From: Rhynchobatus australiae
Taxonomy: Eukaryota
Assembly: GCA_034780895.1 (NCBI GenBank)
Contig: JAUZTB010000094.1
Span: 2,247,111-2,311,110 of the forward strand
Length of the DNA: 64,000 nucleotides
Direction of reading: 5' to 3'
Below, in pieces: positions 1 to 64,000 of the stretch (position 1 is the stretch's first letter; the number at the start of each line of letters is the position of its first letter). Below the pieces are notes generated by a model. That model saw nothing but the letters and a program-made list of their open reading frames with translations, was not told the DNA's origin and made no database searches. The position numbers were made by a program, and so were the translations under genes.

Positions 1-2504
1 CTTAAAATTCCCAAAAGAGTCCACTTGATCCTTTCACAGAGCATATTTCTGGGGAATCCTTCCTAATTGTCCATTGACTGTGGTCAGTTAACTAAAGTAA
101 TTCCTTATGCTGCTGTTTTTTTTTGCTATTCCAGGATTAGCAAGGGAGGTATGGACAACTTGAGGCTTTTCTTTTCAGTGACAGAGCTTCTCCACCCTTC
201 CCTCTTGTCATCTCCAACACTAACTGGGAGCAACACCTTGGTGTTTCCATCTCAGAAATCAGAACCATCTGAGTTTCAGACCTCGCGTCCTTACCAATGC
301 TAAACCCACTTATTCCCACCTTGGCCACATTGCCTGCCTCTTCCTCTTCGGCCCCAGTGTCTCTGAAAAGCTCACCCCCTCCCAGTCTCTTACTCCGGGT
401 TGATCTTATTGCCTGTCTGAGATCCAAAGTCACATCTCCCTGCTGATTCCAAGGCTGTGGTTCCCCCATTACTCCAGCGCTCATCAACCTTCACTGCTCT
501 CTGTGCACTTCAACATTCTCTTCAGAAGCCTAGTCTGNNNNNNNNNNNNNNNNNNNNNNNNNNNNNNNNNNNNNNNNNNNNNNNNNNNNNNNNNNNNNNN
601 NNNNNNNNNNNNNNNNNNNNNNNNNNNNNNNNNNNNNTCAGAAGCCTAGTCTGCAACCCACTCAGTATTGTCCCTCCTCACCTCCACAACCTCATTCAGC
701 TCCATGTTTTTCCAACTCAGGCTTCATGCCAATACCGATCCACCTTCTTGCCCCCTCCCCGACCCCTCTCTTAGTTGTATTTCATCTCCTCCCTTGAGAA
801 CTCACTCCCCAAATCCTTCCCTTGTTGCTACCACAAGAACTCTCCTTAAATTGGTCACCTGTTGAATTCTTCTGGCTCCATTTTGCAGTGGTTAGTTCTT
901 TGACTGTATAAACTCAGAATATTGCTTGGCTGTGATATTGTCTTCAATAATTGTAACTGCACTTCCTGCTCTCTGCATTGATAGAAAGCCCAGTGGTACT
1001 GTACATCAGAAGGTCTCACTGAAACTTTGGTACTGGGGTGGAGTGATCAATACATAGCTTGAGCACCAGGTGCTTTGTATTATTAAGGAATCAGTTTAGG
1101 CTTTGTGTCCAGCCTAGAGTTGAGGGATGAGAAGCTCCTGACTGCTTGGAAGACTCAAAATTGACATGACTGAGTAGCCTCAATCCAGTCATCAGTCATT
1201 TAAAGTTGAAGGTAGCACAATCTCTGAGGTCATGGGGTAGTTGGCATTGGTGGGGAGGTGTGAAGTGGCAAGGGAAATAGGATCTTGATACAACAAAGGA
1301 TCAGGTACATAGTCGAATTGTGATACATGCCTAGCCTTCTTATTGACCTTTCTCCCACCATGTTTTACTGGCTTTTTAACCCCAAATTCTCAGCATATGT
1401 CAGAATTCTACCAAGAATCATAAGTAGCCTCAGAAGGCAAAATGTGCTCAGTTTAAAGTCTCTGAAGTTGGTAAAATCTAACCATTCCCTAAGACAAAAT
1501 TAAAGATGGTTCTGAACTGAGGTGGTTTGAATGGCTTTTCTCTCAGGATAACACCCAGTGCGTGGTCATTGGTGATCACACTTGCAAAGCCAGAGAAGTG
1601 ACCAAGCTGGGAAGCACCTGAAGTGAATGGCATGGAAACTGAATTCAGTTCTTCACACTGACCGATCCACATCCACTCCCACAGAATTCTGGAATAGTTC
1701 TTTATAAAAAGACACCATCCCTGATTTTGTGATCAGCAGCCAGCGCTATCACCTCACTGCAGGGTTCAAAGCACACTGCCCTAGCAACCTCTGCGGCATG
1801 GACTTCCTCTTACTTAGCTCCTGCTGCTGCCAGGCATCCGCTCAAGGGGATTCCTGGGCACTCAACGGCTGTGGTATTGTCAAGCTGGTCAGGCAGATAA
1901 TCAGGTGAAAGAATAATCAGCAGCAAACCAAAGCGCAAAGATTGGTACATACACCCTGGATTAAAAATATTTATGTAATATCAATGAATTTAATTTTAAG
2001 ATTATAAATATATTATATTTTGAAATGTTTAACTGAGGAAATTTCAACCAACAGACAAAATGTTAGGGCAGAGTATGCTAGCCAGTAATTATGGTTTAGT
2101 ATGGCTTGAAAACACTTAAATCTCAGCAACAAAACACAACCTTTCCAGAGTATTTAACGGCAAGACTAGTTTGCAAATACGTAAATTAAACTGATTTTCT
2201 GTTGACTCTGGTGGACAAGGCTCCAGAACTGTGAAGCCCGTGGAGTGCGGGGCCAAATCAGTGACAGGAACCTTGAGACCTCTGCATTAAACTGTGTACC
2301 TGTGGGAATCCCAAGGTTGCTGTCAGTTTCACGGTATTGATGGCAAACACTGTTGGATTCACCATCATCCTAAGTCTGCAATAACCAAACACTCCCCACT
2401 CTCCCCCTCCAATTGGCATCTGGTTTTACACATTGACTGGTCAGTAAAGGATGGAAAGGAATGTTAGCCGGAAGCTCACTCTTCGCCCCTCATTCTCCTC
2501 GCAG

Positions 2505-2576
2505 GTCTCTGGCTGTGAGGGCTACAGCCCAGATGAAACCAAACTCATTGGATTTGCACAGCTCAGCATGAGATGA
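2505..2576 (+). CDS. Terminal coding exon of a SPAK/OSR1 (STK39/OXSR1)-family Ste20 kinase (end of the CCT domain)
   Basis: Branch-like ctcac (~2475), polypyrimidine tract and acceptor cttcgcccctcattctcctcgcag|GTC. Translates [23 protein letters not shown], close to the recalled C-termini of human STK39 ([24 protein letters not shown]) and OXSR1 ([24 protein letters not shown]), with the stop at the same position. Upstream exons not confidently seen. Confidence 0.85.
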   Translation, partial: [23 protein letters not shown]

Positions 2577-2917
2577 CAATCCTCCTCAGAAACCGGTACC
2601 AAAGAATTCTGGGACGCCTCTCTATCAACACGACCTGAACCTCCCCTGCCCTTCCCCAAGAGCACTTTATATGATTCTGTTTAATTCTCATGCTTCAACT
2701 AGTCCTCGCATACTATCAATGTAGTAGTAATAGCTCAATATTCCAAAAAGGAATTTCAAAGACTTTGAAATGACTTAGCACTAGAATCTGCTCCAAGTTC
2801 TTAGCCATATACAATGGGCTTATGCCTCCTTGAATAGAGTCAAGTGTCTTAATTCAATTGCGGAATTATAAAATAGAAGCAGGTTTATCTCCCTCCCTCG
2901 TACAGCCTAGGTTCAGT

Positions 2918-2965
2918 ATTAAGGTAAGAAAAGGTCTCAGAATTAAGGTAAGAAAAGGTCTCAGA
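2918..2965 (+). repeat. Perfect 24-bp tandem duplication
   Basis: attaaggtaagaaaaggtctcaga occurs twice in tandem. Confidence 0.9.
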
Positions 2966-5900
2966 AAAGGACTGTACTCAGGCCATTTCATCTTGATTAT
3001 TAACCATCTCCCTTTCCAGGATTAGAGCAGTCATACCCTCTTGTCCTGTTCAGAATTGGCATATGAAAATTGTTTACTTGGCTGAATTCGCCTTAGGGTA
3101 GATATACATATGCTGCACTACCAATTGGTATTACTTTAATACATTTTCAAAAGTGAGATAACTTCATGTGGCTTAACCATCCTCCTACCCTAGGAACTCA
3201 GTCACCAATGAAAAATAGGAAAAAAATTGAATCAGTGGCATAGGAAGATTAAAGAACTACTGTTTATAAATGGCCAGTCTCTTGCACAGAGATGAACAGT
3301 GAACAGTTTAGTGCCTGCAGCAGTGAGAGCAGTGTGTTTGGAAGGATTGTTATCAGTGAGGTAGTTACCAGAATATACTATATACTTGGATCCCCCCCAT
3401 CTATGACTCATCAGAGCAAACAGGCTGCCTGAAATGAGACCCACCTCCGTATTAATTTAGACATTTGTTACTCGTGAACCAGATGTTTAGTTGCAAAACC
3501 TGACCTTGTATCACAAGTGTTTGTTGCACAATATGAGCCTGATGATGAAGGTCAGTCTTGCTGTTAGAAGAGTTGTGGGTTTGAACTCTGAACCATGGCC
3601 CTTCAGTATTGAGCAGCCTGTTAGCTCAGTGGGATCCAACTGGATTTAAGGATACTTACCCCTTGAGCTCTCCCCTGACATTGTTAACTGGCTCAGCCAT
3701 GGAAACAGAATATTTTTAAAATCTAGAAACACACTGCTGTGCCCACTGCTTGGCTTGGAAGCTAATTTGACTCATGTCTGTGTGTGAGTTTGCAGGCTGC
3801 ACCCATGGCTGGGTGAATGAAAGGAGTCTTTTCCACGGTAGTCAAGTGCCAGCCAGCCATCCATGGAGGGGTGGTGTAGGGGGGAGCTGATCTTCCTCTG
3901 CTGGTTAAAGCAGAAATAATAAGATGCAGATACAATNNNNNNNNNNNNNNNNNNNNNNNNNNNNNNNNNNNNNNNNNNNNNNNNNNNNNNNNNNNNNNNN
4001 NNNNNNNNNNNNNNNNNNNNNNNNNNNNNNNNNNNNCAGATACAATGTAAACTTCTTCAAAAAGATTACTGGGGCTGTGGGAAGCAGGAGGGAAGTACAG
4101 CCTTAAGGCCTGGACAGTAGGTAAATGATTGACCTATTCTAGAACTCCTCTATTCAAGGATTGGGGCGTTCCAAGCGTAAAGCACACACAGATTTCTGCC
4201 ACCCATTTCCTTGAATTGTCATGTGTGTTGCCTCCAGTCCAACCACAATTTGTATGTCAGTTACTGAGAGATTCACCAAAGTATAGAACTGTGGGAATAG
4301 CAGGCATGTAGTGCCTCTCTGGCTTAGACTTGAACTTGGGCAGCACATATTTGAGTACATGGTCTGCTCTTGGCATTGGCCATTTCATACCAGGGGAAGG
4401 GCGAAGGGTGGGGTGGGAACCGTGGGTTGCTCTTGTTGGGTGGAAGCCGAACAAGTCAAATGCAAATTGTATACAGTGTTTCTTGCCCACTGGAATGCCC
4501 TGTCCTTTGGTGTGATGCTGAAGTGCCTGATCCATGCAGACAGATCCAGCCCCACTCTCTTTGCTCCTGGAGCACGACCCTCAAAAGACATTTGAAGCTG
4601 AAGGCTTGTGGGTTTGACTCCAGCTCAGCTTCAAATTCCAGGGGCAGACCGTGGCCACACAGAGTGGAAGGGGGTGGGGGGTAGAGGGAAGAGGAGGAAG
4701 CACCACCTTCCCAGAAACCAAAGAATGAGGTGGCCTGTTGACCTGGAAGTTTCAGGCAGTGGGAGCTGTAAACCCAGGAAACCAAACGTAGACTGCGCAG
4801 GAGCTATTTTTGTGAAATGAAGCTTTAGAAACTGTGAAGATGCAGGTAAATGAGGGCCTAGAACTTCCCCTGTTCCAATCTGCTCTCCAGGGTTCAGAGT
4901 CAAGCGAGAACTCTACCAACCTAGGGTCAATAGTTGAAACTGTTCTAATGAACCAAATAAATGTGATAACAATCAGACAGGAATTTTTATATTAGTGTTG
5001 ACTTGCGTGTAAATGCATGTCTTCTAGGAAGTAATCACTGACAGACAGCTTTTCAGAGGGATTAGTCCCCTTGAGAAGAACCATAACAGGGCCGTGCTTT
5101 GCCCCCAGGGTCAATCCCGGCTCAGTTCAGAGTTAGTTCATGTATTAGAGGGGGTGGAAAATCTTCCTCACTAACCCTCCTCTAGAGGGAGGGGAATAAA
5201 ATTAGTCAGGATTTCCAGCCCAGGTCACCACCCATCGACCCCAGGAGACAATTTTCTCATTTGGGCTTTGCACAAAAATATGACCAGGCTTGGTCAGCAG
5301 GCCTCCATTGTCAGATTGCTTCCTGACAACTCGCGGGGGAAAGCCTGAAGATAGTGAAAGCTGAGGGAGTCCAGTTCACTATCTTCAGCCAAGGTGGGAA
5401 GATTAAAGAGGCTACCAATGCATTCGGTCAAAGATAAACACTTCTTGCTGTGACCACCACCCATGTCCTCAAACAATCACCACTATTCTGGAGAGAGATA
5501 ATTCAGGATAAATCTGAAACATTGTCCATTGCCACTAAAGCCTATGGTGTCCTACTGCAGTGAGGGGGTTTGCTAAAATACACACACGGTCTTCCTCTCC
5601 TGGGTTCTAGCCCCAGCCAGTTTTGCCTGATTCTAGCTTTCCAACACGTGCCTAGCTGGAGCAGAGAAAGAAAATGGCAACTTGACGCACTGCAGATAAG
5701 ACAAGAAACCTTCTCCTTAAATTGCAAATAAACAAGAGCAGGGAGAGGAATATTGTTTGCAGGTTGGTAGGGGAGAAGATTTTCTTTAAATAAAAAGAGG
5801 TAGAAATTAGGTTGAATTATATGGGGTCACAATGCTTTTCTTAAGAGCATTATTGCAAATTCATGAAGTGGGACACCATCTCTTGGCAGGGTAGGTCAGT

Positions 5901-8900
5901 CATGTTAATGTTCAGTTTGAAGTGGGCGTAGAGCATGTGCATCACTCTTTATTCTAATCACAGATGTACAATAGCCAGTATTCTGGGACTAGGACAGTTC
6001 TTTCATACCCAGAGAAATGATTCACTACAGGGTTGCCATCTATTTAGTTCTGAGCTAGGTGTCCAGACTTTTTAAACCCCACCACTCACTTATTGCAGTG
6101 GTGATGTTTAAAAAGGGGTGCAAGAGGAATGAAAAGATTAATATATCCTGCTAAAGTTGGTGTGAGTAATTAAAAGACATTAAAAATGAGTGTACTGGAA
6201 ATACACCAGGTGTGAAGCAAGTAACCAAGTTGATGTTTCATGTTGATGACCTCTCAGAAAAGGAAGGTGATATTCCCCAAACCTCAAACAAGCTGTAGTC
6301 CCACACAGAGCCAGGAGTGTTTGGGTTTGACAAAAATACAGCAAGCCGAGGTAATGATTGTGGGACCAAGCACAGAATTTGTGTTCAGTAACCAGTAAGT
6401 GCACATGACTGAGGAAAGTGCCTTGTATAACTGCTTTGTGTGAAGGATTTACCTGGTTCTAGATGAGTGTGAAACATTGTAAGGATTTATTAGTATACGG
6501 GTTTCAGTGTATTAATGCTGCTGCTGTTTACATCCCATGGTTACTGGATATATTGTATCCTCTTCATGGAAGACTGCAGAAATGGTGACTAATATTTTAT
6601 TTAAATGTTGATGTGAATGTGGGGAATTGTGAAAGGATTCCACCATTTTGAAGATGATTTTTTTGTTCAACATTGTAGAATGTGCCAGTAACCAACTTGT
6701 TGCACTACTGAGAAAGCTCTCCCTATGGCTGTGACAGGTGCAGTTATGTCTTTTTCAAATAAGCATTTAGTCATCCATTCCACACACATATACTGTTATG
6801 TGCCTGTATTACATTTACAGGACAAAGGTTTATGTAGTGCTGGACCAATCTGTTCTCTAACGCTCAGAGTCTCAGAGGGTGGCAAGGTTAAAATTAACAG
6901 TTCTCCAATGCAGAAGTGCATTATAAAGGCAGATAGTTTGAATAGATGACTCCCCTAGGCTAGGAACATCAGCTAGATGAGAGCTGCCTCATCAATTAAA
7001 AAAGCAAAAGGGAATACACTTTTACCATTTCTTCAATCCAAAAATTGACCAGCAGTGTTAAAGCCAGGGTGGTTTAACTGGGGCTTTGGCCTGTGTCGAG
7101 ATCACTTCCAGCCTTTTAAACTCTTGCTGTCCAGGAAAAAATGCCAAAGGCATGATCTGGGGCTGAAATTTTTATTGAAATGAAGCTTCTAGTGTATAAA
7201 TGAGGCAGCTAACATTTTGACAGGAAGTGGAGACAGTAATGGGCCTGCTCTGGTGGGGATTAGGAGAGAAGGTGGAAGGAATCTTTATGAAAGTTGATGC
7301 TATGTCACACTAGAGTGCTGAGTTAGTGATAGGAAGGGATCATGAAACCTAAAGTAAAAACTTACATTCTCATGTTACATGAATGGTGCTTTACTGCAGT
7401 AAGGTTTGCATTTAGTCCTTAATCTAATTTACTGGACCCATGAGCAGGACACAAGGAAGCATCTCCAAAACAAACAGATAGCTGGCTTTCAGAATAAAGA
7501 TTTTTCATTTCAGGTTTTATTTCCCTCAGGAGTTGTGAGGAAATAGGGTAAGAAATAAACTGAAAGAGAGATGCATCTTAAAAACCACATTAAATAATCT
7601 CTTGGATCTGTGCTGGAAAAGACAACTGTACAGTAATGGGCACTTTGTACCATAGGAAGAGCTTTTGTGAATCAGTGGGAGTTGAGAAGCAGTTTGNNNN
7701 NNNNNNNNNNNNNNNNNNNNNNNNNNNNNNNNNNNNNNNNNNNNNAACCACAATCCAAATTGTTCCTCGTCTCTGCACTACTTAATTACATTCTCATTTG
7801 GTGAAAAGAGTTTGTGGTCAAGTACCGTATCAGCATCGCACAACATGGTCACTGTTTCACTGGAGCACCATGACTTTGCAATTACTACAGATAGTCTAAG
7901 CTTCACATTTCTGGCCCATCCTCACACAGTACAAGTATTCAGAAGCTCACTTTACTGGTTACATTGTGCACCATTTGTGTGTTGCAAACATCAGCTTGTC
8001 TCAGTCAGTCAGACTCGTGCCCTGCTGCAAATTTGAGCCCATTCCAGTCCAGTCAACTTTACAGAACAGCATTGACGCAGTGCTGCATTGTTGGAGATGC
8101 CATCTTCCGAATAACACGATGCATTGAGGACTCTGCTAGCTGCTCAAGTGGATGTAAACCTCTATCTGAAGAGCAGGGAGGTTTATTCCCACAACACATA
8201 CGCACAGCCCTGTGCTTGGGTCATTAATCCTCTCCTAACCAACGCCAGTAGTAATGCATCATCCGGCTCCTCATTCATTTACTGTTTGTAAACCCTTACT
8301 GCGCGCAAATTTGGCTGCTGCATGTCTACATAATGGTGTAACTTAGTTTTTAAAAAAAAGCAATTCATTGGTTGAAAAGCACTTTGGGACACTGAGGACG
8401 CAAAAGGCGCTAAATTTCAAGCTTGTTCATTCTCTCTGCTTGCCATCTTTCATCAATTCAGAAAAGCACAGTTGCTGCAATTATAAGAATATCAAGAATT
8501 TAGCCACTGTCAACAATGCAAATAGCCCTAATCAAGCCAGCAAATTAGAAATAACAAGCGAAAACAGATTTGCCTGGGCTGTGTTAATTGAATTCCAGGG
8601 CTTGTGGGCTATTACGTGGAGATTCAGAGACAGGACAGTTTGGGTTTATCCAGAAGAGGATACCAAGCAAGCAGTGCTCCCACCTTGCTATAATACTATA
8701 GATATTCAAGAAAACAATTAATCTCCAAGTTCTTCAAAACCAGTTTAAGATCTATAGATTTAGGTGTTACCAGAAGATCGGAGATGGACCCTGTTCAGCT
8801 AGGTCTGAATAGGACCTCAAGGAAGTGGGTGAAGCAACTGACCATGGGAAGTCTTGCAACAGAAATGGCAGGAAAAGCCTTTGAACACTCGGGTCAAAGA

Positions 8901-10978
8901 CTGTGTCCCAGTCACCAGCTGTGCACCAAGAACCAAGTGTATTACAAAAAAGATGAGGTGGTCGAATTACTCTTCATTCCGTTGCGTCAGTCCTAAAAAC
9001 AAAGATGGAAAACCATGCTTCTCCTCCTTCCCCACAGAGGAGGGTTTACAAGAAGATTTAGAAGGTTCCAAGTGACAGGAAAAAAAGGTAAAAGACTAAA
9101 TAAAGTTAAGAGTCTGAAAATAATGAAGGAATTTTAAAAATTGAAACCTTAGTAGTTTAATTTAAAACCTATAAAGTACATCAAAATTTAGTTAACAACT
9201 TTTTTGAACCCTGAGAGAGCAAACAGCATAGAATGAGAGAACACATGCAAGGTTAGGCAAGTTAAGAAAAGACTATGACAACCAAAGAAAAATTGAAACT
9301 ATCAGAGGCAGTGACTTACCAAAAGTATTTCCAGAGGAGAAGCAGAATATCCCAGCGCAAGCAGCCAGATGACAAAAGGATTTAAGATTATATTCTTCAA
9401 CTAGGAATATAAAGTGCTGAAAACAATTGACAACGAATATGGACTGTAATCATAACTTTGCAAATCCATACTGTACACACGGGCCAAGAAAGCAGCTCTG
9501 TAAGAAAACCTAGCTAAGACTGAGCTATGTCAAACACTGGGAAACAATGATCACAACTGGACTTAAATATAGGGTAAAGCAATTAATGTAATTCTCATTG
9601 CTTAAGCTTGTGATGATTAGTCATGTTATAAAATATTGAATAAAGTAATATTAGTTAGTGCACCTTTCTGACGTCCTCTGTGATGGCTGACAAGTACAAT
9701 TACTCCTTCCAGCAATTTGGCTTGTACACTGGGTAGAGACAACAGTATAAAGACATGCAAATTTTGGCATCTTGTGAACTTTCAATATAAACTAAGAACA
9801 AAGAAAATGGGGAAAATAACACCTTTTGAACAGCACCAATGGGATGGTTTGAGAATTTCCCATACATTCCAATTCTACAGTAGGAAAGGGAAAGAAATGT
9901 CTCCAAGAAAATCTATCCTGTACACCAACAGGCACCATTCAGGGAGCTTGGTTCACAGTATTCTTTGTTACTCCACTAAGGGAGACACAGGATCAGGCAC
10001 CAGAGTGCATCAATGATTTCAGTTTACAGAGCTGCACGGTAGCACATTAACATGAGAGTTTTCTCTGTAACAACCTGAAGTACAACCACGTTGTATCAAC
10101 TGCACTGTAAACTTTCTGGAATGTGAATTTTTCCAAAAAGTAGAGAAAGTTAACCTTGGGGCTAGTAAATGATTGGTCATGCAATGGATAGTGATACTGT
10201 GCACTTCTGTACAAGAATGTCACGTTTGCATTCTTTGTAATTGAGAGATACCACTTGAGTTTCCATTACAGCTGGTAATCTATTTAATGTGTGGAACTAT
10301 ATGAACATTGGTTTGTCCTCTTCAGAGCATTGTGTAGCAGGTGTTGACACATATATTGTATACGTGTACCCTATATAGTAGCGGGCAAAACACATCGGAT
10401 GGTTTCAAATATTTGGACACACTACAATTTCTGCAGTCACCAGAATTTGGAGAGAAGCAGCATTAGGGTCACAAACTGTTTAACCATGCCTTGGGTCTAA
10501 ATCCCATTCAAGTGGGAATAATTGAAGTCATTTAATATGGGTGGAGAGTAAAGGATTTTTCACTCCAAATAGAAAAGTCCCAAATTCTTAAGTAGCAAAG
10601 TGAAATGCAGTATTTTTCAAATCTTGACGGAATGGTTAAGAGTACTTTGCTGATGCTTAAACAATAATCTTCCAACGTTCTTACCCATTTCCTTTAAACT
10701 CTGGGAAGGGTACTGCTTAATAATTACATTTGGAGCTTCATGTCAAATATCTTTCTAAAAGCAGTAATTTCAAAGCTGAAACACAAATCAGAAGCATCCT
10801 CCTAATTGGAGCATTGTGCTGGATTCCTGTGGGCCGATATGCTGGTGTGTGATGCTGTCTGGGGCTCCGAGCTCATTGCCAGGTGGTGTTGGAGATGTGT
10901 AATGTACCATGCTCAGTGTCAGCAATGCATCCAGAATGAAAAGATAGACAGAAGGGCAATAAACTTTATACTAAAGAG

Positions 10979-10991
10979 TTTATTATTTATT
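10979..10991 (-). terminator. Probable LIMA1 polyadenylation signals (two AATAAA on the minus strand); 3' UTR about 1.9 kb
   Basis: TTTATT on + at 10979-10984 and 10986-10991, followed on the minus strand by a pyrimidine/U-rich downstream element (tttattgcccttctgtctatcttttc). Confidence 0.6.
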
Positions 10992-12906
10992 ACATGCTAA
11001 ACAAAGAAATCATGACAGACAATACACAACTGTAAAAGAAAGTCAACAGTATTGGTCGTCAGTCCTTTTACTCCAATTTGAGTATTTCTTAAATTACTTC
11101 CAGTTTGAATGGACAAAAACTAGGCTAGCTGCCTCAGGATTTTGGGATAGCATGGTGGGTGTTCCGGCTTGGATGAATGGAACAAAAATCATCCCTCATC
11201 TGAAGTCTCCCAGAGAATAATTTTGGGTGGAGTCACAACACACAAGTTCCAATTTAACACCAAACCCAAAGACAGCTTGGGGATAGCTGGTATCAAGATT
11301 TGGAGAAACTTAGTAAGTGGTGACATCTGGGGTTAACATGGAGGAGTCAGTGGAGATCTACTTACCATCTGGTTGTCTCAACATGGACACTCAGCTCAAA
11401 AAAGTATTCCCCACTCTTACCACCAACATCCCTACCATGGAGGGGGAGAAGCACCAGCATCCTATACATCAGTGCTCTTTTAATTGGAATTAAGAATGCA
11501 ATGATTGATATACCTGCAGTAAAATGAGAAACATCAAAGTGCAATGTAATAAAAAGACTGACTTTNNNNNNNNNNNNNNNNNNNNNNNNNNNNNNNNNNN
11601 NNNNNNNNNNNNNNNNNNNNNNNNNNNNNNNNNNNNNNNNNNNNNNNNNNNNNNNNNNNNNNNNNCTGCAATTAGAAAAAAAAATCACCTTAAACTAATC
11701 AAGTGCTAGGAGGCTGTAGTGGGTCATCTAACATAACCAGAAAGCACAGTTCAACATTGTGCAGCATTAGTGTATACCAGAATGTCAGAAGATTAAAACT
11801 GCAAACTATAATCACATATTATCAAATTCTTCACTTCCCATCTAAAATCAAAATCACATTATTTTCAGCAGCATCCTGTCCTCACACACATGCTGTCCAT
11901 ACGTAAAAACCAAAAAGGTATAAAATGAGAGAGATTGGGGAACAAAGGCAGATTGACTGAAGACTAATGTTAGGTTTGCAGCCCACAACATTGCTGCTCA
12001 AGTGGTGTTATTCCTATGCCTCCACTTTCATATCACTGGAGTCTTGTGCCCAACTTTGACACGAAGTGAAACCCTTAAAATGTCATGGTTACCCAGGTTT
12101 GAAACTCCAACATTGGAAAGGCTGCCTGGTCACACAGAATGTTTGGAGTCCAGCCCTTCTGTCACTCAACTTTGAGTGATGGATCTCCCTAGCCAAATGC
12201 ACTCAATCAAGCAGGATGTCCAAAAAAGAGTGCCTCTGATACCCTCTCACTTCAAGGTAGTTCTATTGACAGCTACCTTCAATCTTGGTTAGTTTTTGCT
12301 CCTTTATTATTTATAGTCAAGGTGTCTTCAGTTCTTGAATGGTTACCTTATTTCTTGATAAGCCCAATACATCCTTTCTACAACAGATGCTGGGAGACCA
12401 TTTGAAAGGGGTGCTAAAAGTGTGGACCAAATATAATGCGAAAAAGGAACTGCAGCTTTCCACTTTGCCAGAAAATTTATGTAGTGTTTTGAAACTAGAT
12501 CAGCTCCTGCCCAGTGAGTGGTGCTGCCCCAGAGCCCAGGCCTGCACACTGGAATCTCACTGCAATTTAAACTGTGACCCATTCTTTTCACATGCTTGGA
12601 CCTTTACGACATGTATCTTTTGGGGCTGGCAACAATAACCAATGGAGAGGAAATAGGATTCATAGCATGCCCAAGCACAAAGTAATTTTCAGAGTGGACA
12701 TTAATAAAACTGTCAATGTAGCAGTTCTTGCCTCTTATTCCAAATAGAAATCAACTTACAANNNNNNNNNNNNNNNNNNAATAATGTCCCCATCAACATA
12801 GGCACTTGAATAAACCACTTTACAGCAGGAAGGTCTGAGCTGATACATCTAGAACCCACAAGGCCAGTCACCAATTAAAACATGTAAATCACCATATCCA
12901 CAGCAT

Positions 12907-14049
<1,143 letters not shown>

Positions 14050-15130
14050 TTACAGGACTGCAGCCNNNNNNNNNNNNNNNNNNNNNNNNNNNNNNNNNNN
14101 NNNNNNNNNNNNNNNNNNNNNNNNNNNNNNNNNNNNNNNNNNNNNNNNNNNNNNNNNNNNNNNNNCAATGAGGTTGGTTAACCAGTGGGTCTCGAGCCAG
14201 ACTTTCAAAATCCTAGCTGCATCCCAGAGATAAGATTAACCCCTTTATTCTCCTCTCCAGCCAGCCCCCCAAAAAATTACATTGTGTTTAATAGGTTTTC
14301 TTTAAATTCTTTTTGAAGTGGCAACACAAAGTGACCTCTGACAGCTTAAGGACTCAGCACGCCAGCCACAAAATTTACAGCCTTGCTTGTTTCGAGTTTT
14401 CTTTTAGCCACAATGTTCCTCAAGGAGTGGAATTGTGTTTATTTTTCCACTGGGCTAACTTATGGTCTCCCTCCAAAATGACCTTTTGTGCCAAGTCTGG
14501 GCAACAACTGTCAAGGAGAGTACAGCAAAACTCCAATAATCCGGCACTAGATTGTTTGGAAATCCTGATGGTCCAACATTTGGCTCACTCATTAGTCTGG
14601 GATGTGAGCCTGCATCCCAAAGTGCTTGCATATTTCCTGCTCCCTTTAAATTCAACCAGGTTCACTTGGAAATGTTATTATACCACTGTTTAATGTGCAA
14701 AGACAAGTGAAATAAAAAAAGTGTTTGGTATTAATAGGAGCAATATCCATAGTCTGGAAAATCTGCCAGTCCAGCACCACCAAAGTGCCAAATTATTGGA
14801 GAGTTTGGTGTTTAATTGTGGGGACGGAGGTGGTGTGGCAGGAGGTAGTAAGCAATATGGACTTACAGGCACACTTCCCACTGAGCCCCGATTGAGAAAT
14901 CAAAAGCAGAGATGTTGGGGGTGCCTGATGTGGTCACTGCCGTTTGTCTAGAATTCCTGGGAGTTTGGGAGCTTCTGGTCTATATGGGCCATCAGCCCGT
15001 GGTGGTAGGAGTGGGAGGCTTAAGGAAATCCTTTGTGCAAAGTTTATACTTACCTATACTCAGCACGGGGGAGTTAAAAAGAACACATTGTGGATCAAGA
15101 CAGAGAATGAAACCAGAATCAGAGCCCTCA

Positions 15131-15295
<165 letters not shown>

Positions 15296-15649
15296 CTAGT
15301 TGTTAGATGAAAATTGTACAACACCAAGACAAATTTGAAACGTGACAAAACATTAGGATTAACTGGCAGTGCTTCACATATTCAAAAAGTCATTTTGATC
15401 ACAAAGAAATTGGAGGGGAAACTGGCCTGGAGAAAGTTGGCAGCAAATACTCGAGTGAATGACGAGGTCACTTTTGGATTTTGCAGATTCAATTTAGACT
15501 TTAGTTTCAATGTTTTCTCCGAACAGTTTCCCCAATTATTTGTCAAGCACAGATTAGCAGAATGGGCGCAGGAAGAGGAGGAACAAAGTGACATCTTCAA
15601 ACAAAATAAAAAAAGGGCCTTGGCAGCAAGTGAGAATAAAAGGAAAAAG

Positions 15650-16130
15650 GAACAGGCCTTTCAGCCCTCATGTGTGTTCTGCCATTCAGTACGATCTTGG
15701 CTGATTTTTTTACCTCAGCAACACTTTCCAATATTGACCCCACATCCTTCCATTTCCTTGATATGAAAAATCTATCACTCCCTCTCTCCAATCTATTCAG
15801 TGACTTGGCCACCACAGCCCTCCTAAGGAGAGTTCCAAAGATTCACCACCTTCCAGGTGAAGAAATTTCTCCCCATCTCTGTCCTGAATGGCCAACCCCT
15901 TATTTCGAGACTATGCCTTAGTTCTAGACTCCACAGCAAGGGGAAAATGTTATTCCCACATCTACCCTGTCAAACCCTGGAAGAATTTTATGTGGTTCGA
16001 TGAGATCACCTCTCATTGTTCTAGGCTCTAGAGAGGAGCCCAGTCAGCTTAACCTCTCCACATGAGAGGGGTGTGGAGAGTATAACCATCAGTACCACCA
16101 CCACCAGCCCAGGAGCCAACCTGGTGAAAT
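15650..16130 (-). mobile_element. Old CR1-type LINE 3' fragment
   Basis: Matches the other CR1 3' ends in the window (agagttccaaagattcaccacc, gaagaaatttctccccatctctgtcctgaatggc, ctagttctagactcc). Boundaries approximate. Confidence 0.6.
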
Positions 16131-17838
16131 AGTGACATGATTTCAAAATCATGTTGGGCTTAAACAAAAGAAAAACCCCAGCTCACTTAGACCAAATATT
16201 GCTTTAAATTCAGCTTCCAAAACTATCAAGTTTATATCACAATCTACACAATGAATCCTAGGTTTTGGAGGGAAGGGGGTGGCATGGAAAACTCTTCTAC
16301 TGACCTTGTGCCCAAGACCTCCAACCCTTGGATGGCAACACTGGCATACTCTTGGCACCACATGCCGTAAATAATAATGCCCACAAATGTTTCACACCCC
16401 ATGCATTTTTAAACTTTGACACAAATGCAAACCAAGACTATAATCCTCCTCTCCCTTCCCAATAGCAATACACTCATGCAGCTCAAGCAGAGTTTTGGTT
16501 AAAATATGTGATTAACCGAAGCAGGACAAGAGCAGCATCTTGCTCAGACATCAATTTAGATCAAGCATTTTTGTTAAAAGTAAAAAAAAAGTCAAGCCTC
16601 TTTATAAAGAGCAAACAGAACCTCATATCGGAGAGAGAGGAATGCAGAGAGAGAAAAGGGATACTTCAGGAACAGGTAGAAGCTGAAAAATAGGCAAAGA
16701 TATAGGATTAAGCAGCAATATAATCAACAGCAAAAGGATATCAAAAGGTTATATCAAAGTGTTTATAATTGCACTGATTAAGTATTGAAAAGAGACTAAA
16801 CAGTTCTTCATGCTTTGCCCTCATCCTAACTGGTTAAAGCAAAACCTTCAAATGTAATCTCTCCAAAAAATTTTGATCCTAAACATTCCATGTATGAAAA
16901 GCTAGAAATATACTGAATATTTTCAATATCGGGAGAGCTCAGAATCCCAGATAATATTCTGATGCTGAAATTCCCCTTTAAGAAATTAGCCTATTTTAGA
17001 GGATTGAATAACTTGGCCACTAACAGATACCCAATCTCTGTTCGGACCTTCTCTAGGGAACAGTTAATTCCACTTCCATTCAGATTAGCAAGGCGACAGA
17101 TGTGGTGGTAAGCTCATCATATCTTGTAACCATAGCACCCAGTGCCTGAGAAAAGCTGCACACAGCAGGTGGCTGACAACTTCAATGAAAGCTGCTTCAC
17201 GTCGGGACTCTCTGGATGGAGAGGGAGCCATATCTTGAAGTCGGGCTATTTGGATTGAAGCTAGTCTTCTTATCCCGGTGACAAACTTGGAGATTCAAAA
17301 GGTCTGGCACCGAGATAAGGGATTTGTTAGTGTAAACACAGAAAACTCTCAGACACCAGGCTCCTTGACTATAGATAAACAGGAGCAACATAAAGCTGAT
17401 CAAGGCCAGGAAGATACCAGGTTTGATCTTGCTTCGCTTCCAAACTAGCTGATCCTGGGTGCTGGCAAGTGATTTTAGCTGCCTTGGACTTGAGTTGGGG
17501 GGGGGGGGGGGGGTGGAGAGAAAGAGATAGGAGAGAGTATTCTGGAGAAATGACCCATTCTAGGTCATATCCATCTTGAAAGAGGGTATTTCAATGGTTT
17601 CTTTCCCCTTCATTCCTCCACCCTCACCACCCACGGTTGTCACTTGTCAACTGGACTCACACAGAGCAAGGGTCACCTGTGGATATGTAGGAGCAACACT
17701 AGTGAAGTGTGGACAGGTACTGTCAGTAGGGAAATAACCATGACAACTAATGAGGAAAAAATTTTTCTGTGCCCGTTGCGAGCTTTGTAAAGTTGAATGC
17801 GAATTATTTAACAAGATGATGCCCAATGGGATGCCTAC

Positions 17839-17930
17839 CTTAACAGGTTTGGCTGGAATGTTTTGTATTTCCATGGTTGGTCTTTGTTGCTTTACACCGT
17901 CAGCTGAAAGCTTTGACATCCCTTCATTTT
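17839..17930 (-). CDS. LIMA1: LIMA1 exon 9
   Basis: Acceptor ttaatgcag|AA; donor AAG|gtaggc. [31 protein letters not shown]; 92 nt, phase 1 to 0, leading into KFQLP as human PPKAMK|KFQAP does. Confidence 0.78.
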
Positions 17931-18097
17931 CTGCATTAACAATCAATTTTTAAAAAAGGATTAAGAGCATGAATTAAAACCAGATATCGTTAGCTGTCAG
18001 TGCAAACACAGAGGAGTGAAGTTTATTTTCTATTTGAACTGTAAACATGGCATCGAAGCCTCTACTGGGCCACCTATTGGCTTGAAGCGGTTGTACA

Positions 18098-18468
18098 GAT
18101 AAGATTTCTTTATTAGTCACATGTACATGGAAACACACAGCGAGATGCATCTTTTGCGTAGAGTGTTCTGGGGGCAGCCCGCAAGTGTCGCCACGCTTCC
18201 GGCGCCAACATAGCACACCCANNNNNNNNNNNNNNNNNNNNNNNNNNNNNNNNNNNNNNNNNNNNNNNNNNNNNNNNNNNNNNNNNNNNNNNNNNNNNNN
18301 NNNNNNNNNNNNNNNNNNNNNTGGAATGTGGGAGGAAACCGGAGCACCCGGAGGAAACCCACGCAGACACGGGGAGAAGGTACAAACTCCTTACAGTCAG
18401 CGGCCGGAATTGAACCCAGGACACTGGTGTTGTAATAGCGTTATGCTAACCGCTACACTACCACACCT
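18098..18468 (-). mobile_element. tRNA-derived SINE (V-SINE/HE1-like), interrupted by an N-gap
   Basis: tRNA-like head with B-box GGTTCAATTCC (18406-18416), core gtaaggagtttgtaccttctccccgtgtctgcgtgggtttcctccgggtgctccggtttcctcccaca, and a LINE-like 3' tail ending aataaagaaatcttatct. Confidence 0.75.
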
Positions 18469-18485
18469 GCCCAAAATTGGAAGCT

Positions 18486-18567
18486 TGGCAGTGGTAGGAT
18501 TCAAACACACGTCCCCTCGGAGACTGGAGCCTAAATCCAGCACCTTAGACCACTCGGCCGCCTGCAA
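18486..18567 (-). pseudogene. Degenerate tRNA-Leu(TAG) pseudogene
   Basis: Minus strand GGCCGAGTGGTCTAAGGTGCTGGATTTAGGCTCCAGTCTC...GTGTGTTTGAATCCTACCACTGCCA aligns to vertebrate tRNA-Leu-TAG. The T-loop (TTTGAA), T-stem and acceptor stem are damaged; TTTT lies about 10 nt downstream. Confidence 0.8.
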
Positions 18568-18765
18568 CTCTCCACACAAAACAGCAGGCTGAATCAAGCT
18601 GATTCTTCCCCCAACCCCCCACCCAGGAAGCATCCAGCTGAGACTAACCACCTGAATACCCCAAACAGCCTTTGACAATGAGGCAAGGTTGGAGCGAGAG
18701 CCTTGTGTCAAAATAAACTTCTTGCTAAAAAAAATATTTTAAATCTCCAATTCAAAACTATTAAG

Positions 18766-18909
18766 GAGAGACAAGAGACTGCAGATGCTGGAACCCAGAG
18801 CAACAAACAATTTACTGGCGGAACTTGGTCAGGCAGGGATTGTCAATGAGACCCTGCATCAGTTCTGATGCTGATCAACCAAAGTTCCTCCAGCAGATTG
18901 ATTGTTGCT
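18766..18909. mobile_element. Short hairpin non-autonomous element (Penelope-like) with 13-bp TSD
   Basis: Inverted arms gagcaacaaacaatttactggcggaactt / aagttcctccagcagattgattgttgctc; direct repeat caaaactattaag at 18753-18765 and 18910-18922. Confidence 0.65.
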
Positions 18910-19293
18910 CAAAACTATTAAGACTGCTGCAAAGTAAAAATATTTAAAACATTAAAAACACATTAAAACACTGAGAAATAACAACATTAAAGCAATGGAA
19001 GAGGAAAATAAATGACTGTTCCAGCCCAATGACTCATTAGAGTGACAGATGCCGCTCAGCATGTCCCAAGAGCCAAACTGCTAATGGCCGAACACTGATT
19101 AGCTCCCTGACCTCAGCTGAGGTCCATTTGCCTCACTGATCTCCAATATTTGGAGAACAAGTATTTTATTCCTCCAGGGAAGAGTTTGNNNNNNNNNNAA
19201 GGCTGCCTTGCCATGTCTGAACAATGAGTGCAAGGGTGGCTCTGGTATGGGGAGGCAACACACAGGCAGAGTGACAAACACAGTATGGCTCAC

Positions 19294-19366
19294 CTTGGGC
19301 ATCTACCCGTCTTTCGGAAACAGAAGAATTTTTCCAAGAACTGGGAGTGCTCTCAATCACAGACCC
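19294..19366 (-). CDS. LIMA1: LIMA1 exon 8
   Basis: Acceptor tttccttgtgttctgtcccag|GGG; donor CAAG|gtgagc. GSVIESTPSSWKNSSVSERRVDAQ-(G); 73 nt, phase 0 to 1, joining the next exon to form GAA. Confidence 0.75.
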
Positions 19367-20049
19367 CTGGGACAGAACACAAGGAAAGTTACAAAGCTGC
19401 ATTTTTCAACAGTGTAATGGAAAAACAACATTAAGCAATAATAGGAAGATCTCTTATGCAAACTTTCAAAATAATTGTTTTATCGCTTTCTCTACTGAGC
19501 TTTGAGCTCTGGGTACAATTTGAGAAGCAGCCTTGATGGGCTGAATGGCCTACTCCTGCTTTTCATTATGTTCTGGCACGCTAACTTCTGCCCTTAATTG
19601 CTGCAAAGATAGTGCAGGTGGGAGGGAAATAATCACACCTGGATTTATGAATCTTGAGAAGCTTGTCCACCTAGGACAAAAGCAGCTCATGGCACTGGAA
19701 CCCCATCCACTACCTGAAACATTTGTTCTCTGCACCACCGACACAGAGTGGCTGCAGTGAGTGTCATCTACAAAATGCACTGCAGTCACTTACCAAGGCT
19801 CATATGACCACACCTCCCAAACCCACGGTGTCACCACCTAGATGAACAGTAGGCGCTTGGGAAAGCGCCAAGCTCTCCTCCACATCACACACCACCCCAG
19901 CAGTACCCTCAGACAGAGGCTGCAGCCAATCAAGGTGGCAGCTCAACAGTACATTTGTGGGCAAGTCAGGATGGGCAATAAATGCTGGCCTGGCCAGTGA
20001 TGCTCTGATCCATTAATGAATAATGGAGCATAGCTCACAAATCTTGTGT

Positions 20050-20600
20050 AGTATAGAAGGGCATTCGCCCCTTGTGCCTGCTCCCCACTCACAGCTGATC
20101 TACTGCCTCACTTTCCTGCACTAACCCCATATCCCTTGATTCCCCACTGGGTAAACATCTACTCATCTCGATCTTGAATACCCTCTGGAACTCTCTCTCC
20201 CAAGAGGCTCAGTGACAAAGACTCACCACCCTCTGGGTGAAGAATCATCTCCCAATCTCTGTCCCGAACAGCTGGCCCCTTTTTCTGAGACTGCAATCTG
20301 GTTTCAGGCTTCCCGGCCAAGGGAAACATGAATTCTGCCAAGGATTTTGTACAAATCAATGAGATTACTCCTCCTCCTTCTACACTAGATACAGGCAGAG
20401 TCTGCTTCATCTTTTCTCCTACAATAAACCTGCCACCCCAGAAATCCATCTGGTGAATCCTTGTTGCACTCCAATCAATACATCCATCCTTGGGTAGTGA
20501 GAACAGACTTGTATACAATATGTAGTCTCACCAGAGCTCTACATAATTAGAGCAAGATATCTCAGCTCTAGTACTCAAATCCTGACGCTGTTCAACCTGA
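20050..20600 (-). mobile_element. Old CR1-type LINE 3' fragment
   Basis: Similar to the 15650-16130 copy (actcaccaccctctgggtgaagaa...atctctgtcc). Boundaries approximate. Confidence 0.55.
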
Positions 20601-21147
20601 TCAATGGACTCACACCTTGTTGGATCAATAGACACCTTGATTCAACCACCTACCCTTCCCCTACTTCACCATTCATNNNNNNNNNNNNNNNNNNNNNNNN
20701 NNNNNNNNNNNNNNNNNNNNNNNNNNNNNNNNNNNNNNNNNNNNNNNNNNNNNNNNNNNNNNNNNNNNNCACCACGATTATTTTGCAAACTGAGATTCAT
20801 TAACAGGTTCTATTTTTAAATTAAGATGTGAACAAAAACAGAATGGCCAGGGAGTGCAGAGACTGGTCAGATGTGAAACTGGTGGGTCACAGTAATCCTT
20901 TCAAGTGCAGGGAGCTTCAAGCTAGTGCCCAACTTGAGAATAGTTACTTGGAAAAGCAGTTTCACCAAAAAGTCAGCAGGCAACACAGACCCTGCAGTAA
21001 ACTCACTGATGCACTAAACTACTTTTGAAGTTCCCCAGGGTCTTAAAAGTGGTTAAATTAAGCAGGCAATGAGTGCAGTAATGTGGGAATTCACAAGAGA
21101 CAATTTGTGCACCAAGGGCCACAAACAGCAGCGTAATAAAGACCAAA

Positions 21148-22370
21148 ATTAAATCCTCGTATCTTGCAGTGAGATCAGATTGACTTGTAGATAGCTGGAG
21201 GCATTGATAACAAATGACCGGTTTTGGAGACTCGAGGAGGGGGAGAGATTCCAAAAGCTGTTTAAACACCAAATTATCAGTGGCTGGAGACCTTCACAGA
21301 AAAAAGGTATAGAGAGTCAAACTTGACCCAGTAGCAGGTAATCCAGGAGGCTGGGGGCAGTGGGGTATATTCTCAGTTTCCATCACGCACACACACACCA
21401 GTGGATCCAGTTTACCAGAAGAGAAAGTGAAGTATAGAGCAAGGGACAGAAAGCAAATAATAATTAATTGCTTTGCATAGATTCACACTTTTGATCTGAG
21501 CTTCTAGTTTGGAGTAAGCAATATAGGATAGGAATCTGCAATGAAAGCGACAAAAAGTCGACTTCATCAAGGTGTGGATGAGCGTGTGCCTTGAAAAACA
21601 TACTGAGTCTTCCCAAACCAGAAGCCCTGGATGAACCAGGAGCTTCACAGTCTGCTGACGGCTAGATATGTGGCGTTCAAACCTGGCGATCCAGAACCCT
21701 ACAAGAAGTCCAGGTATGACATACATAAGGCCATCGTGAGAGCAAAAAGGAAATTCTGTGTGAAGCTAGAGACACAATCGGATGCATGACACCTGTGGTA
21801 GGGTTTGCATGCCATTAATTCCTACAAGGTGAAACCTAACAGCATAAATGGCAGTGATACTTCACTGCCCGATGAGCTTAGCACTTTTTATGCATGCTTT
21901 GAAAGGGAGAATAACACTACACTTGTGCGAATCCCCAAAGCATCTGGTGACCCTGTGATCTCTGTCTTGAAGGCCGACGTCAGAACATCCTTCAAGAGCG
22001 TGAACCCTCGCAAGGCGTCAGGCCCCAACGGTGTACCTGGCAGGGTACTGAAAATCTGTGCCAACCAACTGGATGGAGTGTTCAAGTGAGTGTTTAACCT
22101 CTCACTGCTGCAGTTGAAGGTTCCCACCTGCTTTAAAAGTTGAAGCATACCAGTGCCCAAAAAGAGCAGGGTGAGCCGTCTCAAGGACTATCACCCAGTA
22201 GCACTCACATCTACTGTGATGAAGTGCTTTGAGAGGTTGGTCATGGCTAGAATTAACTCCTGCCTGAGCANNNNNNNNNNNNNNNNNNNNNNNNNNNNNN
22301 NNNNNNNNNNNNNNNNNNNNNNNNNNNNNNNNNNNNNNNNNNNNNNNNNNNNNNNNNNNNNNNNNNNNNN
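21148..22370 (+). mobile_element. Rex1/Babar-type non-LTR retrotransposon fragment (degenerate RT), rest hidden in gap
   Basis: FPNQKPWMN...PRKASGPNGVPGRVLKICANQL...[19 protein letters not shown], with stops and frameshifts; flanked by a 17-bp direct repeat gcgtaataaagaccaaa (21131-21147, 22371-22387). Confidence 0.82.
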
Positions 22371-24808
22371 GCGTAATAAAGACCAAATAAACTGCAAATT
22401 TTAGGTACTGCTGACTAAGCCAAGACATTATTAGCAGCACAGTGAAAAATGGCATGGTTAGAATTTGATAACCATGAAGATTGCAGAGTGTGGGCTGACC
22501 AAGAGAGGGCACTAATTCACAACTACAAAGGCAGGTGAGAAACAATGGGGATGGATTGACTGAATACTGTAATACATCCCAATATTCAGGCCATGCAAAC
22601 AAATTCCCATAATATTAAATTCAAAAGTCTGACGTACCTACACGTTCATTTCTATAAATGACAGAACTAGTTTCTTCTCTCCACTTTCAGTAATTGTTTT
22701 TTCTCATCAGCCTCATGTGCTTTTGATGCCATTCACTATAATACTGTAGAAGTACAGTTACCATATAGAATGTTTTTTTATTCATTTTTCAACTTATGGA
22801 CGTCCATATAAACAGAACCCATTTTTGTTTAACCTGTAGGCAGCCGAGACAAGAGCAGGCACCTTGTGAACATACTAGCAGTGGATGACAGTGACGGGTC
22901 ATAGATTTAGTTCATCCTTCACTCTAGCAAATATTGAATCCAATCACATCAGAAAAAGGGGTCAAGGGTAATTTTAGAAAAGGGGGACTTTGTTCCCCAA
23001 AATCTGGAAGGATGGCAAATCTTCAGCCATTGAGTGTCCGGGCACTGAGCCAAAGCCAAGCTGATGGATTCTTGGAACGAGGCAGCGACATTTCAAGTGG
23101 AAACCACCTAGCCATGGCTTTGTCAGCCCTACTGTAATCAATACTGTACAACCATTGCTGCTAAAGTCCGCTCACATACCTTCTGCAGCTCCGCACGGGG
23201 GGACGTACTGGTCAAAGGTTCTGGTGGCACATTCTCTTTTTGTTCATTCCCATTGCTTGCATGTATTTCAAGGTCACTGGTGCATATATCAGACTACAAC
23301 AGATAAAGCCAGCACAAACATTCAGAGAATCAAAAGAACATTACAATAGTCTTGCAAAACAGCGGCTTCCTTTATTTGCAGGTCAGCTGAATTACTGGGT
23401 GGTTTAAAATTAAAATTAGAATCAAAATAAACCAAATAATTACTCAGGGCTCTAAGTACTTGCATGGAGGTAATGAAGGCAGGTGAAAACTCAACAATGC
23501 ACTGAGCACATTGTCAACATTGGGTACCAAAAGGCATGTACAAAGGGAGATGGAACTGGCACACAATAGACACCTACACTGCTACAATTCAAAACTCAGA
23601 TCAGGAACTAGCAAACTGCGTCACAAAGACATTTGCTGGTAAATGGGATTAGTGTAGTGTAGACGGGCAAGACTTTAGCACAGACGTGGCGGGCTGAAGG
23701 GCCTGTTTCTGTGCTGTACGACTCCGTGACTCGATAAGATCAAATTGCAATNNNNNNNNNNNNNNNNNNNNNNNNNNNNNNNNNNNNNNNNNNNNNNNNN
23801 NNNNNNNNNNNNNNNNNNNNNNNTTTTTGTTGCTGTTAAGGGGAGGGGTGGACAGGGAAGAAAGTTAATCTACAGGGAAGATGGTGAAAATAATAGATGT
23901 GGCATTGCTATGCATTTCACATACATTGTTATTCATCACGTCCTACAATGCATAAAAAAAAACAATTTGAATTTTTGTGGCATTTCTCCCAAAGCTCTTT
24001 ATAGCCAAAGGCACATTTTGTGGCAGAGTGACAGCTGTGATTCAACAAATCTCTCGGGACAGTTTCAACCTTGTGGAGTGTGGGCAGCTGAGGGTAGGGC
24101 AGACCCTCTGCCCACATGCTGATGGCTCGCAGCCCGTCCCATTTACACATTGCTGGTGATAGTCAGGAGCCTGGTTAGGCATCACCAGCTACAAGCAGGC
24201 AGAGAAACCAGTGGACCTATTGCTGGAGCAGGCGTAGCTGAAGGGAAGCTGGCTGTGTGGAGGTGGAGAACTGGAGGTCACACACACACACCCTTCTCCT
24301 GTGCCTCACTATTCTATGAATACAATATCCTCACCTCAATAAATATTTAGACTCAAACCAGTGGCAATCCCTTCTGTGCACCTGTGAACTGTATTAAAAC
24401 CCTAATTCTGCTTTCTCACGGACTCTTACAACAAAGTTACATCAGTAGCAGCAGAGCAGTTGGAAACATCTCTCCCAATACTTCGCATTGAAAAATACAA
24501 ATTCACAGGATTAATGTTTAATAAGTTGGCAAACATTGAGATCTCACAAATAGAAGAATATAACAGTGTGAAACTTGGAGGAAGGATGCAGGAAAACTTA
24601 AGTGTTGGAAATTTGCTGCTAGTATATCTGCTCGGTGTGGGGGGGTGGGGGGGAAAGAGCTCAGTCATCCCTGCTCTTCATCACCAACTCTCAGGGTTCA
24701 GCTGAGGTACTGTCACCTGTAGTGAGAGCAGATTCAAGTAAAGCTATCTGATTGCTGTACAGATTGACCACCAAGCCCCAAGGAAGGCAGTGGCAAGTGC
24801 TGCCACAG

Positions 24809-25566
24809 AATTATAGAGTTGTAGAGCAACACAGCACGGATACAGGCCCTTTGGCCCAGTGAGTCCATGCTGACCATGGTGCCCACCCAACTAGTCCCAA
24901 TTTCCTTCAGCCCATATCCCTCCAGGCCCCACCCCTCCACATACCTATCCAAGTGATTCTTAAATGATACTATTGTACCTGCCTCTGCCACCTCCTTTGG
25001 CAGCTTGTTCCATACACCCACCACCCTCTATGCGAAAAAGTTGCCCCTCAGGACCTTTTTATATTTTTCTCTCCTCACACCAAATCTGTGCCCTCTAGTT
25101 TTGGGCTCCCCTACTCTGAGGAAAAGATTTACTGTCCACCTTATCTATGCCTCTCATAATTTTAAACACTTCTCTAAAGGTTGCCCCTTATTCTCCTAAA
25201 ATCCCAGGAATAAAGACCTAAGCCTGGCCAACCTCTCTCTGTAACTCAGGCCCTCTAGTCCAGGCAACATCCTTGGGAAATCTTTTCTGCACTCCTCCCA
25301 GTTTAACGACGACTTTCCTACAATAGGGTGACCAAAACCATATACAGTACATGACTTATACAACTGAAACATAATGTCCCAACTCCTGTATTCAATGCCC
25401 TGACTGATGAAGGCCAGCGTGCTAAATCCCTTTTTCACCACCCTGTCTACCTGTGACACCACTTTCAACGAGCTATGCACATGTACTCCTAGGTCCCTCT
25501 GTTCCATAATACTCCCTAGTGCCCTACCATTCATAGTACAAGTCCTACTCTGGTTTGACTTTCCAG
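24809..25566 (-). mobile_element. CR1-type LINE 3' fragment
   Basis: MNGRALGSIMEQRDLGVHVHSSLKV...GIEYRSWDIMFQLYKS and VGVWNKLPKEVAEAGTIVSFKNHLDRY are CR1 ORF2 C-terminal motifs, followed by a CR1-type 3' UTR. Confidence 0.85.
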
Positions 25567-26128
25567 TTATGGAGAAAGAAACAGAGTTCACATTTCAGGT
25601 CGATGACCTTCCCACTGAAATGGAAAAGTGAGGGAACACCCACATTTTCNNNNNNNNNNNNNNNNNNNNNNNNNNNNNNNNNNNNNNNNNNNNNNNNNNN
25701 NNNNNNNNNNNNNNNNNNNNNNNNNNNNNNNNNNNNNNNNNNNNNNNNNCAGAGTTCACATTTCAGGTCGATGACCTTCCCCCAGAAATGGAAAAGTGAG
25801 GGAACACCCACATTTTCTCCCTTTTCCTAGTTCAGGTGAAGGGTCCTGGAGCATTAACTGTTTCTCTCTCCACACATGCTGCATGGACTGCTGAATGTTT
25901 CCAGCATTTTCTTTATTTATTTCAGATGTGCAGATTTTTTTTGCTTTTCAATCACAGAATAGTAATGACACAGGAAGAAGCTAACCCACCCCATTGAGCT
26001 CCTGCAGACAAAAAAAATTGCAAAAAAAAAGTGGGATCAGTACATCTATAATATGACCTCAGACTGGGTACTCTGACCCACACATCCACAAAAGAGGTAG
26101 TCAGTAAGTAAACAAAGGCCCCTTTTAC

Positions 26129-26221
26129 CTGTGACAGTCTCTTTGGATTGGATGATTCTCTGGTGTCCCACAGCTCCTTGGTGTCGACGACTTCTCCAGG
26201 CGCCACATTCTCGTCCAAAAT
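26129..26221 (-). CDS. LIMA1: LIMA1 exon 7
   Basis: [31 protein letters not shown], where ENVAPG resembles human ENVPPG. Acceptor gcctag|ATT; donor CAG|gtaaaa; 93 nt, phase 0-0. Confidence 0.75.
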
Positions 26222-26319
26222 CTAGGCATTTTCCAAGACAACAATTAGTTTCAGAAGTAGTCCTGCTCTGTTCAATAAACACCAATTGGATCAAGCAATT
26301 TAGGAACAAACTTCATTTC

Positions 26320-26660
26320 TACAGTGCCCTTTCACAGCCTTGGGGGAGGGGGTTTCCACAGCATTTCGCAGCCAAAGAGGAACTTGGTGGTCATTGCTCC
26401 AAATGAAGGAAATGCAGCAGCCATATGCGCACAGCAAGCTCCCACAAACAACAATGAGGTGAACGTTAATGAGACTGATTAAAAGATAGATGTTAGCCAG
26501 GACACCAGGGAGCTCTTCTTGCACCGTGGGCTCTTTTACATTCACCTGAACAGGTAGGCATCACCTCTTGACAAGACAACACTGCATTGCTCAAGTCCCT
26601 GTGACGTGTTTTGAATCCACAACCTCCATCCAAGCAGCAAGAACACTACCCACCAAGTGA
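26320..26660 (+). mobile_element. Ancient Deu-domain SINE remnant (one of several copies)
   Basis: Core gcagccatatgcgcacagcaagctcccacaaacaacaatg. Similar cores at ~8280 (-), ~21100 (+), ~26890 (-), ~29390 (-), ~46700 (+) and ~50590 (+). Confidence 0.55.
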
Positions 26661-29600
26661 TGGCCATTGTCCCATCATTTTGACAGAGGTGGGCTTAAAG
26701 ACCAGCAGCAAATCCCTCAGTATTGCCCGAGCAAAATGAAAGAGGCAGAATGGCTTCCTGCACAAGTGTGCAGAGCTAAAACACAATCCATCTTTTGACA
26801 CCAGCTGCCCACTATGTTAAGAACAGAGAGCCTTCCTGGGGTCCTGGCCAGTCATCCCACAACAAGGTTATTTAGTCATTTGTTATTTGTGGGATTATAC
26901 CGTGCACAAACTGACTGCTGTGTTTGGCTACACTGCAATGACACTTTCATCCAATTTCTTTGGTTGTGAAGCTCCATAAAGATAAAATATATAAACAAGT
27001 CTTTAGTTTCCAGCAAGTCTCACTTTTTAAGGGATACTCCCACCCTCTCTAAAATAACACTAACCAAGCCAGGAAAATATTGCTACGATGGTGTGCAGCA
27101 CCCACCTTTAGGGCAGTTAACCCGAAATATGATTGAAAGCTTGCTATTAATATGCATTTTNNNNNNNNNNTGCAGCTCAAAGATAATGAATTATCCAAGT
27201 CTGTGACTGAGACTGAAGCATGAAGGTGTGGGAATCAGCATTGAACTGAATTAAAAGGACTGAAGTGGGTAGCTCAAGGGGAAAAAAAAATCCAGTGTTT
27301 ACTGCTGTCAATGCAAAGAATATGTACTTTATTTGTCCAAATGAAACTAGTTCAATGTGGAATTCAAGTCTAGTTCAAGTGCAGGAAGATAAAAAATGGC
27401 AGAGAAATGTAAGAGAAACTGCCACTCCTGGATCACAGGCATCCCGAAAGGTTAACAGTCACGCAAAGGGCAGACACCCACAGTGCTTGCTTCAGNNNNN
27501 NNNNNNNNNNNNNNNNNNNNNNNNNNNNNNNNNNNNNNNNNNNNNNNNNNNNNNNNNNNNNNNNNNNNNNNNNNNNNNNNNNNNNNNNNNNNNNNACCCA
27601 CAGTGCTTGCTTCAGGCTTGGTGACTCAGGTCAATAAGTCTGGGGGTAATGAATCATTCATACAATCACAATGGTGGCAGAAAGATAGTGAAGCCTTCGA
27701 CCCTATCAGGAGAGCACAGCAGGAGCATACCTCCTCCCAAACTACCTACCCACCCTAGCAACCACCTCCCATCCCTTCTGTGGGGGTAACGTGCAGTTCC
27801 CAAATCAACCTCAGAGGACAAAACCAGAGGGAAAGTCACCCTCGATCCTGAGGGGTGCCCAGTATGTCCCTATTTAGCACCAAGCTGTTGGATTTTTAAG
27901 AACATTTTTAAAAACTAATTCAAATTAATGTAGCTTATAACCAAAAACCAATGTGAGCAGCAAAAAAATCAAAAGGAGGATTCACCTTGAAAAGGTCTGT
28001 GTACAGAGCAAGGGGTTGGAAAGGGTAGTGGTGCAGAATAGAGTAGGGGACAGGATTTCAGTGGTGAAAAAGGTACATAAATCAGTATAAAGTTAAATGC
28101 TGAAAGCAACGTGGAAAGGGAAGAGGATGAGAAAGCAGTCAATGACCTGAGATAGTAAAAGGTAAGAATCTTTCACCAGAAGTGGGTCATCAACCCGAAA
28201 CATTAACCGTTTCTCTTAACAGGGGCTGCCCAACCTGCTGAGTGTTTCCAGCATTTTCTGTCTTTCTCTTTCCCCACACACACACAGCATTCATAGTGCA
28301 CTAAGGGGAAAAAAAGGGTAATTGCACATAAAAATGCCCATTAGAAATACAGGGCAACTGGAAACAATGGTCAAAAAAAATCAGGAATACATGCACCAGT
28401 TGTGCACACATTGGCTTAAACTCCTGGGATTTGGGCTTCTGTGAAAAGGACTGTCTGCTTGATCAAGAAATGCACACAACTGCCAAGGCCAACATTTATT
28501 GTTCATTGTCAGTTGTCCCATAAACTTGTTAGGGTGTTTGATAGAGTAATTAGGAGTCAACTACATTACCATGGGTCTGGAATCTCCACAAGGCAGAGTT
28601 CCTTTCCTGATACTAACATCTTATTTCAAATTATATTATTGAATTTAAATTCCCCAACTGTTGCGGTGGGATTTGAACTCATGTCACTGAATCAATAATA
28701 GCCTCCGGATAATAGTCCAGTGCCTTAACCACCATGCTACCACAGCAAAACAGCACAGACAAATGACTGCAGGTGAAAGGCTGCGGATCTCGGATCTAAG
28801 AGAGACGATCCAGCAGCGCAGACACCAAACAAGGAGTTTTCAGCACATTAAAGTTGGAACACAAGACAAACAAATGCTAGTCCGAAAGTGAAGAGTGGTG
28901 AGGGAAGGTTGAGGGATGTGGGGAGAGATTTCTGCTGCAGGACAACAGCATAGGTGCAAATTGCGCAACTCCCTCTAGATACTTATCCAGCGTGTCCAAA
29001 TGTCACTGGCCTCAAGTTCACGGAGTCCAATGCTGTATCACGGCAAGAAAGATTTGCGCCAGTTTACTTTTCAGGAAAAACGCCTGACAGTACCTATATT
29101 TTGTCCCAGTTAGTTACAGAGTGTGACCACGTTGAGCTGCTGCAGCTGGTTAGTCTAGCTGGCACAACTCTCACTGCAGAGTTCTAAGGTAACAGGCTCA
29201 AGATGCATATTTGGTGATACCTTTGATAAGCATAGGAAACGAGACACTGGTGGAAATGCAGTTGGAGACTTTAAAACAAAGCCCCATTTCCCTGTGAAAG
29301 ATCCTATGCCACTACTTGAAACAGCAAATAGTTGCTTGCCTTAGCCAACATTCATCCAACAGATTAATTGGCAATATATCTCCAACTTTGTGGGAACTTG
29401 CTGTGCGCAAATTGACTGCTGCGTTTGCCTGCAAAATAGCGATTGTGCATTGATTGGCCGCAAAGTACTTGGACAACGGGGAGATAAAAGCCACCAGTGT
29501 ATTTTTGTACCACTTCAGGCAAATGTATGGTAGCAATTAGATAGCACATTGACAAGTCTGTTGCAGACTCAACAAGCAAAACACACGAGGCAGAGAGACA

Positions 29601-29953
29601 AAGCTGCTGGAACTCCCATTTATAGAGCCAAAGTTCTCACCTTCAAGGTTACAGTACAGGTGCCAAGTGTGCAGGTCATTCAAGCTGAAGGTGAAGGGGT
29701 GGGGTGTGAGGAGGGGGAAAAGTGATGCATGCAAAATAATATCTAAGTCTGCCTGGTTAGCAGGCTTTGTTTTTGATCAAAGTGCAGCTACGGTCTTCAG
29801 CAAAGGCATAATGGGCTCAGTTAGAACATCTTTGTGCATGTCCCAACTTTACAGCGAGAGCAAGATTATAATAGTAGTCCTCAATAACATTTCTCAATGG
29901 TGCATTACAATCAACTGCGCTGCAGATGGAAATGTATTCAAAAAGGTGTTTAC

Positions 29954-30105
29954 TGTAGGAGATTGGAGGCTGGTCTCCTTCTGTGATGCAGCAGCCTGGT
30001 ACACTGCCATTCTGTCTTTCACTGACGTCTGCTCCTGCATGTCTGCCAACTCCGTACCAACCTTAGATTCAGTTTTATCAGGGCTCGTTCCAGGCGAGGT
30101 ATGGT
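29954..30105 (-). CDS. LIMA1: LIMA1 exon 6
   Basis: DHTSPG...[27 protein letters not shown] matches human ETSIKDRMAKYQAAVSKQ. Acceptor catgcag|AC; donor ACA|gtaaac; 152 nt, phase 1 to 0. Confidence 0.9.
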
Positions 30106-32089
30106 CTGCATGAAGTGCAAACAGAGCCAAATTCAACATTAATGAATGCATCTCTAGATCAAAAGCAAGCAACACTCTACAATAAAACACAATTAGACTG
30201 CCATTCAAGATGATGCATCTCTCCCCACACACCCCAAGTTACCACCACACCAACCAGGATGAAGGGAGAAGTGGCCTACACATCTGGCAACGATTACAGA
30301 TCATGTCTGACTTCATAACTGTCAACTAATTAGGATACACTTTTTGCATGGTCTTTTTCATTCTTTCCTTTCAGTTGGCCAGATTTTTATTACCTCCAGC
30401 AAGAAAGGTATGAAACCAGCATTAGCACCCAAATCTCCACGCCGCCATCAAAATGTTAATATGCATGCTCTTGTGAACGAGACCCATTATGTACTAATCC
30501 TGAAAGAGCAATACACATATCTTAGACACTTAAAATCTGTAGAGCAGTTAACATGGAAAGGAGCTGAAAAACAAAGAGCACATTTGAAAGTACTGCTGTC
30601 TCACTCACTCACTGCAGGATCTACTCACATGGTTTGAAACCATGCCCCCCCCCAAAAAAAAATGGAGTGCCCAAGCCTTCTGTCCCATGTTTGTTGTAGG
30701 AAGCATATTCAGGGTTTACTTGCCAACAAGGCAACATTACTAAGCAAAGCTTTTTCCAAGTCTGCAAACTTACAGGAAAACCACGAGCTAGAGAAAGGGC
30801 CAGGCAGACCAGAGGTACCTTGGTTGGTAGGGATGGAGTGTTAAAGCTTGTTGGACTGCCAATCCCTAGTCTGGAACATCACTGCAAATAGAAAATTTGG
30901 GATCAGATCTGCATGGGTAATACTCTGAACTCCAACCACTTAGCATTCCTTTTTTCTAGGAAGGCATGTTTGCCGTGGAGATGTTTGTGCGAGGAACCTA
31001 AGAATTTGACTTTATGTGGCATCTTTAATGATTTTTTTTAAAAAGGGGAATGAGGAAGGGGGCAGACAGGCAGGATAGAAAGAGCCGAAGAGTTGGTTAC
31101 CAGTGGCTGAGCAGTTAGAGGGCACATGGAAAGATTAAGAGTCAATGGGGCAGAAGGCTAAGGTGGCAATGAAGACAACCATCCAAACGTAATTATCTTT
31201 GGTGGATCTGTAAGCCAGGAGAAGGGCAACATATTTGAAGGAAGGGCAAAAGGGTAATTTCAGCAATTAGTGCACAGGAGCTTAACACTGTACAGAATGC
31301 AAGGAAGAGAGTGGACAAGTTGGAGGGTGGATTCAAGATGCCAGGATATCTACAGTTTCAGTGGAAGCAAGTAGGAACTGTAGGCAGACAGTGTGATGAC
31401 AGTAATCGTTGGGGAAGGCTGGATATGAGGTAGGAGGCTCAACCCTGTGACGAACAGGACTGGGTGGTTTCACACAGCCAAAAGGTGGAGTGGAGCTGGC
31501 AAGGTGGAGATAGAGGTGGCACATGAATAAGAAAATAAAAAAAAGTTTCCCCATCTTGGTGCCAAATCTATGATATTAGTCTTCCCATCGTCCAGTCATC
31601 TCTCTTAGGTTTCTCTCTACTTAAAATTTCAACTCCACCTTATTTTAATATTCAATTACCCAATTTTTCCACCTTTTCTCATTGGCACTGATATCTACTA
31701 GAACAGAAACAAAGTCCATGGTTTCAGCCACTTCTGCGCTCTCCTTTTATACTCTTGGTAAAATTTAAGCCGTCTCCCAGCACTTCACCCATGCCCCATG
31801 GGGTGAGCTATTTAGCACAAGTGTAAGTTTAATTGCGTACATACATTGCGTCTCTGCACTGAGATTCTACCGACTTCCTTCAGGGTTAGACGGAATACGA
31901 TGGAGCAAAACCACAATGTACTTCTGACCATGGGATATGGTAAATTTGAAAAAAAAAATTTCAGGGCAAGTTATACATTTATTGTGCGAAAGAAACACAA
32001 ATTGTTGGATAGAATTAGTAATACAGTACTTGACCTTCAGCAATAAATTGTTTGAGTTCAAGTAAAATCTCAAATCATTTTGGGCTCAC

Positions 32090-32131
32090 CACCTTCCTGA
32101 ACCTGGACCACAGTTCTTACTGACTGTGTAA
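32090..32131 (-). CDS. LIMA1: Candidate 42-nt frame-preserving LIMA1 cassette exon (VTQSVRTVVQVQEG)
   Basis: Strong acceptor (T-rich tract ending ttcaccag) and donor GTG|gtgagc. Open and symmetric in phase 1, matching the phase-1 intron before exon 6. No human counterpart recognised. Confidence 0.45.
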
Positions 32132-35100
32132 CTGGTGAAAAAAAAGCAAGTTCTTGAAGTGGACTCGGTGTAACCAATCAGGAAGCAGCTTTCAGGCCCA
32201 GGAAATTTGGAGGCCAAGACCTTTTGCTTGCAAGCAGTAGGAAAGTAGGAGCAGTGGTGGCAGATTACTGGTGGCAGATGAAAGCTCTAGGTTTTTAAGC
32301 AATGCAAGGCCCTCACTGTGATTAGTTGAGGCAGGGGTCAGATCCAAATGGTGCAGAAGACACCCTTGCCTTGCACCAGCCTTTGTAGCATTTTGAAGGG
32401 TATGCTTTGATTCACAGGGTCCATCTTGCCACAGANNNNNNNNNNNNNNNNNNNNNNNNNNNNNNNNNNNNNNNNNNNNNNNNNNNNNNNNNNNNNNNNN
32501 NNNNNNNNNNNNNNNNNNNNNNNNNNNNNNNNNNNCACAGAATGGCAACATCGCTCATTTCAAATCAATTGCAGAAATGGCAAAACATATTTGATCACTG
32601 CTTTAGGGTTCCCCCAGATACTGACCTGTCACTAATGCGTTGACATGCTTGGGGAATAGGGGAGATACCGTTATCGATTCAAAGATTTGCATACCTCCAA
32701 GGACCACTTAACACAGGAGAGAATGGATTAACCATGGCAATACATATACATGAACAGCTCTTGCAGACAGACTGCCCCCATTCAGGAGTTGCTATTGTAG
32801 ATCACTTGTTCAAAACCATACTGTACATTTTTAATTCATTCCTGGGATATAGGTACTCATCAAGGCCAGCATTTATCATCCATCCTTAATTGCCACTTGA
32901 ACTGAGCATCTTTCTGGACCATTTCAAAATTAAGAGTCAGCCACCTTTACTATGTGTTGGGAGACACGAGTCCGCAATGAGCAAGGATGCTGAATTTGCT
33001 TCCTTTAATGAAGGAAGTAGATGGATTTCCCTCATGGATGGATTTTTAAAACTACAAGCTGGTAGTTTTGTGATCTGAACCAAATTCATGTTCCCCAGCT
33101 CTGGTGATTTTAACTTGTTGGTCCAGGCCTGTAGATACCAGTCCAGTAACTTAACCAATATGTTACGAGTTACAGACAACAGTTATAGCATGCAGCAGGA
33201 TGGAATCACCACGCACCTCCTTTACAGGTTGTATCCCGGACACAAACGCAACTATTACACTGGTTCCCCCAGCACCCTCCTATGATCATTAGCTTGCAGA
33301 TACACATGGAAGGAACCAGGTGCCAAGTGGAGACCAACAAAGCCTCAAGTGGAAAGGTGATCGAAGGAGGCATTGAAAACATGCAAAATCCAAAGAATGA
33401 AAGAGACCAGAAAATCCAACACTGATTTGCTCTTAACTACCCTCTGATATGGCCTAGCAAGCCCACTTGGTTGGATTAAACTATTACCACCATCTTCTCA
33501 GGGGAAACAAGGATGAACCACAATGCCTCCATCCTAAAATTAAAATACGGACAAAATAAAATGGCAAGGCAAAGGGCATAATGCATTAAATTACCACATG
33601 GTTCTCAAAGCCGTAGGGCTTGAGGAGATTCTGGAAGCAAGCAGGAGGGTGGCCCTGATGTGCCAGAGACTGAAGAAGGTGCTGCACAGAAACAAGCTGC
33701 AATCCAGCAGAGTATCATCACAAGTTATGGAGTTAGGTGATACAAGAGAGATCAGACTCTGTGCCCTGAAATAGTGCCCCAAAAGCCGTAAACACAAAAC
33801 TAACTAGACAGACAATCTGTGGACAGCTGAGCAGACAAAACTCTCAGGCCATCCTATCATACCAGATTCTACAAGTGTGCCACATTAACCAGTGGCCAGG
33901 TTCTGTAGCACACTTGTTTCCACCTGTGGTGCAACACACCTCTTAAGTGCCAAGCAGAATGACTCTCCTCAACCCTCCCCATTCACAGCCATTTGCCAGC
34001 ATTCACATTCATGCTGGCACTCATCCTGCAATCGTCTCCACACCACCCCCCCATGCCTCAACTTTGGCAAAGACAGATTTCACAAGGACAAACAATATTT
34101 TACCCTGCTGCACCCCCTCTCCATCACATGTAGCCTCTTACCTTTTAAGTATACAGATCACTATTAAATAGATCTGGAGAGATTTAGCATCTTCCCCATT
34201 AGGCTGACAGCAGAATGCCAACGCTGTGTTGATACAAAATAGCTTCATAATGAACTTGTCACATGGAACAAAGCCATCACCTTATAGGGGGAAAGTGTTC
34301 TGGCTGCGCTCTCAGAGGATACATCAGCAGGTTTCTGGACTAGGTACACATTATAAACTTTTTGGCCAGTTCTAGGTAGTCGAGGCTGCTATGTAGAAGT
34401 CCTATCGAGGACAGCACCCAGGTATTTAGGCTCATCTCAAGGAAAGATCAAGCCTTTCCCAATAAGGTGGAATGTGAACACTGTTGCCTTATCTGGATAG
34501 GGCAGGAGATGCTAAGTCCAGGAACAGCACTCCAGCAGGTACAAATCACTTGCAGGCATCCTCTAGAGTCAGTGCTGGCATCAGCAGTGTAACATCATCC
34601 CATAGATGGGCTGCTGGGAAGTAGTGCAAGGCAATGCCCACTCTGTAGGTGTTGAAAAGTGCTAATGCAAGCACGAATGGACGGCAGGTTACCGAGTATT
34701 CAAGCTTCAGCTGGTCTTGTCACTGAGGGAGACGCACAATTTAGTCTTTCCAATGAGGTACCAACAATCTTGAGTTTTGCAGCACTGGGTGACTTGAAAA
34801 TTTCAATCGGAGGTCTTTGTGCCAGACAGCATCCGATGCCAAAGGAGGCAGTCCAGTTTTCCATTGCCAGAGCTGTATTGTTTATTCTGCTAGAGTTACA
34901 TTTATCTGTGCACCAACATATTATCTTTCACAGTCTTTTAGTTTAACTGTAACCCCCATTGTCCAATTTAGGACTGTATGCCATTTCACTGGGTCCCTAT
35001 GGGCTCCACTTTTCCCTTCAAATTGGATCTTTTTAAATGATGACAGTCAGACAGGGGCTGATAGGTTCCAGTTTTCTTTGTTCCTTCAAGAGATTTCACC

Positions 35101-38100
35101 ACGCAGCAATAGAATTGTCACAGCACAGGCCACTGCCATTTGGCCCATCGAATCTGCCAGCTCATCTTAGAGCAATCCAGAGCTCAGATTTGACGTGAAT
35201 ATTGAATGGGGCCCATGTCCCACCCTTGTCATGGTGTTACAGTGGAACTCCTTCAAAACATTCATCCTAACAAAAAAAAAGCCAAAGATGATTGCAAGAA
35301 GAAAGCTTACAAATTGCTTTGCCACAAAGGCCAAAAGATGCCCAGCATCTGCTATATAATGTGGCTCCTCCCCGTTGTGCTCTCTAATTACAGTCAGATT
35401 AAGTCTGACTACCAACGTGGCCTAATGTTAGGAATGCATCAATAGAACACGGCCTCTCCTCCTCACTGACAAATTCTGCCAACTGCTCACATCAGCTCCT
35501 CTCAGGATCCTGAAGAAATTGGGCACCGTGCCCTTGAAATAATGCAGCATGCAAGTGAAATACTTTCTGCCCGTGGGGGCAAGAGAGCAGCTTGCACCAG
35601 GTTTCATTTCCCACACTGCACAACAGGAGGCTTCCCCTCATCTCTGCTGATGCTTGCCCCAGCCAATTCCTCAAAAGCATTGGGCATTTTTAAGGAGAAA
35701 AAAGTACAATGGTCATGTTCAGTCCCACATAAACTCAAAAAAAACCCATCATGTTTACATGGTCTGCTTTCAATGCCACAAATTGAAAGTTTAACTGAAT
35801 TAAAATTGGACCGTCAAAGCTCCCAGCCAGCCCTGAACTCTGCTATCCAGTTGCAAAAAAAACAATGCTCAAAAGCACATTGGCGAGTTGACAAGCGGCA
35901 GATGAAGTTCTTGTTTTACCCAATAATGTGCAGTTTTTGTCAACGTTTTAAAGTTGCAGATTAAGAAATCCAAGTACCACTGGTTTAAAGGAGGAAAGAA
36001 AAATCCAGAGTAGAGTTGTAGTCTCGTCTGGGGAAGAACAGGAACAGGAAATAAAGGGACACAGAGTTATGGGGATTTCGCTGCTCAGTCAAAAAGTAAG
36101 TGTCCTTACCTTCAAACAGCACAGGATACCAAAACTAAGCAGCTGACCAACTTACATGCCATTTCTCCTCCACCACACTAATACTCTCCCTCCCATTCCC
36201 ACACCATAAACATTAGGGGAATACAGGCAAAGAGGTACAGAAGCCAAGGGCTTCTGGGATCTTGCTTAACAAATGATGCAAGGCTGAATTATTCTCAAAT
36301 CGGGATCTTCACTTCCTTGCTAATCCACTGGGATCGAGGACAACTTGCTTCTAGTCCTGTAGGTTATGAGGTTACTGGCAGGTCTACCATGGAACCTGCA
36401 GACTGTGTTACAGGTGGGGCAGGAGCTGCTTGATAGCTGGGTGGGCGGGAAGATGAGGAAGTGGTGCACTCCAGTCATTTAAGGAGGGCTTTTGTGCGCT
36501 CCCAATACACGTAGCTGAGATTTTCAATACTATCACAAACACTGCTCCTTCAAATGAACTACAGGTAGCAAAAAAACCTCAACACATTGAAGGGGATCAC
36601 CAGGTGACCAATAACCAAGAGGCAAATGTGGTCCCAATTTATTAAGAAGGGGATAGAAGGCTAATTTGAGACCTGCAATTAGCCATTGATGGGTAAATAA
36701 GTCTTAATTGCAGACCAAATGGAAGGAGAAAACAGTTTACATTTTATAGGTAGATCATGCATGACCCCTTTAAATGCAGAAAATATATTACATCCATAAA
36801 ACTCGAAGACAGCCTTTGACTCACATACAGGAAATGACTTCACTTGGAGAAATGCAAACTCATGAAACAGGAGAAAGGGAAAAAAGTTGTCTGTACAAAA
36901 ACAAAGGGAAGAGTGAACAGGAAATGACACAGACAGGGTAGCTGGAGTGTGAAAACCATCAGCACAACTTGAAGAGGACAGATCCCAGAACAGGAATGCA
37001 TTCAAACAAAGCACAGGCATGCCCACCTCTGGGTACACCTGATGGGAAGCAGAGGCAAAACATCCTCTGCCTTGGAGAGGGGTACAAAGTGCAAAATATT
37101 CGATGAAAGAGATTCGGCACCCAAGCTGCAGATGCTGGTTAAGTTTTAACAAGAGACTGAGGGGCAAGGTAAATGTTGACATTCAAGATCCTCAAAAGGG
37201 CTTGTGGATTCAAAAGATCCTACTTCGCACAGTGCTGGATACAAGAACAGCTTGCCAGGGAGAAAGTGGATGCATTTCATTTTAAAAAAATGCAATGAAT
37301 TAATCTTCAGATGAGCTGAATACTGAAGGACAATCTTATGCACTAGCATTGGGGGAAGGGAGAGCTGCGGCTTTCTTTAAGCACTTCCAGTAATGCGTCA
37401 TCAGAAATTCTGGAACTAGTCAGAGTGGCTTAGATTCAGGTTTACTTTTACAGAATGTGAGATATGCACCAAGCTTGTCTCTCCAAGTCACGTATTACTG
37501 GATATGGCACACACGTTTGTCCAAGGCTTTTCTTCACCTTTTTTGTCTGTAACACAAGGACCCTCTTACTCCAATCAAAAAAACACCATATGAAACCAGN
37601 NNNNNNNNNNNNNNNNNNNNNNNNNNNNNNNNNNNNNNNNNNNNNNNNNNNNNNNNNNNNNNNNNNNNNNNNNNNNNNNNNNNNNNNNNNNNNNNNNNNN
37701 NNNNNNNNNNNNNNNNNNNNNNNNNNNNNNNNNNNNNNNNNNNNNNNNNNNNNNNNNNNNNNNNNNNNNNNNNNNNNNNNNNNNNNNNNNNNNNNNNNNN
37801 NNNNNNNNNNNNNNNNNNNNNNNNNNNNNNNNNNNNNNNNNNNNNNNNNNNNNNNNNNNNNNNNNNNNNNNNNNNNNNNNNNNNNNNNNNNNNNNNNNNN
37901 NNNNNNNNNNNNNNNNNNNNNNNNNNNNNNNNNNNNNNNNNNNNNNNNNNNNNNNNNNNNNNNNNNNNNNNNNNNNNNNNNNNNNNNNNNNNNNNNNNNN
38001 NNNNNNNNNNNNNNNNNNNNNNNNNNNNNNNNNNNNNNNNNNNNNNNNNNNNNNNNNNNNNNNNNNNNNNNNNNNNNNNNNNNNNNNNNNNNNNNNNNNN

Positions 38101-41100
38101 NNNNNNNNNNNNNNNNNNNNNNNNNGCCCTGGCATGGTCTTTTGATCACATCCAGATATTTAACAGGATCGTTAAGAGGCATAAAAGTAGACAACTTTAG
38201 AGCTACCCACAGAGCTCAGGTGGACAGGCAGGTGTTTGCACTTTTCTTGGAAGCTGATGGAAATATGGAATAGAAGTCACATGAAAAACTGGTGACTTTG
38301 GGGTTCAGAGTTGTACAGCACAGAAACAGGTCCTTCAACCCATCACGTCCATGCCAACCTTTTTATCCATATACACTAATCCCATTTGCCAGCATTAGGA
38401 CTGTGTCCATCTATTCCTTGCCCAATTATTCATCAGGAATTAGAAGGATATTTATGGATAGATGGCCTCCAAATCACGTCCATTCTGAGAAGCAATAAAC
38501 GATGAAAGGATGGTTGGTATACGAAGATCAAATAAGCCTAGTGATGAGGGATGAACACACAAAGGCCCATGACACCCACTCCTCAACCCAAACAACATTG
38601 GCTCAATATGTCCACTGCAACCTTAAAGCTCCCAAGATGTGGTTACTGCAAGGCAAGTGTCAGACTTCAAAAGAACAAGTAGCAATTCAGCTGGGAAATA
38701 CTCAGACTGCTACACAGTAGTATTAAAAATTTACAAGGTATTCCAATTTACAATAAGAAGTCAGGGAGGTGGGGTGTGGGAGAGAAGTGACCAGATACTA
38801 CACAATCTGCAACCATTAAAACACCCGGGGGAGAAAAAGGTAGCTGGAATGTACTATTCCACATTCCCATTGAACAGGAATGTTGCAAAACACTTTAAAA
38901 GCAGTTCTTTAAATGCAATCTTGTAATTGCTTTAAAAAAAATCTACATCTTGGCGAGTTGTTGTTACTGAGTTACACTGAGGTGAACTACCCCAACGAGA
39001 CTGAAGCACACCATTAATGGATTACTTTTTTTGCTAGAGGAGAGGAAGACTGGTGGAATATTTGAATATATTTAAAAAGCAAACCTCATGAACAATACTG
39101 GGCCAGTGCTGTACCCAGGAAGCAAAGAATTAGCAGCGCTGCTTCAGTTATACTGAACAGTGACCACCAGCATTGTTCTGAGACTAGCTTAGTAGGTATT
39201 ACTTGAGAAGTGGTAGTGCTTGCACCAAAATGGATTAACCCACTGAAACAGGCAGTAGGGTCACATCAGATACAAGTAGTAGCCATGTCAACAGCAACAA
39301 TATGTGCAGGTATGTTCATTTTATTACCAAAAAAAAATCACTATGAATTTCAGCACAGCTTTGTGGGCTGAAGGGCCTGAATTGTGCCATAGTTTTTCTA
39401 TGTTTCTATTATTTTGCAAGGATTTCTCAGTGTCCAAGTCCAATGACTGATCAATCTCTAACAAATTTAATTGCCGTAGACAGTCCAGGACACTTTTGCC
39501 CCCCCCAAAACACTTAACATCAGGCAATGGGATCAGTGAACCAGAGATCAATCGGATGCAGTTTTGTGATTAGCAAGCAATTACTAATCAGATTAATACT
39601 TGAAAAGAAAATTTGGCAATCCTGGATTTTGCATTTATCTAATAGAAAATGGGTAAGCACTGCATTCTGCTGTAAGTAAATGACGTCAGCAGTTAGTCAA
39701 GAGCTGCCTATTACCCCTCCAAAAAGCATCCCTTTGTTAGATGGCTTCACTAAATGATGTGACTCAATACTATGTTCTGCTGTGATCTAGGCAATGGATA
39801 ACCCAGTGCTAAAGCACGCACAGCATTGAAATGCTAATATAATGGTTAGTAAGAATATTAACAATACAGTAACACGTTGCTCAGAGGACAATCTGGTTTA
39901 TTTCTCCAAATGCCCATTTTCATGCAGCAAATCACTTTTGGCAATGAGGCCAGCTTTAAGTGGACACAGGAGAATTATGCGTACTTTGCACTGACCGCTC
40001 AAAAAAAATCAGTCGTTAATTGGCAATGTAAACAAGGTGGTACGCCTGCCACCAAGACAGCAGGCATCACCAAAACAGAAAGAGCTGGTTTCAGTCCAAC
40101 AGCAGTACAAAACTTGAAACAGCTGGTCACGAGGCCAAGAGGCTAAAGTGCTTCAGGCTGCTGTGGAAACAATTCTGCAATGGCATCAGGCCACTTTCTA
40201 AAGCAGGAACGTGCCGTTATCACAGAATCATTTTAAGCCCAGTCTCTACACTATAAATGCAACATTAAATGGCAGTTTTCAGAGTGTAAGCAGATCAGTA
40301 TGTTATAAAATATACACTTGCTAAACTTACACTATCCAAGGCTGACGACACATTTTATTGCTGGCACTGCTTTCATTCACAATTTAAAGAGCCTTGTACT
40401 GCTAATACCTCCTCCAGTGGCAAGGTACTTCTCAAAACTCAATATAACTGCACCTTCTACAAACACAAGAATGATTTAGTGAACACAACAAAGGCAAGGA
40501 TACAACCCAACTATAACCCCTTGTTTATCCAGCCTNNNNNNNNNNNNNNNNNNNNNNNNNNNNNNNNNNNNNNNNNNNNNNNNNNNNNNNNNNNNNNNNN
40601 NNNNNNNNNNNNNNNNNNNNNNNNNNNNNNNNNNNTTCTGCAGTCTTGTCTAACCACTTCTTGGAAACGTCAGACTTGAGGTGCCGATCTCGGGCAGCCT
40701 GCTTGAGAACAAAAACACTCAGCACATTTGATCCTGAACATTTATCTGGGAGGAAGCACTTCAGGACGATACTCATTCACTCTTCATATCTCATTAATTG
40801 AAGCACAGAGCACATGATTTGGCTATCAATTGCAGCTGAAAGCAATCAACTTGCTCATCGCATTATCTATTGTTGAAGGGAGCACAAATCACTTATTTAA
40901 TCAAATCATCTTTGTCTGCCATCTGAAACAGTTGCAATTAGCATGTTGCCTGACTGAAAAGAACCAGCAGATGCAATTAGCACCTAGCATAAAGAAACTC
41001 AGACAATGAAGTGAATGCTCAAGAGGCCCATCTGCCCAGGTTCAGACCCATATGATTGCATCATACAAATCTTAATAAACTTACATGCTGTTAATGAGAG

Positions 41101-41669
41101 CAGTGCACTGCCATCTGGATTAACAAGAGTTCAAAAGCCTTGCAGCGTTTATGGACAAGATTGACCCCATCTGCAGTGATCATAGGGGCCCCTTTAATCC
41201 CATTTCCAGATGGTGAAAAAAAATTGTCAGGTACCTACAATCATTTGCAACTCCATATGCCGCTGGTAATTGAATTACCTAANNNNNNNNNNNNNNNNNN
41301 NNNNNNNNNNNNNNNNNNNNNNNNNNNNNCTAAACTCTGGGGAAAAAAAACTATATACCTACCTGTGTTATACCTTTACAAAGTAACGTCTCTAGCAACT
41401 TCAGTACAGACTGAGGTGAGAATTGCTTAAACTGCTCAGATTAAAAAAGCATTCTGCACATCAAAATAGTACATCTGTACTCATTTTGTTTGCATATATA
41501 CACACACAAAAAAAAAATTCCTTCCTCCCCCATCAATTTTCACCAAGCTTGTTCTGAAAGCAAAGGCGACAGTTGTGGCAAAATCCCAGCAAGTAGAATC
41601 ACAGTAGAGATGTACCTGTGCCAGGTCTTTGGCTGAGCAATCCAATTAATCCCACCCACAAGTTTTTTT

Positions 41670-41890
41670 TCCCCTGTCAGAGGGTGGCAAGTCTTTCTCA
41701 GAGGGCAGTGGAAGGAGGATCTTTGAATATTTTTAAACCAGCAGTAGAGAGATTCTTGATAAGCAGTGAAAGGTTACGGCAGGTAGACAGGAATGCAGAG
41801 TCAAGGTTGTCATCAGGTCACACATGATTTTATTAAATGACGGAGCAGGGTCAAGGAACCGAGTGGCCTGCTATGAATTCATGCATTTGT
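41670..41890 (+). mobile_element. CR1-type LINE 3' end fragment
   Basis: cagagggtgg...tctcagagggcagtggaaggaggatctttgaatatttttaa...gagtggcctgct, typical of the CR1 ORF2 end and 3' UTR. Confidence 0.55.
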
Positions 41891-42344
41891 TTAAATAAAT
41901 TCAAGAGTCATTCTCGATGGACAGGATATTCAACAACAATAAGCATTACAATCAAGCCCAAACTCCATCTGCACACATGCACTTTGCTGAAGGGTCAAAG
42001 GATTTTGTTCTTCTTTCAAAGTTCACTGAAGCTGATTGAACTTTGACTCTTTCTGGTCTGCGTGGGCTTGCATTTACCTTGCTGAGCCATCTGGAGCCTG
42101 CAGAGATGCAGGATGTGTTGTTTGTATCTCCAAAGCATACAGGAAAACTTGTCTATTCTGTTGATTGTCGTCTGCATTAACAGTGACAGAATCAACTAGT
42201 CCAGGACAAAACTTTGGTCAATTGAAATATTATTCTGAATCTGTTTGAAAATAAATGTGCAACTTTTTTTAAAAGCATCTTTCATAATTTTAGGATGTTC
42301 CCAATATATTTAATAGCCAAAATAGTACTTTTAAAGTCGAGTCA

Positions 42345-43150
42345 CCATTGATTTCCTCCTCCTCAGGCAGTCCCTCCGGGTCAAGAGCAATTTGCTTCCA
42401 CCACAGTTCTGTGGGTCGAGGTGACTGCAAAGATTTACATGGGATTTGCAGACTTTGCCACAGGAGGACAGGTAGTGATTGACACGCTGTGCGGATAGGT
42501 TGTTTGAGATGCGTGTTCCTTTACATTTGGCCATCATGTGATTCCGTCAGAGGTTCCAGGTACTTTGTGCTTTCCCGGATGGCAGTCCTGGCAGTCCTCC
42601 ATTTTCAGCACCCCAGGCTAGGGATTCCCACAAGTTGGTGAGGGGTGTTACATTTCCTCAAGGAGACTTTGAGAACACCCTTAAGAGTTTTCTCCATCCC
42701 CCTGGAAATCAATTGCTACGAAAGAGCAGAGCAGAGCTACTGTGGAGTAAGGCTTGTGGATAACTTGGCCCACCCATCGGAAGTGGATGAACATGATCAG
42801 AGCATCAATGTTGGGGATATTGGCCTGAGAGAGGACAATGATGTTGGTTTATTTATCTTGCTAGTCGAATTGGGGAATTTTGCAGATTTAGAGTTCAAGA
42901 GGTGCCAACTGTGGATAGTCAATATCTCAGAGATGTACCGAAGGGCAGAGATGACTGCTACACAGTAGACTTGAGTTTGGCCTTGGGTTGTCCCTCAATT
43001 GACCAAAGACCATGTTATTACACTGGAGACCACGGTGAATTTCAACATCGATGTCTGTCGTTGCTGAGTGGCGATTCCCAACATTAGGGAAGTGATCCAC
43101 ATTTTCCAGGGTCTCAGTGTGGATCCACTGCTGTTACAGGATGTGTTGCA
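42345..43150 (-). mobile_element. Degenerate RTE-clade LINE 3' fragment
   Basis: caggcagtccctccgggtcaagagcaatttgcttcc 3'-end motif; minus-strand PNIDALIM resembles RTE PSIEALI. Related remnants at ~36300-36560 and ~54770-55490. Confidence 0.5.
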
Positions 43151-46100
43151 TTCAATGTGCACAAACAGCAACATGATAATGGACAGTTTTAAAAAAAAAA
43201 TTTCCTTGGATACAAATGTTAGTCTGGACACTAGGAGAGTTGACTGGGGTTCAGTTTCTCTCATCCAAAATATGGTACTTACCATAGTGCAGCACACCCT
43301 CAGCAAATGCACTGGAGCTTCACCCTCGTTGAGTCAAACCTGATCCCACATCCTTTTAACTTGGAGGGGTGTGTGCTATCCACTGGTTGAAAGCTTTACA
43401 CTTGATTTTAAAAATAAAGACCTTACGTTTATGAAATTATTATTGGGTTTCTGATCATCCTGAAATGTTAACTCACTTTCTTTCCACTTGCTGACCGCTT
43501 TTGGCATTTTCTGCTCCTACCATGTGATTGTGCTCATTTGGTAAATTGGAATTCAGCCAACACTTGTAAGAATTAATGAACTTCATTTGGGCAGCATTGA
43601 AGAAAAATGCTCAGGCCACCCCAAAACATCTTACAACTAAAGCATTCAAGTGCAAAGATAACAAAGTCATGTGAATGGCAAATAAGCTAATGACCAGATA
43701 ATTGGATGACGTTGGTCAGAGCGCGAATTCTGGCCAGGATCGTCAACTCTTCTTGGCAAAATGCCAAAGAAACTGAGGTTCATGTGAACAGGCAAAGAAC
43801 AGTCTCAGCCAAGAGACTAAGCCTCTGTCACTGGAAACCAACCATCCAGTGTTAAGAGTTGAAAATATTCTTGGTGCAGTTCAGACTGGAAAGACAAATA
43901 CATAATTGGATTGTTCAGCAAAGTTCAAGAAGGTATAAATCAAACATTTTTGCATCATTATTACACCAAAGTGGAATCCTAGCAAGAACAGTTCAGGGAG
44001 AACAAAAAATTGCAGATGTTGGAATTGAGAAAAGCAAACAAAATGCTGGGATATCTGTGGAGATACAATAACCAGTATTTAAAGGAAAAGGAAGAAGAAA
44101 AACAAACAGAATGGTCCGTAAAGTAAGTGGGGGTGAGGAGGGTTGGGTAGTGGCCAAGTTAAAAAGTCTTCAAATGCCTCAACCACACCTTCCCTGCCAC
44201 ATCCACCTGAAAAGAAAATGGGAACTACTAATGTTCTGAAATTATTGCGGTTGTTATCAAGAAAAGGCTACAAGCCCCATGAGAAGGGGACTGTGCTGTT
44301 CTTTGAGCCTGCAGCGAGCTCAAAAGGTATAGCAGAGGAGGCCAGTGATAAATGTTGAGCAGCCGTGGCAGAGAAGTCATGTGGTGAGTAATGGGCAGCA
44401 GAGTCCTGCACCTCACAAGGCACAAAAGGGCTGGCAGACAACACCAAGATCCTGTATATTACAGCAAGTGGCGCTGCTGCCACTAGATGTTTTCAGGCAG
44501 TCACATAAGCAATTTTGTCATTGAACTCCCCACTCTTGACCACTTGCACCTCTTTAAAGAGCGGTTCATTTGGAGTTAAAATCCAGATCCACAGATAACT
44601 TTTTGTACTTTGGTCAAACCCCTTTGGCAAAACTGCTGATGTCAGTGAAAGTCCAGTGAGGGTGTGCCACACACAGACCAACCCAGACCTGTTGGCACAA
44701 GGCAAAGCTGTAACTGAGTGGACAGCCCGAGGGTCCAGAGTGGATCTCCTTTACTGCTTCCACCCACCGTGACACAAGCTTTTGGAAGGAAAGCCCCTTA
44801 AAATTAATACAGGGAAAATTAAAAGAATCAGTACACTATCGTGAATGCTGTTCCTAAACATCACGGTTGAGTCACGATTGCAATTTTTGATTGCAAATTG
44901 TACAGATTTCCAGATGAAATAAAATGAAAAGCTATTTTCCCCAGATCCAGAAAGACCCAGATTTAGTTCCTTGTCTGTGGTTCTCCCAAAAGGCACAGAA
45001 TGGGAGCAATTGGTCTCAATTTGAAGGGCAGAGCGAGCAAGTGGAACAACACAGACTGACCAATCAACCAGCCAAGTTCAGTCACAAGCTCCTGTTCAGC
45101 ACGCATGCAAGGGCAGAATTGGGCGTGGCTGTGATGTGCCCTAGTGTTCATAGTCAAGGAAAGATTCGATGCCAAATAGGTTTGGGTGGGACTCAGGCTG
45201 GGGGAGAAAAAAACAGATAGAAAGGCTAAGAAATAAAAATGACAAATAATAGAAGCAAATGCAAATAATAACAGGAGAAAGAAGCAAAGAGGGGATCACC
45301 AGAGTACAATGTTAGCTCAGACAGCAGGAACTGCGCTCCGAGTACATAATCCCCATTTTGAGGGGCAAGCATTTTGAATTACAGCTACATTTCAATATTT
45401 GAGCACGGGTGTTATTGACAGCTTCAGTAAATTTTTGGTCATCTGTTTCAGCAAATGAACAGCAGAATACACAAAGTGACAGAAGCAGATCCACTCCCAG
45501 TTCAAGACATGCCCATTCACCAAGGTGAGGGCCTCCCCCCACAAAATTGACAAACTCCATCACATCAGGATTCAGTGCGCTGCATGCAGAGCATCACTCG
45601 GGAATAAATCAAGTGCATCACTTGCATTTTGTTCAAAATCCTACTTCTCACACTACACACACTGCCTTTGGCTCACTCAATTGAATCCAACAACTTAATC
45701 CCTTTCTTTGCTATTGTAGTGCCCCACAGAGATTACCCAATAGAACGGAATGCCAAGAACTGAAGCAGAACCTTGTGGCACATGCTTGCCAGCTGTTATT
45801 GAGGGAGTCACTTTGGCTTCGATTACTTAAACCAACCATCCTGTTGTTCTGCACCCCAAACTATTTTGAGGCTGCTGAAATGGGATTCCAAGGGTCTAAG
45901 CATTTATTTGAAATTGCAGTGACACTAATCTCTACACTAGTATTCCTAGCAAAGAAAGTGTTCCATTTTAAGATTCAACATACAGAGATGAAGGTTTGCC
46001 AGCCAAACAAACTCAATTTAAAAAGGACATGAACCACCAGGGTATCATATTTCCTCTGACACCCAGCAGGCCCTTGCTGTCTGCTGGGTACCACTTGAAA

Positions 46101-48472
46101 AGGCATGGAACACCTGGAATGGAAGAACGTCACCATTTCAAGCAGTGACGCCTCTTTGCCAGGCAGTTTCTCCCACCCCAAAGTTATAAAAAGACAGGAA
46201 AGTAGAACAGACTAACTGTGCAAAACCAAATCATGTGCTCAAGATAAGTGGACCAAAAAAAGAGCCCAGTGTTTCATTATGTGACCGCATAGATCATGCA
46301 AATCATTTGACATTTTGTCACGCAGAATTCTTCCGTGCAAACACCAGTGACAGTCATGAACTTTCCCTTGCCCTGTGGGAGTTCACTCTGGTCTCCAAGC
46401 AAACATTATTTCTATATATTATACATTTTCCCTATAGGCTGACATACAGACCAGCTCAAGTCTGTAAGCAGAAGGATTAATACTCAACTAGCAAACACTG
46501 TTTTTAAAAAGGCATTTCTTCAACATTCACACAACATTTTTCAACATTACTCTCTCCTTCTCTCTCACACACACTATGCAAACCACCAGTGGCTTTGGCA
46601 AGATATTCATTTCCCTGGTACCTTCGAGGCCTCAAGATGCCATTTGGTGTTTCACTGGCAGTAAAGCACTTCTTGAAGTGCAGTCACGTATGTAGGAAAC
46701 TCACCAGCCAATTTTTGCTGCTCCCCCCCATAAAGTTGCCTGATGTAGGCACATCTCCAAGCTGTGAGCAGCTCACAGTGCGAGTTTCTAGTCAGGTATT
46801 AGCTGTGCCCAACACCACATGCACAAGATACATCAAAACTATTTCACTGATGAGAGGTGTCGTTATCAAGAGAAGCTGGTTGTTTTGGCAGAACTTCCTA
46901 ACCAAAAAGGCAAGGCTCCGAAACTGGAAACTATTTCAGAGCTCAAACTAATTCTAAAGTAGTAACTGGAGATGCTGGAAATACTAAGGTGAGGCAGCAT
47001 CTGTGAAGAGAGAAATTGAGTCATTAAGGTACCAATTTGCATCAGAAGATTGTACGAACTAGCTTTCTGCAACCAATATCAGACAGCTTGGGGACAGTGA
47101 AAAGCATCCCCTCCATGACCACATTCCCTGCTCAGGGCTTTCAATCTTTATATACAGAAGAGATAATCAACTAAAAACCAACCACCTTCTACAACCCTAA
47201 AAAAAATCTGTGCTCCTCCATCTTTGGCCTTGAGCAACTCCAAATTTAATCTCTTATCAACTTCAGAAGCTGCAAAATATCCTCCACGCCCATCAAATCC
47301 TTTCAGATGATCTTTCAAACCAACCTNNNNNNNNNNNNNNNNNNNNNNNNNNNNNNNNNNNNNNNNNNNNNNNNNNNNNNNNNNNNNNNNNNNNNNNNNN
47401 NNNNNNNNNNNNNNNNNNNNNNNNNNNNNNNNNNNNNNNNNNNNNNNNNNNNNNNNNNNNNNNNNNNNNNNNNNNNNNNNNNNNNNNNNNNNNNNNNNNN
47501 NNNNNNNNNNNNNNNNNNNNNNNNNNNNNNNNNNNNNNNNNNNNNNNNNNNNNNNNNNNNNNNNNNNNNNNNNNNNNNNNNNNNNNNNNNNNNNNNNNNN
47601 NNNNNCTTACCTCATCTTCCAAAAGCTCCTACAGACAATTTTGCTATTAGAGACTAAATGTATGAACAGACAACTTATCAAATACCTAGATCAAGTTAAA
47701 TCAGGCACACTATTAAATACCAGAGTAGGCTCCAAGGGTTAAAATAGCCACCTCCTGTAACTCAGTTGGGTTTTATGACAGTTGGGAGAAGTGGTTCTCA
47801 TTTAATAAAAACAAGCCAAAGGAGTGACAGTTGACTATCAAGTGAGGGGCTCTACAATGAACCATGTTCTATCCTCCACAACCATGTCACTAAATGCAGT
47901 TCACCGAGTAGCCTGTAGGAACACCGGCCAACCTTTCCTTCTCCAATAGTGCAGGTGAGAATGGGAAAGGCAGCTCAACTACTGACTCTGGCCTAGATCA
48001 GGTAGGCAGCACAATCAAACCTGCGACCATTTCTCTCTGCTCCATTCACCTCACCAGGCTCCAAAATGGTCTACCAATAGGCTCGTGCAAAGGAGGGCAC
48101 ATTCAATCTTTTCCTTTAGGTTGCCAAGCTCAGAACATGTAGCCAAGGTGTGCAATGGCTATCCTGTGCTGGATTATTTGAACTGTATAGAGCAAAAGGA
48201 AAAGAATGATGCAGAGGTGGAGTGGGGGTGGGAGTAGAGAATAACTCTCATCTGTTTGGTTAATCCAAAGAGTTTTTTTCCTTCTCTTAAGGCAAGTTAA
48301 TCTGGCAGCCCTGCCATACATTACACAAGAGGGCATGTTTGAGCCTCAGCAAGTACACGCGCGAGTTATTTAACGGTTCAGTAAATCCAATCTTAGCCTC
48401 GATTGGCATCTACATGCGAACACTTCCTCGGCAGCATCGCCAGAGAGTCGCCAAGACAGAAGCCAGGATCAC

Positions 48473-48515
48473 CTTCACACTCTTGGCTCAGACCATCGAG
48501 TGTAAACGAGAATGC
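48473..48515 (-). CDS. LIMA1: LIMA1 probable exon 5 (AFSFTLDGLSQECE-G)
   Basis: Acceptor tctgttctacattag|GCA; weak donor GAAG|gtgatc. 43 nt, phase 0 to 1, as needed to join exon 4 to exon 6. SFTLDGL resembles human SYSLDDL. Confidence 0.5.
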
Positions 48516-49114
48516 CTAATGTAGAACAGATGGGAGGATTGATCCTGAGACTTCAGCTGTCTATTCCTTGAGTTTTATTTTTTTTGAGGCTGGAAACTGC
48601 AAGAAAATTTCTCNNNNNNNNNNNNNNNNNNNNNNNNNNNNNNNNNNNNNNNNNNNNNNNNNNNNNNNNNNNNNNNNNNNNNNNNNNNNNNNNNNNNNNN
48701 NNNNNNNNNNNNNNNNNNNNNNNNNNNNNNNNNNNNNNNNNNNNNNNNTGACTTCCATGTAATATTATGTTACATTTAATTTCAATCTTAAAAACAAACC
48801 CAGGCTGGCTGTAGAAGGAGCACCTCTACTCTTTTCAAGAAATAAAGAAAACTGCATTAAAACGTCATGGGAGCTGATCACTAGTTTCCTTAACTAACTT
48901 GATCAAAAAACTTTAAAATTCAAAACACATTTAAAATGACAGATATTGAACCAGCACACCAAGTTTTTAAAATTCTAAGCTACAAGGGGGTTCCACATGA
49001 AGGCAGCAAACATTTCAGGAGATCAGAGCAAGAATCTTTGAATGTTTAAAATGAACCGAGAGAGAAGGATACGTTGCCTTAACTCAAACAGCATCACTCG
49101 ATGCGAACACTTAC

Positions 49115-49612
49115 CTTAACTGGGAGTTCATGCTGTCTGCTCTTGGACTGAGCATTCACATCACCCTTCTCAAACATCATCTTCAAACTGTTCAGTGGGA
49201 CGTTAAACTTTTCAATTTTAGGGAAGATGGCCAGATCTTGTGCCATTCCATTCTCCACTTCAATCCCCTCTTTTGAAAGAGCTCTCTCCATCTTCCAGCT
49301 CTCAGACTGTGGCTTTATCTCAGCCTGCTCTTCACTCTCTGCACCAGGGTAAGAAAATCTGCTCGAGGCTCTTGGGCTCCTGGGAGACTTGATCCTTGTG
49401 GTGGTGGGGCTCTTGGAATTCTGATCTGACTCACTTAGAAGCCCCAAGCTAGCGTCTGGTTTTGGGCTGACAGCAGTGACCTGAGGTCGGTTAACTCTGA
49501 CAGGCGACTTTTGAGGCAAAGGTTGTGCTGCAGAAGATTCTGGAACCTCCCACTTCTTCTTCAAGATGCTCAGGGTTCCCTTCCTCAGGTTAGGGGCAAG
49601 ATTTTCAGTGTT
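49115..49612 (-). CDS. LIMA1: LIMA1 exon 4 (contains the EPLIN-alpha start ATG at 49291)
   Basis: [22 protein letters not shown]...[19 protein letters not shown] matches human EPLIN. Acceptor tcttgcag|AAC; donor AAG|gtaagt; 498 nt, phase 0-0. Confidence 0.93.
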
Positions 49613-49858
49613 CTGCAAGAAGACAATTTAAAAAGCAGTTACAGGAAAGGAATGCCCACAGCAAGGGTTGAAGCAAGTTTTTGTGCAGTTTTGCAGGCAG
49701 GAAATAGTGTACACACATGCACATACGTGTCATCAGTGCTTCGAGTTTCATGGGCAGCTGCAACCATTTAGTGCTACAACTTGTACAGGCATTTCTGCCC
49801 TGGGGGTTTAACAGAAAGGCAGGAAACTGGAGCAGGAAATGATAAAACAGCAGGGTCT

Positions 49859-49868
49859 CCTTATAAGG
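49859..49868. promoter_or_regulatory. CArG box (SRF site) of the internal EPLIN-alpha promoter
   Basis: Perfect palindromic CC(A/T)6GG (CCTTATAAGG) about 250 nt upstream of exon 4 in LIMA1 orientation. Mammalian EPLIN-alpha is known to be driven by an SRF/MRTF promoter at the end of intron 3. Confidence 0.75.
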
Positions 49869-50997
49869 AAAAAGGAAGAACAATGAAGGGAATTGTTGAG
49901 GATTTCACTTATTACACTGGAACATAAAACAAGGCTTTACTTTTTTAAAAAAAATAAAATAAGTTGTATTTTAAGTTGATTTGATAGCTTTGGAATGATC
50001 AGGTTTCAAGTTTCCAGTGAATGGTACTTTTAACGTTGCACTCCGTCTGCACAGCTCTCCTCGTGCTCATCTCCTGCTTTATATTCTCACTTGAATATAT
50101 TCTTTATATTCAAGCAAGAGAGAAGAGCCAGTGCATCCAGCAGCACTTCACCAGACCAATATATGCACAAAGTTGTGCTGTGGCTGGACAAGTTGCTCAT
50201 TTTAGATTTTCCAGTCCAGTCAGCAGTGGGAAACAGCCCGAACTTCCTTTATCATCTGGAATTTCAGATGACATTCATTTCCCAGTTGGTAGAGGGGTTT
50301 ACTTAAAAATAATAAATTCCTCCCCAGAAGTAAGAGACACTGGCAAGGAGCCATGTATTGCTCATCCCTAGCTGTCTTGAGAATGCAGTGGTAGGATACT
50401 TTTTTAAAAAAATCTACAGAGTCAAGCTACTGTTGAACACCAATCTAATGTTAGTCTGGACAGAGTATTAGGCTCTCTCCCCTGAACAAAAGGACTTTCA
50501 TTTCTATTGAACCTTCATAGGTTCAGCTTGCATTCTCCAGCCAATGAAGTGAGACACTGTTACAATGCAGGGACCACGACAGTCCATTTGTACACAAGAA
50601 GCTCCCACAAACAGCAATACTGTGGTCCACGTAAATATCAATTGGGACATATGGCAGATTTCGCCTCCCCTTCTTCAGAATAGCACGGTGGGATCTTTGC
50701 CATCCACCCAGAAGAGCAGAGGGGGCCTCTGTTTAATGTCTCATTCGATAGCTTACTACTCCTTTTGTTCTGTGCTGGGAGTGGCAATTGAACTCCCAAC
50801 CTGATTCAGACATTAAATAAGCATTTTGGATTTTTACTGCAACCAACCAGAGATGAGGTTTCCATTTATCAAGAGTGAGTGAGAAAAAGTTGCCACCCTT
50901 AATATTATGTGTTCTGACGACGTCCAATGCCAGCCAGGGAAAGAGACTTGCCGTTTACTCGACTCAGATCAAAAAATTTTAGATAATTAATCTGGTC

Positions 50998-51155
50998 TAG
51001 AACAAAGAAAAACTGTGGCACAATTCAGGCCCTTCGGCCCACAAAGCTGTGCCAAACATGTCCTACCCTAGAAATTACTATGCTTACCCATAGCCCTCTA
51101 TTTTACTAAGCTCCATGTACCTATCTAACAGTCTCTTGAAAGACCCTATCGTATC
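50998..51155 (-). mobile_element. CR1-type 3' tail fragment abutting the Tx1 copy
   Basis: Reverse complement of the tail seen on + at 39351-39410 (cacagctttgtgggctgaagggcctgaattgtgccatagtttttctatgtttcta). Confidence 0.75.
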
Positions 51156-52530
51156 AGATCTGGTTCGGAGGGGCAGAGGCATGCAACAAAAATTGGCGGG
51201 AGCGGATTGGGAAGGTGAAGCAGAAACTGGGATGGTGGGAACGGCGCTCCCTATCGATGACTGGGAGGAACTTGGTCATCAGGTGCGAGGCGCTCTCAGG
51301 GCTGCTGTACTTGGCGCAGGTGTGGCCTGTTCCCCGCTCCTCTGGCTTGGAGATCACCCGTGCCGTCTTCCGGTTCATCTGGGGATCCAAGATGGAGCGG
51401 GTCCAACAGGTCACAAAGCACAAGTCCCTGGACAATGGGGGGTAAAGCTGTCCCCAGTGTCACCATCATCCTGATGATCACCTTCATCTGTGGCTGCATC
51501 AGGCTGGTCGTGGAACCGAAGTACGTGGGCACTAAGTGCCACTACGTACCAAGGTTCTACCTGTCCCGACGGTTGCGAAGGATGGGTCTGGCCCCGTGGC
51601 CACACAACGCCCCAGTCAGCTGGACGTTGCCACACTACCTGTCCTTCGTGGAGAAGATCTTCCGGACCTACCCCTTTGACCACAAGTCCATCAGGTAGTG
51701 GTCAGCGCGGAACATCCTGCAGACACTGCAGGAGGAGGACTCGATGGACACGGTGGGGTGGTTCCCTGAGCAGACTGTCCAGACCATCTGGCAGAATGCC
51801 ACATCGCCAGAACTCACAACAAGCACCAAGACCTGGGTTGGCTGGCGGTGAGAGGGGCCCTCCCAGTCAGATCTCTCCTGATTGGCTGGGGCATCACCCC
51901 CAGTGCGCGCTGCCCCCAGGAGGACTGCGCTGGGGAGGAGACGGTCACCCACCTCTTTGTGGAGTGTGGGTTCGCGAAGAGGGTGTGGCGAAAGATGTAG
52001 GGGTCCTTGTCCCGGTTTATCCCCAGCAGCTGCGTGACAGAGGATTCTCTGATCTACGGGCTGTTCCCGGGGACGCACACAGAGATGGACATCAACTGCT
52101 GCTGGAGAGTCATCAATTCGGTGAAAGACGCTCTTTGGTCTGCCCGGAAGTTGTTGGTCTCCCAGCACTGTGAGATGTCCGTAGGCGAATGCTGCCAACT
52201 GGCACACTCCAGGCTGCAGGAGTACGTGCTGAGGGACGCCCTGAAGCTGGGCGCAGCCAGTGCAAGGGCTCAGCGGGGAAGGATGACAGTCCAGGTTTTC
52301 TTCCGCCACAGGAGAGGGAGGGGTGGGGTCAGGTGAGGAAGCCCCACAAATATTGTAAATATGGGGTTGGGGTATCCCCCCAGGGAGCCACATGTGTGGC
52401 ATCGGGGCTGTGTCTTTATATATAAGAAGTAACACTAAGAACGGAACTGTACACAAATGTAAAGGTTTGAACTGGTTTATTATTTTATATAGTTTCTTTT
52501 ATTATAAATAAAGTTTATTTTGTTAAAATA
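51156..52530 (+). mobile_element. Tx1/L1-clade LINE, 5'-truncated 3' fragment
   Basis: GC-rich; IWFGG...WERRSLSMTGRNLVIR (RT end/thumb), CPQEDCAGEETVTHLFVECGFAKRVW zinc knuckle; 3' UTR with aataaa and an A-rich tail; a few stops and frameshifts. Confidence 0.88.
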
Positions 52531-54769
52531 AAAGAAAAACTATTCCCTGGTCAGAAAGCTGTGCCAAAGTTCAGGAAGGGACAGTCACAGCATTTGGGGA
52601 AGAAATGCGTGAAATCTACTGTATGTGTTGGAATAGACTGTGGATGAAGGCAGAGACAAGACAGATGGTGCTGACAATGGGATTTTGACCCCTAATAACA
52701 ATGCAGAGGGATTGCTGGTGAATGCACAATCCTTGAAAGGTTTGGAGTGGTGGTTGGTAGCTGCCCGAGGAGGTGTTGGAGGCAGGTACTCACAACATTT
52801 CAGGAGCATTAGACAAGCACTTGGAGTACCATGGACTACAGACCAAAGGCAGGTAAGTGGGACTGGTATAGATAAGTACGATGGTTAGCATAGCCATGGT
52901 GTGATGAAGGGCATGTTTCTGAGCTGGAGGACCAGATGAGACCAAATAATCTCTGTTGCTGATACACTGTTTCAGTGACAGACGCTGCCTGTCTCTGTGG
53001 AAGCTTCTAGAAGTTCATTGTTGCTGTAGATAAGGCCATCATCGAAAGTGCTGCTTTGCACGGTGCAAGTTCTTTTATAGATAAAGTACACCTGTTTGTT
53101 AGTTTAAATAACTGGCTATCCTCATCAGAGAGAGATACTGACACATGGTGTCAGAAATACCAGTTAATGAAGCTACAAGATATGGACTCTAAGCCTGAAT
53201 TGGAACACTAAATGCCAGGCATAACCTCTCCCAGTGAGGTAGTCTGTGGATGTGGGCCAGGAGACAGTGAGCTGTGTGATTCAATTGAGGGAGCACACAA
53301 GGAATGGCTGCTGAATTTCCAGACAAGTAACTGGTGTAGATAATGGAGAAACCTGNNNNNNNNNNNNNNNNNNNNNNNNNNNNNNNNNNNNNNNNNNNNN
53401 NNNNNNNNNNNNNNNNNNNNNNNNNNNNNNNNNNNNNNNNNNNNNNNNNNNNNNNAAAAAAAGAACTGGGAGAACCCTCCCCACATCAGTCACTCAGGAG
53501 AGTTTGGGTAAAGCCTGGTATAATCACCATGGAGTGCTCTCAGAATCCTAATTAATTTCTAATTAGTTTAGCACCACATTGTGGGCCGAAGGGCCTGTTC
53601 CTGTGCTGTACTGTTCTATGTTCTGTTCTAATCCAGGCCAAGGTCCACTGACAAATGTACCCAGTGCAACTGTGCCCAGACAAGTGCACCTGTACCCAGA
53701 GGTGGTTCACTCACGCATTGCACTCTTTGCCCATGCTATCTGACTGACCCATTTCCTTAAGTCCAAACAAATGGATTGTCACCCTCGCCTTTAGTCCCAG
53801 CCCCATTCACTCGTGCCTTGAACCAGCACCCCTTTTGTTATTTTCTCTCTCCTGCCTTCCGTCCCATAACCTATTCATCTCCAACTTCTACAGTTTTGAT
53901 GAGAGATCAACCTGAAACAATAACCGTTTCTCTCTCTCCATAGCTGCTGCCTGACCTGCGAAGTGTTTCCAGCATTTTCTGTTCCCATTTATACTATACT
54001 GTGTGGAGAACAAAACCTGCTAAGTACAGAATACCCTGGTCAGGCTTCAGCAGCNNNNNNNNNNNNNNNNNNNNNNNNNNNNNNNNNNNNNNNNNNNNNN
54101 NNNNNNNNNNNNNNNNNNNNNNNNNNNNNNNNNNNNNNNNNNNNNNNNNNNNNNNNNNNNNNNNNNNNNNNNNNNNNNNNNNNNNNNNNNNNNNNNNNNN
54201 NNNNNNNNNNNNNNNNNNNNNNNNNNNNNNNNNNNNNNNNNNNNNNNNNNNNNNNNNNNNNNNNNNNNNNNNNNNNNNNNNNNNNNNNNNNNNNNNNNNN
54301 NNNNNNNNNNNNNNNNNNNNNNNNNNNNNNNNNNNNNNNNNNNNNNNNNNNNNNNNNNNNNNNNNNNNNNNNNNNNNNNNNNNNNNNNNNNNNNNNNNNN
54401 NNNNNNNNNNNNNNNNNNNNNNNNNNNNNNNNNNNNNNNNNNNNNNNNNNNNNNNNNNNNNNNNNNNNNNNNNNNNNNNNNNNNNNNNNNNNNNNNNNNN
54501 NNNNNNNNNNAAACAGTCAAGGCCATTGACACAACCTAGCAATGACATCTTTGGTATGCCGGGCCTTTTGTGTGGTGGGGGTGGGATACAATCATATACT
54601 GTGATGTTAAACTTGAGCTTAAGATAGAGAGACTCATCTTTTGTCCCTTCCAAGGCAGCAAGGCTCATCCAAGGTACAGTCCCACTCCATACAAATCACC
54701 CAAATGGTTATTGCTTCGGTAGAAGCCTACACAGCAGATCTCTGAAAGCTATCAAAATATAACAACTAA

Positions 54770-55490
54770 TTATCCTTAGACCCCTGGGATGGGGGATGAC
54801 TTGCTTCCACATCATTCAGTACTGAGGAGGGCAATATGGGTACTGCAGACTCTTCCACAATGGGGCAGGAGGTGCCCAATGGAGTGGGTGGGGAGTTTGA
54901 GACCTGCTGCGTTCCTTCCACAATTTACAAAGGGCTTCTGTGTGCTCTGATGTATGGCTATTGGTTCTCAATACCATACCAAATACTCCTCCACTTCAAC
55001 CAGTCATGGGCCAGAGGTTCCCAGGGCCCAGTGGGAATGTTTGAGGCTCTGAGCACCTCTGAATCTTTTCCTTTGTTTGCCTGATAATTTCTTCCCATGA
55101 GAGTTCAGAATAGAGCATCTGTTTGCAGACAACATGGGCTGTCCAGCAGCTAACTGAGCAATTTGGGAATGCAAGCCTGGGAAGAGGACACCAGTGTTGG
55201 TTTGCTTAACCTCCCAGTGAATTGGGAGGCTTTTGTAGAGACAGCATTATTGGTATTTTTCCCAGTGCTGTGGGTTTGTCCAAGCCTGATAAGCACGTGG
55301 AAGTGCAGGGACCACTGCTGCCCAGTAATCCACAGGCTTTGTGGCAGGTCTGGAGGTCTTGACCTTCAAAATCCTTTTCCCTCAAATCAAACAAAGGCAG
55401 ATGCATTCAAGGCATTAGTGAATTTCACCATCACTGAGGGGTGCCTCTGGAGATACGAGAAGAGGTCCACGTTTTCCAGGGTCTAGTTGT
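54770..55490 (-). mobile_element. Degenerate RTE-clade LINE 3' fragment
   Basis: Shares ggatgacttgcttccac, ctgcagactcttccaca and ggggcaggaggtg motifs with the 42345 and 36300 remnants. Confidence 0.5.
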
Positions 55491-58400
55491 GAACCTTTAC
55501 TGCATTTCCTTGCCCAAAAAACACTGAAATATCACAGCAACATTGATTCAGCCACAATTAGAATTTACATTGGGAGCTTGGGAGGAATAGGCAAAAGGTG
55601 ATTCAGTACTCAAAAGATGGTAGAATATACCTGGCAACTACTAAGCCATGGTAACAGGAGGCCACCTTTGTCCCCCTTCAAGCCCCTTTCACTATTCAAT
55701 TAGATCACTGCTGATCTGCATCTGCACTCCAGCTACCCACTTAGGTTCCAAGGCACCCAGACTTTAACAAACTAGGCAAAACAATGATTGAATTAAAATA
55801 AATAGCAAACCTCAATGTCCTTACCACGATAATTAACTTGCATATTACAGCTCAACTTTGCTTGCTATTTCCAATACCAACGTCTTAAATAAGTTTCCAA
55901 AAGGATATAAAATTAATCTGCATCAACAGTTCAACCTAAAAATCTTTTCAAAAAAATGTATAAAATTGTGCTTGCTACATCTATTAAAACAATGAAAATC
56001 GCAGCAAATACTGCTATTGCTAACAAAATTGGATACATAGTCTTCAAATAAGATAGACAACCTTCAAAATTAACCTCGACAAGAACTGTACCTGCTTGCA
56101 ATTCATTATCAACACCAAGTGCTTAACACTCCTCGTCTTAACCCACTGCACGGACTATTTGAAAGAGAAAAATAGCTAGGTAAAGCCTGCAAGAATTAAA
56201 AGGGATTATTGGATAAACTGGGATTGAGGCCCACCTCATAAATTTAACTCTTCAAATCCAAATGGGCATTTAACCTTGAGAATGGTAACAGACAAGGTAT
56301 CAAACGCAACAGAAAATATCTGCTCTTAACAAGAACTAAATATTACTTGGATTAATTTTGCAAGCCTCAGTAACAGAAGGGGAAGCACCTGGAACGTGAT
56401 TAACCTCAAACTGAGTCTTTATTTTCCAATTTCCAACCATTTACCAGAAGTTAGTATTTATTTTTTTATGCTGAAAACTGAATTTACTGAGTTGTACAGA
56501 TCCTCAGAAACCAAAATTTTCTTAACACTGTTCTTTAATGATGCAAAGATTTTCTAATCTTAAAATCCATAAATTTAACAACTATCAATTGTTCCTCCAC
56601 TCTGCCAATTTTCCCCCTACCTTTTTCCCCCCTCAGAGTCTTTGACTCTTGCCTTGTCTACAGTTCCCCACAGACATCAACAGCCTGTCCACGTGGCTTC
56701 TCGTAGACCGAGAGATGAATGTCAACAGACATCATAACCGAACTTGATCCCATCTTGCATAGGTCAGCAGACCTTGAGCCTGTTATCATTGAGTGACATC
56801 ATGGCAGATCTGAGATAAGTTCATTACCCTCCTTTCCCTCAACATCTTTGGTTAACACAAAGCTGTCAGTCTTAGATTTAAAATTAACTGACCTGGCATT
56901 GAACAACATTTGTTGGAGACATGTTCAAATTTCTCTTACCTCTGCATAAAGAAGCATTTCTTAATTTTACTCTTAAAAAGGCCTGATTCTAATTTTTGAA
57001 CTTGATCCCCATGCCCAGTAATCCACAGGCTTTTTGCCAGGTCTGAGGTCTTGACCTTCAAATTTTTCTCCAACCAGTTAAAATGGTTGGCATCTCTCTC
57101 ATTTCTCCATTGCCTTGAAAACTTGAATTAAACCAGTCCTTCACCTTCTAAATTCTACAGAATACAAGCATAACTTGTGCAATCTCTCTTGCTAATTTAA
57201 TAATTAGTATCCAGGGCCTAGAATTTTATTGGTACCAGCTGGAAATTCAATAGCATTCAAGACCCAAGGCTTCAGGAGCTATTGAACTGGCCCTGGACAA
57301 GGCAAAGTCCAAGTCCTTAGACTTCATGGAATTATCTATGATTGGCAGTTTGCTTTTGGGAGGGGATGATGATGATGTTGGGTGAGGAGAAAGGAAAGAA
57401 GAATGGGATGGACAGAAAGAAGAACTGCCAGGTGAACAAGTTCGGAGCACATGTACTTGAGTCATGTCTCCAGTGTCAGCCAGGGAAGGAAATCCTTTGA
57501 AAGATGCCTTGGAGTAGGCTTCAACCTGTGCTGTGATAGCTTGCAGGAATGGCCTGCGGATGGTACAAGCCGCTCCAATGGGAATCAAAGATCCTTAAGT
57601 GGCTTCCATATATGCACTGCACATCTGGGGTCCTCCATGTATAACCCAACAGACAGATGGAGGGACCCAGAATAAACACTACAGATCTCTCAATCCACAC
57701 AACAACNNNNNNNNNNNNNNNNNNNNNNNNNNNNNNNNNNNNNNNNNNNNNNNNNNNNNNNNNNNNNNNNNNNNNNNNNNNNNNNNNNNNNNNNNNNNNN
57801 NNNNNNNNNNNNNNNNNNNNNNNNNNNNNNNNNNNNNNNNNNNNNNNNNNNNNNNNNNNNNNNNNNNNNNNNNNNNNNNNNNNNNNNNNNNNNNNNNNNN
57901 NNNNNNNNNNNNNNNNNNNNNNNNNNNNNNNNNNNNNNNNNNNNNNNNNNNNNNNNNNNNNNNNNNNNNNNNNNNNNNNNNNNNNNNNNNNNNNNNNNNN
58001 NNNNNNNNNNNNNNNNNNNNNNNNNNNNNNNNNNNNNNNNNNNNNNNNNNNNNNNNNNNNNNNNNNNNNNNNNNNNNNNNNNNNNNNNNNNNNTTTTCTG
58101 TATTGGTTGCTCGTGACGAAACTGGTTCTCTCATTGTTGGCACATTGAGTTTTATTTCAACTATTTGGAGTTGAAACCTGTTTGTTTCACCTTGATTAAA
58201 AGTTGCTGGATTTTCAATGGCTTGGACTATTTTGGAAGGAGAATTTGGGCAGGAGACAAAATGCAGTAACTGCATTACCTGGCAGCAGCTTGCAAGTTGC
58301 AGTGAACAGTTAAGAGATAGATAGTTCTGTTGACAATGCATAGAAATAAATGAAACTCACCTTCCTACAACTGGAAATTAAATTGGCTCTTTCCCCATAG

Positions 58401-60883
58401 TTTCCTGTCTGTTATTTATTCTCCTATACTCAGGAGAAACATCAAGTTTGTTTTATCCCCATTGCTCAACATCGCTCATCATTGCTCTGCAATATCCAAC
58501 TCAGTTAAATATGTTGAATGACTTGCGAGTCAAGCCGCGAGGTTGTTGCACTGAGCAGTCAGCAAATGCTCTGGGAGACAAGGGGCCAATCCACAAGTAC
58601 ACCCAAGGTATTTTCTGGCAGAACACACACAGAGGTTACAAGAACAGAACTACTAAAGCTGCTGCTTTCAAGAACAACCACATTATGGTATGATTGGGTA
58701 TACTATAATTTGATTACAGTAAGATAATTCCATCACCAAAATATCATGCTGTGGTAACAAACNNNNNNNNNNNNNNNNNNNNNNNNNNNNNNNNNNNNNN
58801 NNNNNNNNNNNNNNNNNNNNNNNNNNNNNNNNNNNNNNNNNNNNNNNNNNNNNNNNNNNNNNNNNNNNNNNNNNNNNNNNNNNNNNNNNNNNNNNNNNNN
58901 NNNNNNNNNNNNNNNNNNNNNNNNNNNNNNNNNNNNNNNNNNNNNNNNNNNNNNNNNNNNNNNNNNNNNNNNNNNNNNNNNNNNNNNNNNNNNNNNNNNN
59001 NNNNNNNNNNNNNNNNNNNNNNNNNNNNNNNNNNNNNNNNNNNNNNNNNNNNNNNNNNNNNNNNNNNNNNNNNNNNNNNNNNNNNNNNNNNNNNNNNNNN
59101 NNNNNNNNNNNNNNNNNNNNNNNNNNNNNNNNNNNNNNNNNNNNNNNNNNNNNNNNNNNNNNNNNNNNNNNNNNNNNNNNNNNNNNNNNNNNNNNNNNNN
59201 NNNNNNNNNNNNNNNNNNNNNNNNNNNNNNNNNNNNNNNNNNNNNNNNNNNNNNNNNNNNNNNNNNNNNNNNNNNNNNNNNNNNNNNNNNNNNNNNNNNN
59301 NNNNNNNTACATAAAGGAGGAGACAAAGGTGGAGAGAAAATAACATTTAAGAGTGGTTGATTCAAAGACAAAGACAGTCTTGGCTTCCAGCAGGGGACTG
59401 AGCTTCAAAATCCCTGGACCTTGGAGCAGGAAAAGGAGAAATTTAATCCAGGTTCGTTCCAATTCCTTCAGTTTAAAATTGCATCCATGTGGGCAACTAG
59501 TAGGAAATGAGCCAAGAACAGTTGTAGTGTCCCTTGGAATGAGCTGTCCATGTTCACCCATGACAAAAGAATTTGACTGTGTCCCCCAAAAATCCCTCCT
59601 TGCTGAATGTTGGCATGCATTTATGCACAATTCCAGTCTTGTGTTTAATGCTTTTGCCATAGCAATTTTCTACAACTCACCCCACTCACGTTAGTTATAC
59701 CACCATGCTTTTTAAAACCACGGTGATCCCAACAATAAAACTGAAAGGATAAAATATGAAGAAATACATATTAACTCTACTTCACACAACAATATCAAAT
59801 CACTGATGGCATCAACCACATCTCCATCAATATTATACGAATAACATTTTCTCTCAACAAGCAAATAGCCCCTGGAAGGTTAAAATTCGTTCATTGCACC
59901 ACTGAGTTTTCCCGCAATTCCATTGGATAAATTTTTGTTAATTTTTTTTAAAAAAGCACTCNNNNNNNNNNNNNNNNNNNNNNNNNNNNNNNNNNNNNNN
60001 NNNNNNNNNNNNNNNNNNNNNNNNNNNNNNNNNNNNNNNNNNNNNNNNNNNNNNNNNNNNNNNNNNNNNNNNNNNNNNNNNNNNNNNNNNNNNNNNNNNN
60101 NNNNNNNNNNNNNNNNNNNNNNNNNNNNNNNNNNNNNNNNNNNNNNNNNNNNNNNNNNNNNNNNNNNNNNNNNNNNNNNNNNNNNNNNNNNNNNNNNNNN
60201 NNNNNNNNNNNNNNNNNNNNNNNNNNNNNNNNNNNNNNNNNNNNNNNNNNNNNNNNNNNNNNNNNNNNNNNNNNNNNNNCATTAGGTAATAGTATTTGTC
60301 ACAGTCCAATTGCCAGCCAATGTACAGCATCATGACTCAAACATGAACAGGCAGCACTCAGGCATGTTTTATTGGTCAGCTGTTACAAGGGAACTAATGC
60401 CCCCAGGAGTAGAGAGAAAGAGGGGAAAATAAATGGATACAAAAGGATAAAGAGGACAGTTGGAGACCACCAACTGTTTTAGAAACTAAGTACAGCAATG
60501 GACTCAAATCAAAATCTGCTGCTTTAGAGAGCAACACAGTTTTCTTTGAAGAGAGAGATTTACAACAGAAAATTTGTTGGGAAAAAAGTTACGAAAATAT
60601 CTTTCAAGGTCTGAACGTGCTACATGTTGCATACACATCCTGTTAATATCAAAAATAAACACCATGGGTTTGAAAAAGGAAGTAGATAACTGTTTTGGTG
60701 ATCATGTGCAACATTGTGCCCATCAGGAGGAATGCTAACGCTACAAAATGACACCCTGTGTCTGTCATCAGCCTGAAGGGAAGAGCTCTCTTGCCCCATT
60801 ACACAAACAAGAGAACTGCTTACCTTCGCAGCACCATCTTTAATCATGCACATGGGTAACAGCCTTGTGCCAAAATTCTAGGT

Positions 60884-61203
60884 GGAGACAAAAAATTCTG
60901 CAGATGCTGGAAATGTGGAGCAACACACAAGACGTTGGAGGAACTCAACAAGTCAAGCAGCACCTATGGACGGAAATGGACACTCGACATTTTGGGTCAA
61001 GACCCTTCATCACTACTGGGAATAGGGGAGGTAGCCAGTATAAAAAAGTGGTGGTGGTAGGAAAAAGAAAGGTGGAGCTGGCTACCTCTCCTCTTTCTTT
61101 CCAGTCCTGATGAAGGGTCTTGACTCAAAATGCCAGTTGTCCATTTCCCTCCATAGATGCTGCCTGACCTGCTGAGTTCCTCCAACATTTTGTGCATTGC
61201 TCC
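60884..61203. mobile_element. Long inverted-repeat non-autonomous element (Penelope-like) with 11-bp TSD
   Basis: Imperfect inverted arms of ~125 bp (60916-61038 and 61078-61204); TSD aaattctaggt at 60873-60883 and 61204-61214; same ctgcagatgctggaa start as the 18766 element. Confidence 0.75.
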
Positions 61204-61433
61204 AAATTCTAGGTATAGTCCCATCTCCACCGGGATCTGGGTTTGGCCTGTTACACCCAATTCAACTTGGAACAATTACACTCATCAGTTTAAGGCTGTG
61301 CTCATATTTGTCCCAAACTATTTTACCAACCACAGTTCCAGGGTGACAAGAGACAGTGAGAACAGGTACAGCCAAATTTTTCATCCACTGAAAAAGCCAC
61401 TTTATTTCATTAAGAGACTTTATGATTACTTAC

Positions 61434-61552
61434 TTAGAAAAACGCTCCCTGAGTGCAGCTGATCCCCTCTTATTAACTATGGACAACTCTTTGGCAGTAA
61501 CCCGCAGCGATTGAGAGGCCCATTGCCCTCTGCTGAATGGTGATCGCTCCAT
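61434..61552 (-). CDS. LIMA1: LIMA1 exon 2, coding part (EPLIN-beta start; whole exon 61434-61567)
   Basis: MERSPFSRGQWASQSLRVTAKELSIVNKRGSAALRERFS(K) matches human MESSPFNRRQWTSLSLRVTAKELSLVNK. Acceptor tatacag|GCA at 61567; donor AA|gtaag; 119 nt, ends in phase 2. Confidence 0.93.
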
Positions 61553-64000
61553 GTTCTCTTGGTTTGCCTGTATAAGAGGGGGAAAAAAATGTATAGATGT
61601 ACAATTTTGCCATACAAAACAAGACTGTAGAGGAAAAGTTGAAACTTGCAAATTGGTGACCCCAACAGCATGCAATGGTAACAATTTACTCAGCTAAAGA
61701 TGCTATATGTAAAAGAAGTGTTAAGAGGGTCGATTGAATCCTTGTTGACAATTCAAATACCTCTGTACAACTCCAACTATTACCTAATGAACAGATGACT
61801 CATCGATGGGACTCAAAAAAACACTTAACAACAGCAAAATTCCTTCTACTAGTTCAAATGGAAATGGGTATTTTTTTTAAAACAGGAGACCATTGTTTCA
61901 ATTACTAAACTGAAGATTCCCACAATATTATTTTGATGCTGTTCTAAAATCTTAACCAATATTCTTGTATTCAACAGAAACTGGTCTTATTGCCTTGACC
62001 CCTTGCTTCCTGTTCTGTGAACCATTGCTGCTGCCATTCTAACTGATACAGGGAGCTCTGACATTGACTACTTTGCCAGTGAAAGGACAGAGCCAAATTA
62101 TTTTCTGCAATATGTAACTGATTTCAATCCAGGAAAATTATATGACTTTAATAACAAACATATCAAGTTTGATTTTTAAAATATATATAAATATATGAAA
62201 AGGCACATGCTTTTATCCTCTTCACTTCCATATGTATCCCCATTCCACAGTTTCTGTACCAGCCAAGATAATAGTTAGCTGATATCTCCAAGTCCCTGCT
62301 GATTTAAGTCACCCAGGGAGGTGCAAAATAGCAGCCAAAGAAAATAAAAAAAACTCCACATGCTGGAAATCTGAAATAAAACAGAAAACACTGGAAACAC
62401 AGCAGGTCAGGCAGCATCTGTGGAAATAGAGAAACAGTTAACGTTTCAGGCCTCAGCTAAAAGTCTCCACGAATGAACAGCCAATATCACGCATTCATTG
62501 AATTTTACAAAGTGCTACTTGTTCAGGTAGATCATAGTCAAGCAGCATTGGCAACCCAGCAACTCCTGGAACTTAAAAGTGAACAAATCCAGCTCTCTTG
62601 TATATGGCAGCAGGCTTGCTTGTTCTGATCTTGCACAGGTGCACATCGATGGCCAGAATTAGGAAGTCACATACACCATCAACAGCAGGATATAGTGCAC
62701 GCAGTCACACATCTCCAAGCTAAACAGGGGTTCAGATGGTGAACTGCACACTGCTGAAAAATCGGTTGAATTTCCTTTTAAGTATTTTATATAAGAATCT
62801 GTTAATCTTGCGGCATGTAAAAATAATGTATAGCTTATACTGGTCAGTCACATGCCACAATTCTGATGCTGTATTCTGCAAATACAAGGTGTTTGGTGGG
62901 GGGGGGGGGGGGGGGTGCAGGAAAATTATGGGAAGTTAGGTTAACTGCTACAAAATCCTACAATTAAATACAGAAGGTATTCAAACAATTAGATCAGCAC
63001 AGCAAGAGTTAACTCAATTCTATTACAGGAATAGGAAACATTCTTCAGGTGTTGAGTACACCCATTTACCAATGGGATCATATCTGCAAATTTTAAAATG
63101 TTGACACTCTGGCAGTTAACCACACGAAGCAAATTGCTCTCTCATTTGGTTAATACAACAAAGGATTCAACTGGGAATGCAACTAATGTTTACAAATTAC
63201 TGTGCAAAACATATCAGATTTTATTTCTTTGTAGCCAGATAGAAGATGGGTGGCTAATAAATACTTCAACCAAACTCACCCAGTTTGGTCAGCTTACTAA
63301 GTGCAAAACTAAACATGGTTTCACTGCAAGGGCTTCACAACAGTAATCTTGTTTAAAAAATGTACCAAGTTCAGACATGTACTACCTGAAGTTATGCAAT
63401 ATTCACACAGTTATGGAGGTCCCACCCATTATTTGACCCATTGGTTTCAAGGCTCATGAAATTTATATTTGCTATTTCCCATACTGAAGNNNNNNNNNNT
63501 CCTTTAATAGAATAGTATTCAAGGCCACATACAAAAGAGGTGAAAATATCATTGGACAGTTAACTTGAAGATATCCACATTTTAAGTTGCCATCCCAATT
63601 GAAGAGACCAGTAAAGAATAAATCAGAAGCTACTGCATTAAAATTCTGCCAAACCAATTGGGAAGTTACTGGTAATAGACGACATTCAGATCCAGAAGTT
63701 ACATGCCAGGAAGGCTCATGCTGCATCCCCAACTTCTCACTTCAATCTATAGAACATCTTAAATTACCATACTGCTAAAGAAGTACTTAGTGTTGAAAAG
63801 CATCAGCTCTAGGACAACATGCACTATGTTATTTGAACAGGAAAGTGGGTACACAAACTGCCTTTCGCACACATTTGTTTCATTGCCATCCAAATCACTC
63901 ATGAAGTCTGCTTGGAAGCCATGACATCACATTTGATTTAGGCGAGAATGCCAAGATTCCTAGTTCAACACTACACTCAATTGTTTCTCCAAGCCACTCA

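Follow-up and report, generated by a model that had tools for sequence, protein, structure and literature searches.

A probable third SPAK/OSR1-family kinase gene, located between CERS5 and LIMA1 in cartilaginous fishes and likely the 2R sister of STK39

A short exon near the left edge of a 64,000-nucleotide stretch of the Rhynchobatus australiae genome (the window, C94:2247111-2311110, C94 being contig JAUZTB010000094.1) can be assigned with good confidence to the end of a full SPAK/OSR1-family gene that lies between CERS5 and LIMA1, is conserved in cartilaginous fishes and is likely the 2R sister of STK39. The gene is a real, likely undescribed third member of the family and a case of hidden paralogy; no published account of a third SPAK/OSR1 paralog or of STK39 loss was found in the literature searched, which consisted mostly of papers open without subscription. 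Lineage-wise loss of whole-genome-duplication (WGD) duplicates, as seen here, underlies the hidden paralogy of Nodal and Lefty in the accessible part of PMC12344233, and no such case was found reported for the SPAK/OSR1 family in the literature searched.

The last exon, its gene and its neighbours

The exon is 72 nt long and encodes 23 residues followed by a stop codon (Table 1). Searched alone against 177,635 PDB sequences, these residues matched the CCT domain of SPAK (E = 4e-4) and that of OSR1 (E = 0.02), in agreement with the initial annotation, which had read them as the CCT-domain end of a SPAK/OSR1-family protein. The annotation was also right in describing a splice acceptor followed by a kinase exon on the + strand, but it placed the exon start at 2470, where the intron ends; the exon begins at 2505. 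A chance match of the 23 residues is excluded because the gene has 14 further coding exons upstream, on the same strand and 3-44 kb to the left of the window. The gene spans 46 kb on C94. Its introns are GT-AG, exons 1-10 join in phase to give 318 residues without a stop, and its exon boundaries match those of OXSR1, so it is not a retrocopy. The start of a 23-residue cassette exon is visible in intron 10, where STK39 has its cassette exon, and runs into N.

Table 1. Coordinates of the kinase gene and its neighbours (window positions unless prefixed by C94)
Feature	Position	Strand	Remark
End of the last intron of the kinase gene	1-2470	+	remaining exons lie left of the window
Splice acceptor (AG) of the last exon with its pyrimidine tract	2471-2504	+	AG at 2503-2504
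Last (16th) coding exon of the kinase gene, CCT/PF2 end and TGA	2505-2576	+	same 23 residues terminate 11 database orthologs
Kinase coding exons 1-14: kinase domain, S-motif, WEW motif, first part of CCT	C94:2203092-2244016	+	
CERS5 exon 1	C94:2177356-2177526	-	divergent, 25.6 kb from the kinase start codon
LIMA1: last exon 12907-14049 (ORF), LIM exon 15131-15295, further exons to at least 49627	12907-49627	-	convergent with the kinase gene

Two features of the C-terminus had been thought to set the gene apart. The spacer that is shorter by one residue does so without exception, being present in 34/34 pattern-matching proteins of the new type and in 0/201 others. The -SMR ending is less diagnostic than proposed, as endings of the new type vary (-SMR, -SIR, -SVR) and only the terminal Arg is constant (in the 37 of 49 proteins that end in the last exon).

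The gene order on C94, a HoxC-bearing scaffold, is CERS5(-), kinase(+), LIMA1(-); the convergence with LIMA1 and the divergent CERS5 upstream were both anticipated correctly. On scaffold C1 the order is CERS6, B3GALT1, XIRP2. When the two scaffolds were aligned exon by exon, six CERS exons on C94 paired with CERS6 and three LIMA1 exons with XIRP2, in the same order and on the same strands, which upholds the proposal that the CERS5-kinase-LIMA1 slot is paralogous to CERS6-STK39-XIRP2. The assignment of the C1 gene to CERS6 is clear from its exon 1, which is identical to human CERS6 at 56/57 positions; the CERS exon on C94 scores lower. Hox11 matches are found on both C94 (0.2 Mb) and C1 (45.6 Mb). 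The one on C94 (204625-205008) is a divergent exon, likely HoxC11, that scores 84 bits compared with about 200 for the other two.

Beyond LIMA1 and CERS5 on C94 are CS-domain, DDT-domain, FAM186-like and CSRNP exons, and the outer neighbours are presumably PTGES3, BAZ2A and CSRNP2, with a human position that we take to be 12q13. The FAM186-like ORF (C94:2355842-2357731, 630 residues) lies beyond the 5' end of LIMA1. Within the window, 5' of the last LIMA1 exon identified, decayed reverse transcriptase fragments occupy 51094-52498; by their general likeness they are presumed to be LINE-type. The human order is taken to be CERS6-STK39-XIRP2 in one region and LIMA1 followed by CERS5, with no kinase between them, in the other. 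In chicken, 22 kb separate the positions given for LIMA1 and CERS5. The available part of the PMC10972751 source data gives CERS5 as CLGB beta2 and CERS6 as CLGB alpha2, a pair that dates to the 2R event of jawed vertebrates. In the same data the Xenopus models carry the numbers 90006574 (cers5) and 90006576 (lima1), and the intervening model, absent from the table, could be either a bony-vertebrate copy of the kinase or an unrelated gene.

Distribution, phylogeny and origin

New-type proteins made up 49 of the 461 retrieved, and all were chondrichthyan, coming from about 20 elasmobranch species and the chimaera Callorhinchus; no bony-vertebrate copy was among the 461. In a search with the C-terminus, the new-type proteins scored 242-433 bits, and the next matches, bony-vertebrate STK39 proteins, scored at most 193 bits (best 120 of 1894 matches). 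The orthologs are already in public annotation, named SPAK-like in RefSeq (e.g., XP_051865384.1) and SPAK in Callorhinchus; SPAK-like is a name given by similarity only, and no paper treating these proteins as a separate paralog was found. The Callorhinchus ortholog, XP_042200308.1, lies on a 5.3-Mb contig and is 87.7% identical to the C94 gene, whereas STK39 of the same species lies on a 31.0-Mb contig and shares 85-87% identity with STK39 of bowfin and coelacanth and 72-75% with its own new-gene copy. That the chimaera carries both genes supports the earlier claim that the kinase is distinct from STK39 and OXSR1. The accompanying claim, that the gene was lost in the human lineage, is too narrow, as its absence extends to all bony vertebrates among the proteins retrieved.

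Trees were built from hand-picked sets of 36, 24, 18 and 19 of the retrieved proteins; five sequences were trimmed of unalignable ends, and cyclostomes were absent. The new gene formed a separate clade (100/100) with a long stem branch and joined STK39 to the exclusion of OXSR1, with support of 87 in a quick tree, 98/96 under LG+G4 and 71/87 under a site-mixture model. This grouping was recovered in 977/1000 bootstraps, compared with 4/1000 for the new gene with OXSR1, and the new gene also shares its cassette-exon position with STK39. An AU test did not reject the grouping of STK39 with OXSR1 (p = 0.09). A basal position of the new gene outside STK39 and OXSR1, in keeping with the few residues it shares with invertebrates, was likewise not rejected by the AU test; it appeared in 12/1000 bootstraps and was set aside.

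The nearest relative in the trees is thus SPAK, to which the new protein is 76-79% identical and with which it shares the T-loop, the S-motif serine and the CCT pocket, in a mirrored gene neighbourhood. It differs from SPAK in its location (CERS5/LIMA1, on the HoxC chromosome), in its coexistence with STK39 in the chimaera, in its stem branch (0.34-0.39 versus 0.04-0.13), in 24 alignment columns at which it alone differs, several of them in the CCT domain, in lacking the Pro/Ala-rich N-terminal box, and in its shorter spacer and terminal Arg. It is 75-77% identical to OSR1 and resembles it in exon boundaries and domain order, but this genome has its own OXSR1, on scaffold C135. A separate oddity of the family is an OSR1-like protein of Cynoglossus semilaevis whose HRD and DFG motifs are degenerate and which may be a pseudokinase duplicate.

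Within the group formed by STK39 and the new gene, a later origin has to be weighed, in which the gene arose in the chondrichthyan stem as an STK39 duplicate, or through conversion of an old 2R locus by STK39, and then evolved fast. All three trees that include chimaera STK39 place the new gene with it, albeit without strong support (74/52, 51/70 and 81/68), as did 735/1000 bootstraps, compared with 251/1000 that place the new gene outside all gnathostome STK39, the topology expected under 2R. Five columns unite the new gene and chimaera STK39 against bony STK39 and OXSR1, compared with two for STK39 monophyly, and the failure to retrieve a bony-vertebrate copy points the same way. However, at each of the five columns the same residue occurs in at least two of five invertebrate outgroups, so these may be retained ancestral states, and AU tests do not reject the 2R topology (p = 0.35 and 0.29). 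A fresh duplicate would moreover have to land between CERS5 and LIMA1, oriented as STK39 is between their 2R paralogs. A later origin is therefore considered unlikely.

Synteny favours the alternative that the kinase and STK39 are 2R ohnologs that were lost reciprocally, which the trees neither prove nor reject. The 2R origin thus rests on synteny. The initial annotation had proposed that the gene could be a WGD ohnolog; the equivalence of the slots and the status of CERS5 and CERS6 as a 2R pair agree with this, and in the phylogenetic check it proposed, the gene forms a separate clade that joins STK39. Under a 2R origin, the jawed-vertebrate ancestor would have carried OXSR1, STK39 (between CERS6 and XIRP2, on the HoxD chromosome) and the new gene (between CERS5 and LIMA1, on the HoxC chromosome). 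The new gene would then have been lost in bony vertebrates and STK39 likely lost in elasmobranchs, with both kept in chimaeras.

STK39 absence and the state of the locus

The genome was searched three times for SPAK/OSR1-family loci, with an ortholog of the C94 gene, bowfin STK39 and chimaera STK39 as queries (87 of 301 candidates scored in one search, 10/10 in each of the two others). Only two loci were found, the one on C94 and one on C135, which is OXSR1: its identity to bony OXSR1 is 88-91%, and a Xin-repeat gene lies convergent with it. Four further CCT-like loci were matched and are likely WNK genes. The slot expected to hold STK39, the CERS6-B3GALT1 interval on C1, is 74.7 kb long and includes 19 kb of N (longest run 7.7 kb). 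Neither tblastn nor a profile search found a kinase exon in this slot, with 19 of its 74.7 kb being N, and the same profile, with a threshold of 13 bits, detected 14 exons on C94 and 15 exons on C135. No tblastn match to an STK39 remnant was obtained in 400 kb of C1 with four queries. The best family-profile match on C1 (8.5 bits, E = 1.4) fell outside the slot and was taken as chance. Separate STK39 and OXSR1 loci had been suggested as a check, and only OXSR1 is in its place. Because this ray's genome lacks STK39, the C94 gene is likely a substitute for SPAK and not an addition to it, contrary to the earlier suggestion that elasmobranchs have an extra regulator.

It could be argued that STK39 loss is confined to this ray and that sharks and rays generally keep three genes, which would restore the notion of an extra regulator. 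The chimaera does keep both STK39 and the new gene, and a shark STK39 could sit beyond the matches listed, which were the best 120 or those above a score threshold. However, no elasmobranch was present among the STK39-type proteins in the matches listed (three lists), and in the bamboo shark the CERS6 and B3GALT-family models are numbered consecutively, where in Xenopus two numbers fall between them. The bamboo-shark numbering (one species) suggests that STK39 was lost in sharks as well, and general retention of three genes is judged to have a small probability. The bamboo-shark ortholog of the new gene, chiPu_0018183, is two numbers from a CERS model on chr43 and near a LIMA1-family model. 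No OXSR1 of the chimaera was seen among the results obtained. There was no stk39 entry in the accessible portions of the supplements of PMC10620051, PMC10972751, PMC10115646 and PMC12318234 or in 12 of the 24 files of PMC8455134.

Whatever its origin, the C94 gene might be a pseudogene in this species, since a net 4-nt loss in exon 11 (C94:2240393) leads to a stop in exon 12, with the frameshift preceding the CCT domain in this assembly, and exon 15 was found neither in its interval nor elsewhere in the genome. This is quite unlikely. The interval where exon 15 belongs includes a 1.4-kb N run, and the gene model is identical to the intact Pristis pectinata RefSeq SPAK-like protein at 438/441 positions. 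The contig of a relative (one contig, depth 4.4) carries the four letters. In the best-matching read run, which may be from the source sample, the contigs break exactly at the change, as the presence of two alleles would cause: depth is 9.7 at the base before it, there is no coverage at the site, and a new contig starts from the base after. We infer that the frameshift reflects either a difference between two alleles or a mistake in the assembly. In this assembly, small faults seem to be common in coding DNA. The XIRP2 reading frame (C1:33354395-33374051) is split into several ORFs, and a short run of N breaks up an exon of OXSR1 on C135.

That the new gene is simply the ortholog of STK39, relocated next to LIMA1 in the cartilaginous fishes, would fit the two family genes of this genome, of which that on C94 is closer to STK39 in the trees, and the RefSeq names, but it is effectively excluded because Callorhinchus has the new gene and, on another contig, a second gene that is clearly of STK39 type.

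Predicted function, X linkage and significance

The residues on which SPAK and OSR1 function depends are largely kept. Among long orthologs the HRD, DFG, T-loop and WEWS motifs are each present in 44/44, VAIK in 41/44 and the S-motif in 38/44. The Pristis ortholog matches the Pkinase domain with E = 7.5e-64, and the C-terminal CCT/PF2 domain is a PF12202 match. Close alignments to solved structures of SPAK and OSR1 were obtained for both domains, and the ortholog, aligned to 7o86 and 2v3s, keeps the equivalent of OSR1 Leu473. The numbering of this Leu473 equivalent presumes that the chain ends at residue 527. The available part of PMC4512625 gives the SPAK/OSR1 T-loop and S-motif peptides and identifies OSR1 Leu473 as the key RFxV contact; the peptide around the T-loop threonine (SPAK T233/OSR1 T185) is identical in the new kinase, and the S-motif serine (S373/S325) is kept with changed flanks.

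As the catalytic, WNK-site and RFxV-pocket residues are kept, the new kinase likely works as SPAK and OSR1 do. SPAK and OSR1 act between WNK kinases and SLC12 cotransporters (PMC7606576, accessible part), and the conserved residues make the same position likely for the new kinase. WNK kinases would dock on its CCT domain via RFxV motifs and phosphorylate the T-loop threonine and the S-motif serine; the activated kinase would in turn dock on and phosphorylate NKCC, NCC and KCC cotransporters, and may take SPAK's place beside OSR1. The multi-isoform RefSeq models suggest that the gene may be transcribed. No RNA data set was listed as matching the last exon and the DNA that follows it, and two runs presumed to be RNA covered none of the exons compared; neither outcome bears on expression.

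In sharks and rays, X linkage of the gene is likely. Hox11 and a pair of Nramp genes are found on C94, as bioRxiv 2025.02.26.637739 reports for the X in its available part, and the contigs of the orthologs (16.4 Mb in Pristis, 28.8 Mb in Carcharodon, 73.1 Mb in Mobula hypostoma and 103,180,129 bp in Narcine) fit the size limits of the X, and Narcine chr12 (the X-homolog), from the same source. The two Nramp genes are SLC11A2-like and in tandem at C94:13.01-13.16 Mb. The elasmobranch X has incomplete dosage compensation and about 1.5-fold female-biased expression (PMC12318234, accessible part). If the gene is outside the pseudoautosomal region, incomplete compensation predicts that its expression is sex-biased. 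HoxC is pseudoautosomal in some sharks, and the dosage effect is uncertain because the kinase gene is 2 Mb from Hox11 on C94.

To our knowledge, the SPAK/OSR1 family has been treated as having two vertebrate members, and the new gene adds a third. Retention of WGD copies only in cartilaginous fishes is a familiar pattern, so the surprise is limited. Orthology nevertheless changes, because the proteins annotated as SPAK-like in sharks are a paralog and not SPAK. A tentative extension, possible but doubtful at present, is that sharks and rays have no SPAK, that a divergent, X-linked 2R sister has replaced it, and that rectal-gland NKCC1 runs on OSR1 and the new kinase, with a higher dose in females and altered CCT docking preferences. 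Lytle and Forbush reportedly described NKCC phosphorylation in the shark rectal gland in 1992; as this gland is a classic model of that process, which kinases it contains is directly testable, and the chimaera, with both STK39 and the new gene, offers a natural comparison.
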